From Eledone cirrhosa (Eukaryota): a stretch of 64,000 nucleotides of DNA. The notes beneath the pieces were generated by a model. The model made no database searches and had not been told where the DNA came from. It saw nothing but the letters and a program-made list of their open reading frames with translations. This document shows, piece after piece, positions 1 to 64,000 of the stretch. The stretch is taken from the NCBI GenBank assembly GCA_964016885.1, contig OZ024740.1, positions 321,036,001-321,100,000 on the forward strand, written 5' to 3'. The first letter of the stretch is position 1. Every line of letters starts with the position of its first letter. The position numbers and the translations under genes are program-made.

Positions 1-8
1 TATATATA

Positions 9-82
<74 letters not shown>

Positions 83-200
83 CATATATATATATACATA
101 TATATATATATACATATATAGGCATATATATATATACATATATATATATATACATATATAGGCATATATATATATACATATATACATATATACATATATA

Positions 201-234
<34 letters not shown>

Positions 235-504
235 CATATATATATATAGGCATATATATATAGGCATATATATATATATATATAGGCATATATATATATA
301 TATAGGCATATATATATATATATATATATAGGCATATATATATATATATATATATAGGCATATATATATATATATATAGGCATATATATATATATATATA
401 TATAGGCATATATATATATATATATATATATAGGCATATATATATATATATATATATATAGGCATATATATATATATATATATATATAGGCATATATATA
501 TATA

Positions 505-538
<34 letters not shown>

Positions 539-566
539 CATATATATATATATATATATATATATA

Positions 567-625
<59 letters not shown>
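1..625. repeat. (TA)n microsatellite punctuated by GGCA, a compound [(TA)n-GGCA] array
   Basis: Directly visible: TA runs of variable length separated by ggca. Confidence 0.97.
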
Positions 626-627
<2 letters not shown>

Positions 628-649
628 GTCTGTCAACTTCTTATATATA

Positions 650-1037
650 CTAGCAGAAAAACCACCCTATGGGTGGTTTTCTGCTAGCATGTGTAGTGTG
701 TATATTGATATTATACACAAATATATATGCATGTAAATATGATACATCAAATAAAATCCTAATTGACAATATACACAGAAATTCAACAAAGTCTATGTTA
801 CACTGTCTTAGGTAATCAGTAAACCGTGATATAGTAAAAAAAAAAGACGACATTATATATAAACTGCATTAGGAGAAAATTAACGACGGAAATATATGCG
901 ATTATAAGTGTTATAATATAACGACCACTAACCGGAAGTGTTGACATTTCATAATTTTAAAGATCTTATTTTACAAACGGGGTAAAAAAATATATTCTGG
1001 ACGCAGTCCCGCACTCCTTTCTTTATTATAGTTAAGA
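650..1037 (-). mobile_element. Non-autonomous Helitron-like element, family A, copy 1
   Basis: The minus strand starts TCTTAACTATAATAAAG after an A and ends in a palindromic terminus with CTAG followed by T. There is no TSD. A homologous copy at 13660-14419 has the same termini. Confidence 0.75.
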
Positions 1038-1050
1038 TATATATATATAT

Positions 1051-1837
1051 ATATGAAAAAGTGAGTCCTTCATCAGTGACCCTCCAACCGTCCTCGGCAT
1101 TTCATCGCTTTAAGGGCCATATGCCTCAGGTTGGTGCGAACAACGGCTAAAAAAAGTCGTTGGGACACGTAAACAAAGGGGGACGCTAGAGTAACAACAA
1201 AAAAGTTTAAGCAACGGAAAGTGAGTAGAAATAGACAAGTCCCAGATCTCTATGAATATAAACTCTGTGAAATCGTGAACAAGAGACGAAAGACCATCAA
1301 ACCTGGTTGAAATGTGAGCAAGGAAAGAATTTCGCCCAAGTTTGACGGGGGGGAAAAAAGAGAGAGAGAGAGAGAAAGGAGAGAAGAGGAAGAAGAAGAA
1401 GAAGAAGATAAAGGGGTCTGGTCTACGAATTCGGTAAACGCAAGTTTTGTGAAGTCGCAGACGAAAGAGAGAGAGAAAAAAATTCCATACCAGCTCGGTT
1501 AAGACCGCGCGAGAAAAGAATTACACACAGGTCAAACTTGAAGGAGGAGGAGGAAAGAGGAGGAGGAGAGGTAGTGACAGAGAATGAGTGAGTGAAAGTT
1601 GAGGAGAGGGTAACAGAGAGAGAGACTGCTAGAAGTGGTAAAGATACAAGGAACGAAACAGACGAAGGCAGCATGGAAAAAATATATGTGTAAATATGAT
1701 AATAATGGAGCTGCGGCGTTGCAAATGGGATACATATGAAAAAGTGAGTCCTTCATCAGTGACCCTCCAACCGTCCTCGGCGTGAAGGACTCACTTTTTC
1801 ATATGTATCCCATTTGCAACGCCGCAGCTCCATTATT

Positions 1838-1844
<7 letters not shown>
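1051..1844. mobile_element. Fold-back element in (TA)n with a direct repeat and terminal hairpin; probable Penelope-like pseudo-LTR fragment
   Basis: 48-bp direct repeat (1051-1098 = 1734-1781). Perfect 62-bp inverted arms at 1694-1755 and 1783-1844. TA tracts on both sides. Confidence 0.55.
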
Positions 1845-1875
<31 letters not shown>

Positions 1876-2094
1876 CATCATCATCATTTTTTACATTGAC
1901 TTACTGAAGAGGTCACAGAATGTGTGACGAAAGAGTTTTGACAATATATAAACCTTCTGGTTATCGAACCAACCAGCCAACCGGAAACTTATAAAATAAA
2001 TTTAAGTGAAAACCAACAGGTGCGTGTGTTTTTATTGGCAACATGACCCTACCAAAGTATAACTATATATATATATATATAATCATAATCATGT

Positions 2095-2417
2095 TTGGCT
2101 TAGTGGTTAGAGCATTGGGGAGGTTGTGAGTTTGATTCTCAGACCAGGTGATGCATTGTGTCCTTGAGCAAGACATTTTATTTCACATTGTTCTAGTTTA
2201 TTTAGCTGTAGAAATAGGTTGCAATATCACTGGTGCCAAGCTGTAATGGCCATTGCCTTTCCTTTGGACAACATTGATGGTATGGCTAGGGGAGACCAGT
2301 ATGCATGGGCAACTGCGAGTCTTCCACAAACAACCTTTCCCGGACTTCTACCTAGAAAGTTCCCCTCCGAGGCACAAATCCTATGGTTATTCATGACTGA
2401 AGCGAGTCTTTACCTTT

Positions 2418-2420
<3 letters not shown>
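2095..2420 (+). mobile_element. tRNA-derived SINE (TCCTTGAGCAAGACA family)
   Basis: A-box-like TGGCTTAGTGG, B-box-like GTTTGATTC and the central motif GTGTCCTTGAGCAAGACA. Relatives at ~10962, 36560, 41460 (-), 44356 and 46400. Boundaries approximate. Confidence 0.7.
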
Positions 2421-2452
<32 letters not shown>

Positions 2453-2455
<3 letters not shown>

Positions 2456-3720
2456 GGTGTGGACGATATTTGTTCGCAATTTTCAACTGCTAATTTTATG
2501 CAAATTTTTTTTTACTTCCATTGTCACTCTTGTCTTCATAAAAACACTGACTACATTTCCATTATTTATTTTCAGAATAATTGATTATGAATAATTTTGA
2601 ACCTCCAAATTTGTGGAAGAGACACAGAGTTCTTCTTGGAATCCGCGCCGGAGGACAAATAAGGAAATTTCAGACTTTCTCAGCGTCAGCAGGAGAATGG
2701 TGGAAAAGGTCAGAAAGGAATTGGAAGATTCGGGATTCGACTATGAAGCAACATCAGAGAGGAAAACACATGATCGACGATCTGACGCCTTCAGAACGCC
2801 CGATTTCGTCGCTGAAGTTCAGGATATCAACAATGAACCTAGCAAGTCAATGCGTGCGATTGCAAGGGAAGGCGTGGATGAAAAGCTCATTAGGCGGGTG
2901 GTACATGAAGACATTCGCTACGTCTCATACAAGATGAGGAAAGGACAATTTCTGTCAAAGGCAATGCAAGAAAAGCAACTGAAGCACACAAAGAAGCTGA
3001 TCAACAAGTTGAAACACCCACTGGAGCCAGACATGCTGTGGTTTTTCTCCGATGAGAAAAACTTCTGCCAAGACAAGAAGATCAACTCCCAGAACAACAG
3101 GTGGCTCGCTGTCTCATCCAAAGATGTGCCCAGAGTCATGCAGACAAAGTTTCCAGCGACAAGATTGGTCTTAGGTGTCGTCAGCAGTCAAGGTGACGTC
3201 ATGCCACCTACCTTCTTCCCTGAGGGCCTCAAGCTAAACACCGATGGCTACATTCGCGTTCTGAGCGAGGTAGTAAAGCCCTGGATCGACCAGGTAGCTG
3301 CAGGTAGGCCGTACGTGTGGCAGCAAGACTCAGCGCCCTGCCATACCAGCCGAAAGACCCAAGTGTGGCTGTCAGAGAACTTCGTCAACCACAATTCACC
3401 TGACATCTGGCCTCCCAGCTCGCCTAACTGCAATCCCCTCGACTTCTTTGTGTGGGGCGCAGTGGAACGAGACACCAACAGATCTAGCTGCAATACGAAA
3501 GATGATCTGAAGGCCAGGATCACAAGTGCCTTTAGGGGCCTAAGTCGGGGGACAGTGATGAGGCCGTCATCAAAGCCAATGGCGGGTTTATCGAGTGAGA
3601 TCGAAAGAACAAGTCATGAAGACAAACTGACCCAAGTTTGATAAATATTTCTTAAAAAATAAAACTACTGTTATTTTTTCCTAGACAGTAATCTTGCGAA
3701 CAAATATCGTCCGCACCCTG
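2453..3720 (+). mobile_element. Full-length Tc1/mariner-superfamily transposon, DD37D (maT) type
   Basis: 27-bp TIRs (CAGGGTGTGGACGATATTTGTTCGCAA, 1 mismatch) and TA target duplication at 2451-52 and 3721-22. Internal transposase. Confidence 0.95.
2587..3598 (+). pseudogene. DD37D transposase, frameshifted near both ends
   Basis: Motifs FFSDEKNF, WQQDSAPCH and SPNCNPLD, with 37 residues between D2 and D3. The N-terminus MNNFEPP...GIRAG is in another frame (shift ~2652). The typical C-terminus EAVIKANGGFIE* is also out of frame with the 342-aa ORF. Confidence 0.9.
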
Positions 3721-3725
3721 TATAC

Positions 3726-4046
3726 CAGGGGCGAAGGGTGCGTGCATGCGTTATAGAATCTTGAGTTGATCAATTGCGTCGGTTGAAGCAAGCAGAATTT
3801 TGGCTGCTTACTAAATCGTAGACACATAAAAAGATAACACACATAGACACAACAGCATTGGTTGAAGCAAGCAGAATTTTGGCTGTTTGTTAAATCGTAG
3901 ACACATAAAAAGATAACACTACATGTGGCTTTGACCGGGAGGGTCATTTAAAGGGAATTGGGGGGGGGGGTAAGGCTGCACAGCCCCACTTTCCGCCATG
4001 ACGATTGGACTGCATGCTCTGCTTTCCAGGTTACCCTTCGCCACTG
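3726..4046. mobile_element. hAT-like MITE
   Basis: 14-bp TIRs CAGGGGCGAAGGGT / ACCCTTCGCCACTG (1 mismatch). Probable 8-bp TSD atatatac/atatatat once the adjacent maT is removed. Internal direct repeat with ~79-bp period. Confidence 0.65.
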
Positions 4047-4374
4047 ATATATATATACTATATAAAAGTGAAGATTTTTTAATGATAAACTTAAATAAAT
4101 CATTTTTATCCATGTGAAATATGTCAGTTTTAGCATAGTGGTCTAGGAAGTTGTCCAATCTATATCAAATACAAGGTTCGATTCCTGCAAATGGTACCAT
4201 CATATTTTTGTCATAATTCATGCATATGAAAATACACTTTAAATATATAGGGGTATTTATATCTAATCTTCCATGCTAGACTCACACACATTTCTCTGAC
4301 ACACACACCTCTCACATTCTATTTTCTCTCACACCACTCTCTATCATACACACCAGACACTTTCACACACATTC

Positions 4375-4407
<33 letters not shown>

Positions 4408-5630
4408 ACACATCAATCACTTTGTCTTCCATTATAACCCTCCCTCTCCTCAACAATTGTCATTCATCTGTAAGCTGTGATTTAGTACAATATCAACAGG
4501 AACAGCAATAAATAAATAAAGACTCAGACAGGGCTAGTGTAGTAGATATTTCTAGTTACATAGCTTGACCTATATAACCTACACCATCACCACCACCACT
4601 GTTACCTCCACCACCACCACCTCAGCTGTCCTTACCACAACCACAACTGTCACCAACACCATCACCACCACCATACAACACTCACCACTACCACCACCAT
4701 AACCACCTCTACCACCCACAACCACCATCATTACCTAGAAAGAATCTCAGTCTTGACTCAGTCATTTAATAGCAAGTCTACTTAACTACAACACTAACAC
4801 CTCAATCAACATCCTCATTTAAATGGCTGTCTTTACTTTGCTGGCATGGGATAAACAGATTGTCACAGACCAAATGAACTTAAAGTCACTGTCCTCCCAG
4901 ATGGACAGGGTATGGCAGAAAGGGAACCTTATCTCATTTACTGATTGCTCAGCTGGATTGGGGGCATGCATCACACACATGTTCCTTGCACTATACAAAA
5001 TGTTTGGACAGACTTGAGGCCCACATCATGCTTACATACATTCCTGTGCTCTACCAAACACAGAAGCACTACAGAGGTTGTCATATCTTTGCTACAACTA
5101 AAGAGTCCTGTCTCTTTGACATGTTTTCTACAGCTGGATGTTCTTCCTATCACCAACCACTTTACAGAGTGTACTGGGTGTGTTTATTGGGTAGATCACC
5201 AAATCTATGGAGATTGTCATGTCCTTGACACAACTGAGGAATACTCACGACCCTTTGTTTGGCATGGTATCCACAGCCAGGTGCTCTGCTTATCACTAAC
5301 CAATGTAATGAGTAATCATCATCAGGTTTCTCATCCATTTTCCTATGCTGGCATGAGTTGGGAGAGACCTGCTACATGTAAAATTCTACAACCAAATGCC
5401 CTTCCTGATGCTAACTCCATTTTTATTTTAAAGCACGGTACAGATCTTCCCATACCTAACAACTGAGTAGTGAGATCTCTTTTTACAGGGAATATTAACA
5501 AATATTTAATACTTGTGGACCTGATCTATCATTGGTGACTGCAATAGCAGTGAATGAATTTAATTTTTGATGTCAAAGATTGGTATGCCATATATACCAA
5601 GATTATATATATATATATCCACCACCACCA

Positions 5631-5702
<72 letters not shown>

Positions 5703-5753
5703 AAGAGAGAGCATCATCATCATCAAGTGTCGTTTTAACGTCTGCTTTCACTG

Positions 5754-5808
<55 letters not shown>

Positions 5809-5812
5809 AGTA

Positions 5813-5859
5813 AATATCACTGATGAAGAATATAAATTCTGAAACAGCTGTCTGACATT
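5813..5859 (+). ncRNA. Minimal type-I hammerhead ribozyme motif
   Basis: aatatca-CTGATGA-agaat(ataa)attct-GAAA-cagctg-TC-tgacatt. Core complete, 5-bp stem II, palindromic stem III ACAGCTGT, GUC site, stem I 6/7 bp. Confidence 0.8.
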
Positions 5860-6011
5860 CTCACATGCTATTAAGACAACTGTGACATATAATCATAGCT
5901 TAAAACATTTGTATAGCAAGACATTCATATGTTTTTTATACATAAACATTTTGTATATGCTTTCATATACACTTATATCATGAACCATGCTATGTTAGTG
6001 TTACTGCTAAT

Positions 6012-6475
6012 ATCATCATCATTTTTACATCCATTTTTTCCACGCATGGGTTGGACAGGTCCTTTTCAGAACAGCATCTATCCACTCACCACATTCCTTT
6101 GTCATCTACTCTGTGTGTTTCAGCAATTTGAGATCAGCTCTCACCACCTCCACCCAGGTCTACCTTGGTCTACCTCTAGTGCAGCTTCCTTCCACTGGGA
6201 TTTCCTGGCACTTATTCAGAGAGCAATCATCATCCATGCACATCACATGTCCATGCCAATGCAGTCGTCTCTCTTTCATATCATGTTGGATTCCTCTTAA
6301 ACCCAGTTTCTCCCTCAGTTCATCCAAGCTCTGCCTTTCTCTCACATTTACATTGCACACCCAATGAAGCATGGTTACTTCATTTCTCTCCAGTCTACAC
6401 ATATCCTCTGCAATCACTACCTATGTTTCACTACCATGCATCATTGTACTTCGCACACAGGCGTCGTACAGTCGT
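6012..6475 (-). mobile_element. RTE-clade LINE 3' fragment
   Basis: ORF 6160-6417 reads RLERNE..MLHWVCNV..ELREKLG..RLHWHGHV..EG..RGRP. (GAT)n tail. Homologous to 52811-53330. Confidence 0.85.
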
Positions 6476-6516
6476 CATCAATTATCATTGAACCATAACC
6501 ACTAGAATGTATACTC

Positions 6517-7170
6517 ATCATCATCATCATCGTTTAACGTCTATCTTCCATGCTAGCATGGGTTAGACGGGAAGTGTCCCACTTGAGGCAAGATTGGTCG
6601 GGTGACCGTGTCTCGCTCGTATAGGAATGTATCTGGCAGGTTTTCTATGGCTGGATGCCCTTCCTAACACCAACCACATTTACAGCGTAGACTGGGTGCT
6701 TTTTGTTGTGACACCTACACGACCACTTTACAGTGTGGACTGGATGTTCTGTGGTACCAACATAACTTTACAGAGAGAGGGTGGTGTGGAAGGATGGAGT
6801 AGGGGTAGTGGGGTGGGTGTGTATATTTGGTTAAGAGGTGCCTACTGACTGTGGGTTTAACTTCGTACGTAAGGGAAGGCGGGTCTTCTTTATTACTGCA
6901 TAGCGCCAAAGGTCTCGATCCAGTGACATTGTCTTAGAGAGGTGTAAGTATGCAAGGTCAGATTTTATCATGTCGTCCCAGGTTTTTCTGGGTCTATCTA
7001 CTCCATAGCTTCCATCAATTTTTTATAAAGCTGTCGTATTTCATGCGCATTAAATGACCATACCAACGTAATCTCTCAAGTAAACTTCATCTGATCCCTC
7101 TTATTCCTAATTTCTCATTTAGTTCGTTTGTTTTGCCGTTCGTGTATAGTACTATAAAACATCCAATGGA
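6517..7170 (-). mobile_element. RTE-related SINE/non-autonomous retroelement with a (GAT)n tail
   Basis: About 480 bp colinear with 49352-49850. Carries the GGCTGGATGCCCTTCCTAAC motif found in many copies in this window. RTE-like coding remnant at ~7020-7170. Confidence 0.75.
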
Positions 7171-8969
7171 GCATATGGATAATAATTTCTTTTGGCATAA
7201 ATATATTTCTGTCAATCAATTAATTATACAGATAAATATATATATATATATCCCTCAATTATTAATAGTTTAATTGTTATGGATTGTTAATTCAATCCAT
7301 AACATTAATCAGTATGAGACACATTCTGATGGATGATTATAATAATGAGCTATTGATTTCAGTAAAGTTCAACAATGTCAGCATTCTAGTGAACATCCTA
7401 GACACCGTGACTCAAAATATAAAAAGGTTAGCCACTGTATAGAATATTGATTCAATTATTGTTTACAGTGGCTACCTCTTTCACATTGGACTTCTCAGTC
7501 TACTCAGCAACGGACTGGAAGCTATAAGCTAACATCATCATCGTCATCAATTTATAAGTAGTGTAAAGCAGAAGGTAAGCTTCTGGTGAGAAGTGTTTGT
7601 AAACTGGCTTCAATTCAACATGTTCTCCTTCATTTACATTAATGTTCTCAAGAATAGTATTATTCTCCTTACCTCCTCCAGCCTCAGAAGTCTTAAGGTG
7701 CCCCTAGCACAGTTTAATAAAAAATCCATTTAGTGACACACTATAACATGTCATAGGTAGCAAAATGGCCGAGTCATTAGGTCATTGGATAGAATACTTT
7801 ATCGTATTCATTCTGGCTCCCTGCACTTTCTGAGTTAAACCCTGCTCAGGTCAATTTTGCCTTCCATCCCATCAAGGTCAGTAAAAATAGTACCAGTCCA
7901 GTACTGGGTTCAATACTTCCTCCATATCTTTCTCACTTCCTCTATATCATGATAGTCATCCTATGGCTCCATCAGGAGTTATGGATCCATACATAACATG
8001 TCAGTGAACGGAGCATGTGATGTGATGAAATATTAAACAAACACATAAATATCTTTGTATATATTTCATGTTGTAGGATGTCTGTTGTGTAAAACACATT
8101 ATATATTAGACATTGGCAGATATTGTGAATCTTTTGTCAGCTAGTCTGAAGTCATAAAATATAGACAGTTGTTTGAATACTTATGAGCAGTTCATAGCTC
8201 CAGTAAGTTGGATAGGTAAATATATGATATATGAAGCTGGTAAATATATACTATCAAACAGTAGCAACAGATATATAATACCAGATGTCATCACATGTGT
8301 AAAGAAATAAAATCTGTCTCATATCAAATAGATCAAACACATAAATGGAAGTTGTCTCATGTCATCAAATATACAAAGAGATCTTGTGGAAGGAACCATA
8401 CAGTGTTACTTGGTAGGAATTAGATATTTCATGACATCAAATAATTGATATCTCATAACTAGAAACATGTAATTTTTCATAACAAATATATAATGAAATA
8501 GGGTTCCTCTGAACAATCTTTGGAGTAATGTTAATTGATAGAGAGTGTAGCTCAGAGATCAGAGAGTCACTCCAAGTAGAGCCTCTACTTCTCCAAATTG
8601 AGAGACCAAAGCTCCAATATGATGGGCATGTGGTTAGAATGGCTTAGGAATTAATTGCAGGACAAACTTTATGTGCAAAACCAACTGGCAGGAGACCCAA
8701 GGGTAGACCCCGAGAAAGATGGTTGGATAACATACATGAGCTCAGCTGATCTTGCTTGGGGATCCAGCCAGATCAATTGGAGATGGTTGCTTCTAACAGG
8801 GCCCACTGGAAGGAATGTTTGAGGACTGCCTCCCATGACCCTTCCAAGAAGAAGAATGAACTCAATGTAAAGGTTTATAACATTACTTTCTTCAGATCAA
8901 TATTACAGATGATTGTCCTACACTCATCCCTGTCCTGAGCCCTCTTTTTCAATTACCCACAGTTCTAGG

Positions 8970-9375
8970 ATAAAACACACCCAGTACACTCTGTAAAGTG
9001 GTAGTGCTGGTGTCACAATAAAACATACCCAATACACTCTGTAAAGTGAATGTGTCGATGCCACAATAAAACAACCCAGGACTTTCTATAAAAAAGTAGT
9101 GCTGGCGCCACAATAGAACACCCAATACACTCTGTAAAATGGTAGCGCTGGTGCCACAATAAAACACACCCAATACACAGTAAAATGGAATTGTCAGTGC
9201 CACAATAAAACACACTCAGCATGCTCTGTAAAATAGTAGTGTATGTGTCAGGAGGAAACACATTCAATATCATCTGTAAAGAGCTAGTGTAGGCACCACA
9301 ATAAAATGCACTCAGTACACTATTAAGTTCTAGTGTAGATACCATGATAAAATGCACCCTGTACATCCTGTAAGG
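8970..9375 (+). repeat. ~43-bp tandem array (about 9 units) within a SINE
   Basis: Unit ctctgtaaa.tggtag.gctggtgccacaataaaacacacccagtaca, followed by the SINE tail. Confidence 0.85.
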
Positions 9376-9541
9376 TGGTTGGTGTTAGGAAGTGCATTCA
9401 ACCATAAAATCCAAGCCAAAATATGGAATGTATGAGCATGACATGGTATTTGAACCAAGTATTACAATGTGACAACCTATCCAACTCATATCAGCGAAGA
9501 AAACAGATGTAAAATCATGATGTTTTAAACATAACAGTTTA

Positions 9542-9867
9542 CAAGGGTCGAGTGAAAAGTTCATTGGATGACCAAGATACTCTCATGGAATGACCAAATG
9601 AAGTTTATTTTTCAACATAGTCTCTGGAAAGAAACAATGCCGTTATTAATATGAAAAGTTTGAAATTAATGCATGCAAGATTTCACAGCTCTAGCATCAC
9701 TCCTTCATAGTCAGCCTATGACCTACTCTCATGGAATGACCAAATGAGGTTTAGTTTTCAACATAGTTTTGGGAAAGAAACAATGCAGTTATCAATAAGA
9801 AGTTGAAATTAATGTATGCAAGATTTCACAGCTCTAGCATCACTCCTTCATAGTCAGCCTACCCTCA
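9542..9867. mobile_element. Mariner-like MITE with an internal ~140-bp duplication
   Basis: Starts ta|CAAGGGTCGAGTGAAAAGTTCAT. Homologous in inverted orientation to 21768-21965. Segment 9578-9720 is repeated at 9725-9860. Confidence 0.7.
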
Positions 9868-10337
9868 TATACGAGGAATAAAACAGCAAATTAGAGTTAA
9901 TGAAGCTACATAATATTATTCAGTAAATTTTGCAGCAGTTATAAATATGAGACAACTGGGCTGTATTATATGTTAAAAACTACTGCACTAAGTCTTTCAA
10001 AAATTATGAAAGTAAACTTTGCAAATTAATATTCATGTTGTTTAGCTGCAGGCAATATATGTTATTTCTCCATCAAGCAGACTTTAAGTAGATACTAGAC
10101 TTCACATTTGGCTGATTATGGCTGAGAAGAGCAGCCATCTGTAACAAAATTAATACTGGATTTCATAATTCAGACAAATATATCATGTATTTAGAAATAT
10201 CCTAATTCTGATGACATCATCATCATCATTTTACACCTGTTTACTATGCTGGAATCAGTTAGATAAGGTTGTTATGGCCTAATTTACTTTGAAATTTATG
10301 AGTTTTCCTAACTGTGATCCTACTCCCTTCTTTATTG

Positions 10338-10552
10338 CAGAGCATGCCTTCCCATTTTCCCATTACAGAGCATACTATTCCATTACAGAGTATGCGTTCC
10401 CATTACAGAGCATGCCTTCCCATTACAGAGAATGCCTTCCCATTAAAGAGAATGCCTTCCCATTAAAGAGAATGCCTTCCCATTAAAGAGAATGTCTTCT
10501 CATTACGAAGCATGCCTCCCCATTACAAAGCTTGCCTTCCCATTAAAGAAAA
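10338..10552 (+). repeat. 21-bp minisatellite (cccattacagagcatgcctt-like, about 10 units)
   Basis: Directly visible tandem units. Confidence 0.9.
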
Positions 10553-11497
10553 TGACTGTAAGCAATAAAAGAATACAAAACACAGGAAAATAGTGCGTTA
10601 GTAAACAAATTGTAGGTGTATAAATCTTTTAGCATCTTTAATGCCTCTCTAAGATCCAGTTTAAGAAAGTTAGGTCTAAGTCTAATAGTTTGTGGTGGTA
10701 TCTCATAGTTAATGTTAATATTTGTCTATCTTCTAGGATTAGCTTTATTTCTCATAAACTTTGGACAAATTAATGCGATTAAGACAGATTAGATTGCTTA
10801 ATATCAGATTAAAGGTTGAAATGGAAATATTTAAACTCAATTGTTAACTGGTAAAATAACGGATGCTACTGCCGCCACGCCCTTTGAAAAACTTGATCTA
10901 TACATATATTTATTTATTTATATATATATATATATTTATATAAATATATATATATATATTATGGAGGCACATGGCTTAGTGGTTAGAGCATTGGCCTTGC
11001 AATCGAAAGGTTGTGAGTTCAATTCTCAGACTGGGTGATGTGTTGTTTCCTTGAGCAAGACACTTTATTTCACATCGCTCCAGTTTACTCAGCTGTAGAA
11101 ATGAGATGATAGGGACTGGGATCCCTATCATTCCACTGCAAAGTGGTCGTAGAGGTGCCACGGCAAAAAAAAAAGCACCCAGCACTCACTGTAAATGAGG
11201 TTGGTGTTAGGAAGGGCATCCAGCTGTAGAAATCAAGCCAGAATCAGTTCCCGTCCCACCCTTGCAAGCAGGGAAAAAGTGGACGTAAAATGAAATGATG
11301 ATATATATATTTATATAAATATATATATAAACAAACATATATATATATAAATAAACATATATATATATATAAATAAACATAGATATATATATATAAATAA
11401 ACATATACCAAAGATTAATATGGTTCATTGATTACTCAATGAATAGTTTTACAATAGATTAAAAGCACTCTACAGTGAAGTTTTCTGGAGTTATTAA

Positions 11498-11613
11498 TAT
11501 TATTCAGAATATTAATAAATGAAGACATTCACATAATCAAAATATATGTTTTATTATTAAAACATATATTTTGATTATGTGAATGTCTTCATTTATTAAT
11601 ATTCTGAATAATA
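11498..11613. repeat. Perfect palindrome with 56-bp arms and a 4-nt spacer
   Basis: 11498-11553 is the exact reverse complement of 11558-11613. Confidence 0.9.
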
Positions 11614-12202
11614 AAAATAAATAAACATATATATATATATAACATATAAATAATGTTTATCAATACTGTATGTGGTACCAATACAAAGAGTAGGTCTTAA
11701 TCAATATGATAAACCTGGCTGCAGTATCGATCTGCTTGTCATAGTTTAAAAGTATTTGTACCTAGATAGATCGGATGCCTCTGAGATAGAAATATTTTGA
11801 TTCAAGTCTACAAGTCTACAACCAGATTGATGGTTGGAGCGAGGTCTATCATATAAATTAAAACCTAGGTAATATCGGTAGGGAGTTAGACCCCATGCTT
11901 TGCAGCATGGAGTTACGGCCCTTTACGCTCTGACGTTAACTTTGCCTTTCATCCTTACGGGGTCGATAAAATATAGTACCAGTAATGCACAGAGGTAATT
12001 GCTGGCCTTGTGCCAAAAGTAGAAACAATTATTAAATAACCTACATGTATATATATATATACATAGCTGTATAGAGCTATGTTGAAGCTAAATTTTAATT
12101 CTACTTTTAAGTTGAGCCAATTTATACAGCTTCATATGCAAATGTGGCTAATCAGTTCACCTAAACAGGTGAAAATACTATATATTCTCGCCTGTTCTCA
12201 AG

Positions 12203-12294
12203 TTCCAGCAAAAAGAAGCAGGGAGACACTGTCCTGATGAAAGATATTGGCTTGAAATATGTATAGGCAGTTATCCTCGCTGCTTCTGCTGGAA
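12203..12294 (+). ncRNA. Type-I hammerhead ribozyme motif with an extended stem I
   Basis: actgtc-CTGATGA-aag(atattgg)ctt-GAAA-tatgtaTA-ggcagt. Outer pairings ttccagca/tgctggaa and gaagcag/ctgcttc. Confidence 0.7.
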
Positions 12295-12610
12295 TCTGCT
12301 AGACGGCGCTGGCCATTAGCCTTTCAATATTCATAGCTGGGCTTTCAAAATGTTTATTTATTAAACATACTGTGTATTTTTAGATATACAAAATTCTGAC
12401 ACACACACATTATATATACATATATACATATATGGCATTAGGAAGGGCATCTATCTAGCTGTAGAAACCAAGCCAAAATCATTTCTGTATGAGCAAGACA
12501 TGGTCAGCTGACCTGGCCTATCTCACAACAGGGCAACTCATCTAACCCATGATACGATAGAAAAATGGATGTTAAACAGTGATGATGATGATTATATACA
12601 TATATATATA

Positions 12611-13600
12611 CAGGGTGTGTCAGTTTTTTTACAATACCTTTTACTAATTTTTCAGATAAATAATGCAAGACATTAAACTGATTCAGCAAATGAAAAGGCA
12701 TGCTGTAATCATTGCCTTAAAAGCACAGCATAGTGATACAGTGATAGCTTCCTTCTTGAAAGTTGCCCAGTCCTTCATCGTCAAAGTTAGAAAGGATATG
12801 GAAGCAGGTGGCAAGGATTCAAAATCACCAGCCAAGTGCAAAATGCATGCACAATGTCCTAATACAATCAGAACACATAACTTCATAAAAAAAAGTTAAA
12901 AAATTAATCGATAAAGCCCCAAGAAAGTCAATCAGAGCCATCACAAAGGACGTTAAGGTTTCAGAATGCACCATCAGAAGAGTTATCCATGAAGGCATCC
13001 AACACAAGTCATATGTGATATAGAGAGGACAGTTTATGTCAGATGTGACAAAAGAAAATCGCTTGGTCTGTGCAAAGTGCTCACTGAATAACATAAAACA
13101 TCAAGAAGCCAGAATGCTTTGGTTCTTTTCTGACGAGAAATACTTTGATCGGGACCAAAAGGTAAATCAAAGGAATGATAGATGGCTATGCAAATACCCA
13201 AATTAGGTTGGGGACAGTTGTGAAGCCCTGGATAGAGAGGGTAAGCAACAGAAGACCGTTCATCTTCCAACAAAACTGTGTCCTCTCATAAGGCCAGAAT
13301 GACCCAAGCAAGGATGCATGACAATCTCCATGACCACGTTCTTTCAGACACATGGCCTCCTAGCTCAGCAGACCTCAACTCCCTGGACAATTACATATGG
13401 GGCATAATTGAAAGAAATGTCAATCATCACCCTCACAACACTATAGAATTTTTCATCCACCATTACCAGCACAATGTCCAATATTGATAGAGGTCATTTG
13501 ATTTGAGCATTCCAATGAAGCAGTCATTGAAGCTAACAGAGAATTCATTGAATAGATATCAATGTATTGTAAATAATATTTGTACCAATTAGTATCTAAA
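12611..13600 (+). pseudogene. Degraded maT/Tc1-mariner transposon with an internal deletion
   Basis: Starts ta|CAGGGTGTG. Fragments KRHAVIIALKA..., FFSDEKYF, WPPSSADLNSLD and EAVIEANREFIE* are paralogous to 2587-3598. Right TIR not found. Confidence 0.85.
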
Positions 13601-13659
13601 TAGAACATTTCTTTGGTGTGCTATGCATCCTTTTCTAAATTCATGCTAATGTCCTTGTA

Positions 13660-14419
13660 TCTTACCTATAATAAAGAAAGGAGTGCGGGACTGCGTCCAG
13701 AATATATTTTTTTACCCCATTTGTAAAATAAGTTGGATTACTTTGAATAAATAATGAATGAATATTACATAATTTATGTGCTAAATTTCGTGGCTGTTGA
13801 TTAAATATATTTTATAGCTTATTTAAAGATTCACTTCTTTAAAATTTTCAAATGTCAACACTTCCGTTTAGCGGCCATTATATTATAACACTTATAATAT
13901 AATCCCGTCACGGTTAACTTTTCGTTTCATCCTTACAGGGTCGATAAAATAAAGTACCAGTAATGTACTGGATATTTGCTGGCCTTGTGCCTAAAATAGA
14001 AACAATTATATTATAACACTTATACAGTCTGAGTTCAAATCCCGTGGAGGTTAACTTTGCCTTTCATCCTTACGGGGTCGATAAAATAAAGTACCAGTAA
14101 TGTACTGGGTAACTGCTGGCCTTGTGCCTAAAGTAGAAACAATTATATTATAACACTTATAAAAATATCGCATATATTTCCGTCGCTGATTTTCTCCTAA
14201 TGCAGTTTATATATAATATCGTCTTTTTTTAAATGTATCATGGATTACTTTACTGATTACCTAAGACAGTGTAACATAGACTTCGTTCAATTTCTGTGTA
14301 TATTGTCAATTTCGATTTTATTTGATGTATCATATCTACATGCATATATATTTGTATAATATCAATATACACACTACACATGCTAGCAGAAAACCATCCG
14401 AGGGTGGTTTTTCTGCTAG
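13660..14419 (+). mobile_element. Non-autonomous Helitron-like element, family A, copy 2, carrying two SINE 3' fragments
   Basis: a|TCTTACCTATAATAAAG ... GCAGAAAACCATCCGAGGGTGGTTTTTCTGCTAG|t. Reverse-complement homolog of 650-1037. Confidence 0.78.
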
Positions 14420-14512
14420 TATACATAATGTTTCAAATTAGATCTATTTTTTAAAAGGAGACTAGGTGGAAAATGAAAAGTGAAACTTCGTTCTCTTATT
14501 TATATATATATA

Positions 14513-15428
14513 CTAGCAGTAAAGCCCGGCGTTGCTCGGGGTCGCTCAGTAGCTGTGTTAAAGTTACAATGTTAAGTTTCTTTTTTGGCTTAAAAACTGT
14601 AGTGTCTACTGTGCAGACTTGCATGTGGTGTTTTTGATTAATATTCCCTCAACCAACAATATGCCTTATGAAGTTAAGAAAACATAACGATAACCCGAAT
14701 GTTATAACAAAAGAGGATGCTGGGGATAAAAACTGCACTGGTTATTTATTAACAAAGATCGAAAATGTAAACACTGCAACGCAGAGAAAAACATTAGCGT
14801 AACCAAATTATCAGTTATGTCTGTCTGCACGCCTATATCACCTCTCTGCACGACTGTCTGTCTGCACGCCTATATCACCTCTCTGCACGACTGTCTGTCT
14901 GCACGCCTATATCACCTCTCTGCACGACTGTCTGTCTGCACGCCTATATCACCTCTCTGCACGACTGTCTGTCTGCACGCCTGAAATATTTGCTTGTTTT
15001 ACGTAGTCTTTAAATAGACTTGTTTTCAAGTAAAAATATTGTTTTAAAATGCTTTTAAATGGAAATGAAGCAAAACGGAAGCTTAGTGTTCGAACTGCTG
15101 AATTTTGCAGGTCAATATTTTGCTGGCTCGACAACTGTTCGTTCGTGTATTGTGTTAATGTCATTTTAAACGCTGAGAAAGCCAGCGTAATTTTTTTACG
15201 TAAGACGCTCAATGTAAACAGAACAAAGGGAAATAACTGATAACTTACGCTCAAAAATCGATACATTATATTCGATTTCGTCACATAGGGTGGGTCAATT
15301 TGAAATTATTTTTTTTCCGATGTCTTCGCTAGGGCTCAATGTACAAGTATAGCAATTTCGGTGGAATTCCGAGAGAGATTCTAAGAGGAGATGTGTGCCA
15401 AAAATCGATAGACAGACAGACAACCACA

Positions 15429-15445
<17 letters not shown>
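14513..15445 (-). mobile_element. Non-autonomous Helitron-like element, family B
   Basis: Minus-strand 3' end CCCGAGCAACGCCGGG hairpin + CTTTACTG-CTAG|t. 5' end is (TA)n-AAAACTGTGGTT-(GTCT)n. The 5' boundary is approximate because it merges into (TA)n. Confidence 0.65.
14818..14983 (+). repeat. 37-bp tandem repeat (~4.5 near-identical units) inside Helitron family B
   Basis: ctgtctgtctgcacgcctatatcacctctctgcacga repeated. Confidence 0.92.
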
Positions 15446-15471
<26 letters not shown>

Positions 15472-15597
15472 TAACTGAATTTCTGACAACTAACATCTCA
15501 TGTACCAATGTCAGCTCTGAAATATACATAACAGAGGCTTATTTAATAAACTAAAGTATGAAAATGATGATGTATGTATGTATGTATATATTAATAA

Positions 15598-17096
<1,499 letters not shown>

Positions 17097-17819
17097 TGGT
17101 TTCTGATTTAGGCACAAGGCCAACAAATATGGGGGTGGGGTGGAGGGGAAAATTGATTAAACAACCCCAGTGTATTACTGGTATTTTATTTTGTTAATCC
17201 CATAAGTTTGTCAATGACAGGCAAAGCTAACCTTGACAGGATTTTAACTCGGAATGTAACCGGACACAACTCTATGCCATAAAGCATATTGTCCGATACT
17301 CTACCGATACTGCCAATCTACCACCCTATGTATATATTAATAATAAAAAGACATTAATACCCAAAATCTAATGAGTATCCTTCCCCACTTAGTAGCTGTT
17401 AACTTCACAATGTCCAGTCCACCCTGTATGGTGGTTGTTTTGGTGACATCACAAAAAATGTCCAGTCCACTCTACATGGTGATCATGTTGGTGACATGAC
17501 AAAAAACGTCCAGTCCACCCTGTATGGTGGTTGTGCTGGTGACATGACAAAAAAGCACCAAGTCTAATCTGTTAAATGGTCATTTTGGTGCCATGATAAT
17601 AAACACCCAGTCCACACTAACATGGTTGGCATTAGGAAGGGCATCTAGCCATAGAAACCAAGTTAAAATACAGATCTGTATGAGCAAGACATGGTCACCT
17701 GACCTGACTTGTCTTATAACATGACAACCTTTCTAACCCATACAAGCGTGGGGAAAAAAAAAAAAAAAAAAAAAAATCGACATTAAACGATGACAATGAT
17801 ATAAATATAAGCATGAATG

Positions 17820-19130
17820 AGGAAAATAATCCGGAGAGGGAAAGTATACCCAACAGATGGACAGGTCATTCAAGTTAGCAGCAATATGGACGGTAAAACA
17901 ATCAAAGATATGAAGATAGGCAAAGCAGAAGGAATATCAAGAATAGTTGCTGAGACACTAAAAGCATCTGGAATGGTGGGTGACACTTGAAACATGCATA
18001 TAATAAACTGGGTAATAAAAGAGGGTGTCATACCTAATGACTGACATAGCAACTGTATTATCAGCTGCTACAAGGGCAAAAAAAAAAAAAAAATGCAATT
18101 GATAGAGGAAACTATAGGCAACAAATTGATAATCCAGGTTATGAAAGTTACCGAGAGTTATAACATAACTGATTAAATATAGACTTAACCTAGACAAGAT
18201 GCAGAAGTACTTAACTAAGAATAAGCCCCTGTATCTAGCATTTATTGACCTGAAGAAATCATTTGGCAGGATATCTAGTTTCATAATCTGTTGGGCTCTT
18301 AGGAAAGTAAGAGTAGATGAGTGGCTAGTGAAGTTCGTACAGGTCATATACAGAGGAGGAGTCAACAAGATTAGAGTTAACAATGAATATAGTGATGTGT
18401 TTAGTGTACTGATGGGGGGTCCACCAGAGCTCCATTCTGTTTATTATAGTCCCCCAGGCCATAACAAAGGAATTCAAGACTGGCTGTTCATGGGAACATC
18501 TATATGTGAATGACCTAGTTCCAGAAAAATCTGGAATAAAAAAGCCGCAAAGTCAATTTAGCAAAGATTAAAGTCCTAATTAGGAGAAAAGATGACATGA
18601 CCCTGATTTTATCAGGGAAATAGCAATGTTCAATAGGCAAAAAAAGTGGATAGAAATTCTATACAGTTTACAAAATGTAAACTATGGGTACACAAGAGAT
18701 GTAGCATGATCTCGAGAGGCTAACAAAAAATGTAGACTTTGTATGTGGCAGGGGCATAGGAGCAGTAAGCAGCAAGAGCTTAACATGAAAGAAGCTCTAT
18801 TGAATGCTCAGATATATCCCTAGAAATAGTTTACAGCTTCCATTACCTAAGTCCTTTATTCAGCAGTTGGGAGTGGATACACTGAATGCACAGTAACTAA
18901 TGCAAGAACCTTGTGGAAAAAGTTCAAAGACCTACTATCTCTATTGGATACAAAGGATTTCTCTCTCAGGATGAAAGGCAGATTGTATGGTGCCTGTGTG
19001 AGAACTGTGGTGCTGCATAGAAATGAGACTTGGGTCTTAAATGCAGAGGATTTGTTAAGATTGGAAAGAAATGAGGTAAGCATGTTCTGATAGCAAACAG
19101 AGAAAAGCTATGCATAAGAGGGATTAGAGT
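17820..19130 (+). mobile_element. Degraded RTE LINE (RT region)
   Basis: KYLTKNKPLYLAFIDLKKSF..WALRK..DEWLVK, with many stops. Homologous to 52811-55260. Boundaries approximate. Confidence 0.85.
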
Positions 19131-21767
19131 AGTAGTGCTGATACCAGGACAAAAAGCACCCAGTGTGCAGTGTAAGGTGGTAGTACTGGTGCCATGACAA
19201 AAAAAAGCACCCAGTTCACCAAAATGCTCCCAACTGTAGAAACCAAACCCAAAGCAGTGCATATGTGTAAGACATGATCACCTAACCAGCCTAGCCTCAG
19301 TATGTGACAACCCATTTAACCCATGCAAACATGGAAAACTGACATTGAACAGCAATGATGATGATGATGATTTTATAAATATCTAGGAACCTGTCACGTC
19401 AGATTTAGCTCCACATCCAGTGTGCTCTCAACATATGCGGGTTTTTCCAGAGAAGGAGAGAGAAGAGAAGTGAGAAAGAGATATAAAGGATGAATTACTC
19501 CCAGTACTGAGTTCATACTTTTTTTTATTGAGCTTGAAAGGATGAAAATCAAAATTGACCTCAGAGAGAGCAGAGAACCGCAATGAATATCAGAAAGCAT
19601 TCTAACCAATGTTCTATCTACTCTGCCAATTCACTGCCTTCAATTCATGTTTCATGCCCATATATAATCCAGTTGGCTTACATCAATGTCTTTAATATTC
19701 AGATACATTCTTAACTTTTTGACCAGCTTTCATTTGTTGATCCCTTTTATACAAAACAACCTGAAAACCCCCGATTCTGTTTTATCTGTAAATCTTCAAT
19801 CATAATAAATAAGAATCTTTGTTAAGTTACATTCCAAACAACAATTTGATAATGATAAAATTAGTTATATTACAAAATCTCATGAAGTTCTTGATTATTT
19901 TCAAAATTATTAGAAAACCAGACACCATATAATTATGGTGATGAAAATGTTTGAAGTATTTATATTTATTTAAAAACCTTCAATCATAATCTTATGTAAG
20001 AGCTTTTGTTGGGTTGCATGCATCAGCTTATTAATAAGTTATATTACTAAATCCCTCCAAATTCTAGATTATTTTCAAAAATATTTGATAACCATAGGCA
20101 ATGTCTTTCATTAGAAATATGGTGATGAAAGGGTTAAGTTTACCTCATAATTTGATTTTCCTGAGGATAAACAGAATGACTTTGTTGCCTACAGAGATTA
20201 CAACCCCACATCCCCCTCAAACAGGAATCATTATTACAACTTTTTCTAGCAACACAGAGTCTAAGATAACAACCCCCACCACCAACAACACCATTTCCCC
20301 TTCAAACAGGAGTCATTATTCTATCTCTGGCTACACAAAGACACTGTTCATTGTATGTGTTACTTGTAGCAGAACTATTTCCTTCTTCCACTGTGGTGGC
20401 ATCAAGCAGACCAGTTTTCAATACACACAGCCTATGTCCTGAGCTACTTCACTACACACCAAGTTTTTAGCAGACAAGTAGTCACTGTCAAAGAGCCCAC
20501 TGTACTTTTTGTCAACATAATTTGCTCTGACTACACATTATTGAATCCCAGCATATACTCATTATATTATTATTAATTATAAAAGTCGATTAGCAGAGTC
20601 ATTAGAGCACCAGACAAGTGCTTAGCTGTGTTTATTCTGGGTCTTTATGTCCTGAGTTCAAATCCCACCAAAATCAACTTTGCCTTTCATTCTTCCGAGA
20701 TCGCTAGAATAAAGTACCAGTCAAACATTGGGGTGGATTTAATTGACTTTCTCCTCCTTCGTGATTGCTGGCCTTGTGCCTAAATTAGAAACCATTATTA
20801 TTATAAATTCGTATCTGTACACAAACAGTACAGGATTTAACTGAAGCTGCAAGTAATGTGTATGTAAATACATCATCATCATCACTGTATAATGTCTGTT
20901 TGCCATGTTTGCATAGGTTAGACAGATTGTTATGTATTGAAGCTAGACTGGTAAGGTGACTACATCTTGCACATATTCTCCATTTTTGGCTTGGTGTCTA
21001 TGGTTGGATGCCCTTCCTAACGCCAACCACTTTACAGCGTGAACTGGGAGTATATTATTGTGACTCTAGCTGACAGTATGTACTGGGAGCATATTATTGT
21101 GACTCTAGTTGACAGTGTGTACTGGGTGCTTTTTGTTATGTCATCAGCACTACTGCTTTACTGTGCAGACAGTGCTTTTTATCATGGTGTTAGCTCTACC
21201 ACCTTATATGGATTGCTTCATGAATATGTGTTTCATAAACATGTCTTATTTATTTAAACTCTGTACTGTTTGTGAACAGATGTGAATTTATAGTATACTT
21301 CAGTTGTGTGTGGGTATGGATGCATATATATCATCATTTTATAACCACTTTCCATGCTGGTATGGGTTGGATGGGTTGTCATGATCCAAGACAAAATGGC
21401 TCGTATCAACCCATTTTGCTCATACATTCCATATTTGGCATGGTTCCGATGACTAGATGCCCCTCCTAATGCCAGCAAACTTACAGAGTGTACTGGGTGC
21501 ATTTTTTCAGGGCATCAGCACACACTTTACAGCATGTATTGGCTGCCTTTTTTTGTGGTACTCTCATTAAAACTTAACTGAATGTACTGGTTAGATTTTG
21601 TTGTGGCACCAGACACCAACGTCAACACTTTAGTGAGTAGCCTGAGTAAATTTTGTTATGGCGCCAACACTGACACATAGTGACTAATAATAACAGTATA
21701 AATCACAGTCATTTCTGACGTTTTCAGCTTCCTGACCACTGTACTAACCAGAACTTCATTATAGCGA

Positions 21768-21965
21768 CGAGGGTCAGCTGAAAAGTTCATAGGCAGACTA
21801 CGAAAGATTGATGTTAGGGCTGTGAAATCTTGTATGTATTAATTTCAATTCTTTTTATTAATAACTGCATTGTTTCTTTCCAGGGACTATGTTGAAAAAT
21901 AAACCTCATTTGGTCATTTCATGAGAGTATCTTGGTCACTCTATGAACTTTTCAACTGACCCTCG
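21768..21965. mobile_element. Mariner-like MITE, 198 bp
   Basis: TIRs CGAGGGTCAGCTGAAAAGTTCATAG / CTATGAACTTTTCAACTGACCCTCG followed by TA. Confidence 0.8.
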
Positions 21966-22198
21966 TATATTCACCTAACATCTTTACACCCCCCTCCCCT
22001 CTTCTATGTTTTGTTACTAAAGGTAGGTGGCTGAGTAAAAAACTTCCATACTATGTCTGTCTTTCTTCTGTGTTCTTATATCAAAGTCAGCTGTCACTAT
22101 TCACCAAGTCATTTATTATTTGGCATGTATTGTTAATGATCAATGTATGTATCAATAGAGTATTCTGAGGTTTTATTGTGCAAGATTGCGAGATACAA

Positions 22199-22302
<104 letters not shown>

Positions 22303-22789
22303 TAGCTGTAGGTCATGTTGTACAGAGCAGTGGTCTTTAACCTGAGTTTATAAAATATTTAGAGTGTATTCACAAAAATGGGGTCCTTACAGGGGTTTTC
22401 GGTAAAGTGTCACAGTTCTTCACAACATTCTAAAGTTGTTATTTTAATATGTTATCCTCCCAGTACTGGGCTTTAGGAGTAGGTCTTTCCTTCTTGGGTA
22501 AATGTTTGCAATGCAATAAACTACAGTCCAACAAATCACCATTTATTGTTATTTCGTGTATAGCTTAACTAAACCTACGTACATACATATTCTTTCTATT
22601 ATCAAGTTTAACCCATCCCTATCATATTCCTCATGTAATACACTGCCTAGAGGTTTCAAATAATTTTGAAAATAATGAAGAATTTGGAGGGATTTAGTTA
22701 ACATAACTTTCTCATTACTATGCTGACATTTAGAACATATAGGTTTTAGATAAATATATATACTTTAAAATGATTGTTAGTGGCACCAG

Positions 22790-24946
22790 AGCATGAACTA
22801 ATGGAATCAGGAGTACAGGACAATCTGGAGAGGAGGGTTTGAAAGTTAAAGGACCCCTCTGTTAAATATAGATTCAGAAATGCTTAAGATGAAAGGCAGA
22901 GGAACTATATACATATAACATAGAGGACAATTGGAAGTTTCTAAGTGACAACTTGCTGTGGGTTATGGACAAGATCTGTGGCTTGAGCAAGGCACCGGCC
23001 AGGTGAAGTGTGACTTGTTAGCGGAACAGCACCATAGTCAGAGCCATTAAAGTTAAGAGATAAGCATGGAGACTGAGAAAATGGAGGAAGCAAAGAATAA
23101 TATCAAGTAGCTAAAAGAGAAGCTACATGACAGGTAGAGAAGCTGAAAGCAGGAGGTTTGCCAATATCCCGTGATGGGAGGGAAAGAGGTGTGAAGTGTT
23201 CTATGTTGCAAAGCAATGTGTTAGTGTGAATCAGGATGTTGTAAAAGAATGTTCGCAATAACACTCGTACATTTAGCCTCACTAATGCTCAGAAGAAAGA
23301 GGCCAGGAATGTTACTATGAGAGATTGATGAATTTGAGTAAGAAAGAGAGACTACTTCCGGTAGACTCAACAGAATTGACAGTTATAGAGTCAAAAAAGC
23401 ATTCAGGAATATATAAATTGGAAAAACTGCTAGACCATCAGAAATAGTTGCTAAGATGCTGAAATCATCAGGTAAAGCAAGATTCAGTGGTTAATCATTC
23501 ACATAGTCAATCAGGTAATACATAATGGTATCATACCCAATCATGATTGGTGTAGCATGAACTGTTACAAGAGGAGAAAAGGTGATGCTCTAGAAAGGAA
23601 CAGCTAAAGAGGTATAAAACTGATTGATCAAGTTATGACAGAAGTTTTAGTACAACTAATTAAGGAAAGAGTAAAATTAGATATATTTTAGATTTGTACC
23701 CAACAGGAACACCACAGATGTCCTCTTCTTAGTGGGACAACTACAGAAGAGGTTCCAAACCAAGTGTAAACCAACTTTTAAAGATCAGGAAAGATCTTTG
23801 ATATAATCTGGTGATCCTTAAGGAAACTGGGTGAGGATGAGTGGTTTGTGAGAACAGTCCAAGTCATGTATAAAGTGGAAGTAGGTAATGAGTTTAGTGA
23901 GGAATTCAATGTGCATGTAGAGTTCCTCAAGATCTGTCTTCAGCCCACTCTTGTTTATTATAGTTCACCAGGCCACAATAGAGGAATTTAAGACCAGTTG
24001 TCTATGCTGATAATCTGGTTTTTATAACCAAATTTGTGGAAAAGCTAGAGAAGAAATTCCTTTTGTGGAAACAAAACTTAAAAATCAAAACATAGGTTCA
24101 GAGTAAACTTAAAAAAGACCAGTCTTAGTAAGTAGGAAAGAAGACACTATCAGGGAAATGGCCATACTTAATATGTAAAAAGGAGTAGGTAGGAACTCTA
24201 TATGATGTACTTAATATAAAATATAAATACATAAAGTGTAATAGCAGGCAGGTTAAGAGAAAAAGTTGTCTTTGTATGTGGTAAATGCAAAGAGATAGCT
24301 GGTAGTAAGACCAAGATAATAATCTTTTATCAATCTTGAGAAAGATTGTGTTACCTAGGTAACCTAATTAGCAGCAGAGCAGCTTATTCTGAAAGCATAG
24401 TACCAATAATAAGAACAGGATGGAACAGTTCAGGAAGCTACTGCTGCTTTTGACAACAAAGGGTTTCTGTGTACAAGTGAAAGGCAGGTAATATAATGCC
24501 TGTGTGTGAAGTATGATGATGTAGGGTACTGAGATATAGACAGTGAATGCCGGGACATGAGAAGGCTGGACGGAAACAAGTTGAGCCTGCTTCAATGGAT
24601 GTGCAATGTTAGTGTGCATGAACGGTGAAGCATGAATGAACTAAGAGAAAAACTGGGCATAAGAGGAATAAGATAAAGTGTGCAAGAGAGAAGACTGCGT
24701 TGATATGGACAATGATCCTTGGGTGAAGAAGTGCTAAAAGATCCCAGTTAAAGAAAGTCGCAGTAGAGGGAGACTTGGGCAGAATGGTGAGGGCTGATCT
24801 CAAAGCACTGCACTTCACTTCACAGAGATGACGAAGGAATACAAGTGGAGGGGGGGGGGGGCTATGCTGGTAAAGACACACTCAAGCCATGCAAGCATGG
24901 AAAATGGATATAATATGATGATAATGATGATGGTGATGATGATGAT
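22790..24946 (+). mobile_element. Degraded RTE LINE with a (GAT)n tail
   Basis: Colinear with the reverse complement of 52811-55100. Ends in catgcaagcatggaaaatgga...(gat)n. Confidence 0.85.
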
Positions 24947-27900
24947 GCATGAACATCACTTTAATTTATTCCACATATCTGCAGGAATTTGGTATGTGGA
25001 AATTTAGAATGATTTCTTAGTAACTAAAAGAAAATGTTTAAAATTAAATTGTTTGATAATAATTAAAAAATATATGAAAGAAAATTATTGTAAATTGATT
25101 TAAATGAATGTGAAATGAAATTATCGATCAGAGATTGTCATCTACTCAAAATGAAAGAATACCGAAAGTTGAATATATCAACTCCAGAAAGATGAACGGC
25201 AAAGTTAACCTCGGCAGGATTTAAATGCCACAAATCATTTTGTCCTACATTTTAATAACTTTATTACACGATGCCATAAATCCATTTATAAAAACGTTCA
25301 TAAGCACCAATCATTCATTCAAAAATAATTCACTGCACCACCATTTTAAAACATGGAGACACTGGGGAGGATCCACTACGTCTAGGGAGTCAATGCTAAC
25401 CTATGTAATCTGTGGTTGTGTATGCAGGGGGTCCAGTGTGCTGCTTTTCTCCAGGAATCACCGGATTTAGAGGCCCCAAGGCATTACTTTGCTCTAGGGC
25501 CTTAATGCTGTTAAAACGACCCCGGTTCATTGGTCGTATTTTTTGAAAAGATATAGTATCTTTAAATTTGATCAGACTGCTGATGCATATGGCAAGCCTT
25601 CCTGTGCTAAGGGGCTTAAGCCCCTCCAATGATGTGGAAAATTGTTGAATGATCTTAGTTTTGTTAGTTAAAAAATCATGTATTACTGTTCAAATAAGTA
25701 ACAAATACAAATAAAAGCATTAACTGATGAAAATGATCTGGTCTCTGTCGGAAATGATTTTGTTTCCAAGAGCTGCAATCGTTAAAGCTCATTTGGAAGA
25801 TTTGTCTGATGATTTCAAATAATTTATTTCAATATACTTGTGCTTTGGTTTTTACTATTATTACAATGATTTTCTATTGATCTAAATATGTTAGTATGAC
25901 CATGTTTTTAATTTCTTTCTTAGTATTGTATTAGTGATATAAAAACATGAGCTAATAAGACACATGTACAGCATATATACTTAAACCCCTCAAATCCCAA
26001 AACTGTAACGAAAGCTGGTAAGTGGTATAGACAAGGGAAGCTCATTCCAAAGAACTGAGGTTGACTTAAACGGAATTGTATTGGCATTTTATATTTATTA
26101 ACACAGATCAATAAAAGGCAAGGTCAAACCTCGACGGGAATTGACAACAGCAAACTTAAAGTGCGACACGACATACCAACAATAAATAAAATCAGCTCGT
26201 ATTTGAATACACACAACAATAAAAAAAAAAATGACTCAGTAAAAATAAAACATCAACACTCCCTCAGTTATACACTATAACAGGGAATAGTGGTAGTGCT
26301 CTCTAAAATTGTTGATGGAATCCAAAACATTTACAGCATTACTGCGAGTGATAACGTGACTGAGGCTCTAAGACAGCTAAGTACCCACCCTCACATCACC
26401 TAATACTCCGGTAAGACCAGATGAGAGAAAGATTGAGGAGCTGGAACAGCCAAATACCCACACTCATGAACATCACATTCAAGGTACTTCAACATCACGA
26501 ACCACCAACGATGACAGATTGTTTAATTCCTGTCCATTTTCTATTATTCTTTTTAATAAAATACGAAACCGCACAGCATTTCTGAGTTCAAATCCCGTCG
26601 AAGTTAACTTTGCCTTTCATCCTTAAGGGGTCGATAAAATAAAGCACCAGTAATGCACAGGGGTAATTGCTGGCCTTGTGCAAAAAGTAGAAACAATTAT
26701 TAAAGCTGGAAGATATTTTCCTTCAAATTACATACTTAGTAATTATTGTTTAACCTCAGGTCAGCCTAGATCGAGCCGATAGATGATCAAAGTTATTTCA
26801 GCCTTGGCCATCCCATCCCGCCTTTATAGAGAGATTAGTAGGGTGTGATAGTGGGTCCTAGTTAGTTCATAGTTTTATAAACAATGAAGTGTTATATGTT
26901 ATATATATAGCAGCAACACGTGGGAGGTGGTTGAGATTTAAACACTATCAAATAGGCCAAGCTGATTATATATTGTACAAGATTTACAAAGAAAGATTTT
27001 CATAATCCATTAAACTAACACATTACTGTCTAAAATGCTCGGTTAGCATATTAATATACCAATATATTGGCAGAACATGCCCCAAATGTTCACCAGATAA
27101 CAATCTTTAAAGGTTAAAATAAATAAAAATCAACAGGTGTCTTCCATTTTCTTCCTTTTAAACAATAAAAACGGTTAGTAACCTTGTTGACAAATTCCCT
27201 TTAGGCCAAAGAAACTTTTAAGTTTTTTTGTTTGTTTTTTACTATACTTAAATAATTTTAAATCATGGATTCTTTTCCTTTTTCGGTCCCAGTTCAAATT
27301 TAAAAGATATAAGAGTAAAATCATTAAACCTGTAATATTGTAAGTCGTTCTAAGTACAGAGTTGCCACCCAACGCCATAAATAGACTTTCAGATTTTGCA
27401 GTCCTCCGAATAATAAATAAATACTTTATATGGAATATTTTATCAGTCGTATTATATAAAAGTAAGCAGGATAGTGTGTGTATGGTAATTTGAATTAATA
27501 ACTTCTATATTATACTAGTAGATACGTTTGTAATGTATCAACTAGTGTAACATTGTTACATATCCTTAATCAAGGTGGAATGAGTCAATTACAATTAATT
27601 AAATAATTAATAAAAGTGATTAGGAAAACAATTTAAATTGTATCTACTATCTTAATTTGAAGTCTACAATACATTTAAAGAAATAGTAATGAGTTTATTT
27701 TAGATATACATTAAACAAGGTGTTAAAAGAAAAAAAACCTATACGACGAGGCAGCCTATTATGTGAACGCCCGAGCTTCTAAAAATAATAGCCTAATTTC
27801 TCTCAAATTACAGGAAGGACAAATTATATAAAATATATTATAGATAAACTGCTTTTAATAATTAGTTTGCTCGATGAGGACTAATCTGGGGGCGGAGTGC

Positions 27901-28283
27901 TAAACAACAACTGGTGGAATCGTAGGAGATCCGTTGTGAAATACGGTGTTTCTTGGGTATTTTAAGTCTGGCGGAGCCCATCCCTCTCCAGGTCTGAACA
28001 CAGCAGATTTTTTCCAGAAAAGGGATAGAAAGCGAGAGAGAGGAAATGAGGAAAAAGATATAGAGGAAGAAGCGACTCTAGTACTAGACTGGTACTTTTA
28101 TATCGACCCCGAAAAGATGAAAAGCAAAGCTGTAATTATACATAAAGGTTAATAGCAATGCCCCAGCATGGCCACAACTCATGAGTATAACTGTTGTTAT
28201 ACCCCATAAGGTTATCAATAACAATTACTGTATCCCTCCTAGACGAATAAGAAAAGAAAATGTTCAATAAAGTAAATACTTAC

Positions 28284-28682
28284 TTCGTCCAGGTTTTTAT
28301 CCAGGTGTAAATATCTTGTGACAGAGGTATCCGACTGTTCAGCAAGTGACTCAGCGTCAGCGTTTCCTTGTTCAAGAATGTTGGCAAAGTTATCAACAAA
28401 CCAAACCCAATGGTTTTTACCTTCTATTCTCATCACCCCCGAAGTTTTATTTAGTTTTAAAGTGACTCCAGACACCGGCTTCAACTTGATAAGGTCTCCT
28501 TTCTCCCGGTAAGTCTCCTGTGGGTAGAACACCTTCAGAACATTCATCCACCACTTTATAATATCCTTGTAAGTTGAAGTCACAATTAGGAATTTACCCT
28601 TGTCGAAAAAATCCAATTCATGGACTGTTGGTTGGGACCATATAGAAGCAAGCATGGCTCGTCTTTCTTTCTTAGAAGACAT
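28284..28682 (-). CDS. First coding exon (133 aa) of an unidentified spliced gene
   Basis: GCCACT-ATG context with an upstream in-frame TGA. Complex non-repetitive ORF. GAA|GTAAGT donor (phase 0) at 28283. Polypyrimidine plus TTTAG acceptor upstream (exon start 28778). Downstream exons not identified with confidence. Confidence 0.75.
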
Positions 28683-30419
28683 AGTGGCTTGCTCAGGTGA
28701 TCAACTGATGAAAACGAGAAGCTCGCCTCCTAATTCTGTTATTGAACTAGAAAGTAGTTGCAATTTCAATTGGATCGACTAAAGCGGATTATTAGAAAAG
28801 ATTTAAATGGGAGAGAGGAAATGCCAACCGTCAGTGTTTGAAGGTACATTGACAATGGAATTCATTCAGCATACTGTTATGTGGCGAACACGAAAATTAC
28901 CGATAATAACTCATGGCTATCAACGAACGGTTGCAAAACTTTGTGTTTATCAGTCGGCGGGAGGTTAGTAACCCTTTTTGTATTGTTTTTTTTTTTTCTT
29001 CGAAGCTTCTTTCATTTAAGTAGTCATGCTTCTCCAACCTGGACGACTGCTCTGTCTAGCAATGAAAGTAAGTTTGAGCTGCTTAATAAACTACAACAGG
29101 CTATAGCATGTACCGACCTCACAACTCACGCTAAACAAATCAATACAATTGAATATTCTTATAGAAATCATACCTTCACCGAATCAATATACGCACAAAG
29201 TTCGATATATCTTTTAATATGATATTTATTTATAACTTTTTATAATATTATTTTATTTATTTATTTTTGCGGTTCAGTTACAACGGCAGGACTGTGTTGA
29301 TGAATAATAAGCATACTTGATCACAGAAGTGCGTGCCAATTAAGTAAGTCATACCTGACGTCACCTGGAAATGTGTCACAAGTTAATGAAACTGATTGCT
29401 AGATGTCCCATAACAACAACACTGAAATATTTACAGTGAATCTTGTAAAGGTAATCGGTCCGAGATCGCTCTCAGCTGTAATAACTGAGAGACACCGAGA
29501 TTGGTTTTATTTAGTGGTCGTTCAACCTTGATAGAGCGGACATATATTCAAAGGCATTTCAAATATAACCACCACATCTGATTTAGTATTGCACTACCAA
29601 TCTGTCCTTACTTTTCAAGATACTAGGGTGTAATTTGAGATATGTCTGGCTGCTATTTCTAGCAAGTTAAATGATCATATAGAGAGTCTCATGTTAATTC
29701 GCAGTATATACTTGTACACGGATATGGTAGATGAATATCATAATATGTAATACAAAATAGTTTAGTATAGAGTAAAAAACATGAAGATATGGTGCCAATA
29801 ATGGTATATTAACATAAGGCTTAAAAAAAATATAGAAATAGTCTTGACGTTTTGGACACCAAACCTTCATCGGAAAGTTGACACAAAAAAGAGAGGATAT
29901 TTTGGAAAGAGAAGATAAAGGAATAAACGTGTCGATATTTCTCAACAAGAAAGATGAACAAACTTGCCTCAACACTTAATTTTGAATCCTTAATTTTTAA
30001 TTCTTTTTAATTATAATACTCAACATTTGATAAGATGGATTTCACTGATACTTCGAAACCGGTTATATTTTATATACATTATAAAACTCTTTTTTAAAAG
30101 AATTGTCCCTCTCATTTTTTCAATAATGACACTTTGACGAATCAAGGAAGAAAAAAAAAAACAGAAAAACAGATCCTTAAATATATTTTCCGTACTATTT
30201 CCAATTTCACCATCTCTCCTCCCCCCTTTCTCTCTCTCTCTCTATATATATTTATATATAGTTGTAGTGCACCTGAGCACTGTACACAATCATTTCTTTA
30301 TATATATATATATATAAATCCCACCAAGGTTAACTTTGCCTTTCATCCTTACGGGTTCGATAAAATAAAGTACAAGTAATACACTGGTTAATTGCTGGCC
30401 TTGTGCCAAAAGTAGAAAC

Positions 30420-30493
<74 letters not shown>

Positions 30494-30579
30494 TAAAGGT
30501 AAACAGAAATGACAAAGCAAGCGACACAGTATAATGAAGAAATATATTAGTTTAACGCTTGATATAGTAAGGAAAAAGC

Positions 30580-31545
30580 TGCAGTGAGAGTGTGGAAAGA
30601 GCTCACAGAATGGTTCACTGTAAACAGAAGAGTTCGACAGGGATTCCTGGTATCGCCTTTGGCATTCAGTCATTACTCTGAGGAGGTGAGAAGAAAGTCA
30701 GTAGATATGCACTTCACTTCTGGATATGAGTTACTGTTAATGGGAAAGGGATCAACAACCTGCGGTATGCTGACGACATAGAGCAAACTCTCCAGCAAAT
30801 CTACAAACACTGCTGGATAAAATTTACAGAATTTCAAGGGAATATAGTCTGGAGATCAACATTAAAAAGACAAATGTAACGGCAGCAACTAGACAGAAGA
30901 AATGAACATAGGGTACCAAGGTGCTAGGTTTGAACAAGTCGAGAAGTTCAAATACCTTGGTTCAATAGTTGAGCAGACGGCAGAAGGAAGTTGGGTAATA
31001 AAGGCGAGACAAGCAACTGCAAGAACAGTCCTGAGCACACTCAGCAGACTTTGGAAGATAGAGCTCTTACAAAGTCCACTAAAAATAAAGTAATCAAAAC
31101 ATTAGTGTGGCCGGTAGCTCTATATGGTTGAGACTCATGGACATTAAAGGCATCTGACTTGAAACGACGGAGTGCATTTGAAATGTCATGCTATAAGCAT
31201 GCATTCAGAATTAGCTGGACAGCTCACAGAACAAAGGAATCTGTCCTGGAAGAGATTTGTTCCAATCGACAGTTGGTTGAAACAGTAAGGAGAAGGAAAC
31301 TCCAGTATTTAGATCATGTCATCAGGGCCCAATATTTGACTGCCCACATCCTTGGGGGACAAATACAGAGGAAAAGGACCAGGGGACAACAGAAAATGAG
31401 ATGGTCAGATTATATTAAGTAATGGTCAGGAAGGAGTTTGGCTGAATGTACGGCAATGGCAAGAGACAGGAAGAGATGGAGAGTGCTGGTCCATAAGTTT
31501 ATGATCCCCCAACCCTCAGATGTGAGGATGGGATGAGGGGGAAGG
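30580..31545 (+). mobile_element. 5'-truncated RTE-clade LINE (second family) with probable TSD
   Basis: RVRQG..SP, INNLRYADD and AFEM.CY...RISW..RRRKLQY..H..RGQQKMRW. Flanks atagtaaggaaaaag / atagtagggaaagag. Confidence 0.85.
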
Positions 31546-32289
31546 ATAGTAGGGAAAGAGTCTTTACTTTTCGGACACTAATCCTTCATCAGAAGATAGA
31601 ATGTGAAATAAAAGATAGACATTAGCTGTAATATCAGTTAATCCCTAAACATAATAGTTGAAACATAAATTACCCTTAAAGACGGAAAAAGTAGACAGAG
31701 GCTCCAAATGTTTCTAATATAATTAAAGAGTTCTAAGTTAACTAAACGTTGCTGATGTTGTTTTTTCGTAATAATTCTGTTTTTAAAATAATTTTTTTTT
31801 CATATACACAAAGGGTTACGTATATTTTATTTGCAAGGTGAAATTTTCAGTACAAATACAACCACACACACACACAATAAGGAGTAGGAATGAAGTATCA
31901 ATATAGCATCATTATGTTTATTCATGTGTGACGCGCGTTTCACGATCGATCAGCTCAAGGTTAGATCGGCATCGATCGAACCCAATTCTGAAATCAATAG
32001 CACATTTGACTTGTGGATTCTTTGATGATTACACACCAATAATTTTTTTTTATTTATCATCGTTTTATTCACTGTTGTATAAAAAGAGACAATGCTTACA
32101 GAACTAAAGCACAAACAAATATAATACAAAGGAAAGGGAAAGCAAAAACAAAAAAAAAAAAAGAAAGAGAAAAGAAATGAAAAAAAAACCACATCTGTGA
32201 CCACATACAACAAAAGGCAGGCGAAAGGGGTGGGCAACCGAACCACTACCAGAGTAAAAGATAACAGTATCGCGAGGAGCACTGGGAAA

Positions 32290-32520
32290 CCTCTCTAATG
32301 ATTTCTGAGGCAAGCCAGCACGCCCGCAATCTTGGAACTATCCGGGTTGTACAGAAATGATTGGAAAAGACCTGACGGCCTTACCCTGTGCCCCTGGTCG
32401 AGAGGCAGATGCCTTGTCTGGGACGTCACAGATAGTGACTCTTTTGCTTCTTCCCACATCCTGGATGCTACGGCTAGGGCGAGAGCCATCTCCACTGCTA
32501 CGGGTTCGACTGCAAACCTG
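32290..32520 (+). mobile_element. Fragment of an RLE (restriction-like endonuclease) retrotransposon, CRE-like
   Basis: LELSGLYRNDWKRPDGLTLCPWSRGRCLVWDVT motif. Confidence 0.75.
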
Positions 32521-33780
32521 TCGGACAGCGACCGATATGTGGAGAGTTTCTCTCTGTGACCCGAAGTACAGCAGTGCCTGGGTTAGTCGCAGACTGCACC
32601 AGGTTGCCACTGCATATGGCATCCCAGATAAGGGGTTTACGACCGCGAAACGGGAAGATAGTCATGAGGTCTGGCCTTTTGCCATCCTCTTGGCCCAGCC
32701 CCGCCGGCTCAAGCTGGGAGAGGAAGCCTGTAGCACCCAAGCCATGCTTTATGACCTCGTTGAGAGCAACATGGCGTGGAAGGTGGCCGACACTATAGCG
32801 ACAGGACAGCGGGTGGAAGCCGAGAGAGTCTGCGGTGGATCCGCAGTCATATTTGTGTGGCTTGCAGATCCGGAGGCCGAGCCTCAGGGAAACCCCGATT
32901 CGCAGGCTATCATTATCTTGCTGCGTGCCAGTTGAGGGCAAGGCATTGAGCCAGGCACCGTTGTGGTGTTGAAAGGCCAAACGAAAACATGCGAGGCGGT
33001 GCTGGTCGAGCTGGCGTGCTAGCCTGTCCGAGGCCATGTTGCACTGAATGGCATCCCATATACTCTGGGGGGGATTTGACGTCTACAGGCGGAAGAGGAG
33101 AAGGGACATCTATTGGGAGGAGTTAAGCCGGTTCCAAGTCTCGCAGGCGGCCTCGCGTTTCTCGATCACAGTGGGTTCCATTGTGTTGAGGTGAATCCTG
33201 TTGATGAGGACGCAACAAGAGGTTACCGATGAAAGAAACGCCGGCAAAACCAGCGAGACCGGAGACCAAGACCACCGTTTCTAACAGGTAAGGTGGCTTG
33301 TTGACATCCAAAGTCCTCAAACCTGACATTGCATATCTCCTCAGCTGCCACTCGAATACAAACGTCGAGGTCAGCAAGGAGAGATGCGTGGCTGTAGCAA
33401 GGAGCACTATGAAGTGCGTAGAGGAGCTGCTTCGGCGTGGCGAAGCAGTACCCCAACTGGAAAAGGTCTGGGTGGGCGTCAATGATGCCCAGCCTGTTCG
33501 TGAGCTACTGCAGCCTGGATCTGATGGTGGAGCGGATGGCTAGCGGGAAATCGGCGACCCGAGGATGAAGACATCCCCTTTGGGGGCCACCTGCTTCTGG
33601 CGGAGAATGGATCGCACGACCGCAAAGTTCTCTGCGTCGTGGTTGACATTCACCAGCTCCGACTTGGACGAGTTGACCTCGAGGCCGGTTCTCGTTGGAG
33701 CAGGAACCACCGATCGCAGGTCGTGGCAGAGAGTTTCCACAGACCCGCCCAACGTGACATATTTCTTTACATCCCCCATT
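32498..33780 (-). mobile_element. Degraded CRE-like non-LTR retrotransposon (RT C-terminus, zinc knuckle, RLE)
   Basis: GLEVNSSKSE, ATLPVRNGGLG, GAWLNALP..LRLG..C.C..HPLSC..RH..LN..EP.GL..DGKRPD..WDA. Frameshifted. GC-rich island. Confidence 0.85.
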
Positions 33781-33974
33781 ATCAGTGGTTTTATTTTTAA
33801 CTATGCCGCAAATCTCCGCTTTTATAGAACAGTAGCTTAAGTTAACTGCTTCTTAGGAGAAATGGTTAGAAATCAGTTACGTCTGAAACAAAAACTGATA
33901 ACGATCACATATATTGGCACAATTAATTAATCACCAGGTAACAACAGGCGAATGAAATGGGAAGGAACTATTCA

Positions 33975-34140
33975 ACCGGAAGTGAGATTGTGTTCACCGA
34001 AATAATACAAACACGTGGAGTTTATAAACATTTATTTCTCTGAACAAATATAAGAGGGAAAAACTTTATATTTATCTCTAAAGTATTTTACTGACTGACA
34101 ACGTAAGTTTCCTCGGATATCCCTGTTTTACCTCATATTT
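33975..34140 (+). promoter_or_regulatory. Putative SHQ1 promoter and non-coding first exon
   Basis: ETS/GABP-type ACCGGAAGTG at 33975-33984. GTAAGT donors at 34103 and 34141. A matching acceptor lies before the ATG exon (35996). Inference only. Confidence 0.5.
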
Positions 34141-36010
34141 GTAAGTATATTTACTATTATAGCTTCATGCAAAATGACAAGACACAGTTACATTTATTTG
34201 ACATCACATGAGTATTTTACATAACATTAAAAAATATCTTTGAAAAGTATTTTTTTTGTTATACCATGAGGCGGCATGAGCCTCATCGATGAACGTTCTT
34301 CCACATTGTCTAGACATATATTATTGTGATAACGATACTAAATACATATAATATGGTATTAAAAGGAAATAAAATAACTCTATATAACAGTTTCCATCGT
34401 ACTTGTGTATAAGAACCGTTGGTATGTTTCAAACATCTGCTTAATAATGACAAAAATAGTTATATTACTACATCCCTCTAAATCCTTGATTATTTTCAAA
34501 ATTATAGGCAATGTCTTTTTTTTTTAGAAACATGATAACGAAGGGGTCAATGATAAATGAATAACACGAAGGATAAACAAACTAAATTAAACATATATAT
34601 ATTCAAACTAATGTTAAACGTGTATATATAATTTAAACTAATCGTGTACACACACACAAGTAATGTGCCATAACCGTTGACTATATAATATGTTACTATG
34701 TAAAAACATTTTTAGTTTAACAAAGAAGTAGGACGAAAACTATGAACTGTTTTATTTTTATTTAATTCTTATGAAAAAATGATTTTAATTGACAGAAGAT
34801 CTAATAAAAGCTGTAAAATATAGATGTCAACAAAGAAAGAAAGGAAGAGAAAACATTATGAGAAGTAAATAGTAGACGAACATGTTCAAACAAAAAAGTG
34901 ATGAATGGGAAGAAATGGAATTTTAAAGAAATAGAGAGAAAGTGACTTCCGAACGAGTATCCTCTATTTCCAACTAACTTAGCCCCAGCCTTTGGATCTC
35001 GGCCGACAGGATTGAGAATACATTGTCTCGGACGACGGCGAGGGAGACAGGCTGGAACAGCCGCCCCATTGGTAGAGCATTTGTGAGGTTGACAAATTTA
35101 AAAAAAACGATCGTGTGTCAACAGAATTCAGTCTGATAAAGTTGAGTAAGCAGATAATATTCACTTGGTTGTGAGAAGAGAATTGTTATGACTCTGCACG
35201 AAATGTTAGCACCCTCTTTATCAGGCGATTCTTTTGGTGAGGGTGCTTGGCTATTCCAGCACCTTTGTCTCGCTATCACCCGGGGTTACTGAAGCAGACC
35301 TGCCAACCTCTAAAAACTCAAACGGGTAGTACCATGACAAGTGCTCCAAAATGGGGAGATTTTACATAATGAAAGCTATACTCATTTTTACATCTTGTCA
35401 CCCACCCCAAAATAGGGGAGAGACAGGTCTGCTGAAGTGTCAGGTGATGCTCATGGTTAGAGTGCTTGCCTATTTCAGCACCTTATCCCCGCTATCGCCC
35501 ACAGTAATATCGTGTCATGGCTTGCCTGAAAAAAATTCTTGGAGGAAAACCACTAACATTTTGCTGTAGTGTGTGTATGTCTTTTCCTTCTTTCCTTTGA
35601 TTAATTTTTATTGGAAATATGGCGACAGAAGGGTTAAGTATGGATGGGTTTTATTACTATTGTAGCTGACTCTATCAGTATTATTGTTGTTGATGTTTAG
35701 CCCAAGGTGGGCTCTAATTAAGCAGACCTCTGATCAAAGGTGTTCCTGACACGAGCATCCCATTTTTTTGTTGTTGTATATCTAGGACTATGTGTGTCCC
35801 AGTTTTTAGAATACGTACACTATATTCTTGCTTGTTGTAAGAGGCAACTAAAAGGGTTGGCATTAAGCAAGTTATCCAGCTGTAAAACATTCTCTTAAAC
35901 CATCCAGCCCAATCCATGTGGACATGATGGTGTGGTAAATATTTTGAAATTTAATCTTCCATTATTTTATTGGTTAACTGTCTTCTATGTAATAGGATTG
36001 AAGCATCATA

Positions 36011-36085
36011 ATGTTGACTCCACGATTTGAACTTAGCCAAGACAGTAATTTCCTCCACATCGTAATTGATGCTGTACTTGCTAAG
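36011..36085 (+). CDS. SHQ1: SHQ1 coding exon 1 ([25 protein letters not shown])
   Basis: ATG at 36011. Donor AAG|GTGAGT. Confidence 0.92.
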
Positions 36086-39000
36086 GTGAGTTGTTTACAC
36101 TACTTCCTATTGAAGTTTATTTAACTTTGTACTTCTCAAATAATAAAGATATCTTATACTGGCTTAACCCAATAACATTTAAACTGGCCATATCTGGCCA
36201 GAATTCTCTCACCTCTTTCTGTTCAAACCAGATGTAACCAGCCACACATACCAATGTTAAGTTATTGTTCTCAAAATAAATAATATCAAAATTTCATAGA
36301 TTTGATATTATGTAAGATAAAGCCTTTACTGAGAAAATACAATAGTATAAATAGAGTAATGTAAATGCTAAAGGGTTAAGACCAGTTGTAAGGGATGGTT
36401 GTTTGTAATTGAACTGTAACTAGTTTATGGCTTGAACTTATTATTTTCACCCCCTAAACACATCTGTCTTGGGACAAATTATCCTTCCTTCCCTTCCTCC
36501 TCCTCTCTTTGTATGGGGTAGAAAGATCTCTTGTCAATGACTGGCAGACTTTCTAGTGTGAAGGTGTGAGTTGGATTCCTGAACTAGGTTATGTATTGTG
36601 TTCTTGAGCAAGACACTTCATTTCGTGTTGCTTTACGTGATAGAACTTGGGCCCCTATCATGATAATACATGAGAAACCGCCTATGAGATTTAACCAGGA
36701 AGGAGGCCAGCAAAACCTATGTAGGAGTGAGCTGTAAATTTCATTTTTTTTAAATTTTCAGCTTCTCTAGTTTTGGCACCATGATGAAATTCTCTGTACA
36801 CACTGTTAAGTGGTTGTTGTTAGGAAGGACATCCAAGCATAAAAATTATACCAAACACAATTCAGTTGTGTCAAGAATATGACATCTTCCTGACTGCTGG
36901 TGCACAATAAAATACACCCTGTGGTTGATGATAAGAACGGCATCCATCGGTAGAAGCTATGCCAAAACCAGAATGTATGTAAGCAAGATATTAACCCTGG
37001 TCTATCTGGGAAGACAATAGCTTCAACTAAGTACTATTATGTTGGGGCCACTGGAAAATACAGCCTGTACGCTCTGTAAAGAGATTAGTGTTAGGAAGGG
37101 CATCCAACCACAAAGCCATGCACAAAATTGAGATGTATGAGTAAAATTAGTTTCAAGTTTAAATTTTAATCTTTTTCTCTGTTCATTTTTTGTTCTTCAG
37201 ATTTCTGACACAGAAATAGATATTGATGAGGATGAACTCATCTTTTATTCAACACCCTATTATTTACGGTAAGTTATGTTATTAAATCTTTTGGGATATG
37301 TTTGTGCCATTCTCTGAGAATGATTGTGTCAACCTTTTACGTTTGAGGAATGATGTCAATTTTCATGACTACCACTATTATCACCATCATCATCACTACT
37401 ATCACCATCATCATCACTACTATCACCATCATCATCACTACTATCACCATCATCATCACTACTATCACCATCATCATCATTTCTGTCACCACCTGACTAA
37501 ATGAATGCCCACTTAAGTTTAATACCTTCAGATTGTATGATATATACATGGTCTTTCAAAGGTCACTATTTTGAATAGTTGTAAGTGCACTGAAATTGTG
37601 ACTTTTGTTTATACTTCAATGGTAAATCTTATTTTTTTACTTTTCCAGCCTCCATCTCCCTGGCAAACTTGTTGAAGATGGCCACGAGACGTGTACATAT
37701 GAAGATGGTAATGTTGCACATTTTAACTGATCTACAGTGTTTTAATCCAAAATGCTATTGGTTTTTCTCATTCTGATTTGTGTGAACGATTCTTTTACTG
37801 GCTCTGTTCATTAGATTGTGGCCATGCTCAGGCACAGTCATCAAGGGATTTAGTCAATCATATAGATACCAGGAGGGTGGTGAATTGGCAGAGTTGTTAC
37901 AACATCGGATAGAGTGCTTTATGGTATTTGCTCCGGCTCTCTGCTCTCTGACCCCCTACACTCTACAGAATATATTTTATCATGGCACCAATACTAGGAA
38001 GGTTGTCATGTCTATGGCACAGCTGAAGAGACATGACAAACTGCTACACAATAAACAATCATTCACTGTATGGAAGCCCAATGTGTGTATGTTGCAAGCA
38101 GGGAAAAGTGGACATAAAATGATGATGATGATATGAGAGAGAAAGAGAGAGATAGCCTGCTGTATTGGGACTGGGAATACCACAAATCAGAGTAGTACTC
38201 GATACATGGTATGATGCAAAGTTAATAAAATAGAGGATCGACCAGGATTTTGGGTGGTTTTGTCTAGTTACCTCTTTTACTGGTTCTAGCCAAAACTGCT
38301 TGAGTTTGTGGTCAATCTTCTACTTCATAAATATATATATATATACATACATACATTGGGATTTCACATAGTTTCCTTCTACCAGATTTCACTCACAAAG
38401 CATTAGTCGATCCAAGGTTATAGAAGACACTTTCCCAAGGTGCCATGCAGTGGGACAGAACCTGTAACCACATGATTGCAAAATGAACTTAGTAATCACA
38501 TAGCCATGCCTTGTCAATAAACTTTGACTCTTCTGTGTTATAGGAACAATTTATGAAATTCTTTGAATTGAAATTTAGTTTATTGATCTATGAGGACTTA
38601 ACCGTTTCATTACTATATTTTTTAATGAAAGACACTTTCTATGTGTTTCAAATAATTTTGAAAATAATTAAAGTCTTTTGGGGAATTTAAAAATATAATT
38701 TTCTCTGGTATTTAAAATGTAACTTAACATAGGGTTTTACATAAAATTTTGATGGAAGGCTTTTCAATAAATATACTGCTTAATATTGTAGAACTTTGGC
38801 CAGTTTCAGTTAACTTTTCATGTAATAGGATGTAGTGGCATTCATACTCTTGTAGTTTCTTTTCTTTTCCTATCCAAATAATTCTTCCATTTTATTTATA
38901 TATTTTTTCTATTTTCTTCGCCAGGAAAGTTTTCTATCCAGATTCCCAAGAAAGTTCCAGGTGAAACCTTCCAGGGCCTGGATATGATCACAAAACTGCT

Positions 39001-42000
39001 GACACCAAAGGGAAAATATTCAGCAAAATCTCCATTAATTGAAGTTTTAAACAGTAAGCAAAATAATGTGGTTGTTAAGAAAACAAAGGTAGATGAATGG
39101 CTTGTGAGAGTAATATAGGACTCTGTTCTCAGTCTTCTCTTGTTTATTATAGTTTTCCTGGCCAACACAGAAGAGTTCAAACTGGTTGTCCATGAGAACG
39201 TCTGTGTGTCTATGGCCTAGTTCTCACAGCTGAATTTGTTGAATTATCATTGTCACTGTTTGACATTCTTACATGGGTTAGACAGGTTGTCATGTTATGT
39301 GGTTGTGAAAGTCAGATGACCATATTTTGCTTGTACAATCTATTTTTGGCTTGATTTTTCTACATCTGGATGTCCTTTCTAATGCCAACCACTTTATAGG
39401 GTGGACTGAAGGATTTGTTTTGTTGCATCAGCACTATTACCTTACAGGGTAGACTTCGCATTTTTTTCTTGGGGCACACGACCTGAAAGAAAACCTAGCA
39501 AAGACTCCAGTTTTAGTAGGATATAGAACTCTACATCTGGGAAGTGGAATGTACAAGAGATGTTGTAGGATCACAGACAGGTTGACAGAGAAGATAGATT
39601 TTTGTATGCAGCAGATGCACAGGAGTGGTTAGCAGTAAGATCACATGTGAAGTATATTGTTTCAAGGCTTGGGAGACTCTAGAAGTAGCTATTAGCTTTT
39701 GTTACCTAAGTGGCCTAATTAACTGTTGAAATGGAAGCTCTGGAAGCATAGTAAAGAGTAAGAACAAAGTGGGAAAATTTCAGGGTGATATTACCTCTTC
39801 TGGCAATAAAATGATTCTCTCTCAGAGTAAAGACAGATTATATGATGCCTTGGTCTGAAGTGCAATGTTGTACGGTAGCAAGTCATAGCCATTTAATGCA
39901 AGCATTGTGCATCAGCTGAAAAGAAATGGGACAAATAGGCTTCACTTGATGTGTATGTTAGTGTGCATGAACGACAAAGCACAAATTAACTGAGAAAAAA
40001 CTGGGTGCACATGAGAAGACTGCACTAGATGTGGAAGGAAGACCTGGGATTAAGTGGGAATGTTGACTCCAGAACGCTGAACCTAACAAAGATAACAAAT
40101 GGTAAGGTGTCCTAGAAGAGGTGGTCAGTTAAACCCATGCAAGCATGGAAAAATGATTGAATAAATATACAAACACCAACAAAGTGTAATAGATAAAAAA
40201 TTAAAGTTTATTACTATGATGCTCAGTAGAAGTAAAAAAAAAAAGGTATTCTTGGTGTTTCAGGCTTAGTTCTATTTTGGAAAACTAGATGGAGACTGAG
40301 GGAAAGAAGAGGAAATAAGGAAAAGATTAAAAGGAGAGTTCACATGTAGTGAGTGTTTTCCATGTTAGCTATTGACTGACTGAAAGTAAGGGGATGGTCA
40401 AATTTGATATTCAAAGATAGGAGAGTGAATGGGAGGGACATATTGCATATATGTATATGTATATATATATATGGTTTTAGGTGTGCATGTCTTTTACTAT
40501 TGTGTCTGTGTGTATCGTTATCAGCAGCAACATTTTACATCTGTTTTCCATTCAAGAAAATTAATATTAACGTATTAAATAAAATATATTTTTCATCTAT
40601 GTTCAGATGAAATCAATGAGTCCAGCAATAAAGAAGAAACCAGTGGAGATGTAAATGAAGAGGAAGAATTTAACTGGTATTTTGAACAACATCCACTTCC
40701 TGACATTATCACTGATCCATATACACAGCATAATTGTTATGGATTTGCTAACAAAAGATCTGGAGTATTTCAAAACTTGGCTGTAAGTTCTTTGAATCCC
40801 TCTTCTCCCCGATCCAACTCCTCTCATCAGCATCATTATTATCCCACCACCACCACCATCATCAGTTTTGTGTCCATTTTTTCCATGCTGGCATGAGTTA
40901 GATGAAACTTTGGTGGCACAATTCTATGGCTTGATGCCAACCCTCACTTGTTTTTTAGTAAGGCATAGATCTGATCTTTACATGTCTATATGCTGAACTT
41001 TCAGACCTCTATTTATGCAGAATGTAAACAAATATCACCACCCATGCTAGCTATGTCAATATAAAAAGAAGCGATAAAGAAATCCACAGACACATACATA
41101 TAGTTTCTGCCTACAAAATGTAGAAAGGTCCAATCCAGCTCACATGTTGCATCCTTGCAGTTGACCATCTTTAATGAGTTGGATGGGGGTTCAGAGACTC
41201 AGTATTCCATATATTTCCATTGCTATAGGTTGAATAACAAACCTCTCAGAGAACTGCTGGTACTTCAACTTCTCAGTAATTTTATAAACATCTCGACAAA
41301 GAAAAAGTTCCCCAGTCTTATTTTTGTTCCAACTTAAACCTGTGTTGCTTTAGCCAGCCCCCCATGAGGCTACATCTCATAGGTAGTTTCTTAATGATGG
41401 GGGTTCCAGTCTTTAAAAAACGTTTGAACGTCCACTTTCTCTGCTAGCAGGGTTTGGACTTCAAGAATATTGAAGACCAGCAGTCACCCATGCATACCAG
41501 TCTTCTCTCTCCATGCCACTGATGTTGTCCAGGGAAAAGCAATGGCAGATATAGCTAGGTACCAGTGATGGCGCAACTCATTTCTACAGCTGAGTAAACT
41601 GGAGCGACATGAAATAAAGTCTTACTCAAGGACACAACATCACCTGGTCCAAGAATTGAACTTACAACCTCATGGTTGCAAGCCCAATGCTCTAACCACT
41701 AAGTCATATTTTTCATTATTGCAGGAAGAATTTTCTGAGACATGTGACATAAATCCTGATGAAGTTTCCCCTCAAACAAGAACACAAGAAAGATGGGAAC
41801 TAGAATCAAAACAGTTTGATCCAGATCATTATATGTAAGTTCACATCTGTACATAAACAGTATTAGGAGTTTGTAATATACTTCAGCTGTTTAGTGTACA
41901 ATTTAATATATAAATTTATGTATTATAATTATATCTATTCCTCTACCTAGTCTTCTCTCTCACACACATAATATCCCCCATCTGCAGCATAGTCCCTGCC

Positions 42001-45000
42001 CCACTTAATCTTTCCACTTAGCCCCTGAATTCCAACTTCCTTGTCCAACCATGCCAGCATAGTAAGCTAGGTGTACTCCACAGAATTGCCAATCATCACT
42101 CACTCCCATTATGGCTACCAGGAGTTACTTTGTATATTTTTCTCTTCTCCAAATTGTAGTGCTGACTTCATAGATGAAGATAATGTTATTAAGGGCCTCT
42201 GTTCTTATGTTTGTCCATGGAATTGTGAGAAACCAGAGGAAAAGTCAGAAGGTGAGCAAATGTATAGAAATCTTTGCAATGTTTTGAGAATTCATTTGTA
42301 TTTTTTTAGTTTTGATCCATTTGATACCAAACTAACCCTGGTTCTGTGACACATCATCATCATCATCATCATTTAACACCTGCTTTCTCTGCTAACAAGG
42401 GTTTACTTTAATTGTCATCATCATTTTATATCTATTTTCTCTGCTAGCATAAGTTCGGTGGGTTGTCATGGTCTGAGACAATTCATGGTCGAATAACCGT
42501 GTCTTGCTTATATGTTCTATATTTTGGCATAATTTCTACAGCTGGATGCTATTCCTAACACTAACCACTTTACAGAGTGTACTGGGTGCATTTTGAGGTG
42601 CCAGCACTTTAGAACAAGGCATGGTCACCTGACCTGACATTGCCCACAACAGGACAACAATGCAGAGATGATGATGTATTCACTTTTTATTGGAGTTCAA
42701 AACAGTGGATGATAGATAACATAATTGTTTCTACTTTTGGCACAAGGCCAGCAATTACCCAGTACATTACTGGTACTTTATTTTATCGACCCTGTAAGGA
42801 TGAAAGGCAAAGTTAACCTCGGCGAGATTTGAACTCAGATCATAAAGGGACGCAACTCTATGCTTCAAAGCATGGCGTCCGACAATGTAATAAAAACGTT
42901 GATACGCGTGCCTACTTGTCTCAAGCAGGAAACGAGAATTATTTTGAGAAGACACCCCATAAAAATTTGAATGCAATCTGGGGTTCAAGAAAAATCAAAA
43001 TGGATTGAAAGGTAAAAAAACACCAAATAAAAACATACAGAGTCAAGTAAGATCGATGAAGTCTACCTATGTTGAAAATATGGCCATCACTCCCATAATT
43101 TTTTGATGAGTCATCAAATAGTGGACTTGGGGAAGAAGCCATTTCACTGTCACTGTTAGCAGTAGGAAGACTGGAAAGGAGAACCTGTGATAGAGCCTAG
43201 TGGGATCAGATCCATAATGAGATCATTCTTTGGCTGGGATCCAGCCAAATTATCTTCCAAATTCTGATACTTGTCTAAAAATCATTCCATCATATGTTTA
43301 TATAAGAACCTTTATGTTCACAAACTTAATAATGAGAACATTTGTTACATTACTAAATATTTCCAAATAATCTGAAAATTATAGACAGTGTATCTCATTA
43401 GAAATATGGCAGTGTTAATTATCTTAAAACAACATTCCAAATATTTTTTTTTTAAATAAAAATAATTGTTTCTACTTTAGGCACAAGGCCAGCAATTACC
43501 CAGTGCATTACTGGTACTTTATTTTATCGACCCCGTAAGGATGAAAGGCAAAGTCAACCTCGGCGGGATTTGAACTCAGATCGTAAAGGGACGTAACTAT
43601 GCTGGAAAGCATGGCGTCCGACCCTCTACCGATACTGCCAATCCACCGCCCTTTTTTAAATAAAAATAATATTAGATTCTTTGTCTTTTTAGTTGTACTG
43701 ACTGAACAGGAAAAATATACTTTGACTAAACTACCCAAGAAGCAATGTATCCTTGAAACATAACTGTCTACTGTTGTTGTTCATAACTTTCTATTATTAT
43801 GTTAAACTGTGATAAATTATCCTTTTTCAGTTGTGCATTCATTGTAGTGATAACATATATATTTCCCTGACTCATAGAGTCAACAGTTAGCTTTGAATTT
43901 TGTACAATTAAGTTGATGAGAATGATATCTTGAGGAATTTACTATTAAATATCCTAACCCTATCATTATTATTTTACTTCCACTTTTCATGTTAAAATGT
44001 GTTGCATAGGTTGTCATGGTTTAAGACTAGACAGTCCAAAGGGACCATGTCTTGCTCACAAGTTCTATATTTGGCATGATTTCTACAGCTGGATACTCTT
44101 CTTAATGCCAACCATATTACAGAGTGAACTGGGTGCATTCTATCATGGCATGAACACTACCATTTTACTGAGTGTACTGGTTGTATTTTATTGTGGCAAG
44201 AATATTAGAAAGGTTGTTGAAACCAACACTATAATTAACCATGTGACAAGTATAAACTTTAGTTGTCTCATAATCCATTGTACTGATACTTTTGGCTGTT
44301 GATTGTAAAGTGAGGTTGTGAGATGTAGTAAATGTTAATGTCTATAGTGTCTTGTGGAGGCACGTGGCCTAGTGGTAAGGGTGTTGGACTTATGCTCATA
44401 ATGTTGTGGCCTCGATTCCTGGGTTGCGTGTTGTGTTCTAGAGCAAAACACTTCATTTCACATTGCTCCAGTATACTCAGCTGAAAATGAGTACCAGCAA
44501 TAGCTGGAGGTTTAACCCTGCGATGGACTGGCGCCCTGTCCAGAGGAGAGTCTTGTACTCTGTCGCTTCACGCCATGAAACCGGGATAAGCACCGGCCAA
44601 ATGAGCCTTCTGGCTTAATACAGACTTTAGACTTTTTATAGTGTCTTACTTTACATTTTTTCTGTCTACTTGATCTTCAAATTAAGTAGCAATGGAGGAT
44701 TGAAGTAAGGAATTTGTTACTGGTTTACCTCATTTTGGATAGTAAATTTTGATCCAACTAAATCAGTTGTTATTATGGCTCATACATATGTAGCTTTAAC
44801 AAGCCTCTTATGATGCTGCATCTCATAGATTTCTTGAGTGTTTTAATGATAGAGGCTTCCGTCTTGATTTATGTGTACACTGTAAAGTGGTTGTACTGGT
44901 GCCATGATGAAAATCATCCAATCCACCCTATAAAGTGGTGGTGCCATGAAAGGCAAACCAAAAAATAGACTGTATGAGCAAGACATGGTCACCTGGCCTG

Positions 45001-48000
45001 GTTAGCCTCATAATGTGACAATCTGTCTAACCTATGCAAGTATAAGATATATTGTTATGATGATGTTATGACTCGTACCTGAATAGATTCAGCCAACCTC
45101 CTTGAGGCTGCATCACAGAGGAGGTTTCTTGGGTGTTTTAACAATATCAGTCTTTAAACAGTAAGTCAAGATTTTATCCAACAAAACCTAATTTTTTTTT
45201 CTTATATCCTTACTAGAGGCAACATGACCACTCATATTTGTAAGTCATATGTTCAAATCTGTTGTTGGTCTTAATTATTGTCACATTTACCTGTCTCTTA
45301 AAAACAAGTTGTAATTCATCTGGGAATCATCATTGTTCTCCATGCTGGTATTATCTATAATAGATTGGCAACCTACCCAGGAGAAGCAGTATATTTTCGC
45401 CACTTCATTAATAAGTCAATAATAATATTGTTGTTTAATAATTCCTTATCAACCTTCAGATCTTTTAGATAATCCAAAGGATTTAACTTCTGTTTACTTG
45501 GGTCTTGTCGACATTCTTTTTGCATATTCATATGATGTTCACACAACCGAAGGAGAGAAAACTGTAAGTTTTTAACATATATACATCCCAGCATCTATCC
45601 CTGAAGGACGAGCTACCTTTCCTACATCTTTAGCATTTACATTATTCTATATATATACTGTTGTAGTTTCGTGGTAAAGGTTTTATCTCACATACTTATG
45701 TCATATAATATCGAATCTATGAGAGTTTGATATTATTTACTTTGAGAATAATACTTTAACATCAGTATGAGTGGTTGGTTATGGTCAGTTTGAACAGAAA
45801 GAGGTGAGTGAATTCTGGCCAGATATGGTTGGTTTAAATGCTAAAGAGTTAATTGATCTTTCAATCATATAGTTGTCAACTTCAATGCCATGTCTTATTG
45901 TTTTGGGGCCTACTTGCAGTAGAACCACTCTCTCCAATTCATTTTCCTCATTTAACTCTTTAGTTAGCAACCCAACCAAAACTGGTTCTATGAAATGAAA
46001 CACCCATTTTAAAGGTTTCCAATTTAAATTTAAATTTTCGAACATAAAGAATCTGACATTAAGATATTATCTTAGTAATGAAATAATTAAGAATTTTAGT
46101 AAACCCCTCAAAACTCTTCATTAATTAATGAAAATAGAGTGTATTTCATCAGAAATACAATCATGAAAGGGTTAACAACCTTTTATTGTAACATTTGCAA
46201 GCCTCTTTCTCCTTGATCACAGTGAGGATATGTGCTTTGCTATTATTCCATTAAGTTGCCATGTCCCCCAACAGCATTTTGGTTCACACCAAACACCGTT
46301 TTACAATCTGAAACACTTTCCACCTTTGAATCGTCCATCATAATACATAGGCAAACTCCTTGTTTTTAGCTTCTCTCTGACTGACCCCTTCCTACTCAAT
46401 ATTGAGTTTGATTCTTGGCAACACCTTGTGTCCTTGAGCAAGCTGCTTTATTTCCCGTTGATTCCGTCCATTCAAATGGAAAAAAATAAGTTGTACCTGT
46501 ATTTGAAAGGGCCAGCCTTGTCATGCTGAATCTCCCTGAGAACTACGTTTATGGCACGTGTCTGTGGAATGCTGAGTCACTTGCATGTTAATTTCACAAG
46601 CAAGCTGTTCTTTTGTACGAACAACTGGAACACTCGTCATTATAACTGACAGAGGTCCAACAACATATCTTATTGTTTAATCACATCTTGTATATAGATT
46701 TGTTTAAAACCACATCTGGTATATATATCTGTTTAATCACATACATATATATATATATATATTATTGTTTAATCACATCTGTTATTTATATGTGTTTAAT
46801 CACATCTGGTATATATATATATATCTTATTATTTAATCATAGTTTGTACATAAATCTTCTTTAATCTGTTTATTATGAAAACCCACTAAAATATTATATT
46901 TCAGGTAGAATCTGGTTGGACTGTAGCCAAATTGAGTTCTACATTAAGTTGCTTTGAAGTAAGTTGATATTTTCTTTCTTAGCATGGTTTTTCTAAAAAG
47001 GGCACAAGACCACCAATTTTTGGGGAGGGGATAGTCGATTAAATTGGCTCCAGTATTTAACTGATACTTTATTTTATTGACGCAGAAAGGATGAAAGGCA
47101 AAGTTGGTCTTGGCAGGATTTGAACTCAGAAGGAAAGAGCTATAAGCAAATACTACAAAACATTTTGCCCAGCATTCTAATGATTCTGTCAATCCACTGC
47201 CCTCAGATTTTAATAATAATTGTTGGTAAAAAGCGGCCAGTCCACACTGTAAAGGTGGTTGCCGTTAAGAAGGGCATCAAGCTCTAGAAACCAAGCCCAA
47301 ATCCGTACTGTATGAAGAAGATACAGTCATCTGATCTGGTATGTCTCCCAATGGGACAACTCGTCTAACTCATGCTAGCATGGAAAAATGAATGTTAAAT
47401 GGTGACGACGATGATTATGATGATTGCAGAACCCACTTTGGGAACCACTGATCTACATAAACTAATTGAATTTAATAATTTCTTTTATTTAAAATCAAGA
47501 AGATACTGCATTTTTTTGTTGTTTAACTGTGATAACTACTATAGCAAAGTGATGAGTGGGTTTTTTTTTTTTAAATCTCCTCAAATAAATATCCAATAAG
47601 CCAGACACAGTTCCCTGGCCTGTCTGGGAGATCTGTAGCCCCACTTCAGTACTGACTTGGTCTATGTAGACCTGTCCAAATCATGCTAGCATGGAAAGTG
47701 GACATTAAAGCAACAATGTAGATATTTACATATATTTTAAGAAGCTGTGGTCTTTTATTTTGGATGTACATTTACTGCACCTTATGTTTTGGTATACCTT
47801 TTATTTAATGCAGTTTTAACTTGAAGCAGTTGAAATTTATTCAAAAGTAAATTTTTGTTTAACAGACTTTTGTCACAGTTAGCTGATCATGTAGTAGTGA
47901 TGGTGGTCATTGTCTTTAGACAAATATCACAGATGTGGGTTAATTTATGATCAGTGTTTTATTTTATGATCCCTGGAGAGTGGCAGGGTAGAGGACAACT

Positions 48001-48563
48001 TAAATCTAGAACTATAAGTCATCAAAGGTGGTGGAGTGGCTATAAAAGCTAGGCAAGTAACCTAAGGTATTCGTATTTAAGTTTTTTATCTGTTCCAGCC
48101 CATGAGCTATGTCCATGCTGGGGCACCACTATTAAATCTAATAGTCCTCTTACTTCATAGTTGTTGTTACCGTAGACTCAGCTATCAAAACACTTAACAG
48201 TTTGAAACTGCCCCTCATTCTATGATACAAAACTTTAATTTTAAAATGTTTACATTTATCTAAAAACCTTCCGTCATAACTTTATGTTCCAAAATTTTGT
48301 TAAGTTATGTTCCAAACATTTCCAGACATTCACCAATTTAAAAGATGTTATAATTGCCTCTTTCCGACGCAGTCTGTCTTATCCACTCTATCGAAACTGG
48401 CAGCTATCCCTAGCTGTTCTCTCTGATGTTCAATCTATATTTAATATTGGTAAGTATAAAATCATGTATATCATGTTTGGTTGATTGCTTTGATGAACCA
48501 ACTCTGATTATTGAAACAAATATATATATAGATACATATATAAATATACATACAAACATAAAC

Positions 48564-48601
<38 letters not shown>

Positions 48602-48869
48602 TCTTACTTGACATTACAGTCGCTAAGTTTATAGCTTCTAATTTGAATGGAAAAAGACGGGTGATGTGTTGGTGTAAATGGTAGCACAGTGGTCCGGATA
48701 ACCAAAGATGTGGGTTCGACTCCCATGTACGTCAATACTCATCTTTTTCCATTTCTCCGAGGGTTCTTAACCCCACTATCAGGCTAAATAATTTCTTTAG
48801 TCCAAATACGGCGATAGCTTACATTTCTAATAATTTCAAACCAACTCGCTGTTTCGAAAATATTCTTAC

Positions 48870-48932
<63 letters not shown>

Positions 48933-51900
48933 TACATATATAAATATACATAAAAACACAAACGTATGTGTGTGTATATATATATATACATACATCAACA
49001 CTATTGGACTCTGTATTATCAAACTCAACTGTAGAATAGCTCAACTCTGTCTAGCTTGGCTTGGCTTAGCTTAGCTTAGCTCTGTCCAGCTTGGTTTGCC
49101 TTAACTCAACTCTGTCTAGCTTGGTCCAACTTGACTTGCCTTGGTTCTACTCAGCTCTGTCCAGCTCGACTTGGCTTAGCTTAACTTAGCTCTGTCCAGC
49201 TCAACTTGGTTCAGCTCAACTTAGCTCTGTCCAAACTTGGTTTGGTTTGTCTTAGCTTAGCTCTGGGAACCAAGATCGGATCTTGGATCTGATGCCTGTA
49301 TTATTAGTCAACACTATCAGACTGCCTGTATTATCGGATCTGATCTGATCTGATCATCATCATCATCATCATCGTTTAACGTTCATCTTCCACGCTTGCA
49401 TGGGTTTGGACGGGTGTTTTCCCACTTGAGGCAAAATTGGTTGTCTTGCTTGTGTAGGACTGTCTGGCAGGTTTTCTACGGCTGGATGCCCTTCCTAACA
49501 CCAACCACGTTTACAGTGTGGACTGGGAGGTTTTTACCGTGTTGCCTACACAGCCACATTACAGCGTGGACTGTGTGTTTTTTTTTTGTGACACCTACAC
49601 GACCTCATTTATTCCGGACTGGATGTTGTGGTACCAACATAACTTTACATTGAAAGGGGCGGTGTGGATGGGGTGGGACGGGGGTGTATTTTTGTTAGAG
49701 ATGCCTACTGACTAGGTTTCGCTTTGTACTTAGGCAAGGCGGGTCTTCTGTATTACTGTGTAGCGCCAAAGATCTCGGTCCAGTGACATTGTCTTGGAGA
49801 GGTGTAAGTGTGTGAGGTCGGAATTTATCAAGTCGTCCCAGGTTTTTCATGGAGAGATGAGAAAATAGGATTCGTACATTACATTACATTTCACAGAAGA
49901 TCGAGCAAGCGATGTCGCCAAGAATATGGGTCGACAAATTCTGAGTTTCGTACCCCGCAACAGTTTATTTTATGTTTGAAGAGAGAGGGGATGGGATTGA
50001 AAGAGAGCCAGCAGGCAAGTATACAATGTATGTGGGGCGGGGGGAGAATAGTAGGGAGCGAGAAGGTTACTTTATGAAATCCTAGAATTTCGACCATATA
50101 AAAATCAAAATCGAGAGAGGTTTATAGAATAAAATCCACAAATTTTTGGCCATAATTGGACGAGCATTTAACTAGGGTAGTTAGCGAGAAGGTTATAAAA
50201 TAAAATCCACGAAATTTTGGCCATAATCGAACGAGCATATAACTGTAATAAGGGAAGATTTGTGGGATTTTAAAATGCAAGAAGATTATTTGTATGATCA
50301 GACAGAATTATCAAATAACATTGAAAAAGAAAAAAGTGATGTCTGTATTATTAGTCAACACTATCAAACTGCCTGTATTATCTGACCTGATATCTCTGTC
50401 ATTAGTCAACACTATCTGACTGACTGCATTATCGGATCTGATGTCTATTATTAGTCAACACTATCAGGTTGCCTATATTATCGGAACTGGATCTGCTGTC
50501 TGTATTAATATTCAATGCTATCAGACTGCCTGTATTATCGAATCTGATGTCTATTATTAATCAACACTATTAGATTGCCTGTATTATCAGATCTGATGTC
50601 TGTATTATTAGTCAACACTATCAGACTAACTGTATTATTCTGATCTGGGATCGGATTTGATGTCTCTATTATTAGTCAAGACTATCAGACTTCCTGTATT
50701 ATCGGATCTGATGTCCATATTATTAGTTAACATTATCAGACTGCCTCTATTATCAGATCTGAGAGAGGGATAGCACCAAGAAAAGAGATTACATAGAGAA
50801 AGGGAACGTCATTTGTTTAGAGAATGTGTGACAGAAAGAGGGAGAAGACGACATCACTCTCATCTAATATATATAATTGATGTAAATAAAGTTATTTTAC
50901 TGTTTTGTTTAGGTCAACTGCAAATTCTCAAGTGTCTGCTTGAAATAAAGGAACTGATGCAGGAATATAATCTTAACCACATTCTTAACGATCTCTACGT
51001 TATAGACTATTGTGTTTGGATACAAACTGTATGGTAAGTTAGTTATTTCTCTTCGTTGTAGACTGCATAGTGATATGACCAGTTGTCTCCCCTTCAGCCA
51101 GGGGCCAGAAAATTGTGAATGGGTTTGAACTGGAGAGAGGACTTGGGAAGTTTCCACACTTAGTGGATGTGGGAGCATGAGAGATGAGATGTTAGAGCAA
51201 ACGAGTTTGTATGTGTGTGTTTACACAGCTGGATTTGAAGGGGAGGTACACAGTGCGTGTAGTGGCTCTATAGTTGTAGTACTACCACTACTTCAGTTTG
51301 TAAATAGGAAGATACTGCAATGATTTTAGTGGTTTTGGCCAAAAAATCATGAAAACTTTTGATCATTCTATCTCTCTATATATATATCTTATCAGCATGA
51401 AACATCCATTCTTCTCTGCTTGCAAGAGTTGGAAGTGTCATCACAAACCAACACTTTACTTAAGCAGAACTATTGGCTTCTCAGTCAGGCCAGGCACCCA
51501 TTTACATACATTTCTGCAGTCCTACAGAGTGCACTGGGTGCATTTTAACCCTACTTTAATATATATGTTTGTAAATGTATAATCAAGGATATTCAGAGAT
51601 GATATTGTGGTAATACAGATTCATGTTACCCTGTCTAATCTTAATTTTGATATCTTTTTTTCCCCAGTTCTAATCAACTGAGATCTCTGGCTAATGAATT
51701 ATCAAAGGTAAATATTTAAATCTAATTCTAAATATTGATTGATCTCCTTGTTTCAATGTATATAACCACACTACATTAGTCTCTGTATGTATATACATAT
51801 ATAAGTGCCTAGTCCACACTGTAAATGTAGTTGGTGTTAAGGTCATCCAGCTGTAGAAACCAAGCCAGAAACAGTTCTGTATGAGCAAGACACAGTCATC

Positions 51901-54900
51901 TGACCTAGTTTGTCTCACAATGGGACAAACATCTAACTCGTGCTAGCATGGAAAAATGGATGTTAAATGATGATGATCTACAATGCATTACAGTGTACAT
52001 CGGTATAAGCTCAGATATATGCGGAATGGAGGGTGGTAACAATTATAAAATGGGGTATAGATATATTTGAGGTTAATGGCTAGTTCCCTTAATTAATTTT
52101 CATTTAGTAAATGTTCCAATTGATTTGTTCCAGAAGTTACAGATTCCATGTGACGTGTCAACATTTCATACTGCTTATTAAGTAATTGCTGGTACATTAA
52201 GATGACTATTGAAGTGTAGGTTACATTGAGTTTTATCACTTAAAAGGAAAATGATGGTGGATTGGCAGTATTGGTAGAGCACTGGACATTCTTTGCAGCA
52301 TATGGTTATGGCTCTTTATAATCTGAGCTCAAATCCTGCCGAGGTCGATAAATTAAAGTACCAGTAACATACTGGGGTTGTTTTAATTGACTTTCGCCTT
52401 CCCTTCAAATTGCTAGCCTTGTGCCAAAAGTCAAAACTTCAATCATTTCTTACAATAAAGACCTGTTATATTCGAAAGATGGTGCTTTTGTTGGCTGCTG
52501 TAAGGAAGTTAACAAATACTTGAGAAACTTGTTGAAACTTTATATAATGGATGAAGTAGTAAAAAGTCATTATGTGATGGAGTTGCAAAACAAAAACTGT
52601 ACTCTAAAAACTTCATAAAAGTAATCTCCAGCTGAGAGGCTGGAACACAATAGAATAATATAATGAATAGAAATTTACAAAACCACATCTAATCATGTTC
52701 ATTGGGTGTCATGGTTTATGAGTGTGTACACCACATTATAACCTGTCACCAGGTGGGTTATTCCTCAATATAGCTCGACTCTGGATTCAATGCCTTTATT
52801 TCTTAGTGTTATCATCATCATCATCATTTTACGTCCGCTTTTCCCTGCTTGCAAGGGTGGGACGGGTCTTATTCAGCACAGCATCTCCCCACTTGTCACG
52901 GTCCTTCGTCATCACCGTGAGCTTCAGCGATCTGAGGTCTGTTCTCACCACCTCCGCCCATGTTTTTCGTGGTCTACCTCTACCACGTCTTCCTTCAACT
53001 GGCATTTCTTCACCCATCGGTCATCCTCCATGCGCATCACATGTCCATACCACCTCAGTCTCCTCTCTCGCACACTACATTCTATCCCACTCGGACAGTT
53101 TCTCTTTCAACACATTTATGCTGGGTCATTCACGCACATCCAACGGAGCATGCTTGCCTCATTTCTCTCCAGCCGTCGCATATCCTCTGCAGTTGCTGCC
53201 CATGTCTCACTACCATGCAGCATCGCGCTCCTCACGCAGGCATCATATAACCGGCCTTTCGTATGCAGGGAGAAACCCTTCTTTGTCAGCAGAGGAAGCA
53301 GCTCCCTAAACTTCTTCCAACCCATCCTTATTCTTGATACTATGGTCTCGGAACACCCACTCCCATGCTAATCTGATCTCCTAGGGACCGGAAGCTATCC
53401 ATCACTTCTATAGCACCCGCCTACATTTGAAAAATGTGTCTATCAACACTGTCTAATTTCCCTGTACATCTACTGCATACGTATTTCTCCCTACCTGTTA
53501 GTTTGCCTGCTATCCCACTACAGCTCTTGTGTACCCAGGATCTGCATTGTATGCATTTTATAGAATTTATGCCAGTTCCTTTTCTGCATATCGAACATGG
53601 CCATTTCCCTGACGGAATCAGAGTTTTGTCCTCTTTTCTACTCATCAACACTTTTTTCTTAGCTAGGTTCACTCTCAGTCCTCTTGCTTCCAACTGCTGT
53701 TTCCATAGTCAGAATTTATTCTCTAGCTCCTCTACTGATTCTTCTATAAGAACCAGATCGTCAGCATAGAGAAGTTCCCATGACAGTCAGTCTTAAACTC
53801 CTCTGTTATGGCTTGGAGGACTATGATGAACAAGAGCGGGCTGAGGACCAAACCTTGATGTACTCCTACTTGTATCTGGAATTCCTCACTAAACTCCATT
53901 CCTACCCTGACTTTACTGACTACCTCTGTACAAAGTTTGCACTGTCCTAACGAGCCATTCTTCAACACCTAGTTTCCTTAGGGACCACCAGATGACAGAG
54001 CCTTCTCTAGGTCAACAAAGGCTAAGAATAGTGGTTTATTCTTCTCTAAGAACCTCTCTTGTAATTCTCACCAAGAAGAGGGCATCTGTTGTACTTTTCC
54101 CAGGCACAAAACCAAACTGCATCTCATCTAGTTTGACCCTTTCTCTAATTAGTTGTGCTATCTTTTCTGCCACTTTCATAACCTGATCCATCAGTTTTAT
54201 ACTCCTATAATTGCTCCTCTCCAGAGCATCCCCATTACCTTTTGTAGCAATTTATCAGAATACTGCTGCACCAGTCTTTGGGTATGACACCACCATATAT
54301 AGCCTGATTGATGATGCGTGCAACCAGTTTAGTGCCTACGTCCCCTGATGCCTTCAGCATCTATCCCCGACGGTCCAGCAGCCTTACCATTTTTCATTTC
54401 CTTAATCGCCTCTTGGACCCTATATTCGTCAATCTCAATAGCTGGACCCTCTGAGGGTAATTTCTCTCTCTCCCATTCGTTCTCCACATTCATCAGTCTC
54501 TCATAATGACATTTCCAGGCCTCCTTTTTCTGATCATTCATGATACCAAGTACACCGGCATCATTCTGGACACATTTATCTCCAACAACATCTGATTTGC
54601 ATTGACACACTGCCTTGCAATATGGAACACCGCACGTTTCTGATCTTCCCGTCGCAGAACATTGGCAAACCTCCTACTCTCAGCCTCCCTGCATGCTAAG
54701 TACACCAGACGTCTAGCTTATCTCTTAGCAGCTGTATATCCTTCTCTACTCCCACCCTTTTTCCAAGCCTTCCATGCTAGTCTTTTGTCTCTAATGGCCT
54801 TATCTACTGTGCTGTTCCACCACCGGGTCACTTTTTGTCTGGTTGGAGTTCTGCTCCAGCCACAAGTTTCATCAGTAGCCTGCAGTAAGTTGTCACGTAA

Positions 54901-55564
54901 GAAATTCCAGTTATTATCTATGTCATACGTCTCTAAATCGTCTTCTTTTTCGTCATACACATCTTGAAGGGCTTTCCTAAATTTGTATTTTAGTGAAAGG
55001 TCTTTTAGCTTCCAGACCTTCCTGTATGTCTCATTCCATCTCTTGCTTACTGAGATATCACTAACGACTAACCTATGCTGTGGGGTACATTCTTCCCCAG
55101 GGTATGCCTTGGTATGTGACACCATATGCCTGTCCCGCTGCCTAACTAGTAAGAAGTCAATCTGGCTCATGTGCTCGCCCGATTTGTAGGTTATTGGGTG
55201 GTTGGCAGGTTTCTGGAAGTTAGTGTTGCAAATAGTCAGTGTACACATCCACGTCTTCTCTCCAGCATCTCCACTATTTCAGCAGATCTACCTGAGAGAG
55301 TGCCAACATTAAGTGTTGCAACGTCTTCATATTTTTGTTGTTATATACTTGTTGGTGTGCTTATAATCATTTTGGCATTGATACACTGGTTGGATGCCCT
55401 TCCTAACACCAGAGCCACTTTACAGCATGTACTGGGTGCTTTTATTTGTGCCACCAGCATTAGAGAGGATATCTTACTGGATTCATGGGCCCTCTCTACC
55501 CCTCCATTTTACAGCATGGTCATAAAACTCCCCCCCAAAAAACACCGCTTATTGACACTCACGG

Positions 55565-55595
<31 letters not shown>

Positions 55596-57410
55596 GCAAA
55601 AGTTTTATTTAAAATTGTTGGGTTACAACGAGTAAATATTTTATAACTGATATAAAAGCACTCAACAGTTTTTGGAGTAGGTTTACGATATTAAACAAAT
55701 GGAAACTATATTTATAAAACCATATTTATTTCGTTATATATATTTCTGGGATATCATATTAAAAATATGGTATGCCTTCCTCAGACAAAATACAATATAT
55801 AAGCTGTTCTATAAATAATTTTGACATACCTTAGAATAATACAACTTCCATTTAAAAATCAACTTTTTAAATGGAAGTTGTATTATTCTAAGGTATGTCA
55901 AAAGTATTTATAGAACAGCTTATATATTGTATTTTGTCTGAGGAAGGCATACCATATTTTTAATATGATATCCCAGAAATATATATAACGAAATAAATAT
56001 GGTTTTATAAATATAGTTTCCATTTGTTTAATATCGTATATATATATATATATTACTGTCAGTACTGATACAAAATCATGTCAACTGTTGACTTTTCCAG
56101 TTCAGTTTTTATATAATAATTGTTTGCTTTACAGCAAAGAGCAACGGCTCTCAACTCTCCTGGCCTAAAAACAAGGCACCAGCAATGCGCTGGGACAATC
56201 GCTGCCCCGTGCCAAGAACAGAATAGTTATTTAGTATTATAGTTGTTTTAAGACCTGATCGCTGGTGATGGTGGTGGTGGATGGTGTTAGTGATGATGGT
56301 GTCAGTTGTTGTTGCTGTTCATTTCACTGATGCTGCTGCTGCTGCTGCAGACAATGGTGTTGTCGCAGTCGCTGGGTTGAAATTTTGAAATTTGTTCACT
56401 TCGCGTGTGATATATATATATATATATTTACATACACACAGACAGACAATGGTGTTGTTGCTGTGTTGAAATCTGGTCGCATCAACTGAGATATATATAT
56501 TTATATACACACACATTCAACAAAGGAGTTTGTCAACAGGTCAGACATCTTAGAGTAGATAGGGTAATGACTTATGTGGTGGTGGTGGGGAGCGAGTGTA
56601 GACGTTATTGTGGTGGCAGGGGGCAGTGAGATGTATCAAGTTCATAGTTCACTTGTCTCTTTTCAAAATTTGAATTTATGGCCATTTTGCAATGGGGGAC
56701 AAGTAAGCGTAAAATGTAAAATTTAAATAGAGATTGCTCTGGAAAAATATATGGAATATTTCTATAGCTTCCACAGAACATTTTCCCCGAGTCCAATGAG
56801 CAAACATTTTTTGTTGCATTTTGATGTTTCAGAATACGAAAATTAATAAAAACTCCCTTATATATATGCACTTAATTTATAAGAACATTTCTACCTGTAA
56901 TTTAGAAATAAAAGGTCTTAGTTCAAATCTAACTGGGCAGCATGTTTATATTTAAGAATATGGCATGTGGAGGTGATAACCTGGAATATTATAAACTTTA
57001 TTTCATTGTAATTCCGGGGAAGGGGACCCCCCCTGGGGTAAGGAGTCTTGAAATTATCACTGATTTCTTCTTTATTTCCAAAGATGAACATCACAAAAGA
57101 AGAGTGTAATTTGGAACTTGAAGATTGGGAAAACATTGCAATTGGAGAGATGAAGAATTCCGAAATGGACAATGTGACAGATATGTTAAGTGGTCTACAG
57201 GTGAATCAAAAGAAAGACAGCGATGATGACAGTACAGAGAATGATGATGATAGTAGTGATGACGCCAGCACTGAGAGTGATGCTAGTAGTGATGACAGCA
57301 GTGACTCCCATACCGACATGAAAACTCCACTGGAACAGAATAAAAGAGCCATTGCTGATAGCAGTGACTCTCATACAGACATAAAGACTCCTCTGGAACA
57401 AGTCTCATAA
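36011..57410 (+). CDS. SHQ1: Protein SHQ1 homolog (H/ACA RNP assembly factor), 14 coding exons, 510 aa
   Basis: Phase-compatible GT-AG exons totalling 1533 nt. Recognisable SHQ1 motifs: [78 protein letters not shown]. Confidence 0.93.
36168..36375. mobile_element. piggyBac-like (TTAA-flanked) MITE; relatives at ~45628-45850, 58818-59003, 60121-60321 and 61050-61258
   Basis: TTAA|CCC...TAAATGCTAAAGGG|TTAA termini with a shared ~210-bp body. Confidence 0.65.
37201..37268 (+). CDS. SHQ1: SHQ1 coding exon 2 ([23 protein letters not shown])
   Basis: ttcttcag| acceptor and |gtaagt donor, phase 0 to 2. Confidence 0.92.
37365..37480 (+). repeat. 21-bp (CAT-derived) tandem repeat
   Basis: tatcaccatcatcatcactac repeated about 5 times. 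Confidence 0.9.
37649..37707 (+). CDS. SHQ1: SHQ1 coding exon 3 ([19 protein letters not shown])
   Basis: ttttccag| and |gtaatg, phase 2 to 1. Confidence 0.9.
38925..39053 (+). CDS. SHQ1: SHQ1 coding exon 4 ([26 protein letters not shown]...)
   Basis: cgccag| and |gtaagc, phase 1 to 1. Confidence 0.92.
39070..40155 (+). mobile_element. Degraded RTE LINE pieces interrupted by a SINE
   Basis: DEWLVR.., SLLLFIIV and YDA.V..AMLYGS remnants, with the RTE-type 3' end catgcaagcatggaaaa. Confidence 0.7.
40607..40782 (+). CDS. SHQ1: SHQ1 coding exon 5 (...EEFNWYFEQ...[16 protein letters not shown])
   Basis: gttcag| and |gtaagt, phase 1 to 0. Confidence 0.92.
41725..41834 (+). CDS. SHQ1: SHQ1 coding exon 6 ([12 protein letters not shown]...FDPDHY)
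   Basis: ttgcag| and |gtaagt, phase 0 to 2. Confidence 0.92.
42160..42251 (+). CDS. SHQ1: SHQ1 coding exon 7 ([20 protein letters not shown]...)
   Basis: ttgtag| and |gtgagc, phase 2 to 1. Confidence 0.9.
43460..43652 (-). mobile_element. tRNA-derived SINE (GCCTTTCATCCTTACGGGGTCGATAAA family), representative full copy
   Basis: B box GAGTTCAAATCC, a conserved central motif and an AT-rich tail. More than 12 relatives, e.g. ~7765, 11875, 13900, 14027, 17100, 20580, 26580, 30315, 42722, 46985, 52255, 59895. Confidence 0.8.
43693..43746 (+). CDS. SHQ1: SHQ1 coding exon 8 ([18 protein letters not shown])
   Basis: ttttag| acceptor and a U12-type donor |GTATCCTT, phase 1 to 1. Confidence 0.88.
43747..45459 (+). 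other. U12-type (minor spliceosome) GT-AG intron of SHQ1
   Basis: 5' site GTATCCTT. Branch-like TTCCTTAT at 45442-45449 close to the CAG. No long polypyrimidine tract. Confidence 0.8.
44356..44637 (+). mobile_element. tRNA-derived SINE with a V-domain-like core
   Basis: GGAGGCACGTGGCCTAGTGG head, GCGATGGACTGGCGCCCTGTCCAG...GTCGCTTCA...GAAACCGG, and a short (gacttta) tail. Confidence 0.7.
45460..45563 (+). CDS. SHQ1: SHQ1 coding exon 9 ([35 protein letters not shown])
   Basis: cttcag| and |gtaagt, phase 1 to 0. Confidence 0.93.
46905..46958 (+). CDS. SHQ1: SHQ1 coding exon 10 ([18 protein letters not shown])
   Basis: tttcag| and |gtaagt, phase 0 to 0. Confidence 0.93.
48326..48449 (+). CDS. 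SHQ1: SHQ1 coding exon 11 ([25 protein letters not shown]...)
   Basis: ttccag| and |gtaagt, phase 0 to 1. Confidence 0.93.
48663..48734 (+). pseudogene. tRNA-like cloverleaf (pseudo-tRNA or SINE head)
   Basis: 72 nt folding into acceptor, D, anticodon and T arms (GGTTCGACTCC). Anticodon position GGA, but C33, T37 and several G-U pairs argue against a functional tRNA. Confidence 0.55.
49035..49265 (+). repeat. Degenerate 5-bp-based tandem repeat (gctta / ctctgtccagc)
   Basis: Directly visible. Confidence 0.8.
49352..49850 (-). mobile_element. RTE-related SINE/non-autonomous element, second copy
   Basis: Colinear with 6517-6990. Confidence 0.75.
50338..50762 (+). repeat. ~52-bp minisatellite (about 8 units)
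   Basis: gatgtctgtattattagtcaacactatcagactgcctgtattatcggatct. A further unit lies at ~49290-49345. Confidence 0.9.
50913..51033 (+). CDS. SHQ1: SHQ1 coding exon 12 ([12 protein letters not shown]...[17 protein letters not shown])
   Basis: gtttag| and |gtaagt, phase 1 to 2. Confidence 0.94.
51668..51707 (+). CDS. SHQ1: SHQ1 coding exon 13 ([13 protein letters not shown])
   Basis: tttttccccag| and |gtaaat, phase 2 to 0. Confidence 0.88.
52811..55260 (-). mobile_element. RTE-clade LINE, 5'-truncated and frameshifted (APE C-terminus, RT, (GAT)n tail)
   Basis: [42 protein letters not shown], a Cys-rich insert CSIC..C..C..WVHK.C, and [18 protein letters not shown]. Confidence 0.92.
55727..55792 (-). 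ncRNA. Hammerhead ribozyme motif (left palindrome arm, mirror copy)
   Basis: Reverse-complement copy of 55930-55995. Confidence 0.6.
55930..55995 (+). ncRNA. Hammerhead ribozyme motif (right palindrome arm)
   Basis: tattttgt-CTGAGGA-[aggcataccatatt ttt aatatgatatccca]-GAAA-tatataTA-acgaaata. 8-bp stem I, long imperfect stem II, palindromic stem III. Confidence 0.6.
57084..57410 (+). CDS. SHQ1: SHQ1 coding exon 14 (terminal; LELEDWE and an acidic D/S-rich tail)
   Basis: tttccaaag| acceptor, phase 0, stop TAA at 57408-57410. Confidence 0.88.
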   Translation: MNITKEECNLELEDWENIAIGEMKNSEMDNVTDMLSGLQVNQKKDSDDDSTENDDDSSDDASTESDASSDDSSDSHTDMKTPLEQNKRAIADSSDSHTDIKTPLEQVS

Positions 57411-57929
57411 CAACAATGACTCCTGTAGAGTCACAACATCCTTGACACAGTCTCACAAACAATTAATTACAATTGAATAGAAACATTTAATTGTCCTTAG
57501 AAAATATAATATATACATTAGCTAAAATGATATGACACAGGTCCAATATACATGTTTCAAGGATCTGGTGATTTTGTTGGAGTAAGGGAGAGGACAGACA
57601 GCGAGTAATTCATTCTTTAATCACTTCCAAGACTTCATTCAAAACATTTATGTTGACATTTCCTTCAAAAGCTTCGTTCATGAGTGCCATACTGATCTAA
57701 AAATAGGAAAAGTCAAGACATTAATATACGACATTATCACAAAATAATTGATGTCAATGTAGTTATACAATACATTATGGAGATTTATCAAGACAAATTG
57801 ACATCCTATTTTTTAAACTCATTCTTTCATCTTGTCGATCTTAGTTGAAGACTTCATAGTTACTGTATGTGTGTGTATATATAGGTTTTAAGTATCGTGT
57901 TTTTGTAGTCAACTCTCAGCATTTGTATT

Positions 57930-59545
57930 GCTGGATAGTGTATGTACAAAGATAAAGCAACTTTCCAAATAGAATTGATTATCTGGTTGATTTCCTGGTA
58001 TGATTAATTAATCCAGTACAAGTATTCCATGAAGTTATAAATAGACAAGGTTGTAAAAAAACACAAAACTCTGAGGCATATATGTTTGTGCTCATCAATT
58101 CATTAATTATTGACATGTGTTTCAGTGCATTACATAATAGCCTATGGAATCTGGATTATTACATACTGCCATACATCTTTTGAGAGAAGTTCTAAAGATT
58201 AATGATTTCAAACCCAGGAAACGAGTTTTAAACAAGCTTATATAGAGATACATTCACACAGACATACTTACATACACTAAATTTGGAATTCACAGATCAT
58301 GGTGGTATTCATAGAGATGACGCTTTTCTACTGGTCAAAAAACGGACAACTCAAATTAATAAAGATCCTTCTTTAAAAACATGGGCCTAAAAATTTCTTT
58401 AGAACATAACTACATGGTCGACATCGTCCGGTCTATTCAAACCAAACCAAACCTATGTTGATAAAACTCTAACCACCCATGGTCCATTATCAACATTATT
58501 ATAAAAGGTGTATCTCTAAGGATCTCAATGAACTACTATAACGAAGCACTAGACAGGGCCAGATTCAATAGTAAGATCAAATTTATCCCGGATGCACATG
58601 AAGTACACATCACTCTGGAAAACATTTAAACCTAAGATTAAGAAAAAAACTCATACCAATACAAACAACACCGGAGTATAAGACGCATGATAACAACAGT
58701 TAAAATCCTTTAACAGTGCCTTACTGAAAAGTTCTCACTCCAAAACATATCTCTGGTATAACACTCCATACCAGCACCTAGGTCGTAATGAAAATCTCTA
58801 ACCAATTCTTTAGATTACCTTTTAGCATATACATTACTCTATAAATACTATGATATTTACGGTAAAGGCTTTTAACTCATATAATATTGAATCTATGAGA
58901 TTTTGAGAACAATACCTTAACATCAGTATGAGTGGCCAGTTATAGCCGGTTTGAACAGAAACAGGTGAGAGAATTCTGGCAGGATATGGCCAGTTCAAAT
59001 GGTTAATAGATAAAAGCTTTCCTTCCATTGACACCATAAGATCCTGAATAGGTGAACCATTAGGTCTCCCTTTTCAACTATACGGAACTTGAGAATTGTA
59101 TTACTAGGTAGAGTGCTTACAGCTGTGTACCATGGAGAAGTTTCCCCACACATCATCATCTAAGGGCATCCCAATACTGGACAATGGCACATACCTGAAA
59201 CTGATCGTACAATCTCTGTCATCAAATGGATGCAGTAGCAAAAACCGGAGATTACCATACACGTGATCAGAACCGTATGAGGATGAGGGAAAACTTCAGA
59301 TCCCAGAAAAATACTCCATACAACGTGCACGTGGAGGAAGTCGAAGGAATACTAAACAACATGATTAAAAACCTTAAATTCAAACCACACTCCACATCTG
59401 AAGGAGTTGGATGATTTGACATTCCACAGGAATAATTGTGCCTGCTGACAAGACAGGGAACATTTACTCTATGGATTACCAGACTTATATTAAGTGCTTA
59501 AGACAAAGAGATCCATAAGCACTATAAATTCACCAATTGCAGCAA
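57930..59545 (+). mobile_element. Penelope-like element remnants (two degraded pieces split by a MITE)
   Basis: HGGIHRDDAFL (~58298), YVDKNSNHP..II..I.KGVSLRIS..YNEAL (~58453) and IIVPADKTGNIY (~59431) resemble PLE reverse transcriptase motifs. Boundaries approximate. Confidence 0.7.
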
Positions 59546-59559
59546 CCTAACAACAACCC

Positions 59560-59880
59560 TGGGCACCTTTTTGAATTCTATGTCTAACACATGTCGACAA
59601 GCTTACAAAATCAGAAAAAAGTACAGCTTCCATGACATTCAGAAACATTTTTTCACCATCAGAGTTGCTGAAGCATGGAGCAAACTACCTGCATCAGTTG
59701 TTAGCTGTCGGGACACTGCATCCTTCAAAACTTCCATGCTTCCCGAAATTCGCCACTACATCTGATATCCCCCTCTACACTCAAGCACGCATGTGTGTGT
59801 TTAAGTATTATGACTCACACTGTTCACTATCCTGGTTTTTGTACATTATTCTTTATACTATACATACACATTTAACGAGT
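59560..59880 (+). mobile_element. CR1/L2-group LINE 3' end
   Basis: KHFFTIRVAEAWSKLPASVVS...SFK C-terminal motif. Confidence 0.7.
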
Positions 59881-60434
59881 TACAACCCTTTACAATCTGA
59901 GTTCAAACCCTGCCGAGGTTAACTTTGCCTTTCATCCTTATGGGCTCGATATAATCAACTTTCCCTTCCCCAAAAATTGCCGGCCTTGTGCCTAAATCAG
60001 AAACCTTTATTATTATCGTTATTCTGATGAGCAGATTGGGCTGGAGTCAGGTCCATAGCATTTACATAGATCCTGAGCCACCCATCTGTGAAACTGTTAT
60101 AACTGTATAACCAATAAAGACCTTTAGCATTTATATTACTCTATACTATTGTATTTTTGCAGTAAAAGTTTTATCTCACACAATATTGAATCTATGAGAT
60201 TTTTATACCATTTATTGAGAACAATACCTTAACATCAGCATGAGTGGCTGGTTACAGCCAGTTTGAATAGAAAGAGGCGAGAGAATTTTGGTTGGAAACA
60301 GCTGGTTTAAATGCTAAAGGGTTAATGTGAAACTAAAACTTTGTTTTGTTTTTAATAAATAAACTCTGCCACAGCATAGTGTTAACATTGGTATCTTCCT
60401 CAGTACCCACGAATCTACTGAACCACTTATTATA

Positions 60435-60591
60435 CACGTAAAATTCGTTTATAACGAACTTTTTTTCAATCACCAAGGTAATAACAAACAAATGCTCAAT
60501 TTGTTCTGGTCGATCTCATTATAAAGAATTTTTCATTACAACAAATTTCTTTTTTATACCCTGTGAATTTCGCTATAACGGAATTTTACTG
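60435..60591. mobile_element. pogo/Tigger-like MITE
   Basis: ta|CACGTAAAATTCGTTTATAACGAA ... TTCGCTATAACGGAATTTTACTG imperfect TIRs. Confidence 0.55.
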
Positions 60592-61974
60592 TGTGTCTAT
60601 ATATATATATACACACATGTACTTGTAAAAGGTAATTAACACACCAATATTTTACTTACTCGTTCTTTAATTTTGTCCATCTTAGAAGAAAATTCCGCAG
60701 AAACTGGACTTCCTGCCAACGACATCAATCTTTCATTTTGTCTGGGCTGGCGATCAAATGGAGTCATTGGCAACCTGAGAAAGAATATCAATATGGTGGT
60801 GTTAAGAAGTGGTTTAGTCTTAGAATGTGTAAACCTATCCAACCCATGGAACATGGATATAAAAACTAATATTAATGGCTTAGCAGTCAATAATTTTTAC
60901 AGGTATTTTAATTTCACATAAGATGGGGGTTAAAGTATTCAACTTAGTTCCATCTTTAACAGTGACAACTGTGTCATTAGATCATGTGACATCATCAGAT
61001 CAAATTCTATTTATAGTACTAACAGAAGAGAACCATCATCATTGTTAAACCCTTTAGCATTTACATTTCTCTAAATATACTATTGTATTTTCACGGTAAA
61101 GGCTTTATCTCACATAATATCGAATCTATGAAACTGATTTTGATATTTATTTTGAGAACAATACCTTAACATCAGTACGAGTGGCTAATTACAGCCAGTT
61201 TGAACAGAAAGCTGTGAGAGAATTCTGGACGGATACGGCTGGTTTAAATGCTGAAGTGTTAACATCTGTTTTTCCTGCTAGTAAATGTTGGACATGTTGT
61301 TACAGACTAGTCAGTATTTAAGCAGAGCTTCTGACCTCCAAGTGAACCAGGTGACCAACATACAATCCAGCACTCTACTGTGTGTATTTTATTGTGGCAC
61401 GAACACTAAGGAGATTGTTATGTCTATGACACAGCAAAGGACCCCCCCCCCCGAACCTATGTCTGACAAGTTTTCTAAGGTTGGACACACTTCGTTTCAC
61501 TAACCACTTTATAGAGGATACTGGGTGCAATATTTATGTAATTGATCAATATTAACCCTCTTGGCAACATAAGTCACAGATAGAGTAATCTCCCCTTAAT
61601 ACATACAGGGAAGCAATTCTTAAATTTAGCAGACTAAAGGTTAAAGGGGTTTGTGTCTGACACAACTAAGAGTCCTCTTGATCATTTTGCCATTTCTACA
61701 GTAGGATGCCCATCTTATTGCCAACCACTTTACTAGGGGCATTTATTGTGACACCGTTACTAGAGATGGAGATGAGGTATTGCCACATATGGTGGATATA
61801 AGATCAATATAAAAAAGTAGTGTTACTGACCTGGGATCAAATTTTGGAGTAATAGCAGGAGTCATCAAAAACTTAGAAGGCCAATTCATGGAAGGTGTTT
61901 GGTATCTATAGAATAGCGAAACAATGTTTAGTGTGATAACTAAATAAATATAATTAGAAATTAAGAAAAGTAAC

Positions 61975-62778
61975 AGAAGACAGTTGAGAGAGAACACACC
62001 TGAGAATTCCTTTATAACAGAGAGAGAGAGGACAGCCGAGATATCCTTTATATAAGAGTGGACAGTTGAGAGTTCCTTTATAATAGGAGAGAGAGAGAAT
62101 ACCTGAGAGTTCCTTTATATCAGAGAGAGAGGACAGCTGAGTTTTCCTTTATAACAGAGAGAGGACAGCTGAGAGTTCCTCTATAACACAGAGACAGACA
62201 GTTGAGAGATCCTTTATATCAGAGAGAGAGGGCAGCTGAGAGTTCCTTTATAACAGAGAGAGGACAGTTGAGAGTTCCTCTATAACACAGAAACAGCCAG
62301 TTGAGAGATCCTTTATAACATAGAGATGACAGCTGGAAGTTCCTTTATAACAGAAAGAGAGGACAGCTGAGAGTTCCTCTATAACAGAGAGGACAGTTGA
62401 GAGTTCCTCTATAACAGAGAGAGAGGACAGCTGAGAGTTGCTCTATAACAGAGAGAGGACAGTTGAGAGTTCCTCTATAACACAGAGACAGACAGTTGAG
62501 AGATCCTTTATATCAGAGAGAGAGAGGGCAGCTGAGAGTTCCTTTATAACAGAGAGAGGACAGCTGAGAGTTCCTTTATAACAGAGAGAGGACAGTTGAG
62601 AGTTCCTCTATAACACAGAAACAGCCAGTTGAGAGATCCTTTAATGACAGCTGGAAGTTCCTTTATAACAGAGAGAGAGGACAGCTGAGAGTTGCTTTAT
62701 AACAGAGAGAGAGGACAGCTGAGAGTTGCTCTATAACATAGAGAGAGGACAGCTGAGAGTTCCTCTATATCAGAGGAT
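61975..62778 (+). repeat. ~31-35-bp minisatellite (more than 20 units)
   Basis: gttcctttataacagagagaggacagctgaga repeated, with variable (ga)n. Confidence 0.95.
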
Positions 62779-63304
62779 AAACAAGACCAAGAAAGACATG
62801 AAACAAAGTAGTGAAGACTGTGCTAAAGTGAAGAGATGGAAAATATACGAAATATATTGTGATAGAGTACACAGAACAATAATGAAATATTATAACTGGA
62901 TGTCTGTGGTTAAAGTCATATTTTAACATCATTTCTAATAAGAAATTGAAATACTTGTTAATGGAAAGGAAACTTACTTTTCGTTTGAAATAAGCTGTTT
63001 GCTGGATCTCTGATAATGAAAAAATATATAATAATCAACCATAAAATATTTGAATCAAATAAATTATATTAAAGTGGTTGTATTTGTCATGCTGTGGAAA
63101 GGGGACAGCAAGAGTGTATGTTGTAGAGAGAGAGAGAGGTGCCAAATTGTTTTTTTTTTTAAACTTACACAGAAAATATCTATTCTCAAATAATAAAATA
63201 TTCCATTTTGGTAGTTTGTCTTCTTCGTCAATTACTACTGAGAGGGTCGTGGGGCAGAGCCCTCAAACAATCCTTCCAGCGGGTCCTGTCAGAAGCAACC
63301 TTCT

Positions 63305-63460
63305 CCACACAGAGACATCCAAAAATATACATGGTGTAAGGGCAATAAGGGACAGAGATCAATAATTGATTTTGTTATTGTCTCTGATCTTTGATTCTGT
63401 TCTGGATGTTCGTGTTAAGAGAAGGGCTGAGCTGTCAACTGATTACCATCTCGTTATCTG
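63305..63460 (+). mobile_element. LINE APE endonuclease fragment (RTE-like)
   Basis: HRDIQKYTW...QRSIIDFVIVS...DVRVKRRAELSTDYHLVI. Confidence 0.75.
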
Positions 63461-63819
63461 GTAGTTTGTGAAATTTATTTGATTTACTTTGTTCATTTAT
63501 GTATCTAATTTAGTACTGTACATATTATTTTCATGTGTGTGTGTATGTGTGTATATGTATGTTTTATATACGTAATCAAGTACTTTGTATATTATTTGAG
63601 TGTGTGTGTGTGTGTTTATTTACGAACTAAAGATACAGTAACACAAAGTCTTATTAATTTCAAGCTTGTTGAAAAAGGAAAAAATGTCCTTCATCAGGAA
63701 AGAGGAGGTTGGGAGGGAAAAAGTCTTAGGTACACTGTATCCCTGCATGTTGTAAGAAGCAACTAAAGGGGTTGGCATCAATAAGAACATCTAGCTATAA
63801 AATATCCCATCAATGTGCG

Positions 63820-64000
63820 CGAAAGGCGAAGCATAAACAAACTAAGAGGGAGACTAAGCATAAAAGGTATCAAATGTTATGTTCTAGAGAGGAGATTGTG
63901 TTGGTATGGACATGTGATGCATATGAAGGACGACAGCTGTATAAAAAGGTGCAGGGCAATGAAAATTGATGGAAGCTGCGGAGTGGGTGGACCAAGAAAA
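63820..64000 (+). mobile_element. RTE LINE 3' fragment running off the window
   Basis: ERRLCWYGHVMHMKDDSCIKRC...GRPRK motif. Confidence 0.7.

Follow-up and report, generated by a model that had tools for sequence, protein, structure and literature searches.

A recent head-to-head stump of a hammerhead-bearing Penelope-like retrotransposon in an SHQ1 intron of Eledone cirrhosa, and the pairing of two fixed 3' ends in its family

The analysis of a 64,000-nt stretch of the Eledone cirrhosa genome (contig OZ024740.1, positions 321,036,001 to 321,100,000; hereafter, the window) revealed that a palindrome within the last intron of SHQ1 is a real, recent head-to-head stump of a Penelope-like element (PLE), i.e., an architecture already described for the Hydra clade. 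Very probably, it is a non-coding insertion of two 5'-truncated, hammerhead-bearing terminal repeats placed head to head in (TA)n, with both ends of the target having been primed on uncut element RNA. In the sampled copies of this family, two fixed 3' ends are paired according to a strict rule (one of each per inverted pair), which is a modest addition to a known kind of insertion.

The Palindrome and Its Host Gene

The inverted repeat is formed by arms at 55684-55858 and 55864-56038, which are 175 nt each, 99% complementary and separated by a 5-nt spacer. An earlier note, made from the letters of the window, had claimed 175-bp arms with one mismatch and a 5-nt spacer, bracketed by (TA)n, and all of this was confirmed, with (TA)n present at both sides. 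The folding energy of the palindrome is -267.4 kcal/mol, compared with -64.3 for shuffled sequences (z = -38.8; 0 of 100 shuffles were as stable). In the list of features given below, element positions take as +1 the A of the ACTACC motif in a full-length copy of the element, L031 (L031:8043), which is the likely transcription start.

51708-57083, plus strand: SHQ1 intron that hosts the insertion (the last one), with limits set by protein homology and GT-AG ends and not by RNA
55574-55595, no strand: left (TA)n target microsatellite
55590-55858, minus strand: long arm, ending at B and spanning +15 to +283 of the element, 99.3% identical to L031; end class from family copies
55590-55683, minus strand: 94-nt "tail" between the two fixed 3' ends, long arm only, containing a non-conserved AATAAA (55604-55609)
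55727-55792, minus strand: the long arm's hammerhead motif, on the strand opposite to SHQ1, mirror of 55930-55995; predicted cut after 55735 on the minus strand
55856-55863, plus strand: head-to-head junction, a 3-nt A overlap common to both arms followed by the 5-nt spacer
55856-56038, plus strand: short arm, ending at A and spanning +7 to +189 of the element, 98.4% identical to L031
55930-55995, plus strand: type I hammerhead motif, SHQ1-sense, with a CUGAGGA core, 8-bp stem I and self-complementary stem III; predicted cut after 55987
56037-56053, no strand: right (TA)n target microsatellite

The last 6 letters of the long arm are common to this arm and the left (TA)n, and the 5-nt spacer is itself element sequence of the short arm (+10 to +14). 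The 33-nt junction string of the window was found also at other loci, being identical at 7 of about 50 places among the matches listed. The two arms share two variants, present in no other of the 125-137 arms sampled at those columns, which could point to one source for both arms or to later conversion. The earlier note had also followed the element on the minus strand beyond the arm to an AATAAA; the extension (to about 55596) and the AATAAA are present, and the part that had to be given up is AATAAA as the end signal of the element, as it occurs at 10 of 45 long (B) ends although this end is fixed, and in L031 the start codon follows it after about 60 nt.

SHQ1 was mapped by tblastn with octopod homologs as 14 exons on the plus strand, starting from 36011. 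With one exon, the SHQ1-named homologs of Argonauta and Octopus share 68-78% identity, and PF04925 matches at window positions 48317-48541 and 50882-51034 and nowhere else among 11 genome candidates. The exons are collinear on both sides of the palindrome, and its placement in an SHQ1 intron, as proposed in the earlier note, is supported by the octopod-homolog tblastn mapping and the GT-AG ends of the intron.

The Hammerhead Motif

On the plus strand, stem I is formed by 55930-55937 with 55988-55995 and encloses the core (55938-55944), a long stem II (55945-55975) with A-A and C-C oppositions (the A-A being its first position), GAA (55976-55978) and a palindromic stem III (55979-55986). A hammerhead in each arm, with an 8-bp stem I and a cut after 55987 on the plus strand mirrored on the minus strand, had been claimed before, and this holds at the sequence level, with the cleavage predicted. 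For the motif survey, the anchor was a 27-mer located downstream of the cut site, and the first 100 genome matches listed gave 62 distinct sequences. The CUGANGA/GAAA core and UH cut site were found in 47 of them, while 15 were left out (six with a changed core letter, five with deletions and four truncated). In the 47 fitting sequences, position 7 is free, with T in 27, G in 8, A in 8 and C in 4, and the closing position, G10.1-C11.1 in the consensus, is not G-C, being instead A-U in 40, A-C in 4, A-A in 2 and U-U in 1; a G-C pair follows one step out from the A-N opposition.

In a 48-row alignment, 91.3% of the stem cells were paired, versus 88.6% in shuffles (0 of 500 reached the observed value) and 36-56% when the alignment was slid. 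Two-sided changes were found in 24 cells (a number reached by 0 of 500 shuffles), with stem II swapping G-C/A-U and U-A/C-G; the count of pairs with two-sided change was 5, which is not significant (48 of 500 shuffles). The sequences are related, which inflates these tests, and the 3' half of stem I is fixed by the anchor. With its free position 7 and covarying stem II, the hammerhead is real at the level of sequence, and the core and stems, on whose conservation among copies the earlier note had staked its reading, are indeed kept. The same note had been cautious about the A-A opposition, which is present as described and is less damaging than was feared, as the position is A-U in 40 of 47 sequences, which is the usual state in older subfamilies, and corresponds to an extra opposed pair between the core and stem II listed for many Hydra-clade motifs in the consulted part of PMC8557442. 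A search with the hammerhead model, also suggested there, gave no Rfam hammerhead match at E up to 10, and the Rfam search returned only hairpin-driven microRNA matches below their cut-offs. The hammerhead fold of one arm has an energy of -3.4 kcal/mol, versus -8.7 kcal/mol for the lowest-energy fold.

The Parent Element and Its Copy Number

The genome search with the long arm gave 2231 candidates, of which 40 were scored, and these are 98-100% identical. L031:4311-8325 is a full-length copy with two direct terminal repeats, 3739 nt apart, surrounding a reverse transcriptase (RT) frame with a C-terminal GIY-YIG domain, which holds one frameshift; unbroken stretches of 679-681 aa were found in three further copies (L036, L177, and L211). 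All three long frames carry DKT (i.e., DKG changed to DKT), as well as the CxxC and CxH motifs, and no CCHH; the CxCx5C linker is present in two of the three, L036 having Y in place of one C. The GIY-YIG core of the long frames has one cysteine only and no cysteine pair. In L177 (679 aa), YRDD is followed by an IIY..YVG endonuclease core in the same frame, so that RT precedes GIY-YIG, and the N-terminal motif, read in L031, is RWR, versus the RWK of the clade. Pfam and PDB sequence searches with the parent frames gave no match, and in the Atlas neighbours at 0.96, 31-36% of the members bear PF01541. About 1.2 kb of the 3739-nt repeat unit is 3' untranslated, and the features of a canonical PLE insertion unit (direct pseudo-LTRs, an inverted 5'-truncated copy and a tail on one end) are all present. 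Of the first 100 27-mer matches listed, 86 element ends run into a TA-type repeat under a strict pattern. The element is thus a Penelope-like retrotransposon of about 4 kb with Hydra-clade motifs, the putative clade label being drawn from these motifs and from reference sequences compared by eye.

These results bear out the earlier suggestion that a PLE had inserted recently, together with an inverted part of its terminal repeat, since the arms are about 99% identical to other copies and copies joined to an RT/GIY-YIG reading frame were found in the genome. The term retrozyme, used alongside it, does not apply, as there is no tandem of ribozyme-bearing monomers and an autonomous parent was found.

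The exact 27-mer of the terminal repeat has 29,914 matches in the genome (control, 0), and a 39-mer of the young type has 1150 exact matches. A pattern describing tight head-to-head junctions matched 343 times per strand (control, 0), with a few loci matching twice, and because the centres of these matches are varied, the palindrome seems to be mostly built anew at each insertion. Arm lengths across loci range from under 50 to over 3000 nt, and most junctions differ between loci. Tail-to-tail neighbours of the form A-(TA)n-B were also looked for and occur at 20 places; they were taken for re-insertions into TA flanks.

Two Fixed 3' Ends and Their Pairing

Two 3' ends are fixed in this family, A at +189 and B at +283; they lie 94 nt apart, and both finish in TA letters that are continuous with (TA)n. 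Of the 100 27-mer matches listed first, 54 end at A, 45 at B and one runs on, and the head-to-head pairs found there are A+B in 24 of 25 cases and A plus the run-on in one, with neither A+A nor B+B. A second, young sample, i.e., the first 100 39-mer matches listed (of 1150) and one partner, comprised 69 insertion events: 53 were A+B, none was A+A or B+B, 12 were scored without a partner, and 4 were unresolved. All 77 fully resolved inverted pairs of the two samples, which come from one contig (C1) and have one event in common, therefore join one A and one B end. In a survey of the literature on Penelope end pairing, twin priming and the tail, which covered few subscription journals, no paper was found in which A and B ends are tallied by pair.

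In 32 of the 53 young pairs, it is the A arm that extends further in the 5' direction (in 14 it is the B arm, and 7 tie), so that in those 32 pairs neither arm contains the other. Twelve B arms stop near or before site A, which gives an inversion without a palindrome. Overlaps at the junction were seen in 31 of the 53 pairs, and 40 pairs overlap along their length by 50 nt or more. In 24 young pairs, 4 rare variants were common to both arms versus 31 on one arm, and because of this ratio a single template is supported at the window locus and not in general.

The 5' Ends of the Arms

The 5' ends were scored in the young sample alone, because older subfamilies align poorly upstream of about +30. 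Of 126 arms, 20 begin at +1..+20, compared with 3 at -20..0 and 4 at +21..+40 (20 versus 3, p = 0.0005), and the narrower comparison of +1..+9 with -9..0 gave 12 versus 2 (p = 0.013); it should be added that 7 of the 20 ends near +1 fall at +11..+16, in a T/A run that itself favours joining. The start motif directly adjoins (TA)n at 45 distinct places (hand count in the first 100 rows), and at most one of these retains more than two letters from upstream. Taken from DNA, these data suggest that +1 is the 5' end of the element RNA, and an initiator-like TCACT is present in Penelope repeats (PMC3846280, in the part available). A cap-derived G at the 5' junction was considered and rejected, with too few cases (4 of 45 places, two of which are a likely duplicate). 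The ribozyme cut was likewise rejected as the usual 5' end: only 4 of the 126 arms begin at +121..+140, around the cut site, and the templates were therefore mostly uncut.

Origin of the Palindrome

The reading that we consider very probable would proceed as follows. One cut DNA end would prime at +189 and the other at +283, through the TA letters of the RNA at both sites; both cDNAs would then run almost to the 5' end of the RNA (+1), stopping at +7 and +15, and would be joined through the 3-nt overlap. The ribozyme would be the cargo of the terminal repeat and would not have cut the template, because both arms run through the cut site. The Penelope-like protein of a lizard has been shown in vitro to start at two internal sites and to extend the two strands of the target, and the insertion of this element does not require cleavage by the ribozyme (PMC11167929, from the portion consulted). 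The independent 5' ends of the two arms fit, by analogy, such priming from both target ends, although the same portion of the lizard study reports no difference in start site between the strands.

It has been proposed for head-to-head Penelope palindromes that one cDNA or antisense RNA folds on itself and primes its own copying, the second arm being made from the first (PMC3846280, as far as available). Such fold-back would explain the variants common to both window arms, and it allows for the 14 of 53 pairs with a longer B arm and the 7 ties. Against it, each window arm holds private element sequence, i.e., +7..+14 in the short arm and +190..+283 in the long one, and because each holds sequence that the other is without, they were not copied one from the other. 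Across the family, copying of one cDNA from the other is excluded in the 32 pairs in which neither arm contains the other, and, together with the 12 pairs with little or no overlap, this argues against fold-back as a general route, which we regard as improbable. A palindrome that moves as a unit, in the manner of a non-autonomous retrozyme or a MITE, would account for the recurrent 33-nt junction; this recurrence fits, however, an A/T run near the 5' pile-up, most junctions and arm lengths vary from locus to locus, and ribozyme-bearing monomers are not in tandem at the window locus, so that such mobility is hardly credible. Just as slight is the chance that the palindrome was created by fold-back during assembly. 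Among the contigs and RAD reads of the same species and the contigs from four other organisms, none of those listed spans the locus or shows an empty site; the raw reads of one run (X13) do not contain the two private variants, which are seen at a depth of at most about 7 in the contigs of another (X2). On the other hand, the arms end at two family-specific sites and differ at one position, the junction is of the family type and the SHQ1 exons are collinear on both sides, and such an artefact is unlikely because of the 29,914 27-mer matches and 343 junction-pattern matches.

It could also be supposed that the host keeps a functional intronic ribozyme or hairpin which regulates SHQ1 through masked cleavage, editing or dicing. 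The sense motif lies on the SHQ1 strand with an intact core, and hyper-editing and long dsRNA are exceptionally high in octopus (PMC5625713, from the portion consulted). Yet the insertion is very young, with about 99% identity to other copies, and has thousands of counterparts, and its duplex is far more stable than the ribozyme fold. Metazoan minimal hammerheads are described as inactive as monomers and weak as dimers (PMC4209133), the ribozyme of the lizard element needed its protein and was dispensable for insertion (PMC11167929), and introns with slow hammerhead cuts are still spliced (PMC2995048), according to the available parts of these sources. A regulatory role is, in our view, very improbable.

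On the reading that we consider very probable, the left arm would be transcribed first in the SHQ1 pre-mRNA, and the sense ribozyme would therefore emerge into a 175-bp duplex and be locked in it. The likely outcome for the pre-mRNA would be either no effect or A-to-I editing of the intronic hairpin.

Comparison with Known Elements

Twin priming is a known route to 5' inversions of L1: each end of the target primes on the RNA, and short overlaps join the resulting cDNAs. The 12 of 53 family pairs in which B stops near or before site A have the same non-overlapping geometry, whereas both sites of the family are fixed and internal, and the 40 pairs that overlap by at least 50 nt are true palindromes.

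In the consulted part of PMC8557442, the Hydra clade includes Hydra-1_Obim (Octopus bimaculoides) and Penelope-13_HM, the latter having an inverted, 5'-truncated copy and hammerheads on both strands, and is marked by DKT, RWK, CxCx5C, CxxC, CxH and insertion into (TA)n. The window family shares with it DKT, CxCx5C, CxxC, CxH and the lack of a cysteine pair inside the GIY-YIG core, as well as (TA)n targeting, a terminal-repeat hammerhead with the extra pair and an inverted copy at the 5' end. It differs in having RWR in place of RWK, about 30,000 ends in the genome and a 3.7-kb unit, versus less than 3 kb, a length which is a tendency of the clade and not a strict rule. By eye, its ribozyme sequence differs from that listed for Hydra-1_Obim, and the two are therefore distinct families.

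With the Penelope insertion unit, as presented in the accessible parts of PMC3846280, PMC8557442 and PMC11167929, the family has in common the inverted 5'-truncated copy, the tail at one end and two internal start sites, and also the initiator-like TCACT in the repeat (PMC3846280). Its tail is 94 nt, versus the published 30-40 nt, and the present counts add the one-A-one-B rule and the 5' pile-up. The start sites of the lizard element are not homologous to the cut DNA (PMC11167929, same portion), while those of the window family end in TA letters that match the target. The motif resembles metazoan PLE minimal hammerheads (type I, with a long stem II and a short self-complementary stem III), for which dual hammerheads 100-700 bp apart on opposite strands were already reported, and departs from them in its 8-bp stem I, A-N at the base of stem II and conserved C-C mismatch (PMC4209133, in the part available). 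Similarly to non-LTR retrozymes, the stump is non-coding, bears a type I hammerhead and derives from PLE terminal repeats; the definition of these retrozymes asks, however, for a tandem of two or more consecutive units in which the ribozymes are complete, and the two copies of the window are inverted (bioRxiv 10.64898/2026.07.22.740005, from the text available).

Double-Stranded RNA and Meaning of the Family

As a rough estimate, which mixes two samples and one chromosome, there would be about 7500 paired insertions (25 pairs per 100 matches of 29,914), which with a mean overlap of 219 nt correspond to about 0.1% of the genome. O. bimaculoides shows very high hyper-editing and the highest share of loci with long near-perfect dsRNA (4.4 per thousand), and in the lizard Penelope is heavily edited; the available part of this editing survey gives O. 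bimaculoides repeats as not annotated (PMC5625713). By analogy, A-to-I editing of the SHQ1 intronic hairpin is plausible. The possibility that edited RNA is retrotransposed was rejected, as the singletons in 147 arms show no excess of A>G (20, versus 16 T>C).

We put forward, tentatively and as a possibility that is more doubtful than probable, that each insertion may follow a fixed division of labour, in which one (TA)n end always takes site A and the other site B, and never the same site twice; short insertions would be two run-off cDNAs reaching the 5' end of the RNA, near-perfect hairpins would be mass-produced in this way, and Hydra-type stumps might be a main source of the long dsRNA behind octopod hyper-editing.

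The window locus alone matters little, being one of thousands of young transposon stumps. The start sites of the family are far apart and sharply fixed, so that the still unsettled geometry of Penelope insertion can be read from its copies, and for the intronic dsRNA of an octopod-type genome the family is a source that has a name and can be counted.

Other Repeats in the Window

Besides the head-to-head Penelope-like stump, the following features were distinguished:

50337-50762, tandem array of ~51-nt units
52700-55330, minus strand, broken LINE-type element with endonuclease-like and RT-like frames (recognized by eye)
61986-62775, tandem array of ~32-nt units

The LINE-type remnant occupies much of the SHQ1 intron that holds the stump, and the single frame of it that was scanned gave no match in Pfam. 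A GC-rich block (51% vs about 36%) was also found at 32300-33850, and its long frames look like a broken retroelement.

Features of the Penelope-Like Family

In the full-length parent copy, an asparagine-rich stretch is encoded between the RT and the endonuclease (L031:6050-6150), resembling the N-rich inserts reported for rotifer Penelope elements (PMC3846280).

Stem II of the family's hammerhead contains a C-C mismatch (window 55948 opposite 55972), which the alignment of family copies showed to be conserved across nearly all subfamilies, with covarying adjacent pairs; it may have a role in tertiary contact.

At another locus, L044:5960-7430 (G000:C13, about 38431960-38433400), ~10 units of roughly 160 nt are arranged in tandem, each starting with a TA stretch at the ribozyme cut site, finishing at end B (the fixed 3' end at +283) and lacking the hammerhead core. 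This array could have originated by TA-mediated duplication or from a copied cleavage product.

Directly 5' of +1 (the inferred RNA 5' end), a G foreign to both the element and (TA)n is present in 4 of 45 distinct places where (TA)n abuts the start motif (hand count among the first 100 matches), two of the four likely being a duplicate:

G000:C1 127825613
G000:C1 429658851
G000:C1 429661196
G000:C3 28208987

Such a G preceding +1 is what cap copying would yield.
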